Source: Octopus vulgaris (Eukaryota). Taken from it: DNA of 64,000 nucleotides. Below are positions 1-64,000 of this stretch, in pieces. The stretch is from positions 40,052,001 to 40,116,000 of the forward strand of contig OX597819.1 of the NCBI GenBank assembly GCA_951406725.2, in the 5' to 3' direction. How positions within the stretch are numbered: position 1 is the first letter of the stretch; the number at the start of each line of letters is the position of its first letter. The position numbers and the translations under genes were made by a program. The notes beneath the pieces are model-generated. The model worked only from the letters and a program-made list of their open reading frames with translations. It searched no databases and was not told where the DNA came from.

Positions 1-134
1 TACAGAGAGCAAAGAAGGGGGGGTGAATCATGATCGTGAAAAAGGCGGAGATTCCTGCGCGTATTTTATTTATTCCGTAATAAAATCGTTTCCCTTTTAA
101 AACCTATTTTACAATAAACACAAAACAATGACTT

Positions 135-1265
<1,131 letters not shown>

Positions 1266-1364
1266 CTTACTCATCTTATCAAAGCCTCCAACAGATGCAG
1301 AATTACAGAAATAAATTAGAAAATGTAAAATTTGATAGTTACCACAAATTTTATACAAAAAGAC

Positions 1365-1399
<35 letters not shown>

Positions 1400-1691
1400 G
1401 TAAACAATAACAAAAATAAAAAACAAAAAAATATATATAAAATTCTAATAAAGTCATTTGCAGAATCTGAAATGGTTCTTGTTGGTTGTTGAAGTGGTAG
1501 CGAGGAGGGGGAGGGTGTGGTTTAAGGAAACTATGTATGGAGCGTATAAGGTGATTATTTCGAAGAATTAATAATACAAATTGAATAAAATAAATTACAA
1601 AATGTAACAGAAACCAATACAAAAAAAAAGCATCACCAAAACAAAGCAAGAACCTATTTCAAATTGAACAGCAAATTTAACAAAATATATA

Positions 1692-1764
<73 letters not shown>

Positions 1765-1767
1765 ATA

Positions 1768-1816
<49 letters not shown>

Positions 1817-2203
1817 GGGAAAATAAACGAATAAAAGGCCCACAAAAAAAATTACAATATAAATAATATAAGGTGGGCTAAACCAATACAGCTAAATAAA
1901 CGACGGCACGCGACGCCACAGGCTTTTAGTAATTTCCAGATATAGTTTTAATTAATTCATCCCCTCTAGTATTTGTTTATTTGTGCAATGATCTTAGAAT
2001 TAATTTTCTGCAGCAAATCATAGTGTGTTTTTAATTTTCTATTTTTTAAAATCTATTATTATCATTTTTATTTTTATTATCGCTATTATTTTTCTTGTTA
2101 CGTTGTTGTTTATGCGAGTTTATTTTTTTTTAATTTTCATCTCATTTCGTTTCGCTTCACTTTTAATTTTTTTTTCTTTCATTTCGTTCCGCCTTCAGTT
2201 GTC

Positions 2204-2340
<137 letters not shown>

Positions 2341-3500
2341 GCTTTGTATAGTTTTGTTCTTTTCGATATTTTTATTATTATTCCAGTTCACCTTTAGATT
2401 AATTTCCTTTCGACATTTTTCACTTCTTCATTTCATCCACACTTCATCCATTTACGCACTTTTACAAAAATACACACACACACACACACACTTGCCCTTT
2501 ATTTATACTTTTATTTTTCCATCGACTTCTTAACTCTTTTTACCTTTTCTTTCTTCTGTGGATTCAACATCATCTGCTCTTCCTGCTACATTCTTTTTTA
2601 TATAATTCCCTTTCTGTTACTTTTTGTAATTGCTTTTTGTTATTGCTGTGTTGTTGTTGTTGTTGCTGTTGTTGCTGTTGGTGGTGGTGGTGGTGGTGAT
2701 GGTGCTGGTGTTGATGATGGTGGTTTAGTTGTTGCTGTTCTTGTTACTATTGTTGCCGCTGTTATTAGTGTTTAACCCTTAATCCGTCCTGGTTGAGCAA
2801 TACAACAGTCAAAGTTATTCCTGTCCCAATGAACAGTTCTTTTGCTGCATTTACGACTATATTAACCAATGTCTCCTCCCTTTTTCCAAGACGGTAGGTT
2901 GTGATTCGAGCGAATTCGTCTCCGATTCCTAGCATGTCGAATGATTGCGTAGAGGTTCCCATTACTGCTGTCGTTATTGTTATAACGAATTTAACATTTT
3001 CTTTAATTTCCTTTCTAGTTGCCCAAATCTAAATCTTCAGGCAAAGCCGAGTGGTTAAGTTCGCTTCGCTATCAACACGTCCCGAGTTCAATTTCATCGC
3101 GTAATTTCTAACATAACTGTCTGGATCAACCTTAGTTTGACAGAAACTATTCAGAAGTCCAATAGACAGATTGCACCTGAAATTCAAAGGTCCGGCCTTG
3201 TCATATATCGTGTCCTGCAGATTCAGCCTGAAAATTATATCAAGGGTAGATGTACCTACAAAATACTCAGTTACTTTCGGATTATTTACCACTTATATAG
3301 TTCCCTCCTTCAAACTGCTAAAAGCACATCCTAAACACCTCTTCTGAATGTTAGTCCAATTTAAGTTCGTGACATTCAATATATTAATACCCAAGATTTC
3401 AATAACTGTTGAATAACTTTCGTACTTCTATCCACAAAGTTCTTTGCTACATGTCGTACACGTCGAAATATATTCTGTTATTCGGGGATATTCTATTATT

Positions 3501-3660
3501 AGGCGTGGTTGTGTGATAGTAAGTTTGTTTCCCAACCACATGGTTTCTGGTTCAGTCCAACTGTGCGGCACCTTGGGATACTACTATGGCCTCGTGCTGA
3601 CTAAAGTCTTGTGAGTGAATTTGGTAGATGACGGTCATACTCGGTAAACGCGAAAACAGC
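3501..3660 (+). mobile_element. Degenerate tRNA-derived SINE (CORE-like family, 'ggcaccttgggcaagtgtc' type), 5' part
   Basis: Matches the heads of the copies at 48336 and 54228 (cccaaccacatggtt..ggttcagtcc..ggcaccttggg). Confidence 0.7.
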
Positions 3661-3849
3661 TGTCAATAGATAGATAGATAGATACATACATACATATATA
3701 CATACACACACACATATACACATACATACATACATACATACGCACACACACACATACATACATACATACATGCATGCATACATACATACACACACACACA
3801 CATACATCCATACATACATACATACATACATACATACATACATACATAC

Positions 3850-4848
3850 GGCCTCTTGTTTATTAGCTACTAAATACCTAATAAACAAAAGAGATAGTGA
3901 AGGTCTTGAATCTCCAAGAAGTAACCGAAAATGTAAATCATGTCATATTTCTGTGGAGGACATCACACATGTGATTAGCAGCTGCCCAAAAATGTCATCA
4001 AGGTATTACCTCCTTACGCGAGATAATGTCGCAAAAACAATGTATAATGTAATCCGGAGAAAATACTTCCTGAAATAAATAAAGAGAATTCCCCTGTTAT
4101 TGAATATGTACACAAATACCAGCACAAGGAATACTGGTGGAACATTCCTATCAAAACATCTGTCAAGCGTAAATATAGCAGGTCAGATACTGCTGTTTGA
4201 GACACACAAGAAAAAGTGTGTATTTCTTTACTACCCACAAGGGGCTAAACACAGAGAGGACAGACAAACGGGTTAAGTCGATTACATCGACCCCAGTGCG
4301 TAACTGGTACTTAATTTATCGACCCCGAAAGGATGAAAGGCAAAGTCGACCTCGGCGGAATTTGAACCCAGAACGTAACGGCAGACGAAATACAGCTACG
4401 CATTTCGCCCGGCGCGCTAACGTTTCTGCCAGCTCGCCGCACAAGAAAAAGTATGTGACGTCACAGAGGTAAGCTGTTCTGTTGTTAATATCTCTTTGGA
4501 AATCAAAGAGAAAGAAGATAACTATGGGCAACTGCTTCGAAACCTCCATCTTCTATATCTGGATTACAAATTTGCATTGATATTAATAATAATTTGTGCA
4601 CTTGGTTTTGTAAGTAAATGCCTAACTCTCAGTCTGGATAAGCGTCGATTCTCAGAAAAAGAAATCAACCGACTGACTTGAAAATTAGAAATACAATCTG
4701 TAAGCAGAACAATAAAACTATGCGAGACTTTTCTCAGGCTTAAAATGTGACAATGCTGTCGTTATCTACAATCCAAAGCTTTGTACCTTTGTTAGAAACC
4801 AGTTCCTTCTTCAAAGGAAGAATTTAGCTAATTAAAAACAGAAAAGAA
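3850..4848 (+). mobile_element. 5'-truncated R4/Dong-like non-LTR retrotransposon (CCHC finger plus restriction-like endonuclease C-terminus), decayed
   Basis: Translation gives CKSCHISVEDITHVISSC (C-x2-C-x8-H-x4-C), then YWWNIPIKT..RSD (degenerate RPD), E..KEKEDNY and IIICALG. It is flanked on both sides by (TACA)n and interrupted by a SINE at 4221-4439. Confidence 0.7.
4221..4439 (-). mobile_element. tRNA-derived SINE with Meta-like central domain
   Basis: Minus strand carries gcctttcatcctttcggggtcgataaattaagtaccag; target-site duplication cacaagaaaaagt(g/a)tg at ~4205 and ~4440. Confidence 0.85.
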
Positions 4849-5338
4849 CATACATACATACATACATACATACATACATACATACATAAATACAAACATA
4901 CATACATACATACATACATACATACATACATACATACATACATACATACATACATACATACATGCATACATACACACATACATACATGCATATATACATT
5001 TCGTTATGTGTTTACGAGTTCACATGTCTGTGTAGAGTTGTAAACACAGACTTATGTGAGTATTTAGGTCTGTGTGAGTGTAGTTGAGTGAAGATCTATA
5101 TGCGTATACATTTGTGTATATATCTCTGCGTATGGACATGCGGTGCTGAAATACATTGTGAACAGCATATTTGCATTTATTCATAAGTAAATTTTAACTG
5201 TGAGCTTTTCAAAATAACTTAGCGCTTTGCACATCATGATAATGTCCCTTTCACTGTTCGCTAACCTATATGCATGCGTGTGGTATATACATATATTAAC
5301 CGAGTGTATATACATTTGTGTGTGTGTATACTCGATTC

Positions 5339-5424
<86 letters not shown>

Positions 5425-5846
5425 CGGAGTTCCGTTTCAAACAGGGTCGACGTTTTACAGTGAAAAACAACTTCACATGTGCTTCGGAAAACCTAATATA
5501 TATATTAACTTCCTCGGGGTGTCGAGAGCACTACATAGGCCAAACCAAAAACAGTCTGCGCCAAAGGATGACACTACATAGATCCCAAATTAAAATTTGA
5601 GAATACAGAAAAATAGCACTCAGCGAACACATCGACATTTGCACCACTAACGAACAACCCACCATCAGAATTTTTCCCTTCTATAAATTCAGGGACGATG
5701 CAACCTATAATCAGCGCATTAGCAAAGAGTCACATTTTATCGCAAAATATAAACCCTTTTTGAATGCCTCCACCACAAATGAAACTACTACAAGGACCTT
5801 AGAATAGTAGCCACGCAAATATTAAAAACGATATATTCAGAACAGA

Positions 5847-6237
5847 GTGGAAGCACTCCGTCGGTTACGACGACGAGGGTTCCGGTTGATCGGAATCCAC
5901 GGAACAGCCTGCTCGTGAAATTAACGTGTAAGTGGCTGAGCACTCCACAGACACGTGTACCCTTAACGTAGTTCTTGGGGATATTCAGCGTGACACAGAG
6001 AGTGACAAGGCCGGCCCTTTGAAATACAGGTACAACAGAAACAGGAAGTAAGAGTGAGAGAAAGTTGTGGTGAAAAAGTACAGCAGGGATCACCACCATC
6101 CCCTGCCGGAGTCTCGTGGAGCTTTTAGGTGTTTTCGCTCAATAAACACTCACAACGCCCGGTCTGGGAATCGAAACCGCGATCCTATGACCGCGAGTCC
6201 GCTGCCCTAACCACTGGGCCATTGCGCCTCCATTGCG
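5847..6237 (-). mobile_element. tRNA(Arg-like)-headed SINE, tail type A
   Basis: Head tggaggcgcaatggcccagtggttagggcagcggactcgcgg..ggtttcgattccc (A and B boxes); 11-bp TSD ttcagaacaga at 5836-5846 and 6238-6248. Confidence 0.88.
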
Positions 6238-6351
6238 TTCAGAACAGAACAATTCCAATCACTACTACTATAACCACAAGTCTCTTTTAGATCACCATTT
6301 AAGAGCACTTCACCAACAACCTACTACTGTCATACCACTTCCGTATTTTTC

Positions 6352-7240
6352 TCTTCTTCTTCTTCTTCTTCTTCTTCTTCTTCTTCTTCTTCTTCTTCTT
6401 CTTCTTCTTCTTCTTTTTCTTCGTTTTCTTCGTTTTCTTTCGTCGTCTTCGTCGTCTTCGTCGTCTTCTTCGTCTTCGTCTTCGCCGTCACCTTCTTCTT
6501 CTTCGCCGTTCCCTTCTTCTTCTTCTTCTTCTTCTTCTTCTTCTTCTTCTTCTTCTTCTTCGTCTTCTTCGTCTTCTTCGTCTTCGTCTTCTTCGTCTTC
6601 GTCGTCTTCGCCGTCTTCTTCTTCGCCGTCTCCTTCTTCTTCTTCTTCTTCTTCTTCTTCTTCTTCTTCTTCTTCTTCTTCTTCTTCTTCTTCTTTTTCT
6701 TCTTCTTCTTCTTCTTCTTCTTCTTCTTCGTTTTCTTCGTTTTCTTCGTCTTCGTCGTCTTCGTCGTTTTCGTCGTCTTCTTCGTCTTCGTCTTCGCCGT
6801 CACCTTCTTCTTCTTCGCCGTTCCCTTCTTCTTCTTCTTCTTCTTCTTCTTCTTCTTCTTCTTCTTCTTCTTCTTCTTCGTCTTCTTCGTCTTCGTCTTC
6901 TTCGTCTTCGTCGTCTTCGCCGTCTTCTTCTTCGCCGTCTCCTTCTTCTTCTTCTTCTTCTTCTTCTTCTTCTTCTTCTTCTTCTTCTTCTTCTTCTTCT
7001 TCTTCTTCGTCTTCTTCGTCTTCGCCGTCTTCTTCGCCGTCTCCTTCTTCTTCTTCTTCTTCGTCTTCTTCGTCTTCGCCGTCTTCTTCTTCTTCTTCTT
7101 CTTCTTCTTCTTCTTCTCCTCCTCCTCCTTCTTCTTCTTCTTCTTCGCCTTCTTCTTCGCTGCCGTTTTCTTCTTCTTCTTCTTCTTCTTCTTCTTCTTC
7201 TTCTTCTTCTTCTTCTTCTTCTTCTTCGCCGTCTCCTTCC
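6352..7240. repeat. (TTC)n/(TCG)n trinucleotide array with an internal ~300-bp duplication
   Basis: The variant block tcgttttcttcgttttc..ccgtcaccttc..ccgttcccttc occurs at ~6420 and again at ~6728. The poly-Ser and poly-Arg ORFs are artefacts. Confidence 0.9.
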
Positions 7241-7606
7241 TCGGCTACTGTTGCTTAAACAAGCAAAATCAAGAACCCACATTCCTCATATTAAATATTC
7301 CTTCCGACCTGCCACTACCTACCTGCCGAGCCTTCACAAAAGTAAAAGAGAGAGACAGAAAAATGGAAAGTGTCCCATGTATTTGAAAACTATGGAAATA
7401 TTTTTAAAAAACATTTCATTTCATTTTTCCACGATTTAATTGTTTTTCATGCTTTACTCTAATTTGAAAAAGTCGCAAAGACTGAAGTCGGTACTAAAAA
7501 TGTTCTTCATGATGAAATTATTTTAGCATTTTCTACCTTGTCCTGTTTTCCTTATACATATCAACTCGTGTGTTATTTTTCAACCTTCTACATATATTTT
7601 TTTTTT

Positions 7607-7773
7607 CTGTAGTTTCAGCTCAGAGATGCGGCCATGCGGATGCACCGCCGTTTTCTTATAACAACGCTTTGGTCGGCCCGAGGCTATAGTAGAAGACACT
7701 TGCCCAAAGTGCCGCACAGAGGGACTGAACCCAGAACCATGTGGTTGGTAAGCAAGCTACTTACCACACAGCC

Positions 7774-7870
<97 letters not shown>

Positions 7871-8180
7871 TTGTGTGTGTATATATATTTATATATACTC
7901 TTTACTTATTTACTTGTTTCAGTCAGTTGACTGTGGCCATGCTGGAGCACCACCTTTAATCGAGCAAATCGTCCCCAGGACTTATTCTTTGTAAGCCCAG
8001 TACTTATTCTATCGGTCTCTTTTGCCGAACCGCTAAGTTACGGGGACGTAAACACACCAACATCGGTTGTCAAGCGATGTTGGGGGGACAAGTACAGACA
8101 CACAAACATATACACAAACACACATATATATACATATATACGACGGGCTTCTTTCAGTTTCCCTCTACCAAATCCACTCA
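7607..8180 (-). mobile_element. Rearranged pieces of the CORE-like SINE family
   Basis: Reverse complement matches the head (7665-7776) and tail (7899-8180) of the 48336/54228 copies; the pieces are separated by (TA)n. Confidence 0.75.
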
Positions 8181-9134
8181 CATATATATATGTGTATATG
8201 TATGTAATCTCTACTGTTTGGGATGGCTCTCTCAGACATGTCCTCAGCTATACATTCAGTCACTCTCAGCTCATTATATCGTTACTACTTCTGAACTAGA
8301 CAGTTGTATATCTCCTCCACCCAATCCGACCCAAGTCCACCCGAAACATCTTATTACCTTTTCTCACACTCCAAACGTGTGCCCAATCCCCGCACTTACT
8401 AATTCTCCACCCATTTCTCTCAACACACAGTACTAACCCGCTACTTCCAGACTGTTCCTTAAAAATAATTATATTTCAAAAAATAAATTACGTTGACAAA
8501 TTACTCAGATTATTCGCATGAAAAATTAATAGTTAAGTTAGAGTTAGCATATCTAATGCGGACCCATTAAAAAGTGAATTAGAAGTAATTATGCGATGAA
8601 AATACAATATCAATCAACGATAATTGTTAATTAACATAATTAATGTGATGTGGAAATGTGAACAGTAATTATTTGCGAAAGATAACAATGTTATGTACAA
8701 GACTATACGGATATTAATATAGGAAAATAGAAACGTTTAGAAATGAAACAGTTCAAAGACATCATCCAAATATCTCTATCTTTATATGTAAGCCCACAGG
8801 GGCCTTTGTTCTGCTAGATATAACTCCTGGACAAGTTTCTTAAAGTACAGAATCCATGGGCTGATATCGTCTGGAGGCACTCCACTACAACTGAGAGTTA
8901 AACCAATAAGAGATGAGATACTTTTCATCATATTTATTCACTCTTAGTCGCCTTGGGGATAAACAATAACAGCAACAACAACAACAACAATAACAACAAC
9001 AACCTAACTATGCATTTTATTAACAACAACTTTATTTTTCATCCAAATGATACCCCTGTGATATTTACCTCAAGCTTTATCTTTATGCTGTGTCGTCACG
9101 CCAGTATATATGCATACTCTGAATATATATATAC

Positions 9135-9228
<94 letters not shown>

Positions 9229-9262
9229 GTATATATATATATGTATATATATATATAGATAT

Positions 9263-9327
<65 letters not shown>

Positions 9328-10532
9328 GGGAAAGTGAGAGATACATACATACATACATACATACATACATACATACATACATACATACATACATACATAC
9401 ATACATGCATACATACACGTGGAAGGCGCAGGCATGGATGTGTAGTAAGTAGTCTGCTTCCCAACCACATGGTTCTTGCAACAAGTATTAAAAGAGCTTA
9501 TCAGTCATACTGATACGTGCCTTCAGCCCATTGTGAAAGTTTTCATTGAGTATTTTGCCTTCCTCGACTACAGCCAGCCATGGGTAATCGATGGTATATT
9601 GGTTTCAAATTTTGGCACAAAACCAGTAACTTTGAGAAGGGGTAAGTTGATTAAATCGAGCCTAGTGCTCAACTAGTGCTTATTTTATCGACCCTGAAAG
9701 GATGAAAGACAAAGTCGACCTCGACGGAATTTGAACTCAAAGCGTAGAAATGGATAATAGATATGTTAAAAAGTCAAGCGATGTCTGTACTAGAAGCTGA
9801 GGAAAAGCCTTGCACAGAGCTAAACACACTCCCTAAACAGCGCATGAATTTTCCTCACAAGAAGAACATCATTAGATGCAAATGAAGTCGCAGTTATTAC
9901 ATTAGAGCTCTCCTACAAAGATGCCTAAACAAAAGCTTGGGATCTCTTACTCCCAGTGTTGGATGGCCGTTGACTCTACTGATTTCATCCACCCTTTAAC
10001 AGGTTTTGTCTTTGTTCTGCAGCGTAGGATATCCTACGAAAACCACCCTCCTCTTTACCAAGCAGGCTTGATAGGGGTGCCAATTTAGTCTCCGACGGCC
10101 TGATCGTGTGACGCATTGAACTGGGTTACATGTTACCAATAATGCTAAGAGATTCGTGACATATGTACATATGGCTGACATGGTCTAATAATACTGAAAT
10201 GCGTCCGGAGCTGTCACCCTATTTACAATAGAATAGATTATCCTTCCTCTCGCGGCTGCTTCCAATCATATCATATATTACAAAAGAGAAGCGGATCTCC
10301 GTCTGTTTGTCCGTTACAACACCTACTAGACGGAGGGAAAGAAGGGGTGGAATCAAAAATAAATACTTCACCATATATTTTCAGTCGACGGTGAGGCTAA
10401 AAAGTTGTTGTTGTCGGGAGAGAAATACAGCGTGTGTGAGATAGAAAGAGAGAGAGAAAGCTTGTGTGTGCGCACGCGCGTGTGTGCGCGTGTTTGTGTG
10501 TGTATGTGAAAGAAAGATAGATAGGTAGTGTT

Positions 10533-10546
10533 GTCACCATAGTAAC
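10533..10546. promoter_or_regulatory. RFX X-box-like motif GTCACCATAGTAAC
   Basis: Matches the consensus GTNRCC-N2-RGYAAC in largely non-repeat, CpG-containing sequence. A single motif with no transcript evidence. Confidence 0.25.
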
Positions 10547-11041
10547 TAGCGAGACTTTCATTTTATAACAGTCTACTATTAAAAGAGGTACGTGCATGAT
10601 CAACAAATAGTTTTACCGGCAACGTAGCAAAAGGTACAGACCTACTTTTGATTAGTTGGAACTCTAGTGAGTCAAACCATTCCTAAACATTTTTTTTTTT
10701 CACTTTGAGTTATACGTTAAAATTCCTAAACGGGAAACTTATTTTCTCTTTGATTTCCATGTTCATTGACTTCCGTGTAATATGAAGTCAATGATAAAAT
10801 AAAATTACGCTACGGATCCCCGAATTATAGCAAGAGTTTCAAGAGTGCGATGTTTCTGTTTCGGATGATACCCTATATAGTCTTCGATATTCAAAGTCAT
10901 CATGCCCTCTCGCCATCTGGAGTCAATGCTTATTTTAGTATTTGTCTGTATATATAGATATACAGGGTGTCCCAGAAGTCACGCACCATTCTGGTTTTCA
11001 TTAAAAATAATTCACACAGTTCATTTTACTTTTATAACTGA

Positions 11042-11437
11042 CTAGCAGTATCGCCCGGCGTTGCTCGGGTTTGTAAGGGAAATAACTATATAAGCATTTT
11101 TAGAGAGTTATAGCCAAAAAATAGGAAAAAAATGCATTAAAAATGGAAAAAAAATTAAGGTAAATTTCTTTTTAAATCGTTGACACATCGTAGATATTTT
11201 TAGAGAGTTACTTCCCTTATATAATAGCGAAAAAATGCATTAAAATGGAAAAATATGATGGTAAATTTTTTTAAATCGTAGACTCATCGTAGACGCGCGC
11301 TAATACCCAGAAGGGCTCGATATGACTCACGACTATAAGATACCCGGTTTTGGTTACACTGCACCGCAAAATGTGGGAGTAGTTAGGAATCTAAATCGTA
11401 GGAGACAGACACACAACTTCACTCTTATATATAAAGA
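11042..11437 (-). mobile_element. Non-autonomous Helitron
   Basis: Minus strand starts TC (tctttatatataagag) and ends with the hairpin cccgagcaacgccggg followed by CTAG; it sits between A and T. Confidence 0.8.
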
Positions 11438-11549
11438 TATAAGTCACGTAGTTACATACACATACTTTGTTATATACACATTCTTAAAAGAAAATGTTAT
11501 TTTGAATACAACATTTATAAAGAATAAAATATTTTTTGGTTTTTCTTAA

Positions 11550-12040
11550 CCCTTTCGTTACTATATTTCTGACCAAAATACACCCCTTATGTGTTTCAAT
11601 TAATTTCTAACGTAATCATAAATTTAGTCTGGTTTCATTAAACAACTATAACTTTTTTATTTATGAATATATTAATCTGATTTTTGGAAGATAATTTAGT
11701 GAAATGTTCTCAACCAATTCTATACTATAATTTTTGTCACAAAGTGACTCTAATTGCAGGTAGATACAGGTAAATTCAACAATATATAAAATTATTAAAA
11801 TTTTGTTCAAACATCGCTATAGAAAATGGGTTATTAGCTAATATTCAATTGGGTATACAACAAAATTTTACGATAGAATTTGTTATTCTGGGTAACTTTC
11901 TGATACCCATAATAGTATTTCTGGCAAAATAGGCCTTAATTTAATTTAAGGTTGTGGGAAATAACAAACTATCCTTTCTTTCGCTTTGTTTACGTTTAGC
12001 GTAATGATTTCAAATAGGCTCATTCGAAAAAGTAAAAAGA
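11550..12040 (+). mobile_element. piggyBac-type non-autonomous element, one end only
   Basis: TTAA followed by ccctttcgttac, like the ccctttagc end at 47520. The other end was not found and the right boundary is a guess. Confidence 0.4.
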
Positions 12041-12532
12041 AATAGTTTAAGGCTTTATACTCTTCTGGGAAAGTCTGTGGCTTGGTGCAGTTTCTTCAGA
12101 AAAATTACCGAAAGAAACAGTTTTTAAATTTTCACTCCATTCAGGTACCAATTCATTTTCTTAATCGCTGTCGGATTCACTGTTTTCACTTTAATAGCTG
12201 CAAACTTGCAAAGACAAAGGAGGAGAAGGGTGATAGCGTCAGTGAAACAGTCGCTCCCTTTGTGTGTGTGTGCGTTTGCGTGTGGTGTATCCCACATTAA
12301 GAAAAACATTTGACATATACACCAGAATGTGAGTTTTCTCTAAATTTTGCTTAATTGGGGTTGAAATTTTAAAAACCGGACCTGGCATGACCCGATGCAT
12401 TCTACTCTTAAAAATGCTAGGTAAATTGTAATTGAAGAAATCCTATATTGTAGATTTCTATAACTTACAAAGGGAGGCAGATAAAATCTGCCTTTTATAA
12501 TAAGAGATGCATTTCTTATTGCTGAGGCTGCT

Positions 12533-12798
12533 GTTGTTGTTGTTGTTGTTAAGCGAACGGTCTTCGTCCCAGAGCTCGCAAGAGAAGTCCGAAGCGTGGT
12601 CCTTTGCCGAAACGTGGTCCTTTGTTATTCATAAGACCCGCAGAAGAGAAAGCAGGTCAACCCCTAACACCTAAAGCTCCACGAGGCTCCGGCAGGGGGG
12701 GGCGAACCCTGTTGTACTCTTTCGCCCTCTTGTCCCCGACTTCCTACGCAACCGCTGAACCTGGATGCGCATTCATCCATCCGTCGATGCTCTCGATG
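12533..12798. mobile_element. Internally inverted copy of the tRNA(Arg-like) SINE, tail type C
   Basis: 12533-12664 is the reverse complement of the 3' part of the 27793-28166 copy; 12666-12798 is its middle part in forward orientation. Confidence 0.75.
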
Positions 12799-12848
12799 CT
12801 CTCTCTTTCTCTGTCTGTCTGTCTGTCTCTCTGTCTGTCTGTCTCTCT

Positions 12849-12889
<41 letters not shown>

Positions 12890-13068
12890 TCTCTCTCTCT
12901 CTCTCTGATCGGTCGTGTTATTCTTTGCTCCGCAGTGAAAGATTGTTTTTGTGCTGAAAAGTTTGAAAAATTGCTGTTTTGGTCGTCGAGGCCACTTCTT
13001 TTCTGCTGTTGTAGCAGAGTTCTGCTGTTCTTTCCCCCTTGTTTCAAGGGGGGAAGTGACGAAAAGAC

Positions 13069-14400
13069 ATGAATTTGCAACCAGTCTCCTCCGAGTCGGA
13101 GGAAAACGTTGAAAATTTGTTTGAAGGCATGAAGGCGAAAATGCGGGAGGAGGAAGGTAGAAGTAAAGAGACGTCTCACGCGAGCGTTACAAAAGCAGAC
13201 GACAATATGTCTGGCGAAGCTAGTAAACGACAAGAAAAGGCAAAAATAAATTTTGCGAGTGCAGCAACTCGCCCCTGTGAAAATATAGTCATCAACAAGG
13301 AAGAATTAAAGAAATACCAAGGACTACTAAAAAAAGAAGGTGATAATGTGAAGTTGTTCCCTCCCAGTGAATTGATTTACGCGACGGAGAGAAAAACTGT
13401 CATATACAAGACGTATAATGTCAAAAATAAGAAAATTGACTTCGTACAGAGAGAAGCCATTGAAAAATGTTTGAGGCCGATATGGCAACAAACTACGTTT
13501 ATAACAAGGGGTAGTCGCTTCGGCACGGTAGAGGTGCGTTTCCCTAGCGAAGAAATAGCTAGGGAACATTCAACAAGAACGTTGAAGTCAGAAGAGGTAG
13601 TTCTTTTACCATTATATTTAGGAATGAGAACTAGCAGGATAACAGTCACGGATATTCCGCCCGAAATAGATGTGGACTTTGTAACAGCAGCGATTCTCTT
13701 TGGCAAAGAGGAAGAAATTGCCATTCTTCAGTCTAAAAGATATCGCCCCACAACCTGGTATAGACAGGACTTAGAGCTTGTGATCCAAGCGAACCCCTCG
13801 GACTTAGAAAAATTGCCAAGCTCCCTCACCATTGGAGATAATACCACCTTGATGGTAATAGTCGAGGGAAGAAAACCGAGGTGCTATAAATGTGGCGAGA
13901 AAGGCCACATAAGGTCGAGCTGCAAGAAGACAGCGAAAGAAAATACTGCAGAGGCAAGCACGACGCCGAAAACAACTTCACCGCTAGAAATAGCAGCCAC
14001 GTCGCGCACCCCAATTGCCGAAATTCAGCCGACAACGGGAGAAAACAACGACAACAACGATGACAACAACAACAACAACAACATCCAGGAGTGGGTCAAC
14101 GTGGAAGCTTCAAAAAGAAGACAGAAACGGAAAATTCCGCCCTCTTCGGATACACAGGACTATACTCTGACACAGACAAGCACACCCACACCCACAAATA
14201 CAGTCGCAAACACACACGTAGCCAAAAAAACACACACACTGGAAAAAGCACACACAAACACTCACACACCTACCACAAGCACGCACACACCTACAAACAC
14301 CCACGCTTCTACAAGCACACACACACCCACAAACACACACACACAGCCCCCTCCACAATCACCTAACAAAAAAAAGAAACACCTTCACGGCGATAAATAA
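13069..14400 (+). CDS. LINE ORF1, gag-like nucleic-acid-binding protein with a CCHC zinc knuckle
   Basis: 443 aa with CYKCGEKGHIRSSC. A one-base shift in the A-run near 14370 would extend the frame to TAA at ~14689 with one internal stop, so the C-terminus is probably damaged. Confidence 0.85.
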   Translation: MNLQPVSSESEENVENLFEGMKAKMREEEGRSKETSHASVTKADDNMSGEASKRQEKAKINFASAATRPCENIVINKEELKKYQGLLKKEGDNVKLFPPSELIYATERKTVIYKTYNVKNKKIDFVQREAIEKCLRPIWQQTTFITRGSRFGTVEVRFPSEEIAREHSTRTLKSEEVVLLPLYLGMRTSRITVTDIPPEIDVDFVTAAILFGKEEEIAILQSKRYRPTTWYRQDLELVIQANPSDLEKLPSSLTIGDNTTLMVIVEGRKPRCYKCGEKGHIRSSCKKTAKENTAEASTTPKTTSPLEIAATSRTPIAEIQPTTGENNDNNDDNNNNNNIQEWVNVEASKRRQKRKIPPSSDTQDYTLTQTSTPTPTNTVANTHVAKKTHTLEKAHTNTHTPTTSTHTPTNTHASTSTHTPTNTHTQPPPQSPNKKKKHLHGDK

Positions 14401-14708
14401 AAACAATAACCCATTAAGGGAAAAAATTAATTTACTGAAATCGGCGAAAAAATATATCGCAACAGATATAAATAGTATTATATCTGAAAATGTAGAATTT
14501 TATACGATAGATAACGCGGATTATTTTGAAATTTAAAAATCTTTTGCGGAGGACGTAGGCCCGTTACAGATGAACTTTTCAAGCCATCTGTACAAGCAAT
14601 TCGCAAAAAAACTGACCTCGCAAAACACAACACTCACAGACAGAAAAGATGAGGGTGAAACTACACCCTCTCTTCTGTTAAAACAGTAAGTTTTAAACAT
14701 TCGACTAA

Positions 14709-17700
14709 ATTTTCACTTTCTCGTTTAAACTCGGTTGTATAAATACTCGCGGCCTGGGGTCGTATTGGAAGCAAGGCTACCTCCTTAACGACCTTAGGTC
14801 GCATCGTTTGGATGTAGTGGTAATTACCGAATCCAGACTGAGTGGGCTGCAGGCCTTTTCGCCCCTTCTAAACGGCTACGAGAAATACATTTCTCCCTGT
14901 CGACCTGGAGGGGGAGGAGGAGTGGCAGTGCTGGTCAGGAAAAACCTGGATTTAGAGATTAGAACTGTCTTTATAGATCCGGAAGGCAGGTTGGTCGTTT
15001 TGGATGTGACGCACAGCAGTGGTAAAGTGTTCAGGCTGGTCGCTGTCTATGCTCCCTGCGAAGGAAAAGCCGGGCAGAAAGAGTATTTCAAAAGCCTAGA
15101 GAATTTTCTTGGCACGTCGAACACGTTAGTATTGCTAGGTGACTTCAACATAATTTGCGATGCAAGCGTAGATTATGTTGGCTCGAGAAAGAATACGAGG
15201 GGATTACCTCACCTCAACGATATGCTAAGTCGTTTCGAATTGGCAGATAGATTCAGACTGGACCATCCAGACACTCCAGCGTGGACCTGGGCAAGAAACG
15301 ACGGGTCGTCCAGATCTTATATCGATAGAATCATAACTAGAAGGAAAGATAAGAAAATACTTAGCTGTCCATAACACCATATCGTAGGCTACAGCGATCA
15401 CAAATTAGTGACCTGTACGCTCGACATAGATGGCATGTGTAGACGAGGTACCGGTTACTGGAAGCTAAACAAGTCACTATTGGACTGTGAAGCCTACAGG
15501 AATCGGATTAAACAATTAGTAATGAGGGCGTTAACCGGATCCATTATCAACAATAAATGGTGGTACGCCCTGAAAAGAGCCATCAAATTTGAGTCAATTA
15601 GGTTTAGCAAAGAAATAGCTAGTGCTAGAAACAAAGTAGAAAAGGAACTAGTTAAGGCAATAGAGGAGGCAATGAGGTCAGGCAGTGCATCGAAAGTGTT
15701 AGCGGCGAGGTTAGCACTAGACCAACATCTCAAAGCTAAACATGAAGGGTGCATTGTCAGGGCTAAGATCCGTGCAATGAGACAGGAAGGGATCAACGCA
15801 GCCGGATGGGCCCGGGTGGTAGAAGGCCAGCGTGGCAACAACTCAACCATTCGATCCTTGACGGGCCCAAATGGTCGATTAGTAAACGAACCCGAGGAGA
15901 TGTGCAAGGTGTTTCATGATCATTTCGCCCAGCTATTCGGGAGGAGCGGCGGGCTGGAGCGCGGGGAGAAGCTCGCAGACTTCCTAGCCGGTTCGCCGCG
16001 TCTATCGGGGCCGGACGCGGAATCTTGTAAGGCGCCGATCACAGCCAAAGAAGTCGTGGATATGTTGGCAGACTGCGGCGGGGACAAGTCGCCGGGACTC
16101 GATGGTCTGCCTTACGAACTCTATAGTAGCATGCCAGACTTGTTTGGGCACCTACTTGCATGCGTGTACACCAACTGGCAGCAGAACGGGAGAATTCCTA
16201 AGTCTGTGAGCCGAGGGGTGGTAGCGCTGTTAAGAAAGGACCCAAACAAGGGGGATTTAATTGATAATTTCCGGCCTATCACCCTGCTTAACGCAGAGTT
16301 GAAGATCTTGGCCAAGGTCTTAGCAAAAAGGTTGGCGAGGGTCGTGGGTGAACTTGTTGGCGAGGCGCAAACTTGCGCCATCCCTGGAAGGACCATCCAC
16401 GACAATCTCCACTTTCTACGCTATGCCTTAGAAAGGGTAAATAGGATTCCTGGCAAGGGTGGGGCTATGGTCCACTTGGACCAATCGAAAGCGTTTGATA
16501 GGGTGGACCATCAGTATCTGGCGGCGGTCCTCGCGGCGGCTGGCTTCGGCCCGACCTTCCGCGGGTGGATCATCGCTTTATACAGCAACATCGAATCGGT
16601 AGTTCGGGTAAATGGTTTCCTTTCGGAGCCGTTCAGCATTGAACGTTCGGTACGTCAAGGGTGTCCTCTCTCCCCGCTTCTCTACGTTTTGGCCCTCGAG
16701 CCGTTGCTGAGGAGGTTGGAAACTATGAGAGGCACCCCGCAAGATCTAGGGTGCGGAAAGTCAGCTTCGGCGTATGCGGACGACATCACCGTCATCGTTT
16801 CCCGAGTCGAGCACCTACAGTGGGTGGGTGAGGCCTTAAGGGACTACGAAGCGGTTGCAGGAGCGAAAGTCAACCGGGATAAATCGGTCGGCTTGCAACT
16901 CGGCACATGGAGGGGCAAGTCGATGTCTTCCGACAGCGTCGTAGGGCGTTGGACGGAAGGACCGGTGAAAATGCTTGGGATCTGGTTAGGTCCAGATCTC
17001 CAGATAGAGAAGAACTGGAGCGAGGTGGCGAGAAAGGTGGCTCTCCTAACTCAGACATGGTCTGAGCGGAAACTATCCTTGAAAGGGAGGGCGGAGGTTG
17101 CAGAAGTGTTTATCGCCTCTGTAATCACTTACCGCCTAACCGTAATGCCTTGCCCCGATTCGTGGCTGAACAAACTGGAACGCATGCTCTTTCGCTTTTT
17201 GTGGAGGGGCAGCAGACCTCTTGTAAGGCGCTCTATTTGCTGCCAAAAGCCGCTGAAGGGTGGGTTAGGGATGCCGTGGCTAAAAATGCGCAGACATGCG
17301 CTCAGGCTTAGGCACCTCTGGATTTACCTGGACGGTGAGCAGGTGTGGTCTCCGTTTGTCAAGCTGTTATTTCCACAGTTCACATCGTTTAACGAACTGA
17401 ACCTATGGATCAAGTGTAGACCGAGGTTGGGCATGTGGCATGCAGAGTGCTATCAGGCACTCGTGCTTCTCTCCCAGTCGGGCAACGCCGGTGGCGGGGC
17501 TACTACCGCTTTCTTCTATAGAGGGTTAGTAGAGTTTAAGTGTGTCGACGTCCTAGGAGAAACTCTGGGCTTCGACGAAAATCAACTGGCCAGCCTGTTC
17601 CAAAGAACATTCGGTCCGGGGCCTATGGATAATTACCAAAAGTCCCTGGTCTGGCAATGTTACAGAGGAGCTTTACCGGTTCGAGATAAGCTCTTTAGAC

Positions 17701-18125
17701 ATGGGTGTGCACCTTCGCCGGTTTGTGCAAGATGTAAGAGGGACAGTAAAACTGTCCTGCACGCGATTGTGCAATGCCCCAAGGTGACTGAACTCTGGGC
17801 TTATGTCGAACACCTGCTGTCGCATTCGAGAAGAGTACAACTGTCGAGCGAATCTGTAATTAAGATAGTTCCGCCGACCTTCCTGAATAGGGAGGAGCGA
17901 GCCTGTTTTCTTTCGGTAGTTGCTATGGCGAAAGAAGTAGTGTGGAAGACGAGAGTAAAAGGAATTGCAACAGGCATGTTTATCTCCAGTCTCGAGCTAA
18001 TCGACTTTTTCGTTTTCCACATGAAACGGAAAATAAGGCTGGAGAAGAAATGCCTGTCGCAAAGTGTGTTTCGTAAAAGATGGAAGTCTATAGCAAGTAT
18101 GTTGCGAGTGAAAGAACCTGTTTAA
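14709..18125 (+). pseudogene. LINE ORF2: APE endonuclease, reverse transcriptase and C-terminal CCHC, with one premature TAA at 15372-15374
   Basis: One frame reads KLGCINTRGL, ITES, VAVYAP, LGDFN, SYIDR, *, YSDH, YWKLN, KSPGLDG, FRPITLLN, LDQSKAFDRV, SVRQGCPLSP, AYADD and CARCKRDSKTVLHAIVQC. There is no ATG ahead of the APE start. Confidence 0.93.
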
Positions 18126-18345
18126 TCGAGAATGTAAAAAAGGATAAAGCAAAGTCTTCAGTGTGAGTATGTGGTTTGTGGGGTCGACCGCGTCCTCCGC
18201 TTCATTTTTTGTTAATCACTCATTCTCATTTAATTGTATATATTTTAATTGTTTGTTTATTCATATGTTTCGTCTCATTCGATACCCTGACCCCAACGTT
18301 TGTTTTGTCCCCTCTTTTTCTCAACCTTATGGTGAATAAAGAAAT

Positions 18346-18420
<75 letters not shown>

Positions 18421-19178
18421 TTTTTCTAAAACATCACTCCTCTGCTAAAATTATATTCTTAACTCTCCTCTTCTATATCATCACTACCTTCAACTAACTT
18501 TTTTAACTACGTAATAAATATTACGCTCCCCCTACATCACGTCATGGACGCTTCTCGCTCACTCTTTTTCTCTCTCCATATTTTTTCTCACTCTTTTTCT
18601 TTCTCCCTTTCTGTCTCACTCTTCGCCTTATCCACTTTCTCTTTCTCCTTTTTCTTTCTCCTCTCTTTCCCTTCAACTAATCGCATGGAGACGTTACAAT
18701 TATATTCCTTCTACCTCATGTCATAAACGCTTCTGTCTCCCTCTTTTTTCCTCCTACCTCTATTTTCTCCCTCTTTTTTCTCCCTCTTTTTTCCTCCCTT
18801 TTTTCTCTCTTCCTCATTTTTTCTAATTAAGCGAAAGTGCTACCGACCAGCTATATAATTGAACAGTTGAGAAAAACTGAACGACCTAAAAATATTAATG
18901 CTCCTTTCGTCGGAACCATTTCTGGTTCTAACAAAGCAGAACACAGAAGGAATGGTATGTCCATGGGGGAGGGAGGAAAAGAGGAAAAGAACCAAGTAGA
19001 ATAGAAATATATAAATATATATGTGTGTATACGCACGCACACATATAAACATATAGTGTACATAAGCATATACATATATACACACATGCATGTGTGTATG
19101 TATATATATATATGTGTGGGCGTATATATATAGGTATATATGCATGCATATATATATATATATATATATTGTATATAT

Positions 19179-19500
19179 CACCGTGATTACCGTGACCGAC
19201 CAGGCTATCAGATATTGTTACACATCGTTACACATGTTGTTACACAATGCGCTTCGCATTGTTTTAGCCTTCAAATGATGCCACCCTGCTGGCTAAGCGA
19301 GCAGGCCAACAGTAGAAAGAGTGAGAGAAAGTTGTAGCGAAAGAGTACAGCAGGGATCGCCACCACTACTCTGCCGGAGCCTCGTGGAGCTTTAGGTGTT
19401 TTCGCTCAATAAACACTCACAACGCCCGGTCTGGGAATCGAAACCGCGATCCTACGACCGCGAGTCCGCTGCCCTAACCACTGGGCCATTGCGCCTCCAC
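19179..19500 (-). mobile_element. tRNA(Arg-like)-headed SINE, tail type B
   Basis: Same head as the 5847-6237 copy but a different tail; 13-bp TSD atattgtatatat at 19166-19178 and 19501-19513. Confidence 0.85.
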
Positions 19501-19905
19501 ATATTGTATATATATATATGTATGTATAAATGTGTGTATGCATGTATGTATGTATGCCGTGTCGTTTTCATCTCGGTCGTCTCCTAACAATGCACCGTAA
19601 GCTATGTAGAGGAGAATAAGAGAAAGACGAACCCTCGTACTGGGTATCACGTCTGCCAGTTGGTTTCAGTAATTGCCGGTCAGGTATCAATAAAGTACCT
19701 GGACTACACGATATCAGTGACTACTCGTTGTTCTTCTAAAGTTCCATTAAGAGTATGTCATGTCAAGTATCAAGTTTAGGTAAGCTGAAGGAAAGAGAGA
19801 GAAACTAGAGTGAATCGGTTAGAGCGGGACATTCGGATAAATTTGCTGTTAGATATACTTAAATGCATTTAACCTTGGCAGAATGATGGCTAGCTGGTAT
19901 GATAG

Positions 19906-20130
19906 GGTGGCAGAAACGTTAGCACGCCGGGCGAAATGCGTAGCCGTATTTCGTCTGCCGCTACGTTCTGAGTTCAAATTCCGCCGAGGTCGACATTGCC
20001 TTTCATCCTTTCGGGGTCAATTAAATAAGTACTAGTTGCGCACTGTGGTCGATGTAATCGACTTAATCCGTTTGTCTGTCCTTGTTTGTCCTCTCTGAGT
20101 TTTGCCCCTTGTGGGTAGTAAAGAAATAGG
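19906..20130 (+). mobile_element. Meta-domain-like tRNA SINE
   Basis: ggcagaaacgttagcacgccgggcgaaatg..gagttcaaattccgccgagg..tttcatcctttcggggtc. Confidence 0.85.
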
Positions 20131-21443
20131 TATGATGGGGTGTCAGACATCCAGGATATGTGATAACCAACCTGCCAATGGTTTTTGTCCTCTCCAATGG
20201 CATTGTGTAGCGTCTTGAGTGGAAAAAATTGCCAAATACTTGATGTCGAATGATACGCTACTCGATGCATTTTTCTGGCATTTGTCTTTTCTTGTATTAG
20301 TCATACTAGCTGTCCTACTTCTTCGTCTAAAAAACACTATTCTGTGATTCTGGGGTAACTACAAGACAGATATCTTCCTCCAGTCTACAAAGCAAAAGTC
20401 TTGCATTGCAAATACCATGCCAACGGCTTCCAAAAGAGTGATACCATGATAGTCGCCACGCAAATTTTTCACATTTGCCTTCGTCTAGCGATAACAGAAT
20501 TCCATTAGTCCAATATTGTGGAATCGGGGTCCCGTTCCAACTATTAATAGTGAAGTTGTTTATTTTGTTTATTGCTTCCTTTAAATTATCGCTTCCGACT
20601 TTCAGCAGTTTGACTAGGAGGCTATCTTGACCTGGTGCTTTGCCAGAATCAACCTGTTTGAAATAGACGAAATGACTGAGTCAAAACCTTGAAATCACAG
20701 TACTGTATTTCAAGTGATATATAAAAAAAAGCCATACCTAAACAGGGACTGGTGTCGCTAGTTAGATTGTTAAAAATATATATATTAATACTGCAGCTAT
20801 CGCTAATATATATCTTTTAACAAGCTAACTGGCTAATCGCGATATCAGTGCCTGTTCAGGAACGGATTTTCTGCATATCGCTAGCGAGAAGATGAGTCGC
20901 TGTTATATCTAGCGGCCGAACGTCCGTCACCGATGAAACTAAGATAGGTCGAAATCACGTGAACTGGTGGTCATAGCGCTCACGATATAAACAAAAAAGT
21001 GTATATTCTGCACCGAGGGCTTATATGAGAGTTTCTCTCTTGGTGTCTTCTGCAGTAAGGTTTCTTCTATCAGAGCATCCACGTTAAAATGAGAATACGT
21101 ATTACCTCTCCGTATTGATACTGCCTTTGTCTCTTTTACATGCATGCATGCATGCATCCATCCATCCATCCATCCATCCATCCATCCATCCACCCATACA
21201 TACATACATACATACATACATACATACATACATACATACATACATACATACATACATACATACATACATGTATTTGAATTTGCATACAAACAAACACAGA
21301 CAATGAGCAGGAAAATACCATTTTCTGTAATTTGTTTTTATTTTATATTTTGCCATGCGACCATATTGTCCACCGTTAGTGGATGTATAGATATATGTCT
21401 GGCGTTTATCGACTTAAAGCGGATTCTGTTCCGTTGTAACTAT

Positions 21444-21479
<36 letters not shown>

Positions 21480-21911
21480 GAAATGAAGAAAATGCTGACA
21501 AAATAATTTAAGTAAGGGAGAGTGTATTTAAATAGGTGAAAGTTCTTTTTACCGGTTGCGCATTTCTTATGCTTATCAAAAGATATTTTTAAAGAGAGAT
21601 AGAGTTCCTTTCTGATAGATTTTTTTCTCTTATCTGACTTTATGTTGGGTTTGCTGTCTCTTATATGTGAAAAAAGAGGTTCCAGAGTTGTTTAAGATTT
21701 GCTTGGTTTCGCGCCTAAAATTTCTTGTGGACAATGGTCAATACAATTTTGATTGGTCATTATAAAGGGGTCACGTGAATGTTTGAATGGAAGTTGGTGT
21801 TGGGGTAAGAAAATAGGCTCCAAAGATGTTAAAATTTGGCTAGTGTCGCGCCTAAAATTTCTTATTGGTCATAATAAAGAGGTCACGTGGATGTGGTCAT
21901 AATAGAGAGGT
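19990..21911 (-). repeat. Left arm of a ~1.9-kb inverted duplication (partner 23759-25711)
   Basis: Reverse-complement identity across SINE, RTE fragment, unique DNA, microsatellites and the Penelope terminus, with only scattered substitutions. Confidence 0.93.
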
Positions 21912-22652
21912 CACGTGAATGTTTAGAATGAATTTTGGTGTGGGTGGTGTATGGAGTTTTCGAAAATAGCGTTGTTGAAAATTCTTATTGTTCAGGCTGG
22001 TCAGTAGACGTCATGTGGATATTTTAAATAGCTTTTTAGCGCGTAGTTAAGGAGTGTATTTTCCGCTTGACTGAATTTGAGCTGAATAAGTAAGTTCGTT
22101 TAGGACAGGAAGAGCTATATGTATGTATGTGCGCGCGCGCGCGAGCGTGTGTGTGTGTGTTTATATGTATGTTGGGGCGCGCGCGCGTGTATATATGTGT
22201 GCGTGTGTAGGTACAATTTTCAATATTTATAGTTCTGCTGGCCTTGTGCCTGTATCGGGAAGCAACGTGTTTGTGTGAAGTCAATATTTACAGTCATTTC
22301 CAAAAAATAGTGTTGAATGTTTTGCACCCGTATCAAATTATGTGTATGTGTGGAACCATATATTTGCGTGTGTCATGGTGTTAATATCTGGGTAAAAGTG
22401 TGTGTAGGGTGTGTGCAGGTGTAAGTGTGTTTGTTGTGGGTTCGTGTTAGGGGGATGTGTTTAGAAGTGGTCTGTATTTATTAATAAGGTGGGATTCCAT
22501 GGTTATTCGCTGGGTATGAGTGGCATTGTCTTTAAATTTGTAGAGGGGAAAGATTCTAAAATTGGGATGAAGTTGTGCGGCACAGGTATCAATATGTGCA
22601 CTAAGTGCTATTTTTCTGTATTCCTGTATTTTTATTTGGGATCTGTGGATCT
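21477..22652 (-). mobile_element. Penelope-like element 3' end (GIY-YIG C-terminus and pseudo-LTR), inverted
   Basis: Minus strand IHRSQIKIQEYRKIALSAHIDTC..FRIFPLYKFKD..RITMESHLINKYRPLLN is homologous to 5570-5765; it ends in (TA)n. Confidence 0.82.
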
Positions 22653-24190
22653 GAGGAAAGAGTCAAAACAATCGATGAAGAGATCCTCCTCGTAATAAAT
22701 AGCAAGGCCGAAAGCCTACACATAGAGAAGATCTCCAAGTTATGGAAAGATGACTGCAATAAAGAGGAACTAAAATCCCTACAACGCTGGGAAAAAAGTG
22801 CCGCCTGGTTCCTAAACTATGAATCGACTTTCAAAACGGATTACTTTTCCAATAACCCGTTCATAAAAATGGGAAAACCAGGAACCCAACCACACAACTA
22901 CTCCGCCAACCCTCCAACCTCGAACAAAAGAAGGAAACAGCATATTGAAGATGTACCTTCTTACCCCACGTCCATAAGGAGGAACAAGAACCCTGGAAAC
23001 CCTCACCACCAGAATTACATTAACGAATTTCCCTTTTCAAGGAGACACTATACACAACAACTCAACAACTACTCGAATACCTTATTAACAAATAAAAGAG
23101 GATTCCACTACCAGGATAGACACAACAACATCCACACCACGAGGGGACAACAAGGTAATTTTCACTTTCTCAACTCTCACAATACACAACAAGCCCATAC
23201 CACTTGATACAAGCACCCACGTAGGCCACTCATATCACCACAATCCATCACGACACAAAGAAACACACACCAACACCCGCAATACAGGAACACCCCATTC
23301 TATCCACAACCACGAACCCGAACCATATTTCACAACAAGGAATATAACAAACACACAGGACCTCTTAACACCAACAGACAACCCCTCTACCCCAACCATT
23401 TTTTAGACACAGCACACAGATACAGGCAAACAAAATAACACAGGACAGGGAAGAGAAACAGAAACTAATTAAAGTCATCAATTTAACCAATACAGAACCC
23501 AACCCCAACCTTCTCAACTTACTCTCCAAAGGTCTTAAATTCACAACCCCCCCCCACGTCCAAACTACTACGAAATGAAGGAAGACATTACAGAATTTTG
23601 TAGAAAATTGCAACTTAGTGAGGAACTATTCGACCAGCACAATGAGGATGAGTCACTAGCTAGAAATAAAAGCAACTACACCCCACCAAAAGGTAGAAAT
23701 AAAATCCTAGACGAATTCTGTGAGCACATTACAAACTTCCCCACCAACACTTACACAAACCTCTCTATTATGACCACATCCACGTGACCTCTTTATTATG
23801 ACCAATAAGAAATTTTAGGCGCGACACTAGCCAAATTTTAACATCTCTGGAGCCTATTTTCTTACCCCAACACCAACTTCCATTCAAACATTCACGTGAC
23901 CCCTTTATAATGACCAATCAAAATTGTATTGACCATTGTCCACAAGAAATTTTAGGCGCGAAACCAAGCAAATCTTAAACAACTCTGGAACCTCTTTTTT
24001 CACATATAAGAGACAGCAAACCCAACATAAAGTCAGATAAGAGAAAAAAATCTATCAGAAAGGAACTCTATCTCTCTTTAAAAATATCTTTTGATAAGCA
24101 TAAGAAATGCGCAACCGGTAAAAAGAACTTTCACCTATTTAAATACACTCTCCCTTACTTAAATTATTTTGTCAGCATTTTCTTCATTTC

Positions 24191-24193
<3 letters not shown>
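22653..24193 (+). mobile_element. Penelope-like element: N-terminal ORF fragment joined directly to the pseudo-LTR
   Basis: VINLTN..LLNLLSKGLKFTTP..EDITEFCRKLQLSEELF..KSNYTPPKGRNKILDEF resembles the pre-RT region of Penelope ORFs. It jumps at 23759 into the pLTR and ends in (TA)n. Confidence 0.75.
24087..24126 (+). ncRNA. Variant or degenerate minimal hammerhead ribozyme in the Penelope pLTR (mirror copy at ~21544-21583, minus strand)
   Basis: UUGAUAA-GCAU(aagaa)AUGC-GCAAC-CG-GUA: U3/A8 in place of C3/G8, C at position 13, palindromic ACCGGU stem III and a weak stem I. Confidence 0.45.
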
Positions 24194-24258
<65 letters not shown>

Positions 24259-25029
24259 ATAGTTACAACGGAACAGAATCCGCTTTAAGTCGATAAACGC
24301 CAGACATATATCTATACATCCACTAACGGTGGACAATATGGTCGCATGGCAAAATATAAAATAAAAACAAATTACAGAAAATGGTATTTTCCTGCTCACT
24401 GTCTGTGTTTGTTTGTATGCAAATTCAAATACATGTATGTATGTATGTATGTATGTATGTATGTATGTATGTATGTATGTATGTATGTATGTATGTATGT
24501 ATGTATGTATGTATGTGGATGGATGGATGGATGGATGGATGGATGCATGCATGCATGCATGTAAAAAAGACAAAGGCAGTATCAATACGGAGAGGTAATA
24601 CTTATTCTCATTTAAACGTGGATGCTCTGATAGAAGAAACCTTACTGCAGAAGACACCAAGAGAGAAACTCTCATATAAGCCCTCGGTGCAGAATATACA
24701 CTTTTTTGTTTATATCGTGAGCGCTATGACCACCAGTTCATGTGATTTCGACCTATCTTAGTTTCATCGGTGACGGACGTTCGGCCGCTAGATATAACAG
24801 CGACTCATCTTCTCGCTAGCGATATGCAGAAAATCCGTTCCTGAACAGGCACTGATATCGCGATTAGCCAGTTAGCTTGTTAAAAGATATATATTAGCGA
24901 TAGCTGCAGTATTAATATATATATTATTAACAATCTAACTAGCGACACCAGTCCCTGTTTAGGTATGGCTTTTTTTATATATATCACTTGAAATACAGTA
25001 CTGTGATTTCAAGGTTTTGGCTCAGTCAT

Positions 25030-25540
25030 TTCGTCTATTTCAAACAGGTTGATTCTGGCAAAGCATCAGGTCAAGATAGCCTCCCAATCAAACTGCTGAA
25101 AGTCGGAAGCGATAATTTAAAGGAAGCAATAAACAAAATAAACAACTTCACTATTAATAGTTGGAACGGGACCCCGATTCCACAATATTGGACTAATGGA
25201 ATTCTGTTATCGCTAGACGAAGGCAAAGGTGAAAAATTTGCGTGGCGACTATCATGGTATCACTCTTTTGGAAGCTGTTGGCATGGTATTTGCAATGCAA
25301 GATTTTTGCTTTGTAGACTGGAGGAAGATATCTGTCTTGTAGTTACCCCAGAATCACAGAGTAGTGTTTTTTAGACGAAGAAGTAGGACAGCTAGTATGA
25401 CTAATACAAGAAAAGACAAATGCCAGAAAAATGCATCGAGTAGCGTATCATTCGACATCAAGTATTTGGCAATTTTTTTCCACTCAAGACGCTACACAAT
25501 GCCATTGGAGAGGACAAAAACCATTGGCAGGTTGGTTATC
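25030..25540 (+). pseudogene. Old RTE-like LINE reverse transcriptase fragment (mirror at ~20165-20670)
   Basis: KQVDSGKASGQDSLPIKLLKVG..IPQYWTNGILLSL..KGEK, then frameshifted YHGITLLEAVG and PESQS.F motifs. Confidence 0.6.
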
Positions 25541-25794
25541 ACATATCCTGGATGTCTGACACCCCATCATACCTATTTCTTTACTACCCACAAGATGCTA
25601 AACACAGAGAGGACAAACAAGGACAGACAAACGGATTAAGTCGATTACATCGACCCCAGTGCGCAACTGGTACTTATTTAATCGACCCCGAAAGGATGAA
25701 AGGCAAAGTCGTCCCCTCTATGTTTAGCCCCTTGTGGGCAATAAAGAAATAAATATCTATATATGCATGTATATGTATGTCTTGGAGCTCTCTC

Positions 25795-25833
<39 letters not shown>

Positions 25834-26079
25834 GCATATATATGTACACACACATACACACACGTGTTGCACTCCAGAAGTTTTGAAATCTTTTTGGGGG
25901 AGTGGTTATAACTGTCGTACATTACTGTAATTTTAGCATATCATTATCATACATCTACTAAGCTGATTTGCCAAGTTTTCTTATTCCAGATTGGAGGAAG
26001 GCTGCTGTAGTAGTACTTTGAGCACACTCTACTAGACACCGTCTGTCACAGGTAACTAGCCTGCTGAATGCAGTCAGGA

Positions 26080-26660
26080 CGTGAAGACAATTTGAAGCCC
26101 GTTATGCAATAACGTTTTGTGTTAAACTGGATAGAAACGCTACACCAACTTATCAAATGCTCTAGACGGCTTGTAGATTAACTTATATGAGACGAGCATC
26201 TGTTTTTTGCTGGTACAAGAGACCAGGCAAATCAAGTCCATCGTAATAATCCCCTTTTTTTGACAGCATGGGCATCATCTACATCCACTGGGGGTTCCCT
26301 CTGGCTCATGGTCAATAAATGTTATTTATGGAGGTTTTGTGGGACCTCAGGAAGAGATTTACTCGCAAAAAGCCAGAGAACTTGCAACAGGGTAACGCAA
26401 CAGTCCATCCTGGTAATCAACCACTTGACAGAGATGAGCATCAAAATTGTCCTTTATCCTCCCTACAGTCCAGACCTTGCTCCCTTTGAATTTTGGTTGT
26501 TCCCTAAGCTGAAGGAGATAAAGTAGGCTGCGACAACGGCCTTGGACATTTTCAATTTGGACCACTTCTATGAGGCCTGCACGAAGAGGTTTGATCGCAA
26601 CAAAAAGAGCATTGAAGTTGGAAAATCCAACTTTGAATGACATTAGAGTTTTGTCTATAG
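26080..26660 (+). mobile_element. Decayed mariner transposase fragment
   Basis: RYAITFCVKL..TYQML (N-terminal HTH region) and PPYSPDLAPFEFWLFPKLK (YSPDLAP motif). Confidence 0.75.
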
Positions 26661-26932
26661 AAATGAAGCTTTAAGTGTCCGGACATACCAACAACAATTC
26701 AGTCTCAATCAGAAAATCTTTCTCTCGTAGATTTCACTCGATTTGGACAACCAAGTTCTGTCGATACTGAGTTTCTTAAAATCTAAAGCAAACTTTATTT
26801 AGAGGGAAAAGAGTTTATCAATTTAGAAGAGATAAATGATACTAAGTGTTTCTTTACTTCCAAACCTGAAGAATTTTACGCCCAAGAGATCGGCAATTAA
26901 ATGGCATTATGTTATCAATAATGAGAGAAAAT

Positions 26933-27140
26933 ATTGGTTTCAAATTCTCGCACAAGGGAAGCAGTTTTGCGGGAAGGGTCAATTCGATTAAATCGACCAC
27001 AGTCCTCAACTGGTACTTATTTTATCGAACCTGAAAGGATGAAAGACAAAGTCGACCTCGGTGGAATTTGAATTCAGAACGTAGAGACGGATGAAATGCC
27101 GCTGAGCATCTTGCCCAGCATGTTAATGATTCTGCTTGCT
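26933..27140 (-). mobile_element. Meta-domain-like SINE, diverged
   Basis: ctggtacttattttatcg..gaaaggatgaaagacaaagtcgacctcgg. Confidence 0.75.
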
Positions 27141-27265
27141 CACCGTCTTAAATTATGGAAAATATTACCTTGATTATGTGTAATAATTAAACCAAAGACG
27201 TATTTGCTTCTTTCCCATCTTGAAATGCGACAGGGCTTTCTTTTTAACTTCATATATATATATAG

Positions 27266-27592
27266 TGGAGGCCCAGTGGTTAGGCCAGCGGACTCGCGGT
27301 CGCAGGATCGCGGTTTCGATTCCCAGACCGGCTGTTGTAAGTGTTTATTGAGCAAAAACACCTAAAGCTCCACGATGCTCCGGCAGGGGTGGGGTAGCGA
27401 ACCCTGCTGTACACTTTCTCTCACTCTTCCTTCCTGTTTCTATGTCACGCTGAATCTCCCCGGGAACTACGTTAAAGATACACGTGTATGTGGAGTGCTC
27501 AGCCACATGCACGTTAATTTCAGGAGCAGGTTGTTCCGTTGATCAGATCAACTGGAACCCTCGTCGTCGTAACCGACGGAATGCTACAACGA
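27266..27592 (+). mobile_element. tRNA(Arg-like) SINE, tail type A
   Basis: Head ggcccagtggttagg..ggtttcgattcccag; tail gtcgtcgtaaccgacgga. Confidence 0.82.
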
Positions 27593-27792
27593 TATATGTA
27601 TGGCATACTCAGTTGAGGCAGTATTTAATTAAAATAACCATCTATGTGTCGTAATTAAATTATACATTGTCGATAAACCAGTTTCGGCAGTATTAGACCT
27701 TAGATAACATCTCTTAGCGATTTCCAGCGTTCAAAGCAGGATGAAAATCAAAGAGACGAGCAAAATTCGTTCCTACATCGGCCAGCAACTGC

Positions 27793-28166
27793 AGGAGGGG
27801 CAATGGCCCAATGGTTCGGGCAGCGGAATCGCGGTCGGAGGATCGCAGTTTCGATTCCCAGACCGGGCGTTGTGTATGTTTATTGAGCGAAAACACTAAA
27901 GCTTCACGAGGCTCCGGCAGGGGGTGGTGGCGACCCTGTTGTACTCTTTCGCTCCAACCTTCTCTCACTCTTTCTTCCTGTTTCTTGTTCCCGACTTCCT
28001 ACGCAACCGCTGAGCCTGGATGCACATTCATTCATCCGTCGATGCTCTTGGTGTCGGGGGTTGACCTGCTTTCTCTTCTGCGGGTCTTACGAATAGCAAA
28101 GGACCACATTTCGGACTTCTCTCACCACAGACGGGACGAAGACCGCTTCGCTCAACAGCAACAGCG
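27793..28166 (+). mobile_element. tRNA(Arg-like) SINE, tail type C
   Basis: Same head; tail ccgacttcctacgcaaccgctg..gggacgaagaccg..caacagcaac. Confidence 0.8.
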
Positions 28167-28288
28167 CGAAATGCATTTCAGCTTTTTCACCTTTTTCCCA
28201 GACGATGAACTCTCGCCCGAGAATGTAGCTGGCTACGAGTATGCGCCACTGAAAACGTCTGGCGCTCTTGCTGGCTGCTGGTGAGACA

Positions 28289-28351
<63 letters not shown>

Positions 28352-28562
28352 TTTCATCTTTCTTGATTCGATAAAATAAAAATACCAGGCAACTACTGTG
28401 CTTGGGTATTATGGGCTATAACCGGCTCCCTACTGAAATAAGATTGTGACTTTTTGCCGGTTAGAAATCTGTATTAAGGCTGCATATATTGATAGTTACT
28501 TAGATTAATTTTTATCATGATAAAGCAGAGGAGTGATGTTTTTTAAAAAGCAGAGAGATAGG

Positions 28563-28672
<110 letters not shown>

Positions 28673-29193
28673 GACAGACAGACAGAGACAGACAGACAGA
28701 GACAGACAGACAGACAGAGACAGAGAGACAGAGAGGGACGGACGGATAGGCAGACAGGCAGGAACAACACAATATCAGAAGTCAACTTAGAGTAGCCTCC
28801 CTTGCAAATAGTCCATGTATTTCATCCTTGTTTACACAATGAATCTTGTTATGCAGCAACCATACGTGAGAGACTATATAAACGCTGCATCAAGATAGGT
28901 TGTCCTGTCCGTTTAATATTACTTGTTGCGTTTTGAAAGAAATTATGGACGAGATGAGACAGAGATTTTTTAGTGATAGATTTGTCTTAATCTAATTATG
29001 AACAGAAGCTGCTATAAGAACTTATTGACCTTCCTGATTCATCATGTCCAAGTACTTTCTTAACCTTCAACTATTTCGTAGTTTAGCGACCCATTTTAAT
29101 GAATGGCATTATTTAGACTTCTCTTACCTCTGTTTTTCAAAATACAAAGAACAAAAATAAAGCAGATTATTTTAATCGAACAGTAGCTAGTTT

Positions 29194-29643
29194 GGATCAT
29201 TTCGGTTTGAACGGCAGTTTTTCTAGCGGTGTCATATGAAATTGTCACCCATAATTATTACCCTAGTATCGATCTATTGCATTTCAATCTATTTTAGGGT
29301 TACGGTTAGTTAGGGTTACGGTTACGGTTACGGTAAGGGTTAGGAGTGGGGGGAGGGTATCTTTTTTTTCTTCACAAATGTAAATAAACCCAATCTGTTT
29401 CTTAAACGAGGGACATATTCATACGGCACAGAATGTTGTTTACCTCAATAGACGTCAGTGATTGGTTGAAATTGCAGAAATTGAAGAAAACAAACAACAA
29501 ATATCTTACAAACTATAGAATTTTCTCAATAAAGCCAAGAGAAAAAGATGTTTTATAAACACATTCTACCAGTATACGAAGTTTAAAATTTTTTAGTTAC
29601 CTAGAAATTATGTTAAAAACTGCCGTTCAAACCGAAAAGATTC
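29194..29643. mobile_element. MITE with ~28-bp terminal inverted repeats, an 8-bp TSD and internal telomere-like repeats
   Basis: TIRs ggatcatttcggtttgaacggcagtttt and aaaactgccgttcaaaccgaaaagattc; TSD gctagttt/gctagtgt; GGTTAG/GGTTAC repeats at 29295-29345. Confidence 0.8.
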
Positions 29644-29669
29644 GCTAGTGTTCACAATGATATATATAG

Positions 29670-30010
29670 TGTGTGGTAAAATGTTTACTTCTCCACTATA
29701 TGGTATTTGGTTCAGTCACGCTGCAAGACAAATTGGGCGAATGTCTTCTACTGTTAGCCCCAAACAGATCAAAGCCTTGTGAGGGTGATTTGGTAGACGG
29801 AAACGGAAAGAAGGCGGCGAACTGGCAGAAATGTTAGCACGCCGGCTGAAATGCTTAGGGGTGTTTTTTTCTGCCGTTACGTTCTGAGTTCAAATTCCGC
29901 CGAGGTCAACTTTGCCTTTCATCATTTCGGAGTCGATAAATTAAGTACTAGTTACGCACTAGGGTCGATGTAATCGACTTAAAGCCTTTGTCTGTCCTTG
30001 TTTGTCCCCT
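29670..30010 (+). mobile_element. Two abutting SINEs (CORE-like head 29670-29812; Meta-like 29813-30010)
   Basis: Match other copies in the window. Confidence 0.75.
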
Positions 30011-30041
30011 TATATATATGTATACACACACATATACATAT

Positions 30042-30098
<57 letters not shown>

Positions 30099-30101
<3 letters not shown>

Positions 30102-30670
30102 GGGAAGCTTTATGAAAATAAACAAAAGACGAAGGCAGGTGGAAAACAAACGAACAATTGTATTAGTATGGCGCTCAGGAAATATAAATAAAACAAGTCT
30201 TTAACGTTTCGAGCCTACGCTCTTCAACAGAAAGATACACAGAGAGAGAAAAACACAGAAAGAAGGAGAGAAAAAAATGCGTGCAGTAGCTAACGAATCA
30301 ACATGGCGATCTGATTTCGGCCAGAGGTCAAAGATCAAACATGAGACGCGAGAGCGAAATAAGGGGAGATAATAGGGTTGATAAAAGGGTTGAGGGACCA
30401 GCTAAAAGTGCGTGGGAGGGGTCTGGATGTGTGTATGTATAGGGTTGGTGTATGTATTAGTATGTATAAGGGTGTGTGTGTGTGTGTGTGTGTATGAGAG
30501 AGTATTAGTGCGTAAGATTGGTCTGGACGTGCGTATGTATGGGGTTGGTGTATGTATTAGTATGTATTAGTATGTATTAGTACGTATTGGTATGTATAGG
30601 TGGGTGTGTGTGTGTGTGAGAGAGTATAAGTGCGTATGCGGGGTCTGGACGTGTGTATGTATAGGGTTGG
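30099..30670 (-). mobile_element. Probable Penelope-type terminal repeat remnant
   Basis: Minus strand ctgttgaa-gagc(gtag)gctc-gaaacgtta is hammerhead-like and lies ~100 nt from a (TA)n end; a ~57-nt tandem unit occupies 30420-30670. Confidence 0.45.
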
Positions 30671-30691
30671 TATATACATAGATATATATAC

Positions 30692-30726
<35 letters not shown>

Positions 30727-30772
30727 CATACATATATATATATACACATATATATATACATAGTAGATATAC

Positions 30773-30824
<52 letters not shown>

Positions 30825-30965
30825 ATGAATGTATATATATATGTATATATATATATACATAGTGCATATATATGTACATATATATATGTGTGTTTGTATG
30901 AATGTATATATATATGTATATATATATACATATATATGTATATGTATACATATAAATATGTATAC

Positions 30966-31015
<50 letters not shown>

Positions 31016-31175
31016 ATGTATACATATGCATGTATATAAATCCTTTAAAATTTATGTATATATATACATATATATATATATGCATATGCATATATATGTA
31101 TATGTATATATATGCATATATATGTATATATATATACATATATATGTATATATATATATATGTATATATATATAC

Positions 31176-31225
<50 letters not shown>

Positions 31226-31368
31226 ACATATATATATCATGTATATATACATCATATATATATATATATACATATAAATATATATATATATGTGTGTACA
31301 TATATATATACATATATATATATATATACACATATCATATATATATACATATATATATATGTATATAT

Positions 31369-31449
<81 letters not shown>

Positions 31450-31485
31450 GTATATAAATACACATATATACATATATGTATATAT
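30670..31485. repeat. Degenerate (TA)n/(TG)n microsatellite
   Basis: Directly visible. Confidence 0.95.
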
Positions 31486-31619
31486 TTTGGGGCCTTTTTT
31501 GTTTTGTTTTGTTTGTTTTTTTTTGTTGTTTTTTATTTGTTTGAGTTTCCTCTTCATCTTGATGAGGAGGTCATTGCCGAGATGCATTTTTAGTGTAATT
31601 GAATTGCAGAAATGAACTG

Positions 31620-34600
31620 CGCCTATATCACACTATCTCCGCCTATATCACACTATCTCCACCTATCTCACTCTATCTCCACCTATGTCACTCTATCTCA
31701 CTGTATTTCACTCTCTCCCAGGTGTTTTAACACCTAGCATTAATTAGAAATCTCCTAAAATGCTATTCCGCCAATCTCCGGCTACCTCCGGCAATCCCCG
31801 GTAATTTCTGGCAGTCTCCGGCAATCTCCGGGTATCTCCGCCTATCTCACTCACTCCCAGGTGTTTTAACACCCAGGATTATTGGGAAATCTCCCAAAAT
31901 GCTATTCCGCCTATCTCCACCAATCTCCGCCTATCGCCGGCAATCTCCGCCACTCTCCTCCAATCTCACTCCATCTCCGCCAATCTCCGCAAATCTCACT
32001 CTATGTAAATAAAATAGAATAAAAAATAAAATAAAATATTTATTGTTTTTTATACTATTTTTTCTTTTATTTTATTTTATTGTATTTCATTTTATATTTT
32101 ATTTTCATATTATTTTATTTTAATCTATTGATTTTTAAATTTTTTTTATATTATTTTATTTTATTTTATTTATTTAATTCTTTTATATTTTATTTTTTAT
32201 TTTATTTAAAAAAAATTTTTTAATTTATTTTATTTAATTTTCTTTTTTTAATTTATTTTTAATTTATTTATTTTTAAACTTTTTTTATATTTTTTTTGAA
32301 TTTCTATTTTATTACTTTCTTTTATTTTATTTCATTTTATTTTATTTTATTTTTTTATTTAATATTTATTCTTATTTATTTAAATATTTTTATTATTATT
32401 TTATTATTTTAGTTTATATTATTTTATTTTATGTTATTTCATTTTTTATTTTTTTATTTTATTCTTTTATATTATTTTTTTTCTTATTTTTTCTTATTGT
32501 ATTTTATTTTATTTTATTTTATTTTATTTCATTTACTTTTTTTATGAGATTTCATTTTATATCATAATTTTTATTTTTTTATTTAAATTTTATTTTATTT
32601 TATTTTATTTTATTTATTTAGGTATTTTCTTCTTTTCTTAATTTTGCTTTTCTTTGTTAAGTTTTTATTTTTATTTTTATTTTTTTGTTATTTTATCATT
32701 ATTTTTTATTTTATTTCATTTTATTTTATTTTTTATTTTATTTTATTTTATTTCATTTAATTCTATATATTATTTATATTTAAAATTTTTTTTTATTATC
32801 TCCGCCTATCTTACTCAACCTTCGCCTATCTCACTCTACCTCCGCCTATCTTCGCCTATCTCACTCTATCTCCGCCTATCTTACTCTATCTTACTCTATC
32901 TCCCTCTCTCCCATGTGTTTTAACCCCCAGCATTATTGGGAAATCTTCCAAAATGCTATTCCACCTATCTCCGCGTTTCTCCACCAATCTCACTCTCTCC
33001 CTCTTTCCCAAAATGCTACTCTGCCTATCTCCGCCAATGTCAGCCAATCTCCGCCAATCTCACTCTATCTCCGCCAATCTCACTCTATCTCCGCCTATCT
33101 CACTCTATCTCCACCTATCTCACTTTATCTCCGTCTATCTCATTCTATCTCACTCTATCTCACTCTCTCCCAGGAGTTTTAACACCCAGCATTATTGGGA
33201 AATCTCCCAAAATTCTATTCGGCCAATCTCCGGCAATCTCCGGCTATCTCCAGCTATCTCCGCCTATCTCACTCCATCAAAATAAAATAAAATAAAATAA
33301 CATAAAAATAAAATTTTAATAAAAAAAATAAACAAATGAAAAAACAATTTTAAAAAATTAAAAAAATTTAAATACAAAAAATTTACTTTATTATTTATTT
33401 ATTTTTTTTAAATAAAATAAATTAAAATGATATAAAATTAAAATAAATATAAAATTTTTAAAAATTGAATAAAAAACTTTAAAATAAAATAAAATAAAAT
33501 AAAAAATAAAATAAAATTTTAATAAATGAAAACAAATATTTATTTTTTTGTTTAAATTTTTTATTTTTTTATTTTATATTATTTTATTTTCTATTTTTTT
33601 TCATTTTATTTTATTCTATTTTATTTTTTCTTATTTTATTTTATTTATCTCCCAAATAAAATAAACATTTTAATTTTTTATTTTTGTTATTTTTTAATTA
33701 TCTCCGCCTATCTCAATCTATCTCCGCCTATCTCACTCTATCTCCCAGCATTATTGGGAAATCTCCTAAAATACTATTCCGCGTATCTCCGCCAATCTCC
33801 GCCTATATCCGCATATCTCCGCCAATCTCCGCCAATGTCCACCCATCTACGCCAATCTCACTTTCTCCATCTCTCGCAGGTGTTGTAACACCCGGCATTA
33901 TTGGGAAATCTCCCAAAATGCTATTCCGCCTATCTCTGGGAATCTCCGAGAATCTCCGCCTATCTACGCCTATCTCCGCCATTCTCCGCCAATCTCCGCA
34001 TATCTCCGCCATTCTCACTCTATCTTCGCCTATCTCCGCGTATCTCAATCTATCTCACTCTCTCCCAGGTGTTTTAACACCCAGCATTATTGTGAAATCT
34101 CCCAAAATGCTATTCCGCCAATCTCCAGTAATCTCCTGCTATCTCCGGCTATCTCCGGCTATATCCGGCTACCTCCGGCAATCTTCGGCAAACTCCGGCA
34201 AACTCCGCCAATCTCCACCTATCTCCGCCACTCTCAGCCAATGTCCGCTTATCTGACTCTGTCTCCGCCTATCACATTCCGCCTATCTCCGCCTATCTCA
34301 CTCTATCTCTGCCTATCTCCGCAAATCTCCGCCAATCTCGCCAATCTCGCCAATCTCACTCTATGTAAATAAAATGAAATAAAAAATAAAATAAAATAAA
34401 TAAAATGAAATAAAATAAAATATTTATTTTATTTTCATTTTATTTTTTATTTTATGTTATTTTATTCTATTTTAATTTTTTTTATTTTATATTATTTTAT
34501 TTTGTTTTATTTTATTTTCTATGTATTTTAGTTTATTTTATTCTTTATTTTATTTTATATTATTTTATTTTATTTATTTTATTTTTTAATTTTAATTTAT

Positions 34601-37404
34601 AAAAGAATAAAAAAATTTATTTTATTTTTTACTTTTTGTTGCTCTTTAATTATCTCCGCCTACCTCACTCCATCTCACTCTAACTCACGCTTTCCCAGGT
34701 GTTTTAACACCCAGCATTATTATGAAATCTCCCAAAATGCTATTCCGCCAATCTCCTGCTACCTCCGGCTATATCCAGCTATCTCCTGCTATCTCCGACT
34801 ATCTCGGATATCTGCGGCTATCTCCGGCAATCTGCAGCAATCTCCGTCTGTCTCCGGCAATCTCCAGCAAACCCAGGCTATCTCTGGCTATCTCCTGGAA
34901 TCTCCAGCTTTCTCCGGCTATCTCCGGCAATCTCCGATGATCTTCGGGTCTTTCCGGCAAACTCCGGTAATCTTCGGCAATCTCCGCCATTCTCCGCCTA
35001 TCTAACTCTGTCTCAGGTGTTTTAACACCCAGCATTATTGGGAAATTTCCCAAAATGCTATTCCACCAATCTCCGGCAATCTCCGGCTATCTCCGGCATT
35101 CTCCGGTAATCTCCGGTAATCTCCGGCAATTTTCGGCAATCTCCGACAAACGCCAGCAAACTCCGGTAATCTCCCGCAAAGTGCGGTGAACTCCGGCAAT
35201 CTCCGCCAAACTCCAGCAATCTCCGGAAAACTGCTGCAATCAGCGGCAAACTCCCGCATTCTCCAATTTTCGTACAATCTCCGGTAATCTCCGGCAATCT
35301 CCGGAAAGCTCCGGAAAATTTCGGCAATCTACGGCAATCTCCGGCAGACTCCGCAATGTCTGGAAAACTCCGGCAATCTCCGGCAAACTCCTGCAATCTC
35401 CAGCAATCTCCGGCAAAACACCGGCAATCTACGGCAATCTCCAGCAAACTCCGCCAATCTCACTCTATCTCAAAATATCTCACTCTATCTCACTATCTCC
35501 AAGGCCTTTTAACTCCCAGCATTATTGGGAAATCTCCCAAAATGCTATTCCCCCTATATCCACCAATCCCCGCCTATTCTCCGCCAATCTACAACAATCT
35601 CACCCTATCTCCGCCAATCTCAGCCAATCTCCGCCAATCTCACTCTTTCTTCGCCTATCTCACTCTCTCCCAGGTGTTTTAAGATCCAGCATTATTGGGA
35701 AAATCTCCCAAAATGCTATTCAGCCTATCTCCGCCTATCTCCGGGTATCTCCGCCAATCTCTGCTTATCTCCGCAATATCTCCACCAATCTCCGCCAATC
35801 TCCGCATATCTCTGCCAATATCCGCCTATCTCCGCATATCTCCGCCTATCTCCGTAAATTTCTGCCAATCTCCGACAATCTCTGCCAATCTCCGCACCTC
35901 TACACTAATCTCCGCCAATCTAACTTTCTCCCTCTCCAGCATTATCGGGAAATCTCCCAAAATGCTATTCAGCCTATCTCCGCCTATATCCGGGTATCTC
36001 CGCCAATCTCTGCTTATCTCCGCAATATCTCCACCAATCTAGGCCAATCTCCGCGTATCTCTGCCAATATCCGCCTATCTCTGCCAATTTCCGACAATCT
36101 CTGCCAATCTCCGCACCACTACACTAATCTCCGCCAATCTAACTTTCTCCCTCTCCAGCATTATTGGGAAATCTCCCAAAATGCTATTCCGCCTATCTCC
36201 GGCAATCTCCGGTAATCTCCGCCAATCTCCGCCTATCTCACTCTATCTTCGCCTATCTCACTCTATCAAGAGAAAATAAAATAAAAATGAAAACAAATAA
36301 AAATAAAAAACAATAAAAAAAACAAAAACTTTTTTAAATAAAATTTTTTTTTATTTTATTGTATTTTATTTTTATTTTGTTTTTAATTTTATTTTTATCT
36401 ATATTTTATTTTATTTTATTTCATTTTCATTTCATTTTTTTTATATTTTACTTTTTTTAGTATTTTATTTTTATTTTTATCTATATATTTTATATATTTT
36501 TAAATTTCATTTTATTTTATGTTATTTTATTTTTTTAATTTAATTTTATTTTAATTTTATTTGTTATTTTATTTTATTTATTTTATTTTATTTTATATCA
36601 TTTTATTTTATATTATTTTATTTTTTATATTATTTTTTATTATTTTTTATATTATTCTATTTCATTTTATTTTTTTATTCATTTGTTATATTTATTTTCA
36701 TTTTATCTTATTTTATTTTAATTTTTTATAATTTTATTTTCATTTTATTTTATTTTATTAAATAAATAAAATAAAATAAAGTGAAAAAATAAAAATAAAA
36801 ACAATTAAAAGAATAAAAAATTTTAAAGAATTAAAAAAAATAAATAAATTTGTTTTTAAATATCTCCACCTATCTCACTCTATCTCCACCTATCTCACTC
36901 TGTTTCCACCTATCTCACTCTATTTCCGCCTATCTCACTCTCTCCCGGGTGTTTTAACACCCAGCATTGGGAAATCTCCCAAAATTCTATTCCGCCAATC
37001 TCCGGCTATCTCCGGCAATCTCCGGCTATATCTGACTATCTCCACCTATCTCCGCCTATCTCACTCTATCTCCGCCTATCTTACTCTATCAAAATAAAAT
37101 AAAATAAATATTAAAAAATAAACAAATGGGAAAAAAAACAATTAAAAAAAACAAACATAAAAAATATAAAAATTATTTATTTATTTATGTATTTATTTTT
37201 TTTAAATAAAAAAATTAAAATAAAATATGAAATATAAAACATAAAATAAATAAAATAAAAAATAAAATTAAATCTAAAATATAAGAAAAATTATTTTTTA
37301 TTTTTTATTTTATTTTATTTTATTCTTTTTTTTTATTAATTTTTTTATTTTAATTTTTTTCAATATTTTTTCCTTTTGATTTTTATTTATATTTTTTTAT
37401 TTTA
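31620..37404 (+). repeat. Complex satellite: ~14 copies of a ~50-bp double-hairpin motif in 10-bp (ctatctccgc/caatctccgg) repeats, alternating with almost pure A/T blocks
   Basis: Motif ggtgttttaacacccagcattattgggaaatctcccaaaatgctattccg, complete or 5'-truncated, at about 31721, 31860, 32914, 33173, 33744, 33879, 34068, 34698, 35016, 35503, 35673, 35936, 36155 and 36948. Confidence 0.9.
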
Positions 37405-38555
37405 AGCTGCCTAACTCAGCTCCATACAACGCTATGACTGGGTGCTAAAACGACTGCTCAACCACTCAAATGTGGAAGTCTTGGGACCACTACTGTTCAT
37501 AATGGCCCTCTCAGACATGCCCTCAGCTACGCAGAGAGCCACGATCACAAGTTATGCAGATGAAACAAAAGTTTCACAGGCAATACAGAACCCTGAAGAC
37601 ACTATGCACCTGCAATGTGAGCTGGACAAAATATACAAGTGGGCTGAAAAGAATAGCATGCAGTTCAATGCTGAAAAGTTTCAAGCTTTATGTTATCAGC
37701 ATGCAAAACTAAATGCAATACCCAATAAATACACTGGACCTGGAGGGATTGCAATCCCAGAGGCACAATCAGTGCGAGACCTGAGTATTTACATGAGTGA
37801 TGATGCAACCTTTCATGTGCATGTTGCTAAATTGGCAATGAAATGTAGGCAGCTGACCGGACGGATTCTTAGAACCTTTAGAACAAGAGACCAGGAAACC
37901 ATGATGGTCCTCTGGAGGACACTTGTCCTAAGCCACTTTGACTATTGCTCTCAGCTATGGTCACCAACCAGTGTCAAATTAATCACAGAACTTGAGGCGA
38001 TCCAACGAAGCTACACGAATAAGTTAGCCTATGTGCAGCATATAAGCTACTGGGAAAGACTCAAGAGATTAAGACTCTATTCCTTAGAGCGTAGGCGAGA
38101 AAGCTATGCCATAATATACATCTGGAAGATCCTGGAGGGACTTGTCCCAAACTTTGGCATTGAGAGTTACACAAATACTAGAACTGGGCGCCACTGCATA
38201 GTTCCAAGGACTCCAAATTTTCCATCAAGATGTAGGACAAGATACTGTGATAGCCTGGGCTTCAGAGACCCACAACTCTTCAATATCCCCCCGAAGAACC
38301 TGAGAGACCTGCATGGAGTAGATGCAGATGTCTTTAAAATAAAACTGGTTCTCTTCCTGTCAGGTGTCCCAGATGAACCAACTTCACGGCAGGAGGTGCA
38401 GATGAGGGCAGCTGCATCGAACTCTCTCATGCACCAAACGGCAATTACTAAAAAGCATTCGTGAAGTAAAATCATGTAGCAACACCAAATGGCGGTGCCC
38501 CAGCATGGCCACAGCTCGTGAGCTGAAACTAGATAAAATAAAATAAAATAAATAA
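37405..38555 (+). mobile_element. 5'-truncated CR1-group LINE (RT C-terminal half, 3' UTR and (TAAAA)n tail), internally deleted
   Basis: SCLTQL..DWVLKRLLNHSNVEV is fused to LGPLLF (the DFAKAFD..GVPQG segment is missing); SYADETK, MQFNAEK, DYCSQLWSP and YWERLKRLRLYSLERRR follow. Confidence 0.88.
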
Positions 38556-38701
38556 ATATATACATATATATATATATATATGCAATAAAAGCAATTAAGA
38601 TTCAAGTCAATTCTAATGAATTTACTTGAATGCGGTACTTAACTTAGATGCACCAGAAAACTATATGGTGTTAACCATACAGTAATGTGGGGTGATTATA
38701 A

Positions 38702-39822
38702 ACGAGAAAGAAGCAACAAGAATGGATTAGTTTTTAGTACAATTGTTTCATACAAAGACAGGCTTTATTAAAAGTTGCAAAAATTGCAGCAGATAAAAGT
38801 GTCCCGTACTCATCAGCTAAAATACATATGAGTTCTCCAAACATCTTAGTGGGTGAGGCTATACTCATGAAGTATTGGAGATAATTTCATTAAAAGCAGA
38901 TTTAGGTTGTAAACAGATTTCCAAAGTTCCTTAATGATGATGCACAGTCATATCACAGGTTTTTAAAAAAAGCTTATTAGCTTCACAGAGAAGGTGAATT
39001 AATCCGTAGTGTAGATGTAAATTTCCAGAGATATGAGGAGGAATTTCATACTCACAGACGATGAATTTATCCATGGTTAATCCACAATGAGGTGGGTATC
39101 ATTTCATGCTATATGATAAGGTATTTGCCACATTACTGTTCTTTTCACAAGACTGCTAAGTTATGACTTCTAAAGGCTGAAGGAATTTTTGTGGAGCAAA
39201 GAAAAGAAAAGAAAGGAAAGAGAAGAAAAGAGACAAGGAAAGGGAAAAAGAAAAAAGAAAAAGGAAAAAGAAAAAAGAAAAAAGGAAAAGAAAAAAGAAA
39301 AAAGAAAAGAGGGGAGAAGAAAAGAAAAAAGAAGAAAAAAGAAAAAGAAAGAAGAAAAAAAGAAGAAAAAGAAAAAAGAAAAAGAAAAAAGAAAAAAGGA
39401 AAAGAAAAAAGAAAAAAGAAAAAGGGGAGAAGAAAAGAAAAAAAGAAGAAAAAGAAAGAAAAAAGAAAGAAGAAAAAAAGAGAAAAGAAAAAAGGGGAAA
39501 GAAAAAAGGGAAAGAAGGGAGAAAAGAAAAAACGCCCACATAGAGTATACTGTGACAACTTGGAGGGAAGGGGGTTCTAAAGTGACATACTACACAGAAG
39601 AATTTGTAGACGGCCTGGCTGGCTTGAATTTGCAAGAATCCAGGAACTATAAGGAGAATATTATTTTTGACCATGGAGCAGAGTTGGCAACCAACCCTGT
39701 TATTTTTATACGGCATTGCTCTCCTAACTATTTCCCAATTAAGGTTATAATTCCTGTTATTATTTTTGAGTTCCCAGATCTTACTTGAAAGTGTGGTGGT
39801 ATCAGCTTTATGATGTAATTTA
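38702..39822 (-). mobile_element. Inverted arm of a Penelope-like insertion
   Basis: Reverse complement of 39866-41594, lacking 40018-40773 (TGG microhomology at the junction). Confidence 0.88.
38732..38822 (-). ncRNA. Type I hammerhead ribozyme (mirror of 41474-41564)
   Basis: Reverse complement of the plus-strand copy with the core intact. Confidence 0.8.
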
Positions 39823-39865
39823 AAAGATGAGACGTGATTTCTAACTCTGTCTTTAAAATTTATCG

Positions 39866-41593
39866 TAAATTACGTCATAAAGCTGGTACCACCACACTTT
39901 CAAGTAAGATCTGGGAACTCAAAAATAATAACAGGAATTATAACCTTAATTGGGAAATAGTTAGGAGAGCAATGCCGTATAAAAATAACAGGGTTGGTTG
40001 CCAACTCTGCTCCATGGAGACCTATGAGATTCTAAGGCATAGAAAAAATAGAGGTTTGTTAAATAACCATATTGAAGTAGGTCAAGTTTGTGTCCACGCT
40101 AAATTGAAGACTCTAAAATATTTTAAATGAATAACTGTATAGCATAATCGTAACAAGATAGATAGATAGATATAGCTGGGTTTTTACTAGTATAGCATTA
40201 CTTTAATTTTTAAGTAGATAACTGCGAGTTCTCACACTATAGTTATCTTTTTCTTTATAACTGCACCTGATTTTGAGCACAAGGAAATAAATAGTACTTG
40301 TACGTTGCTTAAATGAAGTTTTATTTAATTTTAAATCTTAATTTTTAATTTTTAATTTTGAATTTAATCTAATTTAAGTAACACAACTTTAATAAAATAA
40401 GTTACTTAGGCTTCATAATTCTTTTACAAAATTAAATAAGTAAGGCTACTCCCTTGAAAAGTAGTATGAGAAATTTCAAAATAATAGACAATTCCATCAC
40501 ACCTTGTAAACTAATCTTCTAAGTTTTGACCTGTAGTCTGTCAATGTATAGATAGTAACGGCAACAATTTAAGACAGTAACAGGAATAAATAAATAAATA
40601 AATTTAAATGACCTCTTGTTAGGATTGCACTTAGATTTTTTCTCTTAATGTATTTCCTTTTGATGATAGCCTTTGACCCCTCTACCCCTGACCTTGTTAT
40701 CTCTTTAGATTCTCTTTAGATTCATATCTGCTTTCAACTACGTCAGGTTGGCAATAAATAGCTGTTTTACTGGTCAAAAATAATATTCTCCTTATAGTTC
40801 CTGGATTCTTGCAAATTTAAGCCAGCCAGGCCGTCTACAAATTCTTCTGTGTAGTATGTCACTTTAGAACCCCCTTCCCTCCAAGTTGTCATAGTATACT
40901 CTATGTGGGCGTTTTTTCTTTTCTCCCTTCTTTCCCTTTTTTCTTTCCCCTTTTTCTTTTTCTTTTTCTTCTTTTTTTCTTCTTTCTTTTTTCTTTTTTC
41001 TTTTTTCTTTTCCTTTTTTCTTTTTCTTTTTCCTTTTTCTTTTTTCTTTTTCCCTTTCCTTGTCTCTTTTCTTCTCTTTCCTTTCTTTTCTTTTCTTTGC
41101 TCCACAAAAATTCCTTCAGCCTTTAGAAGTCATAACTTAGCAGTCTTGTGAAAAGAACAGTAATGTGGCAAATACCTTATCATATAGCATGAAATGATAC
41201 CCACCTCATTGTGGATTAACCATGGATAAATTCATCGTCTGTGAGTATGAAATTCCTCCTCATATCTCTGGAAATTTACATCTACACTACGGATTAATTC
41301 ACCTTCTCTGTGAAGCTAATAAGCTTTTTTTAAAAACCTGTGATAAGACTGTGCATCATCATTAAGGAACTTTGGAAATCTGTTTACAACCTAAATCTGC
41401 TTTTAATGAAATTATCTCCAATACTTCATGAGTATAGCCTCACCCACTAAGATGTTTGGAGAACTCATATGTATTTTAGCTGATGAGTACGGGACACTTT
41501 TATCTGCTGCAATTTTTGCAACTTTTAATAAAGCCTGTCTTTGTATGAAACAATTGTACTAAAAACTAATCCATTCTTGTTGCTTCATTCTCG

Positions 41594-41594
<1 letters not shown>
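39866..41594 (+). mobile_element. Penelope-like element 3' end: GIY-YIG C-terminus and pseudo-LTR
   Basis: TTLSSKIWELKNNNRNYNLNWEIVRRAMPY..CQLCSMETYEIL..LLN..CVH (ORF 39834-40130) is a typical Penelope endonuclease C-terminus; it ends in (TA)n. Confidence 0.88.
41474..41564 (+). ncRNA. Type I hammerhead ribozyme with canonical core and long stem II
   Basis: Stem I UUUUAG (41474-79) with CUAAAA (41559-64); CUGAUGA (41480-86); stem II GUAC..GUAU; GAAAC-AAUU-GUA with predicted cleavage after 41558. Confidence 0.82.
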
Positions 41595-41624
<30 letters not shown>

Positions 41625-41804
41625 GTATACTACTACTACAACCACCGTGGTCACTGTTGCTACGGCCACAGTGAGAGAATTATAATAATGGAGGTGGGGC
41701 GAATTACAATTTCTCAGATCCTTAAACAGTCACTCACGCTGACAGTGATATGTCTTAGGGAAGGAAAAATTTATAAAAAGATCTCTCTCTACGAGCAGAT
41801 CTAA

Positions 41805-42142
41805 TCCTGATTCCTCAAAAAACTGATGACGTATTACCTCAGTGGTCAAGCTATTGTCACCCTGCTTGGTCGGTTTCCCCACACGATACAGCTATGGGTC
41901 AGACCCGATTCTGATTGGTCAAAACATTGATGACGTCTCGTTCTGCTGGACTAGCCACCTAACAGGATACAGTCATGGGTCAGATCTAATTTCGATTCGT
42001 CAAAAAAATGATGACGTATTTCTTCCGTTGCCAAACTGTCGTTCCGCTTGGTTGGTTTCCTAACACGATACAGTTAGGAGTCTTTTCACTATATTCGTTG
42101 AGACTGGGTTTTGATTGGTTTGGAACTATATGACGTCAGTGA
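41805..42142. promoter_or_regulatory. Four degenerate ~80-120-bp-spaced units, each with a (T/C)GATT(G/C)G box followed by ATGACGT (CCAAT-like and CRE/ATF-like)
   Basis: ctgattcctc..tgatgacgt (41807), ctgattggtc..tgatgacgt (41911), tcgattcgtc..tgatgacgt (41992) and ttgattggtt..atgacgtca (42111). The repeat is real; function is unproven. Confidence 0.4.
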
Positions 42143-42315
42143 AAAGTGCAAGTGACCACAGCTTAGCTGAGCTGATATAAATCCAACAATCACAAAATTC
42201 ACCAAAATTATGCGAGCAGACACCGACCAAAAATCATTACTGTTGCTCCCATTGGAACACAAGGTAAAATCTAAAATGAACTCCTCGCCTTTCCAAGAAC
42301 ATGAATTTCTTATTT

Positions 42316-42498
42316 TTGACTCTATTGAATGTATGTCACAATTATGAACTACTACATCATACTCTTTAAACATATAGCATGGACTCTCTTTATTATATAT
42401 GAATTTTTTATATTTGACTCTATTGAATATATGTCACAATTATTAACTATTACATCATACTCTTTAAACATATAGCATGGACTCTCTTTATTATATAT
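42316..42498. repeat. Tandem duplication of a ~97-bp unit
   Basis: tttgactctattgaat..ggactctctttattatatat occurs twice. Confidence 0.9.
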
Positions 42499-42615
42499 AA
42501 TTTTTTTTATAAGGTTCGTCATTTCAAGAACCGAAACATGTTAAATTAAAATTTGTCTAATATAGCAGCATTTTCAAACTTCATATATACCCACTCGTAT
42601 ACGAGTTAATCTTAT

Positions 42616-43333
<718 letters not shown>

Positions 43334-44920
43334 CCACCACTCACCACTTGTATCTCCCCGGAGGTAGCTCCGCTGGCCACTACTGCCCGACGTCTATCCT
43401 TCAGAAAGTCGTGCAGCCACTCTCTAAGTTTTCTGCCCACACCAAGACCACGCAGTTTGTGACATATCATACCGCTGTCGACTTTATCAAAGTCTTCTGC
43501 AAAGTCAAAATATATCACATCCACACTTGAATCATTTCGCAGCTGTCTCAACACCCAGTTGCAGTACTGCAAGGGCTGTGTTAGACAGCTTCCACCTGGT
43601 CGAAATCCATGCTGAGCGCCAGTCAGCAAGTCATTTTCTTCAAGGAACGTGATTAGCTTCCTGCAGACCATTCATTCCATGACTTTGCTGATGTGCGAGG
43701 TCTGAGAGATAGCCCTATAGCTTTTAGCATCTGCTCTGCCTCCTCCCCGACAGATAGAGCACGCTATCCCCTCCTTAAGCTCATCCGGAAGCCTACCATC
43801 CACAAGAAAGCTCTGAAAAAGAAGCTGCAGTGGGTCATCAAGTGCTCGCCAGCACAACACGAGAAGGACCGCTAAAAATCCACCAGGGCAAGCAGCTGAG
43901 TCCACATCTACCCCCACCCATGGCCAGCGCTACATCTTTTTCCTCAATGTTGATGTACTCAATTTTCGTCTCTTTGGTTACAGGTAAAGTGGCAACGAAT
44001 TCTGTTGGTTTGTTCATTTGCCTATGTCCCAGAGGTGTAGTGAACACACTTTGGAACTGTTCGTTCAGTATTTCACTTATCATCATGGGGTTTCCTCTGA
44101 GGAAGCCATCTCCCCGGAAGAGGTGTACCACCCACCCTCCGACGCACTGAGGCCGCCTCTTTGGCATACTTAAAAACTTTGAGGTTCAACTTGATGTTTT
44201 CTATAACCAAAGCTTTTTTTATCTGCTCTCTCCTTCTCATGAGACTGATGCAGACTTGACTTTTTTCAATCTCCAATAACGTTCTCTGCAGGTGAGACTT
44301 CCCACTACTTTTGGGGTGCTTGCTCAGACGGTTCACAATCTTTGTCCGTCGTCTCATAAGAATCTTCCTTTTCCTAGGAATCCTGTTTTTGTGTATGTTA
44401 ACCCCTGCACAATGGGACATATTTGTCATATATGGCTTGTTTTATCGACATTAAATGCTTGCTTTATGTCAATGTCTGGTGTGGAGAGACATTTAGGCCA
44501 ATCCTGTTTGATGATCTCTCTTCCAATCAATTTCCAATTTGCTTTATGAAAATTTAGTTTGGAGAGACTGTGGGTGCTTCGCATAGGCTGCATGTCTGCA
44601 GGGGTTTTTGGTCCACACATAGACAGCTGCACCATATTGTGATCCGAGACCAGTGTCGGCATCACTCTAACACCATGGATAATGTCCTTGTTGTTTGTGA
44701 AGCAGAGATCCAGTATATTATTTGCCCTAGTTGATTGCAGCACAATCTGCTCCATGAAAGAAGCATTGGGAAGGTGGAGCCAGGACTCTGCCTGTGCCAG
44801 CTGGTGGTGTTTTATTCCTGAGAGCATCTGGCCCTCGGCCACCCCACACTGGAGAAGTTAATGTCACCCAAAAGGAATACACTGATGTGTTGTTCCAGTT
44901 TGGTGAGAATTTCTATCTTG
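43334..44920 (-). mobile_element. CR1-group LINE ORF2 fragment (end of endonuclease to mid-RT), frameshifted
   Basis: [51 protein letters not shown] and [10 protein letters not shown] motifs. Confidence 0.88.
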
Positions 44921-45856
44921 GAGTCGATGTAATCGACATATCCTCTCCCCTGAAACTGCTGACATTGTGCTAAAATTTGAAACCAATATTATTCGATTTT
45001 TACGGGAAACTGTGCCACTCGTGACATCCGTTTACAATTAGTGTTAGGGAAAATAGTTGCACCAGTCACTATACTTGTCTCCCTTAGTGAACAGAGTTAC
45101 TTCCCTTCAATGTAAATAAATTTTGTTGCGACACAAATTTGAGTTCATTTTCAGCGTTTTTTTGACTTCTCCTTAGAGAAGACATACGTAATTTCCTTGT
45201 GCCTAATGGTGAAACAATTAGTCTTGGCATTTTTAATGTCAAAAATAAATTATTTAATACTGTGTCAGGCTTGTACGAATATTCTATTGAATTCTCATTC
45301 TGATATGTTTGTAAAACAGTTACCTCTTAAAAAAGGAATATTTTTCACATACTGTACAAAGATATCGTAGCGTGGCCCCAAAGCCACGCTAAAATTTACT
45401 ATAGATTTTATATTAAATTGTAACGCTGCATAGGGACCACTCTGTCCCTCCAAAAGCAGTACAGTATTTTCACTCTGATGAAATTTCAGACGTAATGACT
45501 AATAAAGCCGGTACATAATGTCTAGTTCTAAAAAGTTCAACAGAGCAGATGAGATGATACTTTATTGTAGTTATCTTTCCTTGTTCAATAAATCGATGTC
45601 CGTTCCTCACGTAGATAAATTTAGTCAAGAATACAATATATCATGCCTCCCGTTTGTTATGTTCAACTCCAACAGCATCTTGAGACATTAAACTCTGCTT
45701 CGATCCTCGTCATCATCACCATTTAACGTCTGTTTTCCATGCTGACATGAGTCGGATGGTTTGACAGGAACCGATCAGAAGACTTAAAATGGTTTACACT
45801 GTTTATCAAAGACTTAAAATCATGCTGTGATTGTTGTTTATATAAAAAAAAGAAAA

Positions 45857-46281
45857 TTAGCAGTATAGCCCGGCGTAGCTCGGGTTTGTTTTTTTAGTTG
45901 CACTTAATTCTTTTCGACCCTTTAGAATTGGAATTTTTGAAAAGTAAAAATTTTGCATTATGTAGCTTGTTATTCTCTTTAAGTGAACATTTTTCTGGTT
46001 GAAATACACCGAAAAATGGCGACACAGCAGTCAAAAAATCGTAAAAAATGGGGATTTTCAAAGAAAAAAAAGCACCTTTTTGATGTAAATAACTTTTGGT
46101 GTTAACATGGTCCGATTTGAATTTTTTTTTTTTTTCTACGGAAGGAAGAGCAAGCCTTCTTCTATCATACTCTCAATTTTGGTCAACTTGTGCCGCAGGG
46201 TCTCAGAGGAGATAGTGTTAGTTGAAGCCTACCAAACCTGCCACACTCACACAGACAACTTCAGCTTTATATATAGAGAGA
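45857..46281 (-). mobile_element. Non-autonomous Helitron, same family as 11042-11437
   Basis: Shares both termini: a 5' TC start and a 3' hairpin cccgagctacgccggg followed by CTAA. Confidence 0.75.
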
Positions 46282-46998
46282 TTATTATGATTCTGTAGCA
46301 AAGTTGTCTCACATTGATGACAGAATTTAAAATTTGTGATGCTGAAGCCTTTTCAAAGAGCTTTAAGAATGTAAATATTCATGAGAATTGAAATCTAACA
46401 AGAAACTCAGTCCACAAAGACTATGCTTCCATATTACAGCATTCATCCCTTAAGATATATCATCATGATATTATTTAAATTATTAAAACTCAAAGCAGAG
46501 ACTGGCAAAAGCAATAAAGTTTCAGCATCTGGATTTTAGCATTCCAAGTTCGAATCCTGCTAAGGTCAACTTTGCCTTTAAACCTTTCAGGGTTAATAAA
46601 ATAACTATCACCTAAGGACCAGGAGTTACTGCAGTCAACTAATGCCCTCCCAATTTTCCATGAAGCTCCGATAATGTTTGATAAAAAGCAGACAGATGGA
46701 CAAACACTTATGAAAACTTCAAGGCGTCTTTTTGTGTCGATACTTGTTTTCATTTCATTAATTTTTCAATATAACTTATTTTTAACTGTATCAAGGTGTA
46801 GGCATAGCTCTGTGGTTAAAAAGTTAGCAATTTCATGGTTTTTAGGTTGTCCTACTGTGTAGTACCTTTTGTGAGCATTTACTATAATCGATGTCTACTG
46901 TGAAACTGGTAGACAGAAACTGCAAGAAAGCCTGTTTTGTCTATGTAGGTGTATGTATATTATATATATATATATATATATACCTACATACACACATA

Positions 46999-47048
<50 letters not shown>

Positions 47049-47295
47049 GAAGTTGAGGTTATAAGAGATAATGGTGTCATTGAGACCCAAAGGTGTCAGG
47101 TAATGTTGAATAAGTGCTATAGACAGACCATAGTTAAGTTCCACATTCGGTAATATTATGAATAAAGGGTTCAACATTGGTTCTATGTCAGCGTGTGTAT
47201 ATAAGAATTTTTTGAGTAATAAGATATATATATATAGCCTTGGTTTTTTTATTTTATTAAGCAAAAAATTATTTTATATATATATATAGATATAT

Positions 47296-47330
<35 letters not shown>

Positions 47331-47519
47331 CAGGGCATTAAGCCATAGAAACCAATTCAAAATACAATGTACAAGCAAGGTGTGATCCTCCAACTTATGA
47401 GGGTGTGGTGCCCAATAATAACTTGAGCCATATTTGTCCAATCCATGCCAGCATGGAAAGCAGACATAAAGTGATTACATGTGTGTGTGTTCATGCTTAT
47501 TCAGAGATGTAATTATTAA

Positions 47520-47742
47520 CCCTTTAGCATTCAGATAACTTTGTCAAATGTAATGCTTATTTTTTATTCATAACATTTTGAATTAATCATACATTACCTT
47601 GCAGCTTTGAGATTTGAATGATGTGATTGTACAATTTCAGAATGACATTGTAAGATAAGTGCAAGATGCTGGATCTGACCAGTCTGAACATAAAACAGGT
47701 AGAACATTTGGGTTGGATATGGATGGTTTAAATGCTAAAGGG
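47520..47742. mobile_element. piggyBac-type MITE
   Basis: TTAA|ccctttagcatt ... aatgctaaaggg|TTAA; a diverged partial copy lies at ~58880-59050. Confidence 0.85.
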
Positions 47743-47760
47743 TTAAATACCCCCAGTATA

Positions 47761-49094
47761 CTAGGTGGTATCAAAAAGTTACCAGACTAGTTCTGCAGCG
47801 CACCAATAGGTGGCAGCATACAGTTGTGTGTGCAGTGAATGCTAGCAGTGACCTTTGTGAGGCAGTGTGCCAAGAGACATCAGTATGTTTATTGTGCAAG
47901 TTGTGAAATTTGTGTCTTTTTTTATCACATATATGCTGTAATCTGCAGTTTATGCCATAGACAGGAAGTTGGAACAAAAAGCCGTGAAATTTTGCATTAA
48001 ATTTGTGAAGTTAGCTACAGAGACGCTGAGCATGCTTCAGCAAGCTTACAATGATGCAGTACATTGTGCATAATGTTTCGAGTGGCACGGGCGCTTCAAA
48101 TGGCACAACAGAGCCACAGCTCAATCAAGAGCATGCTCATTTGTTTTTTGACATTGAGAATTCATCCCCCAGAGTCAGACAATCAATCAAGAGTTCAACT
48201 GTGATATTTGGAAGCATTTGAAGGAGGACATTTGGCAAAAGTGACAGGATCTGTGGAGGGTGAAAAATTGGATTCTTCGCGACAATATACACCGTCACCG
48301 AGCACCTCACACTAGCAAGTTTCTCACCAAAACCAGCGCAGGAGTGGCTGTGTGGTAAGTAGCTTGCTTACCAACCACATGGTTCGAGGTTCAGTCCCAC
48401 TGTGTGGCACCTTGGGCAAGTGTCTTCTACTATAGTCTCGGGCTGACCAAAGCCTTGTGAGTGGATTTGGTAGACGGAAACTGAAAGAAGCCCGTTGTAT
48501 ATATGTATATATATATATGTGTGCATGTATGTTTGTGTTTGTCCCCCTAGCATTGCTTGACAACCGATGCTGGTGTGTTTATGTCCCCATCACTTAGTGG
48601 TTCGGCAAAAGAGACCGATAGAATAAGTACTGGGCTTACAAAGAATAAGTCCCGGGGTCGAGTTGCTCGACTAAAGGTGGTGCTCCAGCATGGCCGCAGT
48701 CAACTGACTGAAACAAGTAAAAGAGTAAAGAGTAGAGTATATATATATATATGTATGTATATGTAAATATCTGATACTTCTGAATATTAATATTAATATC
48801 CTATTGCTTCCGCACTTGCCCTATTCACCAGGTTTAGCACCTGCAAACTTCCATCTCTTCCTCAAGATGAAAACGCAACTCAAAGGTCATTGTTCTAACA
48901 CCATTGTTGAGATCCAGAGCAAATTGCAGGTCCTCAACTCACTTATGAAAAACATCTTCCAGACTAGATTCCAAAAGTGACAGGCATGGGGGTACCGGTG
49001 TATTGCTGTGCAAGGTGACTATTTCAAAGGAGACAATGCTAAAACCTGTTATTTTTTTATTAAACTAGTCTGGGAATTTTTTGAAGCCACCTCG
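47761..49094 (+). mobile_element. Decayed mariner element with TIRs and TA TSD, interrupted by a SINE
   Basis: TIRs ctaggtggtatcaaaaagttaccagactag and ctagtctgggaattttttgaagccacctcg; remnants EQKAVKFCIK..FEWHGRFK and PYSPGLAPANFHLFLKMK. Confidence 0.8.
48336..48735 (+). mobile_element. Full-length CORE-like tRNA-derived SINE
   Basis: gcgcaggagtggctgtgtggtaag..ggttcagtcc..ccttgggcaagtg..cagcatggccgcagtc..ctgaaacaagtaaaagag. Confidence 0.88.
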
Positions 49095-49179
49095 TATTTC
49101 GTTTAAGTGTCTGTAAATGTACCAGCATAACATCAACTACTTCCTCCATATGGGTTACTCTAAGGTAGATTAATATGTA

Positions 49180-49394
49180 CAAGGAGGTGTTGAAAGGTTC
49201 CTGGCTTTAAGGTATCATGAAAGGCCTGATTGGAGGCCCAACCTTCTAAGTTCTTTTATAGGGCTTAGAAAAACTGAAGGACTGCTGCAATAGGTGTGTG
49301 AATCTGAGAGGGGAATATGTTGAATAAAATCATAATTAACTGATCCTCCTGATTTCTCTTTTACCTAAAGTCAGGTACTTTTCAGTACCCCTTG
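49180..49394. mobile_element. Mariner-type MITE
   Basis: TA|caaggaggtgttgaaaggttcctggcttta ... taaagtcaggtacttttcagtaccccttg|TA. Confidence 0.75.
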
Positions 49395-50899
49395 TATATG
49401 TACATACATTTATGAGTCTGTGTGTGTAGAGAGAGAAAGAGATGTCGGGTGCTACAGCTCATTGCTATAAAGAAGAGAGATGTTATACATGATATAATTT
49501 AAAGTTCGATGCTGTCTTGCAATGTTGAGTTCAAACTCTGACATATAAATTACTTATTATCAAATAAACTTAATGATGTAAGACAAAAACAACACTGACT
49601 GGTTGATGAGAATGACAAGAATTACTTTCGAGTCATCTTTATTAGCAATACCATTAAAAAGTGAAACAAGATGAACCCTTTTAAAAACCTCAAATCTGTG
49701 TTTCACCAAAACAGGCACAGAAAACAAAGTAGATATGAAGTAACTTAGAAAATAATCCACTTATACATATTTACAGAGATTGAAACACAAGAGGAGCAAC
49801 ACACAACTGCACACACATCAATAGTTAGTCAGAGGGAAAGAAAGATACACACATACACACACACACACATATATATACACACACGCACACACATGCATGC
49901 ACGCACACACACGCATACTTCAAATACACCAGTTTTCAATTTGAATAAAAGCAGAATGGTCATTTTACTATATGAAATCCTCTTTCAAAAATGTCACCTG
50001 ATTATACAATGGAATGATGTATGGGAACAAAAAAATGTGGGCGCATTATGTAATATGTGGTTGCCACAAAGCAACCAACTTTGAGCAGGGGTGCGCAGGT
50101 GAAGCCTGACTGCAGTAAGATATAAAGAGTGCTGCACAGATTCATAGCAGTTGTTGTTGTTGTTACAGCATGAGAACAGAGAGAGAGAGAGAGCTGCTAA
50201 TAAATGTAATTAACACACAGAAGTAATTTTCTTAAATAAAAACAAAAACATTGAGAAATGAAAAGCATGACTGAGAATTACAGGCAGAGAAAAAGGAAAC
50301 ATTACTGACCATTTCAAATGAAAAAGAAACATTTGTTAGCATAAAAATAAAACAAATAGGAAAGAAAAAAAACGGCTTTAGTAATCAGCACAGAGAAAAA
50401 GAAAGCTTTAATAAATATAGAGAAGTTTCTTTAAATTTTTAATAACGAAAAAAAAAAATGTTGCAGTTTGAGATAAATAAAGGATGAAAAAAAAGTGGTT
50501 TTGAAAATAAAATGAAGAAAAAAAAATCGTAAATGGTGGTAAAAGAAACGAAAAATTATAAAGCCCAATGCAGTTCATCAACTGCTTTTGATAGCAGGGA
50601 GTGAATAATTTGTAGCTAAACATTTATGACTGTTAGCACTGTCCGTCACCAAAGTGGATCTTTGGAATCGTCTGTGACCATATTCCTCAAGCAGAAATAT
50701 TAATTCCCTCTTCTAGGTCTTCACTAATTGCAGATGAAGGTCAAGTTTGTTTTTCTGTTGGAATACAAAGATTATATTGTGAGTGAGAGGCATCAACTGT
50801 CTCGTCTTAACTGCAGCAGCAAAGGAATAAGCTAGCAGTCGCAGCAGTTCAAATCACTGAGAATTGAAAGGTTACCAGCTGGCCAAATAAGAGACAGAA

Positions 50900-51290
50900 A
50901 TACTTGACCAACTTTTGATTTATTATTTGACCTATTGATGGTCTAACAATTGACCAGTTGATATAACATTTAACCCATTTGATTATCAATTGTTTGACCA
51001 CTTGATGAGTGATCATTTGACCAAAAGATAGTCTCTATTTGACAAGCGATGACCAGTCATTTGATAATGTGTATTTGACCAAGTAATTATCTCTCATTTG
51101 CCCACTCGATGGTCTAACATCTAATATTAGAATATCAAGTGTTAATGACATCACGTTTAACCACTTGATGGTCTAAGCAATTAACTGATATATTGTTCAA
51201 CCAGTTGATAATCTCTATTTGACCAAGTGATATTCTGTTATTTGATCAGTTGATATCAATGGTCTGTATCTGACCAATTGATGATCTATT
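50900..51290. repeat. Old degenerate ~22-bp tandem repeat (tttgaccagttgat..)
   Basis: Recurrent ttgacca..tgat units with drifting spacers. Confidence 0.6.
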
Positions 51291-52176
51291 GTTGTGAATT
51301 ACTGAAACAGTTTAGGTTAGATGAATTACCTTGACATACAGAAGTAACTTTTGACCTAAACCACTGAACTACAAACATCTAAAGTCAACCAAAATTATCT
51401 GCAGAAGTGTTTCTTCTTCTGCAATGTAGAATACAGAGGGGAGGGGTCAAGAATAAAAAGTCAAGAGAGAGAGAGGCAGACAAGAAGGGAGAGGAAATAG
51501 AGTATGGGAAAGAATAAGGGAAAGACAAGTAAAATGTTAGGAGAGAAGCTAAGCTAGTCGAAAGGGAATAGAGTAGACTTATAAGGGATGAAAGAAGCCA
51601 TTAGTTAAAACTGAAATCTTAAAAGCATAAGAAACCAAGCTGAAATGGAGAAACAAAAGACTGCTCTCGTTAGAAGCACTCTAGCAGAAAAATCAGGAGC
51701 ATAGAGATGAAGGAGCTTTGTGTTCAGTTGTGCTTTAGCATTTATCACAGTGTATTAAATCAAACCTCGTTTCCCCTTTCACTCACTCACTCACACACCT
51801 TTAGCTGGAATAGCTAATAAATACAAGCAAGTCTATGTGAACATGCAAGCATGTGTATACAGATGCATAAGAATGTACACATAAAAGCTTTCTTATATGC
51901 TTTAAAATATATATATATATATATATATATACATACATTCACACACACATATATATTATACACACACACATACATTCCCTTTGTCTCTCACTCTCTCTCT
52001 TTCTCTCTCACATGTATATAGACATACAATTGCATGTAGACAAACATGTAGAGACAGAAGAAAGGGGTAGGTCTGCATATGTTTTAAATTAATCACGCCT
52101 CAAATCTGATGGAAACAATTTGCACACACACACACACACATACACACGTGTGTGTGTGTGTGCATGTGTGTGTGAA

Positions 52177-52215
<39 letters not shown>

Positions 52216-52821
52216 GTTTATGTGTTTGAGTGTATGTGTGTGAGAGAAAGAGAAAGAGAGAGTGCACATGTGCATGCATACATGTGAATGCACACATGTT
52301 GTGCATGCAAGTATATATTTGTGTGATTTCAGAGTTCAGTCCCTGCCCCTTCACATTAAAATGGCACCCTAAACCAAACTGCCACAATAATAGTTCTACA
52401 TCTCTAACAAATTTACAAGTCAACTCTTTCAAATACATTTGGGCTTTGTTGTTGTTATTTCTTTATCTGAAACTTTTTTTTTTTCTTCCATCAAATTCAC
52501 AAGTCTTTTCTTAATATCCAGCATTGCCTCCCATCATTTCCCTACTCCATGTTTCTTTCTATTTTTTTCCAAGTATTTACCATATTTACCATATTGTTTC
52601 GGTTTTCTTTTTATTGTTACCTTCTTCCAAAATTCCTTCACTGTGGCAAGAGATTTGATCAGTTCCTCAACAGCATTAAAAAAAAAAAGTTAAAAAAATA
52701 CAAATAAAACAATTACAGCTGTTTCCAAAATTCCAATGTCCACTGCTTGGAGAGAAAATCCACCTGCTATTTTGGTTTTTCTTTCTTTTTTTTCTTTCTT
52801 TCTGTTGTCTAAGTAGAGTTC

Positions 52822-52885
52822 TTAGCCTGTTGAGTTGCTTGGCTTTGTAATCACATTGTTGGTTGTCATGACGCGCAGTTCCCAC
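52822..52885 (-). CDS. Candidate terminal coding exon of an unidentified minus-strand host gene
   Basis: Acceptor ctcttactgtctgttacag precedes 52885, and the ~3 kb downstream lacks SINEs and looks UTR-like. Frame and identity are unknown. Confidence 0.25.
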
Positions 52886-54227
52886 CTGTAACAGACAGTA
52901 AGAGTTGACATAACTGGCATAATGTTACATACAATAAATAACACTTTATTCTTCGGGTTCACCAGTAAAATATATACATATATATTTGTTAAGGGCGAAC
53001 CGGCAGCCAAGTCCACAGGTCATCTTACATGACAAAGCAATATTTATTAACTAGAGTACTCAAACCATCAATAATGACAGGTGTTTTACTAAGCTTTGTG
53101 ACAATTACATTTTGGTTTGAATGCATGAATATTCATTTTTTTTCCAATTGAAGGTAATGTTACAAAATGCACATGATGAAAGTTGCTAATGAGAGTATGA
53201 GAATGTGCATAAAATTGCCAAAAATAAGAGGAAAATAAAATTATTTAGCACTCCCTAATTAATAAACAGGTTTCATTAGTTTTAATATGTACAATGTGGT
53301 AGTCAATGATTCACTCATTATTCTACATTAAGTTTCAAAGATGATGTATATGTATTCAATTTCACAAATGTACATCTATATGTAATCAAAACTACCAAAA
53401 TATATACATAATTACACAAGGTTACATGATTTCACAAACAGGTTAAACATGTGTAGCAGGTTTGGTTTAAGCAAAAGTTGCACATTTACAATATATCATT
53501 TGACACATTCCATGCAAAAGGTACACATTTTCAAAGAAGACAGCAGAACAAACTTTGAAATACGAAAAAAAACTAAACACAATGACTTCAGCCCAAGTAA
53601 GAATAATTTAGAACTCGTGTCAAATGAGTTAGAGAGTAAATCATATAAATTGGCACAAATTCAACAGCTTTAAATATATAGTGACGCTACTGTGGAAGTT
53701 TCAGCATGCATGCGCAGAATTGGATTACAGTGTTTTGATGCGATCAGTACCGCATCCCATCTACAAAGGATTAATAGGCACATGGCTAAAATCACATTTT
53801 CATGCCCCCCTATTAAAAAAGGCCTATATCAATAAACAACCAGTGAGTCAGTCCTGTCCTGGATGCACATGTAGAGATAAATCCAGATACCACAACCATC
53901 TTTCAACCATCAGACACTGTGAGAAGGGACATATAACAACCCTTTCAGCATTAATCTGGAAACCTGAGGACAAGAACTGTGCTACATCAAATGGAAAATC
54001 TTTCCTAAACCAAACACTATATTAACAGGTCAGGTAATGTTTGATATGTTCCCTTGAAAAAATTGTATCTTTTAAAAAAACTTAAGTACCTCTAATGAGT
54101 GTGTGAATACCAGAAACAAGACATTTTCTTTATGCCTGCATTTTTAAAAATACATCTTAATGGAAATTAAAGAACAACCACCAGACACATCATAAACCAT
54201 TCCAGTCTGGTTTATATAATTTTGATA

Positions 54228-54625
54228 TGCGCAGGAGTGGCTGTGTGGTAAGTAGCTTGCTTACCAACCACATGGTTCCGGGTTCAGTCCCACTGCGTGG
54301 CATCTTGGGCAAGTGTCTTCTACTATAGCCTGGATGTGAGTGGATTTGTGAGACGGAAACTGAAAGAAGCCCGTCGTATATATGTATATATATGTATGTG
54401 TGTGTGTGTGTATGTTTGTGTGTCTGTGTTTGTACCCCCTAGCATTGCTTGACAACCGATGCTGGTGTGTTTACGTCCCCGTATCTTAGCGGTTCGGCAA
54501 AAGAGAGCGATAGAATAAGTACTGGGCTTACAAAGAATAAGTCCCGGGGTCGATTTGTTTGACTAAAGGCGGTGCTCCAGCATGGCCGCAGTCAAATGAC
54601 TGAAACAAGTAAAAGAGTAAGAGAG
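54228..54625 (+). mobile_element. Full-length CORE-like tRNA-derived SINE
   Basis: Near-identical to 48336-48735. Confidence 0.88.
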
Positions 54626-55374
54626 AGAGAGAGAGAGTATCCCTAAGACACTGGTTATGTTTGCTGAGGGGTTTATTATCTCCCCTGTGATATTTGCACA
54701 GTTTTTTCTTAATGCCATATTCTCATTCAAACGTCATTCACATCAAATGCAGTTATAACAAACCGTCGTGTATCTTGATAAATGATGGAATAAACTATTC
54801 CATCAGGGAAACTCTGGGTGGTTGTATTTTGCAAGGCTTGTGGTTTTTATCATAAAACATATATTTATATATATGTATGTATACATGTGTGTTGTGTGGG
54901 AGGCAGCAACCATAAATAACAATGTGAAGAATAGTATTATTTAAAAGTTTGCTTCAGTGTTGTGCATCAAATATATCTCAAAATATCTTTTTGCTTACCT
55001 GCACAGAATGAATTTCACCTATCTATTTAAACATTTAAAACACGTTATGTACATACCTTATATCTAATGGTAACAGACTTGTATCCAAATTATGTTCCAA
55101 AACAACTAACTCACACAACATCTTCAAAGTTGGAGCTGAAATAACACAAAACAGATTATATATCAGCAGTGTTCAAAACACCAAAACTGCACTATTTAGA
55201 GATTCTTTTTTCTCTTCTTCTCACTCACTGTCTTCCTCAAACACACAAAAATAGGAAACATGCTAGGCATACATTCAGACACTCGCAAACACACACATAC
55301 AAACATGATTGTCCTTCATTGTTTCGATAATGGATAGATACTTTCAGTGAAATTTATTTGACTGATTAAGATTG

Positions 55375-55550
55375 ATCTCAAATTTTGGCACAAGGCCAGC
55401 AATTTCAGGGGAGTGAGTAAGTTGATTATATCGGCTCCACCAGAGTTCAACTGGTACTTATTTTATCAATCCCAAAAGGATGGAATGCAAAATCGATCTC
55501 AGTAGTATTTGAATTCACAGCGTAAAGACAGGCAAAATGCTACAAAACAC
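55375..55550 (-). mobile_element. Meta-domain-like SINE, diverged
   Basis: ctggtacttattttatcaatcccaaaaggatggaa. Confidence 0.65.
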
Positions 55551-55554
55551 CACT

Positions 55555-56110
55555 TGACGACAATTCTCTGCTTAGGAAATTGTTTTTCTCTCAGCTGCCA
55601 CCGAATGTCCAATCTATGCTGGCCACAGCAGTTGACTCAAATTCACTCAATCAGATAGCCACCATGGCGGATGAGATCATAGAGTTCACTGTGCAGCCTG
55701 CACCTCACCATACTTGTTCAGACACTGTAATAGCTTCCTCTACTACCACAATATCTTTTCGTTCGTCACGTGACAACATTTTGGAGAGAATAAATGCATT
55801 AGTATGTCACATGGACACATTGTGGAAAGAGCGTGCCAGCTCTCGTTGCCCTCACAACAGAAGCCATTCCAAGTCACGGTCGTCTAGTTCTACTCCAACG
55901 GTTTCAATCTTTGCTGGTACCATGCCACATTCAAGGAAAAAGCCCACCGTTGCATCCAGCCCTGTTCATTCAAGTTGTCAAGAAACTAGTTATGGAAGAT
56001 TTGGGCACGTCACATTCTTCCGGCAATTTTTCATCTCAACGTGCATTCTTTGTTAAGGATCGTGTGTCTAACGAATCATTCACGGTTTACACCAGATACA
56101 GCTGTTCAAG
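55555..56110 (+). pseudogene. Ty3/gypsy gag-protease relic
   Basis: LRKLFFSQLPPNVQSML..LNQIATMADEI, RSHSKSRS, frameshifted CWYHATFKEKAHRCIQPCSF and FFVKDRVSNESFTVYT (degenerate LIDTG). Confidence 0.75.
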
Positions 56111-59100
56111 TACAAGTTTGAATTTCATTGATTGATTGATACTAGTGCATCTCAGACTGAGGAAAATTAAGGCAATAAACCACTGAGAGGAGAAGGTACT
56201 ATCAGCTTTGAAAACTATAATGATGGAACAAGGCCACCCATGTTCTATTAATTAATGGGACATGTGGTGCCTTTGTCATCATGCTAGGGACAAATCGATA
56301 AACAAAGACAAAATATAATCATCATCATGATCATTATTTAATGTCTGTTTTCCATGCTGGTGTGGGTCAAAAGATTTGGCAGGAGCTGGAAAGCCAGAGG
56401 ACATCATTAAACTCCAATGTCTGTTTTAACATGGTTTCTACAGCTGGATGCTCTTCCTAATGCCAACCACTTTCCAGAGTGTACTGGGTGCTTTTTTTTT
56501 TACAGGATACCAGCATTAGTTATGTGACCAAGTAACTTGCAAGACAAGATCACTCAACTATGGTGGGGGAACAGGAATAATATTGAGGGAGGTGGCTTTG
56601 TGCTAAGTGACAATACACTTAAGTATCTCAGAGGATCAAGAACAGGTTTGTTGCTATAGGAGAGATACAAGGTTACCCATATTGAAAGAGAAGCTGTGGA
56701 GGGCATACCTTCAAGTTGCAGGGAGGTGAATATAAGAGAAGTGGTATGATTGGATAAAATCATGGGAATGTGAGAGGCAAGTAAGCAGATGAATAGAGGG
56801 AAATGCAATAAGTGGTGGACACTCATAAATATCAGTTGGAGGGAAACGTGTAAGAAGTAAGTGTGGGTCAGGTGATGGGTGGCAGCAAAAATTATGTGAA
56901 GTGAATGGGGGTGATGTGTAGATGCACAGTGCTGGGGATGAAGTTAGAGGTACATGTGGGTAGAAATGGTGGGAGATGGACAGAGGTAATGGCAGGGTTG
57001 TACAGAAATTGAAGGGTGGGTGTTCAGGGGGCAGACGGCGGGGGGGGGGGGGTGCTTGTGCCCCACTCGAGAACTGTGCCCTTCTAAATAATGTTATTAC
57101 ACCCTTTTCTCTTGGAACTGTATTCCTTTCTGACCTTGTGCCCTCTCTTCAAAAAATTTCTGGGACCACACCTGGTGTTAGGAAGATAAATTGTGTGAGG
57201 GATGGGTATTAGGAAAATGGGTTAGGATTCATCCAGAGCAGATTGAATGCAGGAGCATAGACATAAGAAACAAAATAACATGTAAATGTTGTGTATAAGA
57301 ATGGGAATTTTGTTTAATACAATATACCTTCTTAATTTCTGTTCATAGTGAAATTGCTTCATTCATGCCATCATTGCCTTTGATGAAGGCAGAAAAGACT
57401 ATCACTGATTGCTCCCTTCTATAAATCTAAAGATTACTAATTGTTTTTACAATGTGTACAGCTGGATTATTAGAAAGTGCTCAGAGAAAGCAGAGGTAAG
57501 AGGGACTAAACAGCACAAATGTATAAAAAAAATTATTATTATAGATTATTATCATTATTACCAAAATCCAAAACGTGAAGATCTGAATGGTCATAGAGAT
57601 CCATATCATTTTCTTCATTAGCTTCATTTTGTGGATTGGTAGGGCTACAATAAAGAAAAATGTAACATTAATAACTGAACACATTAAAGCACAATACTTA
57701 GATATTCCCTTAAAGTTTCAATAGTCCATAAAGTTCCAATAATGCTAGATAAAAAGGCAGGCAGACAAACACTTATGGAAACTTGTTTTCATTCGATTAA
57801 ATTTTTCAATATAACTTGTTTTTAACTATATCAAGGTGTAGGCATAGCTCTATGGTTAAAAAGTTATCAACTTCATGGTTTCAGGTTCAATCCCACTATG
57901 TAGTACTTGTGTGTCTTCTATAGTCCAGGGCTAATCAATGTCTGCTGTGAAATCGGAAGCCTCTTATATCTGTGACTGTATATATACCAACATATGTATA
58001 TACATACACACACTGATATATACATTATATATATATATATATATATATATACTGTATTTTATTTTTTTTTTATCTTTACTAATCTTCTTTCTTCTTTCAT
58101 TCTTTCTTTCACTCCTCCTCCTTCTCCCCCCCCCCCCTTTTTTGTCATTCCTCTCTTCCTGTTTTCAATTTAACCATACTAACACACTCCCTATTTCTAG
58201 GTCAGTTTAAATACAAACCTTGAATATGATACACTCTATATAAATTCCCTACTGGGAATGACCAACTTTAAGAGAATCTTACATTGCTTATAAACTCTAT
58301 ATTTGGAAGGACTCATATTAAACTCTGTTGGACTTTTGGATTTTACTCAAAGGATATTGGAATATTACACATACATACCATTATGCCTATAAAATGGATT
58401 TACGAATTCAATACCTATACATAACTTACATCTATTTCTTTCCTCCACCTCACTCTCTATTTTGTATCACATCGAAACTAACTATGACTTAGTTAGTACT
58501 GAGATTCCAGTACAAACAATTAGGAAAAAGAAAAAAAAAACAAGAGTTTTCTCAAGAAAGAATTTTCATGTAAAATTCCTGTCTGAAGGATCTTTCTCTC
58601 TCTAATAAATGCTACCATAGAAAAACATCCTCACATGAATGAACAAATCTGAAGAAATAAAGAAAGATACAAACAAACAAAAACAACTGGAAACAATTCT
58701 GTTGACTCTGTAAATAATTTCAGAAAGCTATACTAACCTTGTGCCACCAAACAGAAATACTCTAGAGCCAATCACACAGCAACATTGTCTCCGACGAGGA
58801 CATGGTCCTTTGCCTTTCACCTTAACCATTGTCCAATGATGGTGAACTATAATAGAAAAAAAAGAAAGCATTTTAGTGTACCTTTAGTATCTTAGCATTC
58901 AGATTACTGTCAAATGTGATGCTTATTCATCCACATTGTTTTGTATTAGTCATGCATTATCTTGTTGCTTTGAGATTTTGATGACGTGATTGTTTAATTT
59001 TAGAATAACATTGTGGGGTATGTGTGAGAGGCCAGATCCAGCCAGCTTGATCCATAGAAATGACTGATTTGGCTCCTGTCAGATGAAGTGATTATCAATA

Positions 59101-59346
59101 TAATGTGATTCCATTCATACATAGCTAACAGATATCAATCAGTACAAATAGCACATCAGTTGATATGTTGCATGTAACAGAGAGAATTTCCTAGTGTATA
59201 CTATCATTGGGGTCAATGTTAAAATCACTGGTGCCACATAAAAAATACCCAGTACATTAAATGGTTGGTGTTAGGAAGGACATCCAGCCATAGAAACCAT
59301 GCCAAAACAGACAATGGAGCTTTGTGCAACCCCAGTCAAACTGTTC

Positions 59347-59647
59347 TATATTTAAGAGATGAGGAATTATGTACATTATTTACATTATTTACATTTGACG
59401 GATATTTGTCCCACAGGCATACGTCATAGTGGTTAAGAGCGCAGGCTACTAAACCCAAGATTCCGAGTTCAATTCCAAGCAGTGATCTGAATAATAATAA
59501 CATCAAAAAATACCTTAGGAATGAGAACCCAGGTTTGAAATTTCCCCAAGACACCTGATGAAGGTTGGAGGGTATATCAGCCGAAACATTGTGTTAACAG
59601 CAAACAAAATGAGGACAAATATCCATCAAATGTAAATAATGTACATT
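59347..59647 (+). mobile_element. tRNA-headed, hammerhead-containing non-autonomous retroelement with an inverted copy of its own 3' end at the 5' side
   Basis: Inverted repeat 59369-59411 against 59613-59646; tRNA-like head 59416-59485 (tagtggttaag; gagttcaattcc); hammerhead motif 59551-59594; ~16-bp flanking duplication ccca(g/a)tcaaactgt(t/c)c. Confidence 0.72.
59551..59594 (+). ncRNA. Minimal hammerhead ribozyme motif; the cleavage-site G is probably lost by CpG decay
   Basis: ACAC-CUGAUGA-A-GGUUG(gagggtatat)CAGCC-GAAAC-AUU-GUGU; stem I is ACAC/GUGU. Confidence 0.62.
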
Positions 59648-60354
59648 AAAGCCCAATCAAACTGTCCAACCCATGCCAGCATGGAAAACAGATGTTAAAT
59701 GATGATCATCGTCTCAGAATTCTGAGGCAAAATTCCACCAAGGTTTGCTTAAGACTTCTCCTTTTCTATGAAGGCAATGAAATAAGTACCAATAAGATAT
59801 AGCCTTTTCCATGGCATGAACAATTCCCATAACATCTAGTGAAAAAAAAGCATTATAAAACTATTTTTTAGAAATACATATAAAAGTAGAGGTTCTATTA
59901 AAATTAGAACTTCAAAACAATATCTAATTATAATGTTGTGGATAAATTTACAAAATTTATTCACTAAAAAGCAATCACCAAATGGTTAATGTGTTGTTCA
60001 AAGCACATTCAACAGTTGTTCTTTAATAAATCCAGCAGTAAAAATTAGCTCTGGAAAATCGTTTAATTCTAAGAACAGATTATCATCATGCGATATCTGT
60101 TTTCCAGACTGACATGGGTTGGAGAGGTTAACACTGACCAAGTCAGTTTCTATTCTTGGTTACTACCCATTTTAGACAATCTAAAAGGTCACATTTTGTC
60201 AAGAAGTAGAGTGTAAACATTTACAGACTCTCACAAATATACATACATGTACGTATGTATGTATATATATATATATCCAACCCATGCTAGCATGGAAAGC
60301 GGACGCTAAATGATGATGATATATATATATATATATATATAAATAAGCGGTACC

Positions 60355-60443
60355 TCTCACGAGATGGATTCGAACCATCGACCTAAGGATTACTACTATT
60401 ATTCAGCTATAGTCCTCTGCTCTGCCAACTGAGCTATCGCGAG
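60355..60443 (-). tRNA. tRNA-Tyr body with anticodon ATA and a 16-nt intron (60391-60406)
   Basis: ctcgcga-ta-gctc-agttggca-gagc-a-gagga-ctATAg[intron]a-tcctt-aggtc-gatgg-ttcgaat-ccatc-tcgtgag-a. All four stems pair; C1:G72 and A73 are present; the intron is at 37/38. Confidence 0.88.
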
Positions 60444-60759
60444 TACCTATATCATCATCATCATTTAATGTCCGTTCTCCATGCTAGCATGGGTTGGATG
60501 GTTCGACCGGGATCTGGGATGCCAGAAGGCTGCACCAGGCTCAAGTCTGATCTGCCAGTGTTTCTACAGCTGGATGGGACAAAGAGAGAGACACACAGAG
60601 GCCTCCACACCATTTCACTCACAAGGCATTGGTTGGCCCAGAACTATAGTAGAAGACACTTTGTCCAATGTGTCACTGTGTGAAACCTGAAACCACACAA
60701 TTACAAAAGAAGCATTTTAATCACACAGCCTTGCCTGTGTTTTTAATTCATTTTTTATT

Positions 60760-61135
60760 TGGTAAGTAGCTTGCTAACCAACCACATGGTTCCGGGCTCA
60801 GTTCCACTGCGTGGCATCTTGGGCAAGTGTCTTCTGCTATAGCCTCGGGCCGACCAAAGCCTTGTGAGTGGATTTGGTAGATGGAAACTGAAAGAAGCCT
60901 GTCGTATATATGTATATATATATGTTTTTGCTTATGTGTTTGTGTGTCTGTGTTTGTCCCCCTAGCATTGCTTGACAACCGATGCTGGTGTGTTTACGTG
61001 CCCGTCACTTAGCGGTTTGGCAAAAGAGACCGATAGAATAAGTACTGGGCTTACAAAGAATAAGTCCCGGGGTCGATTTGCTCGACTAAAGGCGGTGCTC
61101 TAGCATGGCCGCAATCAAATGACTGAAACAAGTTA
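60760..61135 (+). mobile_element. CORE-like SINE, slightly 5'-truncated, A-tailed
   Basis: Matches 54228-54625. Confidence 0.88.
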
Positions 61136-62110
61136 AAAAAAAAAAAAAAAAAAATCAAATCTGTCTTCCATTTAGAACCATTGAGAGTTATTGACATCAA
61201 TATTCTTCTCACTACATTATTCACAGGTCACAACCTCAGATAGACTTCTTAAATATGTAAAATGCTTTCTGCACTGAAAAGTAGGAACAAAGAATTGCCA
61301 GTTGCATTACTGGCAATCATCCAGCAACACTATACCTACACATTAGTAACAGATGCACTGATTTGCAGCAGAGTTGTTAACATGATATCAGCTTTCTCCA
61401 CTTTTACCAACACAGGTTCATGTTCTTGCCAACTTACTAAAATTACAGCTACTTTCCTATTTATGCTAAATCATTACAATTAGACACAAGTAAACACACA
61501 CACACAACCACAAGCACAAAAAAAAAAAAAACATACACAGAACATATGTATTATAATAACAGAAAATACTGAGAAAATATTGATAAATTAAAAAGGGATA
61601 AAAATATAAAACAGGTGTGACCTTGACTTTTTCTCTGAAACCTCAAACAACATCTTTGTAGTTCTTTCATCATCATCATCATTTTAACATCCACTTTTCC
61701 ATACTCTCATGGTCAGACGAAATATGTAGTGGCAGATTTTCTACAACAATATGTCCTACCTGTCGCCAACCTTCACCTGTCTCCAAGTAAGGTAACATTA
61801 CCCCATGCACAGACACTTTCCATGGAAAATTGGATATGAAGGACACTGCTTGTACAATGATGATATTAATTTACACCTATCACATGAAACCACACATCCA
61901 TGCACTTACACATGCACGCATGTACATACACAACAGGTTTCTTTCAGTTTCTGCCTACAAAATCTACTCACAAGGCTTTGGTTGGGCCAGTAGAGGGTAC
62001 TTGCCGTGAGAGTGAACCCAAAATCATATGGTTGGAAAGCAAACTTCTAAACTACACAGCCACATCTGCATTAAAAAACATTTTAAAAAAATGAATGAAA
62101 TGAGCAACCA

Positions 62111-62264
62111 GGCGTGGCTGTGTGGTAAGAAGCTTGCTTCCCAACCATATGGTTCCAGGTTCAGTCCCACTGCAGGGCACTTTGGGCAAATGGCTTCTAC
62201 TATAGCCTCAAGCCAACCAAAGCCTTGTGAGCAGATTTGATAGATGGAAACTGAAAGAAGCCCG

Positions 62265-62341
<77 letters not shown>

Positions 62342-62555
62342 TTTATCCTCCCATCACATCGTGACAACTGCTGTTGGTGTTTACGTCCCTGTAACTTAGC
62401 AGTTCAGCTAAAGAGTGATAGAATAAGTACCACTTCTTATAAAAAAAAATAAAATAAAAAAAAAAGTACCAAGTTCAATTCAGTCAAATTAAAATTCAAA
62501 GCAGTGCCCCAGCATGGCCGCAGTCTAGTGACTGAAACAGGTAAACGATAAAAGA
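62111..62555 (+). mobile_element. CORE-like SINE, older copy
   Basis: Same head and tail, more diverged. Confidence 0.8.
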
Positions 62556-62864
62556 TTTGCTGAAGTCTATCATTCAGTAAAAGCTCAAATAACTATAAAA
62601 TACAAATCAGTTTGTTTTCCCAGATGAGACTAACAGTAACTCAGTCCTCAGTTGTTAGAGTGTCTTAGATTACATAATAATAATATTCTTTTCAACAAAC
62701 AGTTCTGTTTCAGTAGGATAGTTTGGTTAATTTCAAATGATGCAAGGAGTGAAAAGTCTTACATTTTGGGGCCTTGCACTGAGAATGACGAAGTGAGAGG
62801 ATGTAAAATAAATCCTTCATTCCTCACAGCAACTGAACTTATCAAACTGTTCTCTAAACTCTCC

Positions 62865-63210
62865 TCATCATCATCATCATAATTTAGCGTCCGCTTTCCA
62901 TGCTAGCATGGGTTGGACGGTGCAACTGGGGTCTGGGAAGCCAGAAGGCTGCACCAGGCCCAGTCTGATCTGGCAATGTTTCTACGGCTGGATGCCCTTC
63001 CTAACGCCAACCACTCCATGAGTGTAGTGGGTGCTTTTTACGTGCCACCAGCACAGCTGCCAGACGGGGCTGGCAAACGGCCACGATCAGATGGTGCTTT
63101 TTACGTGCCACCGGCACGGGGGCCAGGTGAGGCTGGCAATGGCCACGATCGGATGGTGCTTTTTACGTGTCACCGGCACGGAGGCCCATCGGGGCGGCGC
63201 TGGCAACTAA
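62865..63210 (-). mobile_element. SINE family with (GAT)n tail ('tggttggcgttaggaagggcatccag' type)
   Basis: Related pieces at ~56325-56550, 59230-59340 plus 59650-59708, 60276-60320, 60451-60575 and 63312-63530; internal ~57-bp tandem unit ggtgctttttacgtgccacc. Confidence 0.75.
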
Positions 63211-63701
63211 GAACTAATTCTTGTTGATGCACTACATCATAAGTTTCTTCAGATTTTATACTTCCTTTTCAGTAATTGGATAATCATATAGGTATTATAT
63301 GTGTGTGTTATATCATCATCTTCATCACTACTACCACCACCATTTAATCTCCATTTCCATGATGGTTTGACTGGAGCCAATGAGCCAGAAGGCTGTGCCA
63401 AACACTAATCTCTACTTTGGCATGGTTTCTATTGCCGCATGCCTTTCCTACTGCCAACCACTTCACAAATGTAATGGGTGCTTTTTACATAGCACTAGTG
63501 AAGTCACCACGTGAGTCGCAAGAAAAGACCCCCTCGACTAAGTGGTGGGGTGGTGTAATATTGAGGTGGCTCTATACTAGGTGATGAGTGGTTAATGTAT
63601 GATAGAGACAAAAACAAGTATCATGCAGTAGAGGAAATACATAGCTAACCCAGATTTATATATGTGTGTGTGTGTGTATAGATATATGTGTACATATACA
63701 T

Positions 63702-63797
63702 GGCGGCACATATTCTAAAATTGGAATGATACAGAGAAGATTAGTATGGCTCCTGTGCAAGGATGACACACAGATTCGTGAAGCATTCCATATTTTT
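63702..63797 (+). pseudogene. U6: U6 snRNA pseudogene, 5'-truncated
   Basis: Aligns to U6 from about nt 12 to the end (ACAGAGA box; ..ttcgtgaagcattccatattttt). Several CpG-type substitutions, the AGC triad reads AGT, and upstream is microsatellite rather than a recognisable U6 promoter. Confidence 0.9.
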
Positions 63798-64000
63798 AAA
63801 AGAGAGGGGAAAAAACTACCTCACTTGGCAACAGGCGGGGGTTGGCGTCAAGAAGGGCATCCGGCCATAAAAAGCTTTCCTCACACTTAGCGCTGAGCAT
63901 ATGCACCTACATTTTTAAAGGTGAGGGCATGGCTAGGTGCAGGCATGGCTGTGTGGCTAGGGAGCTTGCTTCCTAGCTACATGGTTTCGCATTCAATCCC

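What the first reader, a model, noticed from the sequence alone, without database searches (positions are those of the whole stretch)
38702..41594. Fold-back Penelope insertion carrying two outward-facing, intact hammerhead ribozymes
Seen: two Penelope 3' ends joined head to head around a ~45-nt spacer (39823-39865). Each has a canonical type I hammerhead (CUGAUGA / GAAAC-AAUU-GUA, 6-bp stem I) about 30 nt from its outer end. Stem II is ~60 nt and can fold as an extended hairpin, and stem III is a short palindrome (ACAAUUGU). Established: Penelope pseudo-LTRs carry minimal hammerheads that often cleave as dimers through a palindromic stem III, and inverted 5' arms are typical of these elements. 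Inference: a read-through transcript from either strand would fold into ~1 kb of dsRNA with one hammerhead near its 3' end that could be masked by its own antisense copy. That would make it a self-limiting ADAR/siRNA substrate. The long stem II is atypical for minimal Penelope hammerheads.
Basis: partly seen in the sequence, partly recalled or inferred. Interest (0 to 1): 0.72.

Follow-up and report, generated by a model that had tools for sequence, protein, structure and literature searches.

The report
Twin-primed Hydra-type Penelope fold-back insertion
This 3-kb DNA palindrome is one of many hundreds of similar back-to-back insertions of a jumping gene whose end carries a predicted self-cutting RNA with an unusually long middle stem; the locus itself is ordinary, but the family's near-strict rule of one long end and one short end per insertion likely records how these elements copy themselves.

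Summary
The palindrome and both hammerhead motifs are real, but the anatomy needs correcting. The insertion runs 38583-41594. The 'spacer' is endonuclease-coding sequence of the left arm; the arms join at a 2-nt overlap. The element is a Hydra-clade Penelope-like retrotransposon (all listed motifs met), host likely an octopus, with 1,630 intact-core hammerheads in the genome. Fold-back is common in the family. In 72 of 73 pairs exactly one arm is tailed, and partner arms agree at 1,170 of 1,179 polymorphic pair-sites: likely two priming events on RNA of one source. The 60-nt stem II is family-wide (published Hydra: 10-24 nt). Stems I and III covary, and the fold favours a dimer. A 'self-limiting' device is not supported: a transcript holds one ribozyme, predicted to be masked, and a cut would remove only 36 bp of ~930. 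Transcription of the locus is untested. The layout is published (Penelope-13_HM), and this scan noted similar fold-backs on other DNA of this genome.

The parts
38556..38582 (.). Left (TA)n target microsatellite, at the 3' end of a LINE-type RT fragment
   Evidence: RT fragment 37415-38464 Pfam RVT_1 E 3e-5
38583..38701 (-). Tail (~119 nt): 5' UTR sequence of the next unit, present on this arm only
   Evidence: matches other copies over 116-119 nt; precedes the ORF in full-length copy L114
38702..39673 (-). Left (tailed) arm, 3' UTR part, inverted copy of 40771-41594
38732..38822 (-). Hammerhead motif of the left arm; predicted cut 38738/38737
   Evidence: identical to the right copy
39198..39532 (-). 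Pyrimidine-rich tract of the left arm (longer than on the right)
39671..39673 (-). TGG microhomology junction across which 754 nt are missing from the left arm
   Evidence: single genomic match
39671..39867 (-). Left arm, GIY-YIG coding fragment; includes the supposed spacer 39823-39865
39866..39867 (.). Head-to-head junction, 2-nt overlap (TA)
39866..40130 (+). Right arm: C-terminal end of the GIY-YIG endonuclease ORF with CxxC and CxH motifs, stop at 40128-40130
40131..41594 (+). Right arm: 1.46-kb 3' UTR, tail-less end
40018..40770 (+). 754 nt without a partner in the left arm (bulge in any fold-back RNA)
40912..41098 (+). Pyrimidine-rich tract of the right arm
41474..41564 (+). Type I hammerhead motif; predicted cut 41558/41559
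41487..41546 (+). 60-nt stem II; apical hairpin 41508-41520 is a frequent arm-junction site in other copies
41595..41630 (.). Right (TA)n target microsatellite; no target-site duplication can be discerned

Best explanation
This is one 5'-truncated insertion of an abundant Hydra-clade Penelope-like retrotransposon in a (TA)n microsatellite, likely made when both nicked target strands primed reverse transcription on RNA from one source locus at two fixed sites about 117-119 nt apart, and the two cDNA ends were then joined head to head. SHOWN: family, clade motifs, two end types, one of each per pair, a shared source for partner arms, (TA)n flanks. INFERRED: double nick, twin priming, joining by short overlaps or repair; the template was uncleaved RNA, since both arms run past the predicted cut. 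Whether the tail-less end is an internal start or a source's 3' end read into (UA)n is open. The hammerhead is family cargo, predicted to cut as a dimer in tandem pLTR-ORF-pLTR transcripts; at this locus it is predicted to be silent. The 754-nt loss is a private template jump or a later deletion.
For: Ends fall in two classes over all loci L021-L120 plus the window. Exactly one arm is tailed in 52 of 53 classified pairs (54 given, L064 unclassified), 9 of 9 and 11 of 11: 72 of 73, p 8e-21 against 0.5. Partner arms agree at 1,170 of 1,179 common-polymorphic pair-sites in 44 pairs, 383 discordant expected if unrelated, and share alleles seen in at most one other sampled arm (34 sites in 50 loci). 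Here the arms differ at 5 of 716 nt. Some tailed arms hold tail sequence only (L064, L100, L112), the non-overlapping geometry of twin priming. PMC11167929 shows in vitro two RT start sites bounding the tail, cleavage and extension of both strands, a predicted dimer, and uncleaved RNA as the substrate. Dimer active fold -31.0 kcal/mol vs -19.8 for two monomer active folds; the monomer fold is 0.25% of the ensemble.
Against: No biochemistry for this family. One pair has two tail-less ends (L056). Many copies have no partner within 5 kb. Nine pair-sites are discordant. Agreement between arms could partly come from gene conversion or from two RNAs of one source. Junctions are mixed: 17 of 47 overlap by 1-6 nt, 4 are blunt, 26 have extra bases. 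Pairs were picked by eye and favour young, intact copies.
Confidence: 0.72

Rival explanations
1. Self-priming or snap-back: one cDNA (or an antisense RNA) folds back at a palindrome and is copied, giving the second arm (model discussed in PMC3846280).
For: 10 of 47 junctions sit at the apical palindrome of stem II and 17 of 47 have an arm ending in stem II (the sample favours short arms that hold the ribozyme's 3' half). Partner arms are near-identical. Palindromes at inverted junctions are reported in PMC3846280.
Against: A copy cannot exceed its template, yet the tailed arm reaches further 5' in 21 and the tail-less arm in 14 of 46 pairs (a few junction calls are rough). Here each arm holds sequence the other lacks (45 nt and 754 nt). 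Tail-only arms do not overlap their partner.
Confidence: 0.12
2. One reading: a functional, self-limiting dsRNA (ADAR/siRNA) device at this locus.
For: Read-through RNA is predicted to form ~926 bp of duplex; both cores are intact; cephalopods edit dsRNA heavily (recalled; PMC5625713 seen in a search listing only).
Against: Same layout at hundreds of loci; ribozyme predicted masked and without a dimer partner; a cut removes 36 bp only; no A>G strand bias in genomic copies; the arms differ by 0.7%, as for a young unselected copy.
Confidence: 0.05
3. Two independent insertions in one microsatellite, or arms homogenised later by gene conversion.
For: Separate insertions in one (TA)n do occur, facing inwards (L038/L039, L073, L084).
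Against: No target DNA between the arms (2-nt overlap); one-tail rule 72 of 73; conversion would not set end types.
Confidence: 0.05
4. Assembly or library fold-back artefact.
For: Palindromes are artefact-prone; this locus was not checked with long reads.
Against: The arms differ at 5 sites, in tract length, by 754 nt and by the tail; each end has its own flank; the same rule holds at 72 of 73 pairs.
Confidence: 0.01

Closest known systems
Hydra clade of C-terminal EN+ Penelope-like elements (Craig et al. 2021, PMC8557442), e.g. Penelope-13_HM, Hydra-1_Obim
   Same: RWK, DKT, CxCX5C, CxxC/CxH, no CCHH, (TA)n target, hammerhead with palindromic stem III. Penelope-13_HM is listed with a 5'-truncated inverted copy and a hammerhead on each strand.
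   Different: Unit ~4.7 kb (published: generally under 3 kb) through Asn-rich inserts and a 1.46-kb 3' UTR; stem II 60 nt against 10-24 nt in the Hydra rows of File S2 (my count); hammerhead differs from that of Hydra-1_Obim.
Poseidon_Ac (PAc) of the green anole, two-site internal RT initiation (PMC11167929)
   Same: Two end types bounding a tail; AT-rich target; ribozyme upstream of the start sites; uncleaved template.
   Different: Other clade; tail here ~117-119 nt (30-40 bp is the usual figure) and wholly in the 5' UTR; the parts read do not state a one-tail-per-pair rule or link the two starts to the inverted arm.
Minimal PLE hammerheads (Cervera and de la Pena 2014, PMC4209133)
   Same: Type I, palindromic helix III, predicted dimer; opposite-strand pairs 100-700 bp apart were already seen in Schistosoma.
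   Different: Helix II 6-8 bp there; here a 9-bp base plus two further helices. The nearest long stems seen are Selaginella PLE-X (~50 nt, flagged as deviating).
LINE-1 twin priming (recalled, not read)
   Same: A second target strand primes on the same RNA, giving a 5' inversion joined by short overlaps.
   Different: Here the second site is fixed and the two arms usually cover the same sequence.

Membership tests
Hydra-clade PLE | Single ORF, RT plus C-terminal GIY-YIG endonuclease | tested here: met
   L114 and L117 ORFs of 941 and 877 aa; window 39866-40130 is their C-terminus; aligns end to end with 11 homologues. Pfam gave no hit for the L028 and L027 ORFs.
Hydra-clade PLE | RWK motif; DKG changed to DKT | tested here: met
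   L114 and L118 ORFs against section 11 of PMC8557442
Hydra-clade PLE | CxCX5C linker; CCHH absent; CxxC and CxH around the conserved E and N | tested here: met
Hydra-clade PLE | Insertion into (TA)n | tested here: met
   flanks of nearly all ends
Hydra-clade PLE | Hammerhead near the 3' end | tested here: met
Hydra-clade PLE | Generally shorter than 3 kb (a tendency, not a diagnostic) | tested here: not met
   ~4.7-kb unit in L114
Hydra-clade PLE | Placement in an RT tree with the published Hydra proteins | not tested
   published sequences compared by eye only
Neptune / Penelope-Poseidon / Naiad | CCHH motif in the endonuclease (and N-terminal EN for Naiad) | tested here: not met
Type I hammerhead ribozyme | Core CUGAnGA, GAAA, UH and three helices | tested here: met
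   97.4% of cells paired in 17 variants against 39-51% for slid controls; two pairs change on both sides (stem I U-A to C-G; stem III A-U to G-U to G-C); structure was derived from these sequences and events are few
Type I hammerhead ribozyme | Rfam RF00163 gathering score | tested here: not met
   19.4 bits against 34; the long stem II is treated as an insert
Type I hammerhead ribozyme | Self-cleavage | not testable with these tools
   needs an in vitro assay
Non-LTR retrozyme | Short non-coding tandem units, each with a hammerhead | tested here: not met
   arms are truncated parts of a coding element; no direct pairs within 7 kb among the first 100 hits

The most novel reading that the evidence does not exclude
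The family is an in vivo record that Penelope-like inverted insertions arise by obligatory two-site twin priming, one start per target strand. The extra CG at most tail-less ends of subfamily B (185 vs 51 exact matches; the tailed form has T there) would be a telomerase-like primer realignment. The conserved 60-nt stem II would define a long-stem hammerhead class whose extension binds the element's protein or pauses its RT.
Probability: 0.3. Interest if true: 0.62.

Novelty: new variant of a known kind. Interest (0 to 1): 0.38.

Why it matters
The locus is ordinary transposon debris. The family matters more: how Penelope-like elements form tandem and inverted insertions is named as an open problem in PMC8557442, and here hundreds of young insertions give a near-strict rule (one tailed and one tail-less arm, one source) that fits the two start sites seen in vitro for another clade and can be tested directly. 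The long-stem hammerhead shows dimer-type covariation, and hundreds of fold-backs are potential dsRNA sources in a likely octopus genome.

Tried and rejected
Rfam over 36000-44500: only hairpin-type miRNA matches below their gathering scores, no hammerhead. Free folding of the ribozyme alone is no better than shuffles (z 0.21; stem II alone z -1.21). Pfam: nothing useful for the window's GIY-YIG piece or the L027/L028 ORFs. The 754-nt loss as a spliced intron or family variant: no GT-AG ends on reading the sequence, one genomic match. ADAR-edited templates: no strand bias. Expression: no RNA holder listed; contigs of four runs guessed to be RNA hold family sequence but cannot show strand, ends or locus; no contig of X16, X18, X1 or X2 bridged the private junction, which proves nothing. 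Extra conservation of the stem II extension alone was not significant (37/41 vs 235/301 in the UTR, p 0.10; whole ribozyme 84/91, p 0.002; one representative copy), and the extension shows one-sided changes only, with one pair broken in 8 of 17 rows, this copy included. Searches (pattern one base too long; structure off by one column) were slips, redone. Literature: 'Penelope + twin priming + inverted' gave 2 papers, off-topic by title and abstract start; a long-stem-II search gave only PMC4209133; subscription papers (e.g. the 2005-2006 Penelope reviews) and most supplement pages were not seen, so the one-tail rule may be in print.

Full report
1. Observation. Self-alignment shows outer arms 38697-39673 and 40771-41599 and an inner palindrome 39671-40017. 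Aligning the arms shows that the left arm, read on the minus strand, jumps from the GIY-YIG fragment to the equivalent of 40771 at a TGG microhomology, so 40018-40770 has no partner; this junction occurs once in the genome. The supposed spacer is in-frame endonuclease sequence of the left arm and matches other copies; the arms meet at a 2-nt overlap. Left of 38702 lies a ~119-nt tail shared with other copies, which in full-length copy L114 is the 5' UTR about 55 nt before the start codon. The insertion is therefore 38583-41594, between two (TA)n runs.

2. What it is. A 30-nt piece of the ribozyme's 3' half has 514 exact matches in G000 and a gapped core pattern has 1,630, control 0. Long copies encode RT plus a C-terminal GIY-YIG with RWK, DKT, YRDD, CxCX5C, CxxC and CxH and without CCHH: the motifs given for the Hydra clade in section 11 of PMC8557442. 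The only homologue with an organism name among 43 is an Octopus sinensis protein, 72% identical over 42% of the query, so the host is likely an octopus (inference). The unit is ~4.7 kb because of Asn-rich inserts and a 1.46-kb 3' UTR; Asn-rich inserts are also described in rotifer Penelopes (PMC3846280).

3. Fold-back is common in the family. Among the first 100 of the 514 hits, 50 lie in 25 outward-facing pairs; there is 1 inward adjacency and no direct pair within 7 kb. Ends fall into a tight tail-less class and a more ragged tailed class. Exactly one arm is tailed in 52 of 53 classified pairs (54 given, L064 unclassified), and in 9 of 9 and 11 of 11 pairs of other subfamilies. The exception is L056. 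Pairs were listed by eye without regard to tail state; segmental duplicates were counted once. Partner arms agree at 1,170 of 1,179 common-polymorphic pair-sites, with 383 discordant expected if unrelated (44 pairs; 10 of the 54 left out for mis-mapping, little overlap or no tail contrast). Either arm may reach further 5' (21 vs 14 of 46), and some tailed arms hold tail sequence only.

4. Mechanism. Best reading (0.72): both target strands are nicked in (TA)n and each primes RT on RNA from one source, one at the tail end and one at the tail-less site; the cDNA ends are joined by short overlaps or repair. This fits the in vitro results for the anole element: two start sites bounding the tail, both strands cut and extended, a predicted dimer, uncleaved RNA as substrate (PMC11167929). 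Both arms here run past the predicted cut, so the template was uncleaved (inference). Simple snap-back fails for asymmetric pairs, though 10 of 47 junctions lie at the apical hairpin of stem II (sample biased to short arms). In subfamily B most tail-less ends carry an extra CG that the tailed form lacks (185 vs 51 exact matches, the 51 including some family A ends such as this one; tailed form 314). That is either primer slippage or inheritance from a source's 3' end; I could not tell which.

5. The ribozyme. The 60-nt stem II is shared by all subfamilies seen. On 17 variants 97.4% of cells pair (slid controls 39-51%). Stem I changes U-A to C-G and stem III changes A-U to G-U to G-C, keeping the palindrome (few events, structure taken from these sequences). 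That third stem III pair would close a 2-nt loop in a monomer, which points to an intermolecular helix: the dimer active fold is -31.0 kcal/mol against -19.8 for two monomer active folds and -33.3 for the co-fold minimum; the monomer fold is 0.25% of the ensemble. The ribozyme is better kept than the adjoining UTR in one subfamily comparison (84/91 vs 235/301, p 0.002), the extension alone not significantly (p 0.10). Rfam scores it below the gathering threshold. Cleavage is untested.

6. Folding the whole insertion gives helices of 596, 209 and 121 bp with the ribozyme entirely paired to its antisense copy, so dsRNA and masking are predicted if the locus is read through. Self-limitation does not follow: there is no dimer partner in cis, and a cut removes 36 bp. 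No host exon was recognised among ORFs of 130 aa or more, and genomic copies show 114 A>G against 114 T>C private changes. Transcription of the locus remains untested.

7. Known and new. Inverted 5'-truncated copies with a tail often at one end are described in PMC8557442 and PMC3846280; Penelope-13_HM has an inverted copy with a hammerhead on each strand; opposite-strand hammerhead pairs are noted in PMC4209133. Departures: stem II of 60 nt (Hydra rows 10-24 nt), a ~118-nt tail, and the quantified one-tail, one-source rule, not found in searches. Papers seen: PMC4209133 parts 1-2 of 4; PMC11167929 parts 1-2 of 4; PMC8557442 passages, section 11, supplement parts 1-2 of 59 and one supplement search; PMC3846280 passages; bioRxiv 10.64898/2026.07.22.740005 part 1 of 5; PMC13282606 passages; PMC5625713 listing only. 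LINE-1 twin priming and heavy cephalopod editing are recalled. Earlier notes of this scan describe similar fold-backs elsewhere in this genome, none near this window.

8. Verdict. Real feature, ordinary locus, new variant of a known kind at the family level. Interest 0.38.

Noticed in passing
L166-L179 (e.g. L167 = G000:C28:13991928-13997033): A second, very young Hydra family: 717-aa open frames in most of the 62 scored matches, mean 99.5% identity among the 14 fetched, 2,590-bp tandems, inverted full-length pairs, a tail of about 68 nt, and a hammerhead-like motif with core CCGAAGA and a ~31-nt stem II. A good candidate for biochemistry.
   Followed up: partly
subfamily B ends, e.g. L122, L137, L158: Most tail-less ends carry an extra CG not present in the tailed form (185 vs 51 exact matches; tailed 314): primer slippage or inheritance from a source end.
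   Followed up: partly
L046, L052, L053, L055, L056, L071, L094, L095, L111; window equivalent 41508-41520: Arm junctions cluster at the apical hairpin of stem II (10 of 47 junctions).
   Followed up: partly
L036:2312-4360: Uninterrupted 683-aa frame with FMR1-like Agenet and KH domains about 800 nt from a family insertion; possibly a processed gene copy.
   Followed up: no
L041-L043 (G000:C2:206.28-206.30 Mb): An ~8.5-kb segment with a family insertion and a LINE RT fragment repeated three times in tandem.
   Followed up: no
L138: The inverted partner arm ends one base after the predicted ribozyme cut, directly on (TA)n: possibly a cleaved template; a single case.
   Followed up: no
window 13060-18125 (+): Near-intact non-LTR retrotransposon: a 446-aa zinc-knuckle-like frame, then endonuclease-like and 916-aa RT-like frames split by one stop (read by eye).
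   Followed up: no
window 32700-37400: Array of 10-bp units alternating with A- and T-rich blocks.
   Followed up: no
window 53633-54025 (+): Decayed frame resembling a Hydra-type linker and endonuclease end of another family (by eye).
   Followed up: no
P0014: A named Octopus sinensis ankyrin-repeat protein model begins with the N-terminal part of this family's RT: likely a gene-model chimera or an exonised element.
   Followed up: no

What the first reader, a model, noticed from the sequence alone, without database searches (positions are those of the whole stretch)
43334..44170. LINE fragment with clustered sense-strand A-to-G changes: possible fossil of an ADAR-hyperedited RNA
Seen: on the coding (minus) strand, conserved RT motifs deviate mostly through A-to-G-type codon changes. 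Examples are KSYR for KNYR (aac>agc), PGGF for PDGF, CRGGGR for (Y/H)KGGSR, GGSCLTQ for GRSCLTQ, FAE for [12 protein letters not shown] for RRQAVVANG and LRGLGV for LRDLGI. SSVDV and LRQL stand where the related copy at 37440 has SNVEV and LKRL, and there is a G-run atgggtgggggtagat. The upstream part (44170-44920) looks much less affected. The ancestral residues come from my memory of CR1-group motifs, not from an alignment. Inference: the template RNA was A-to-I hyperedited before reverse transcription, fixing the edits in DNA. That would suggest an anti-retrotransposon role for ADAR in a lineage known for heavy editing.
Basis: inference. Interest (0 to 1): 0.75.

Follow-up and report, generated by a model that had tools for sequence, protein, structure and literature searches.

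The report
RNA-editing scar in dead LINE copy
A dead jumping-gene copy carries about 60 excess A-to-G changes on one strand that its relatives lack, likely because the RNA-editing enzyme ADAR altered the element's RNA before it was copied into inherited DNA, and a younger copy elsewhere in the genome shows the same scar.

Summary
Observation confirmed. Window 43335-44914 (minus strand) is a dead, old fragment of an endonuclease-RT LINE. Against the majority of 10 older relatives, its RT part shows A>G at 69 of 272 adenines and T>C at 8 of 183 thymines (p=4e-10); none of the 10 is skewed. The changes ignore codon position, avoid a 5' G, come in patches (5-48%) and have no sibling copy. Short-read DNA contigs, including two other species labels, carry them. 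CpGs created by A>G have decayed like the original ones, so the changes are old. A younger, independent copy (L162) has 53 of 159 A>G against 2 of 101 T>C, with the ADAR order T>A>C>G. None of 100 unselected copies was hyperedited. Best reading (0.8): ADAR-edited RNA was reverse-transcribed into the germline. The dsRNA partner was not found, and a defence role is not shown. Precedents are avian proviruses and L1-made pseudogenes in cultured cells. This scan has noted the same phenomenon repeatedly in this and other genomes.

The parts
43335..44914 (-). Dead LINE fragment: end of the endonuclease domain to mid-RT, positions 272-1851 of the young natural copy L022; truncated at both ends, with small indels
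   Evidence: blastn 79.8% to L022 over 1591 columns; indels; L022 has an intact 951-aa frame with RVT_1 and Exo_endo_phos_2
43335..44190 (-). Main A>G-hypermutated region
   Evidence: 69/272 A>G vs 8/183 T>C against older relatives; 49/211 vs 4/138 where both subfamilies agree
43735..43949 (-). Densest block, 30 of 62 adenines changed
44105..44190 (-). 5' dense block, 12 of 29 adenines changed
43950..44104 (-). Cold gap at background level, 3 of 57 adenines changed
43335..43419 (-). 3' dense block running up to the break, 12 of 29 adenines changed
44610..44680 (-). Small separate A>G cluster (8 of 23). Four sites lie in the 3' arm of a family hairpin (about 44644-44713) and four just downstream
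   Evidence: the hairpin in L022 folds at -24.1 kcal/mol, z=-3.5, 0 of 200 shuffles as good; site mapping
42621..43333 (.). (TA)n-rich microsatellite directly abutting the 3' break; the family's normal 3' end is absent
44919..44994 (-). 5' piece of a short interspersed repeat fused in the same orientation to the 5' break of the LINE
   Evidence: 78-80% matches at 55364-55439 and 26930-26997; its 3' part was not found beyond the TA run

Best explanation
This LINE fragment carries about 55-60 excess A-to-G changes on its sense strand, likely because ADAR deaminated adenosines in a partly double-stranded RNA of the element, which was then likely reverse-transcribed into the germline with inosine read as G. 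Shown: the strand-specific, codon-blind, 5'-G-avoiding, patchy excess; its presence in DNA of several runs and species labels; its age; and an independent second copy. Inferred: the enzyme; the duplex, probably an antisense or inverted copy supplied from outside, since the LINE RNA has no long internal duplex and no partner lies nearby; and the order of events. Because the edits hit conserved RT residues, the RNA was probably copied by an RT made from an unedited RNA, or was edited after translation. The copy is a dead-end fossil.
For: A>G 69/272 vs T>C 8/183 against 10 older relatives, p=4e-10; none of the 10 is skewed (lowest p=0.066), and the four most diverged show 7/260, 9/269, 12/246 and 12/220. 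Where two subfamilies agree on the base: 49/211 vs T>C 4/138 and G>A 4/136, p=3e-8. Codon positions 22/88, 20/91, 27/88; 31 of 58 changed residues among 220 conserved codons involve A>G. A>C 5 and A>T 4 against A>G 73. 5' G 8/62 vs 61/205, p=0.008, while pooled control copies show no 5'-G dip (0.027 vs 0.028 A and 0.034 C). No 3'-G preference (19/67), matching the published invertebrate hyper-editing motif (PMC5625713, passages). No sibling: best other hits 80% and 75%. DNA contigs match the edited letters with 0-5 differences over 130-330 bases, also under species labels B and C. New CpGs lost C>T in 8/20 cases, old CpGs in 4/10, other C in 14/131 (p=0.002). L162, on a younger branch: 53/159 A>G vs 2/101 T>C, codon positions 17/17/19, 5' T 16/21, A 20/50, C 12/47, G 5/36. 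The genome has adenosine-deaminase-domain matches at four loci.
Against: No duplex partner: there is no inverted copy of the edited span in the window or within 7-9 kb of L162. Edited adenines are not more paired than unedited ones in folds of two natural copies (p=0.30, 0.48), and in one the local pairing around them is slightly lower (p=0.04). The 5'-G depletion is moderate (13% edited vs 30%). Edited neighbours are not significantly clustered within the RT part (24 vs 19.7 expected, p=0.13). About 10 apparent A>G may be ancestral. L162 was found by a motif enriched for G (4 of its sites), and the T>C control was run for only one of four motifs. The genome searches score only the best 40 candidates, so a rare sibling could be missed. 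PF02137 also covers non-ADAR deaminases.
Confidence: 0.8

Rival explanations
1. Edited cDNA overwrote part of an existing genomic LINE copy (RNA-templated gene conversion). ADAR is still the source, but the edits came after insertion.
For: The edited region is patchy and covers only the 3' half of the fragment; the copy lacks the normal 3' end and no target-site duplication was evident.
Against: Divergence other than A>G is similar upstream (31/459) and in the edited part (66/812, including CpG decay of new sites), and new CpGs have decayed as far as old ones, so the edits look as old as the copy.
Confidence: 0.06
2. A non-ADAR one-off event: an error-prone reverse transcriptase or repair polymerase, a nucleotide-pool imbalance, or deamination of exposed single-stranded DNA during insertion.
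For: No dsRNA partner was found; C>T is also in excess on the same strand (29/188 vs G>A 11/175, p=0.007), as single-strand deamination would give.
Against: The C>T excess sits largely at CpGs, 8 of them created by A>G, and is absent in L162 (3/114). Changes at A are almost purely transitions. 5' C is edited about as often as 5' A (22/73 vs 28/98), unlike a WA-type polymerase signature (recalled). ADAR acting on the cDNA strand of a hybrid (possibility raised in PMC12925331, passage) would give sense T>C, the opposite of what is seen.
Confidence: 0.08
3. The copy belongs to an unseen G-rich subfamily, and the comparison uses the wrong ancestor.
For: The copy is old (about 9% branch); 19 of 39 sites with G in the sister subfamily have G here; only 40 candidates are scored per search.
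Against: The excess holds where both subfamilies agree (49/211) and against older relatives (69/272); first and second codon positions are hit as often as third; conserved RT residues are replaced; 50 of 75 G alleles occur in no other copy of this subfamily; two searches found no sibling.
Confidence: 0.02
4. Slow regional strand-biased mutation (transcription- or replication-coupled) after insertion.
For: A weak excess also appears upstream against older relatives (14/167 vs 2/105, one-sided p=0.02).
Against: The rate swings from 5% to 48% within 200 bases of one copy. The opposite-strand LINE 5 kb away shows no T>C excess (A>G 11, T>C 6 against its closest relative). The upstream excess is mostly one small cluster at a hairpin.
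Confidence: 0.03
5. Assembly or sequencing artefact, or edited RNA reads leaking into the assembly.
For: The fragment abuts a 700-base microsatellite.
Against: Contigs from five runs in five studies, under three species labels, match the edited letters; one of them may be the source sample.
Confidence: 0.01

Closest known systems
ADAR-type A-to-G hypermutation of avian retroviruses (Rous-associated virus, avian leukosis virus) and HTLV-2/STLV-3; review PMC12925331, passages read; primary papers not read
   Same: Dense A-to-G changes (nearly 50% of adenosines in an inverted-repeat region) attributed to ADAR acting on the RNA of a reverse-transcribing element.
   Different: Here a non-LTR retrotransposon of the host germline, old and shared across species labels; no inverted repeat survives beside the edited span.
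ADAR-edited processed pseudogenes made by L1 in cultured human cells (PMC11702581, passage read)
   Same: Shows that LINE machinery can write edited RNA into DNA: 3 of 235 insertions had clustered substitutions consistent with ADAR.
   Different: Somatic, experimental, and confined to inverted Alu pairs in host mRNA; here the LINE's own coding sequence is edited and inherited.
APOBEC 'DNA-edited' retroelements (PMC4866542, PMC2873906; passages read)
   Same: Single genomic copies with strand-biased clustered transitions, read as deaminase footprints fixed at insertion.
   Different: G-to-A on the sense strand, cDNA substrate, LTR elements of vertebrates; reported depleted to noise level in 19 invertebrate genomes. 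Here A-to-G, RNA substrate inferred, LINE.
A-to-I hyper-editing of repeat RNA in octopus and squid (PMC5625713, PMC9068888; passages read)
   Same: Very high hyper-editing in octopus, directed at repeats; upstream-G depletion with weak downstream-G preference; a role against transposons is suggested there but called unexplored.
   Different: Those are RNA-DNA differences in transcripts; this one is in the DNA itself.

Membership tests
ADAR hyper-editing footprint | A>G excess on the RNA-sense strand over T>C and other changes | tested here: met
   69/272 vs 8/183; 49/211 vs 4/138 and 4/136
ADAR hyper-editing footprint | Depletion of G 5' of edited A | tested here: met
   8/62 vs 61/205, p=0.008; controls flat; L162 5/36 vs 48/118
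ADAR hyper-editing footprint | 3' neighbour preference (G in mammals, weak in invertebrates) | tested here: inconclusive
   none in the window copy (19/67); 20/40 in L162
ADAR hyper-editing footprint | Clustered, dense changes blind to coding | tested here: met
   change-point beats 300 of 300 shuffles; blocks of 41-48%; codon positions equal
ADAR hyper-editing footprint | Double-stranded RNA substrate (inverted partner) | tested here: not met
   no inverted copy of the span in the window or near L162, and no long internal duplex; only a 70-base hairpin under the small upstream cluster. The donor locus is unknown, so this does not exclude a duplex there.
ADAR hyper-editing footprint | Host encodes ADAR, active in the germline | tested here: inconclusive
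   PF02137 matches at four loci; ADAR vs ADAT/ADAD and germline expression not resolved
ADAR hyper-editing footprint | Loss of the signature without ADAR | not testable with these tools
   needs a retrotransposition assay with and without ADAR
Endonuclease-RT LINE (non-LTR retrotransposon) | EN plus RT in one frame, microsatellite-type 3' end, many 5'-truncated copies | tested here: met
   L022: 951-aa frame, RVT_1 and Exo_endo_phos_2; 3' end; 1216 motif matches; 5' starts spread out
CR1 clade specifically | RT phylogeny with named CR1 elements | not tested
   the label is recalled from motifs; the atlas look-up gave only generic RT clusters
APOBEC DNA-edited retroelement | Sense-strand G>A clusters | tested here: not met
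   G>A 8/168, at background
Anti-retrotransposon restriction by mutation | Editing lowers retrotransposition | not testable with these tools
   the edits damage conserved residues, but no rate effect can be read from one or two copies

The most novel reading that the evidence does not exclude
ADAR hyper-editing reaches retrotransposing LINE RNA in the germline of this lineage and has done so repeatedly over the family's history (an old copy, a younger copy, lighter clusters in the sister subfamily). It would act as an RNA-level counterpart of APOBEC hypermutation in an invertebrate: the scarred copies would be the visible survivors of a mutagenic defence and a dated fossil record of ADAR activity and specificity.
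Probability: 0.35. Interest if true: 0.8.

Novelty: new variant of a known kind. Interest (0 to 1): 0.58.

Why it matters
Whether ADAR editing ever mutates retrotransposons in an inherited way is described as undetermined for Alu (PMC4982230, passage) and as unexplored in cephalopods (PMC9068888); ADAR1's known restriction of L1 appears not to need editing (PMC12925331). Inherited, datable scars in LINE copies would show that RNA edits do become germline mutations. They make the question testable by a genome-wide count of A>G clusters by element class, strand and age, and they preserve past ADAR preferences. Their rarity here (0 of 100 unselected copies) suggests a minor contribution to this family's sequence.

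Tried and rejected
Sibling copies: two DNA searches (40 of 3593 and 40 of 742 candidates scored) found nothing closer than 80% and 75%; a third, with an old copy, added few age-matched peers. The 37406-38581 copy as the inverted other half of one insertion or as the duplex partner: rejected, since it is a different subfamily and overlaps the fragment by only about 74 bases. Internal RNA structure as the substrate of the main block: not supported. A family-fixed 5' boundary of editing: suggestive at first, but best change-points differ (L022 position 1058-1074 for L162, 1220-1257 for the window copy). Loss of the 3' end as a mark of edited copies: both heavy copies lack it, but so do 10 of 100 sampled copies and several old ones; not concluded. 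Motif searches for more edited copies: four A>G motifs gave L061, L162, L162 again, and nothing; one T>C control gave nothing. No RNA holder listed; the one run guessed to be RNA has a 158-base exact contig at low depth but may be DNA, so it is no evidence on expression. Runs under species labels D and E showed only paralogous pieces; no conclusion. Literature: ten full-text searches found no paper describing inherited ADAR-type LINE copies in an invertebrate. My recollection of a zebrafish case in PMC4866542 was not borne out (no mention of zebrafish). PMC8897444 and PMC12458077 (passages) held nothing on point. No supplements were read.

Full report
What is there. The minus strand of 43335-44914 is a fragment of a LINE. 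The window's genome (2.8 Gb, 227 contigs) holds many copies: a degenerate 26-mer from the RT region matched 1216 places. A young natural copy, L022, has an intact 951-residue frame with endonuclease and RT Pfam matches and served as the coordinate system. The window copy covers L022 positions 272-1851 at 79.8%, has small indels, is fused at its 5' break to a piece of a short repeat and ends at a 700-base TA run with no trace of the family's 3' end. The CR1 label is recalled, not tested. Earlier notes call the genome an octopus; I did not test that.

Observation check. Against the majority of the 29 other copies fetched (columns with at least 10 copies and 80% agreement), 43335-44170 has A>G at 73 of 266 adenines, T>C at 9 of 175, G>A at 11 of 175 and C>T at 29 of 188; A>C and A>T number 5 and 4. 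Upstream the figures are 25/254, 9/145, 17/144 and 20/164. The contrast is p=6e-10 in the RT part and p=0.26 upstream. The rate is patchy: 12/29 (44190-44105), 3/57, 30/62 (43949-43735), 17/96, 12/29 (43419-43335), with 8/23 at 44680-44610 and 4/68 and 12/156 elsewhere upstream. A change-point beats all 300 shuffles, but neighbouring adenines within the RT part are not significantly co-edited (p=0.13).

Is the ancestor right? The copy is old: in a tree without the A>G columns it branches near L032, L035 and L040, at about 9%. I repeated the count two stricter ways. Where this subfamily (115 loci, some fetched twice) and a sister subfamily at about 75% identity (36 loci) agree on the base, the window has A>G 49/211, T>C 4/138 and G>A 4/136 (p=3e-8). 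At 39 sites with A here and G in the sister subfamily, 19 have G, so roughly 10 of the 75 apparent changes may be inherited. Against the majority of 10 older copies the count is 69/272 vs 8/183 (p=4e-10), while none of the 10, tested the same way, is skewed (lowest p=0.066; the four most diverged 3-5%). The excess is thus about 55-60 changes. Fifty of 75 G alleles occur in no other copy of this subfamily, and two searches found no sibling (only 40 candidates scored each). The changes ignore the code: 22/88, 20/91, 27/88 by codon position; 31 of the 58 altered residues among 220 conserved codons involve A>G.

Is it DNA? Short-read contigs match the window's letters: X2 43340-43471, 43442-43613 and 44053-44358 with no differences; X1 43804-44060 with one; X3 (species label B) 43335-43614 with none and 44052-44358 with four; X6 44131-44358 with five; X9 (label C) 43849-44047 with four and a gap. 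One run may be the source sample. No listed piece spans the whole stretch, and 43614-43804 is covered among listed pieces only by a run guessed to be RNA (43645-43802, no differences).

Signature. Edited fraction by 5' neighbour: A 28/98, C 22/73, G 8/62, T 11/34 (5' G p=0.008). Pooled older copies show no 5'-G dip, though they do show more A>G after T (0.054 vs about 0.03). There is no 3'-G preference (19/67). PMC5625713 (passages) reports upstream-G depletion in all animals and a reduced downstream-G preference in octopus. The genome has 13 exon-level matches to the adenosine-deaminase domain at four loci.

Age. The sense-strand C>T excess (p=0.007) could point to single-strand damage, but it is largely CpG decay. 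Of 20 CA sites whose A became G, 8 also lost the C to T, against 4 of 10 original CpGs and 14 of 131 other C (p=0.002); in the younger L162 0 of 11 have decayed. The G alleles have therefore sat in methylated DNA about as long as the copy (inference).

Other copies. The first 100 of the 1216 motif matches were fetched (a few windows overlap, and the exact motif under-samples old or heavily changed copies, the window's own included). Pooled, A>G was 554/74575 and T>C 307/50241; none resembled the window. One young copy of the sister subfamily, L123, has 6 A>G among 10 differences, five within 44 bases. Four A>G-enriched motifs gave L061 (nine A>G within positions 1592-1643, partly selected, on a diverged background), L162 twice, and nothing; one T>C control gave nothing. 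L162 is clear: positions 1-1040 have 10/345 A>G, positions 1041-1519 have 53/159 against T>C 2/101, codon positions 17/54, 17/49, 19/51, and 5' neighbours T 16/21, A 20/50, C 12/47, G 5/36. It lies on a younger branch; 6 of the 7 other changes it shares with the window are common in older copies. The two copies share 22 G sites, with 29 and 23 private (OR 2.4, p=0.02), as site preference plus a few ancestral G would give. They are independent events.

What is missing. No duplex partner. There is no inverted copy of the edited span in the window or within 7-9 kb of L162. The LINE RNA has no long internal duplex, and edited adenines are not more paired in folds of two natural copies. The only strong structure is a 70-base hairpin (z=-3.5) under half of the small upstream cluster. 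The neighbouring copy at 37406-38581 is of another subfamily and is unskewed, which also argues against a regional strand bias.

Mechanism. Most likely (0.8) an RNA containing this LINE segment paired with an antisense or inverted copy, ADAR deaminated a quarter to a half of its adenosines in patches, and a LINE reverse transcriptase copied it into the germline. The direction fits editing of the template RNA; deamination of the cDNA strand would read as T>C. The enzyme, the duplex and the route of insertion are inferred. Rivals are a non-ADAR error or deamination event (0.08), conversion of a resident copy by edited cDNA (0.06), regional bias (0.03), an unseen subfamily (0.02) and artefact (0.01).

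Known and new. ADAR-type hypermutation recorded through reverse transcription is known for avian retroviruses and HTLV-2/STLV-3 (review PMC12925331, passages) and for 3 of 235 L1-made pseudogene insertions in cultured cells (PMC11702581, passage). APOBEC footprints in genomic retroelements are the G>A analogue (PMC4866542, PMC2873906; passages). This scan has recorded the same phenomenon in at least eight other places of this genome and in other genomes (unchecked AI notes, not support); none matched this family by sequence or place. Verdict: a real, well-controlled new variant of a known kind; the defence role remains open.

Noticed in passing
L162 (G000:C29, about 6217993-6219490, +): Second, younger hyperedited copy of the same family: 53/159 A>G from L022 position about 1060 to its 3' break near 1510, with a cleaner ADAR neighbour order than the window copy.
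   Followed up: yes
L123 (G000:C1, about 143.85 Mb), L022 positions 1331-1374: Young near-full-length copy of the sister subfamily with only 10 differences, 6 of them A>G and five within 44 bases; candidate light editing.
   Followed up: partly
L061 (G000:C3, about 178.46 Mb), L022 positions 1592-1643: Local run of nine A>G in a diverged sister-subfamily copy; partly selected by the search motif.
   Followed up: partly
L018, L068, L150: Copies with a sense-strand G>A excess (22 vs 5, 26 vs 8 and 28 vs 13 C>T). In L018 the sites are spread out with mixed contexts. Could be subfamily states, misalignment or a cytidine-deaminase-like effect.
   Followed up: no
window 13060-18125 (+): Near-intact two-ORF LINE of another clade: a zinc-knuckle ORF1 (446 aa) and an EN-RT-zf-RVT ORF2 of 1138 codons with a single in-frame stop at codon 222.
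   Followed up: partly
window 19988-21911 / 23759-25714: Inverted repeat of about 1.95 kb at 96.8% with a symmetric mismatch spectrum, no editing signature.
   Followed up: partly
window 38697-39673 / 40771-41599: Inverted repeat at 90-96% whose arms differ almost only by A/G in both directions; probably from purine-rich simple repeats in the arms, not resolved. A nearby frame resembles a Penelope-type endonuclease from recall; no Pfam match.
   Followed up: partly
window 37406-38581 (+): LINE copy of a third subfamily with an internal deletion of about 200 bases in the RT yet a 349-codon open frame.
   Followed up: partly
L022:954-1023: Family-encoded 70-base hairpin in the endonuclease region (z=-3.5), overlapping the window's small upstream A>G cluster.
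   Followed up: partly
G000:C6:132220394-132222819: Adenosine-deaminase domain encoded in only two long exons, unlike the three multi-exon loci on C1, C5 and C30.
   Followed up: no
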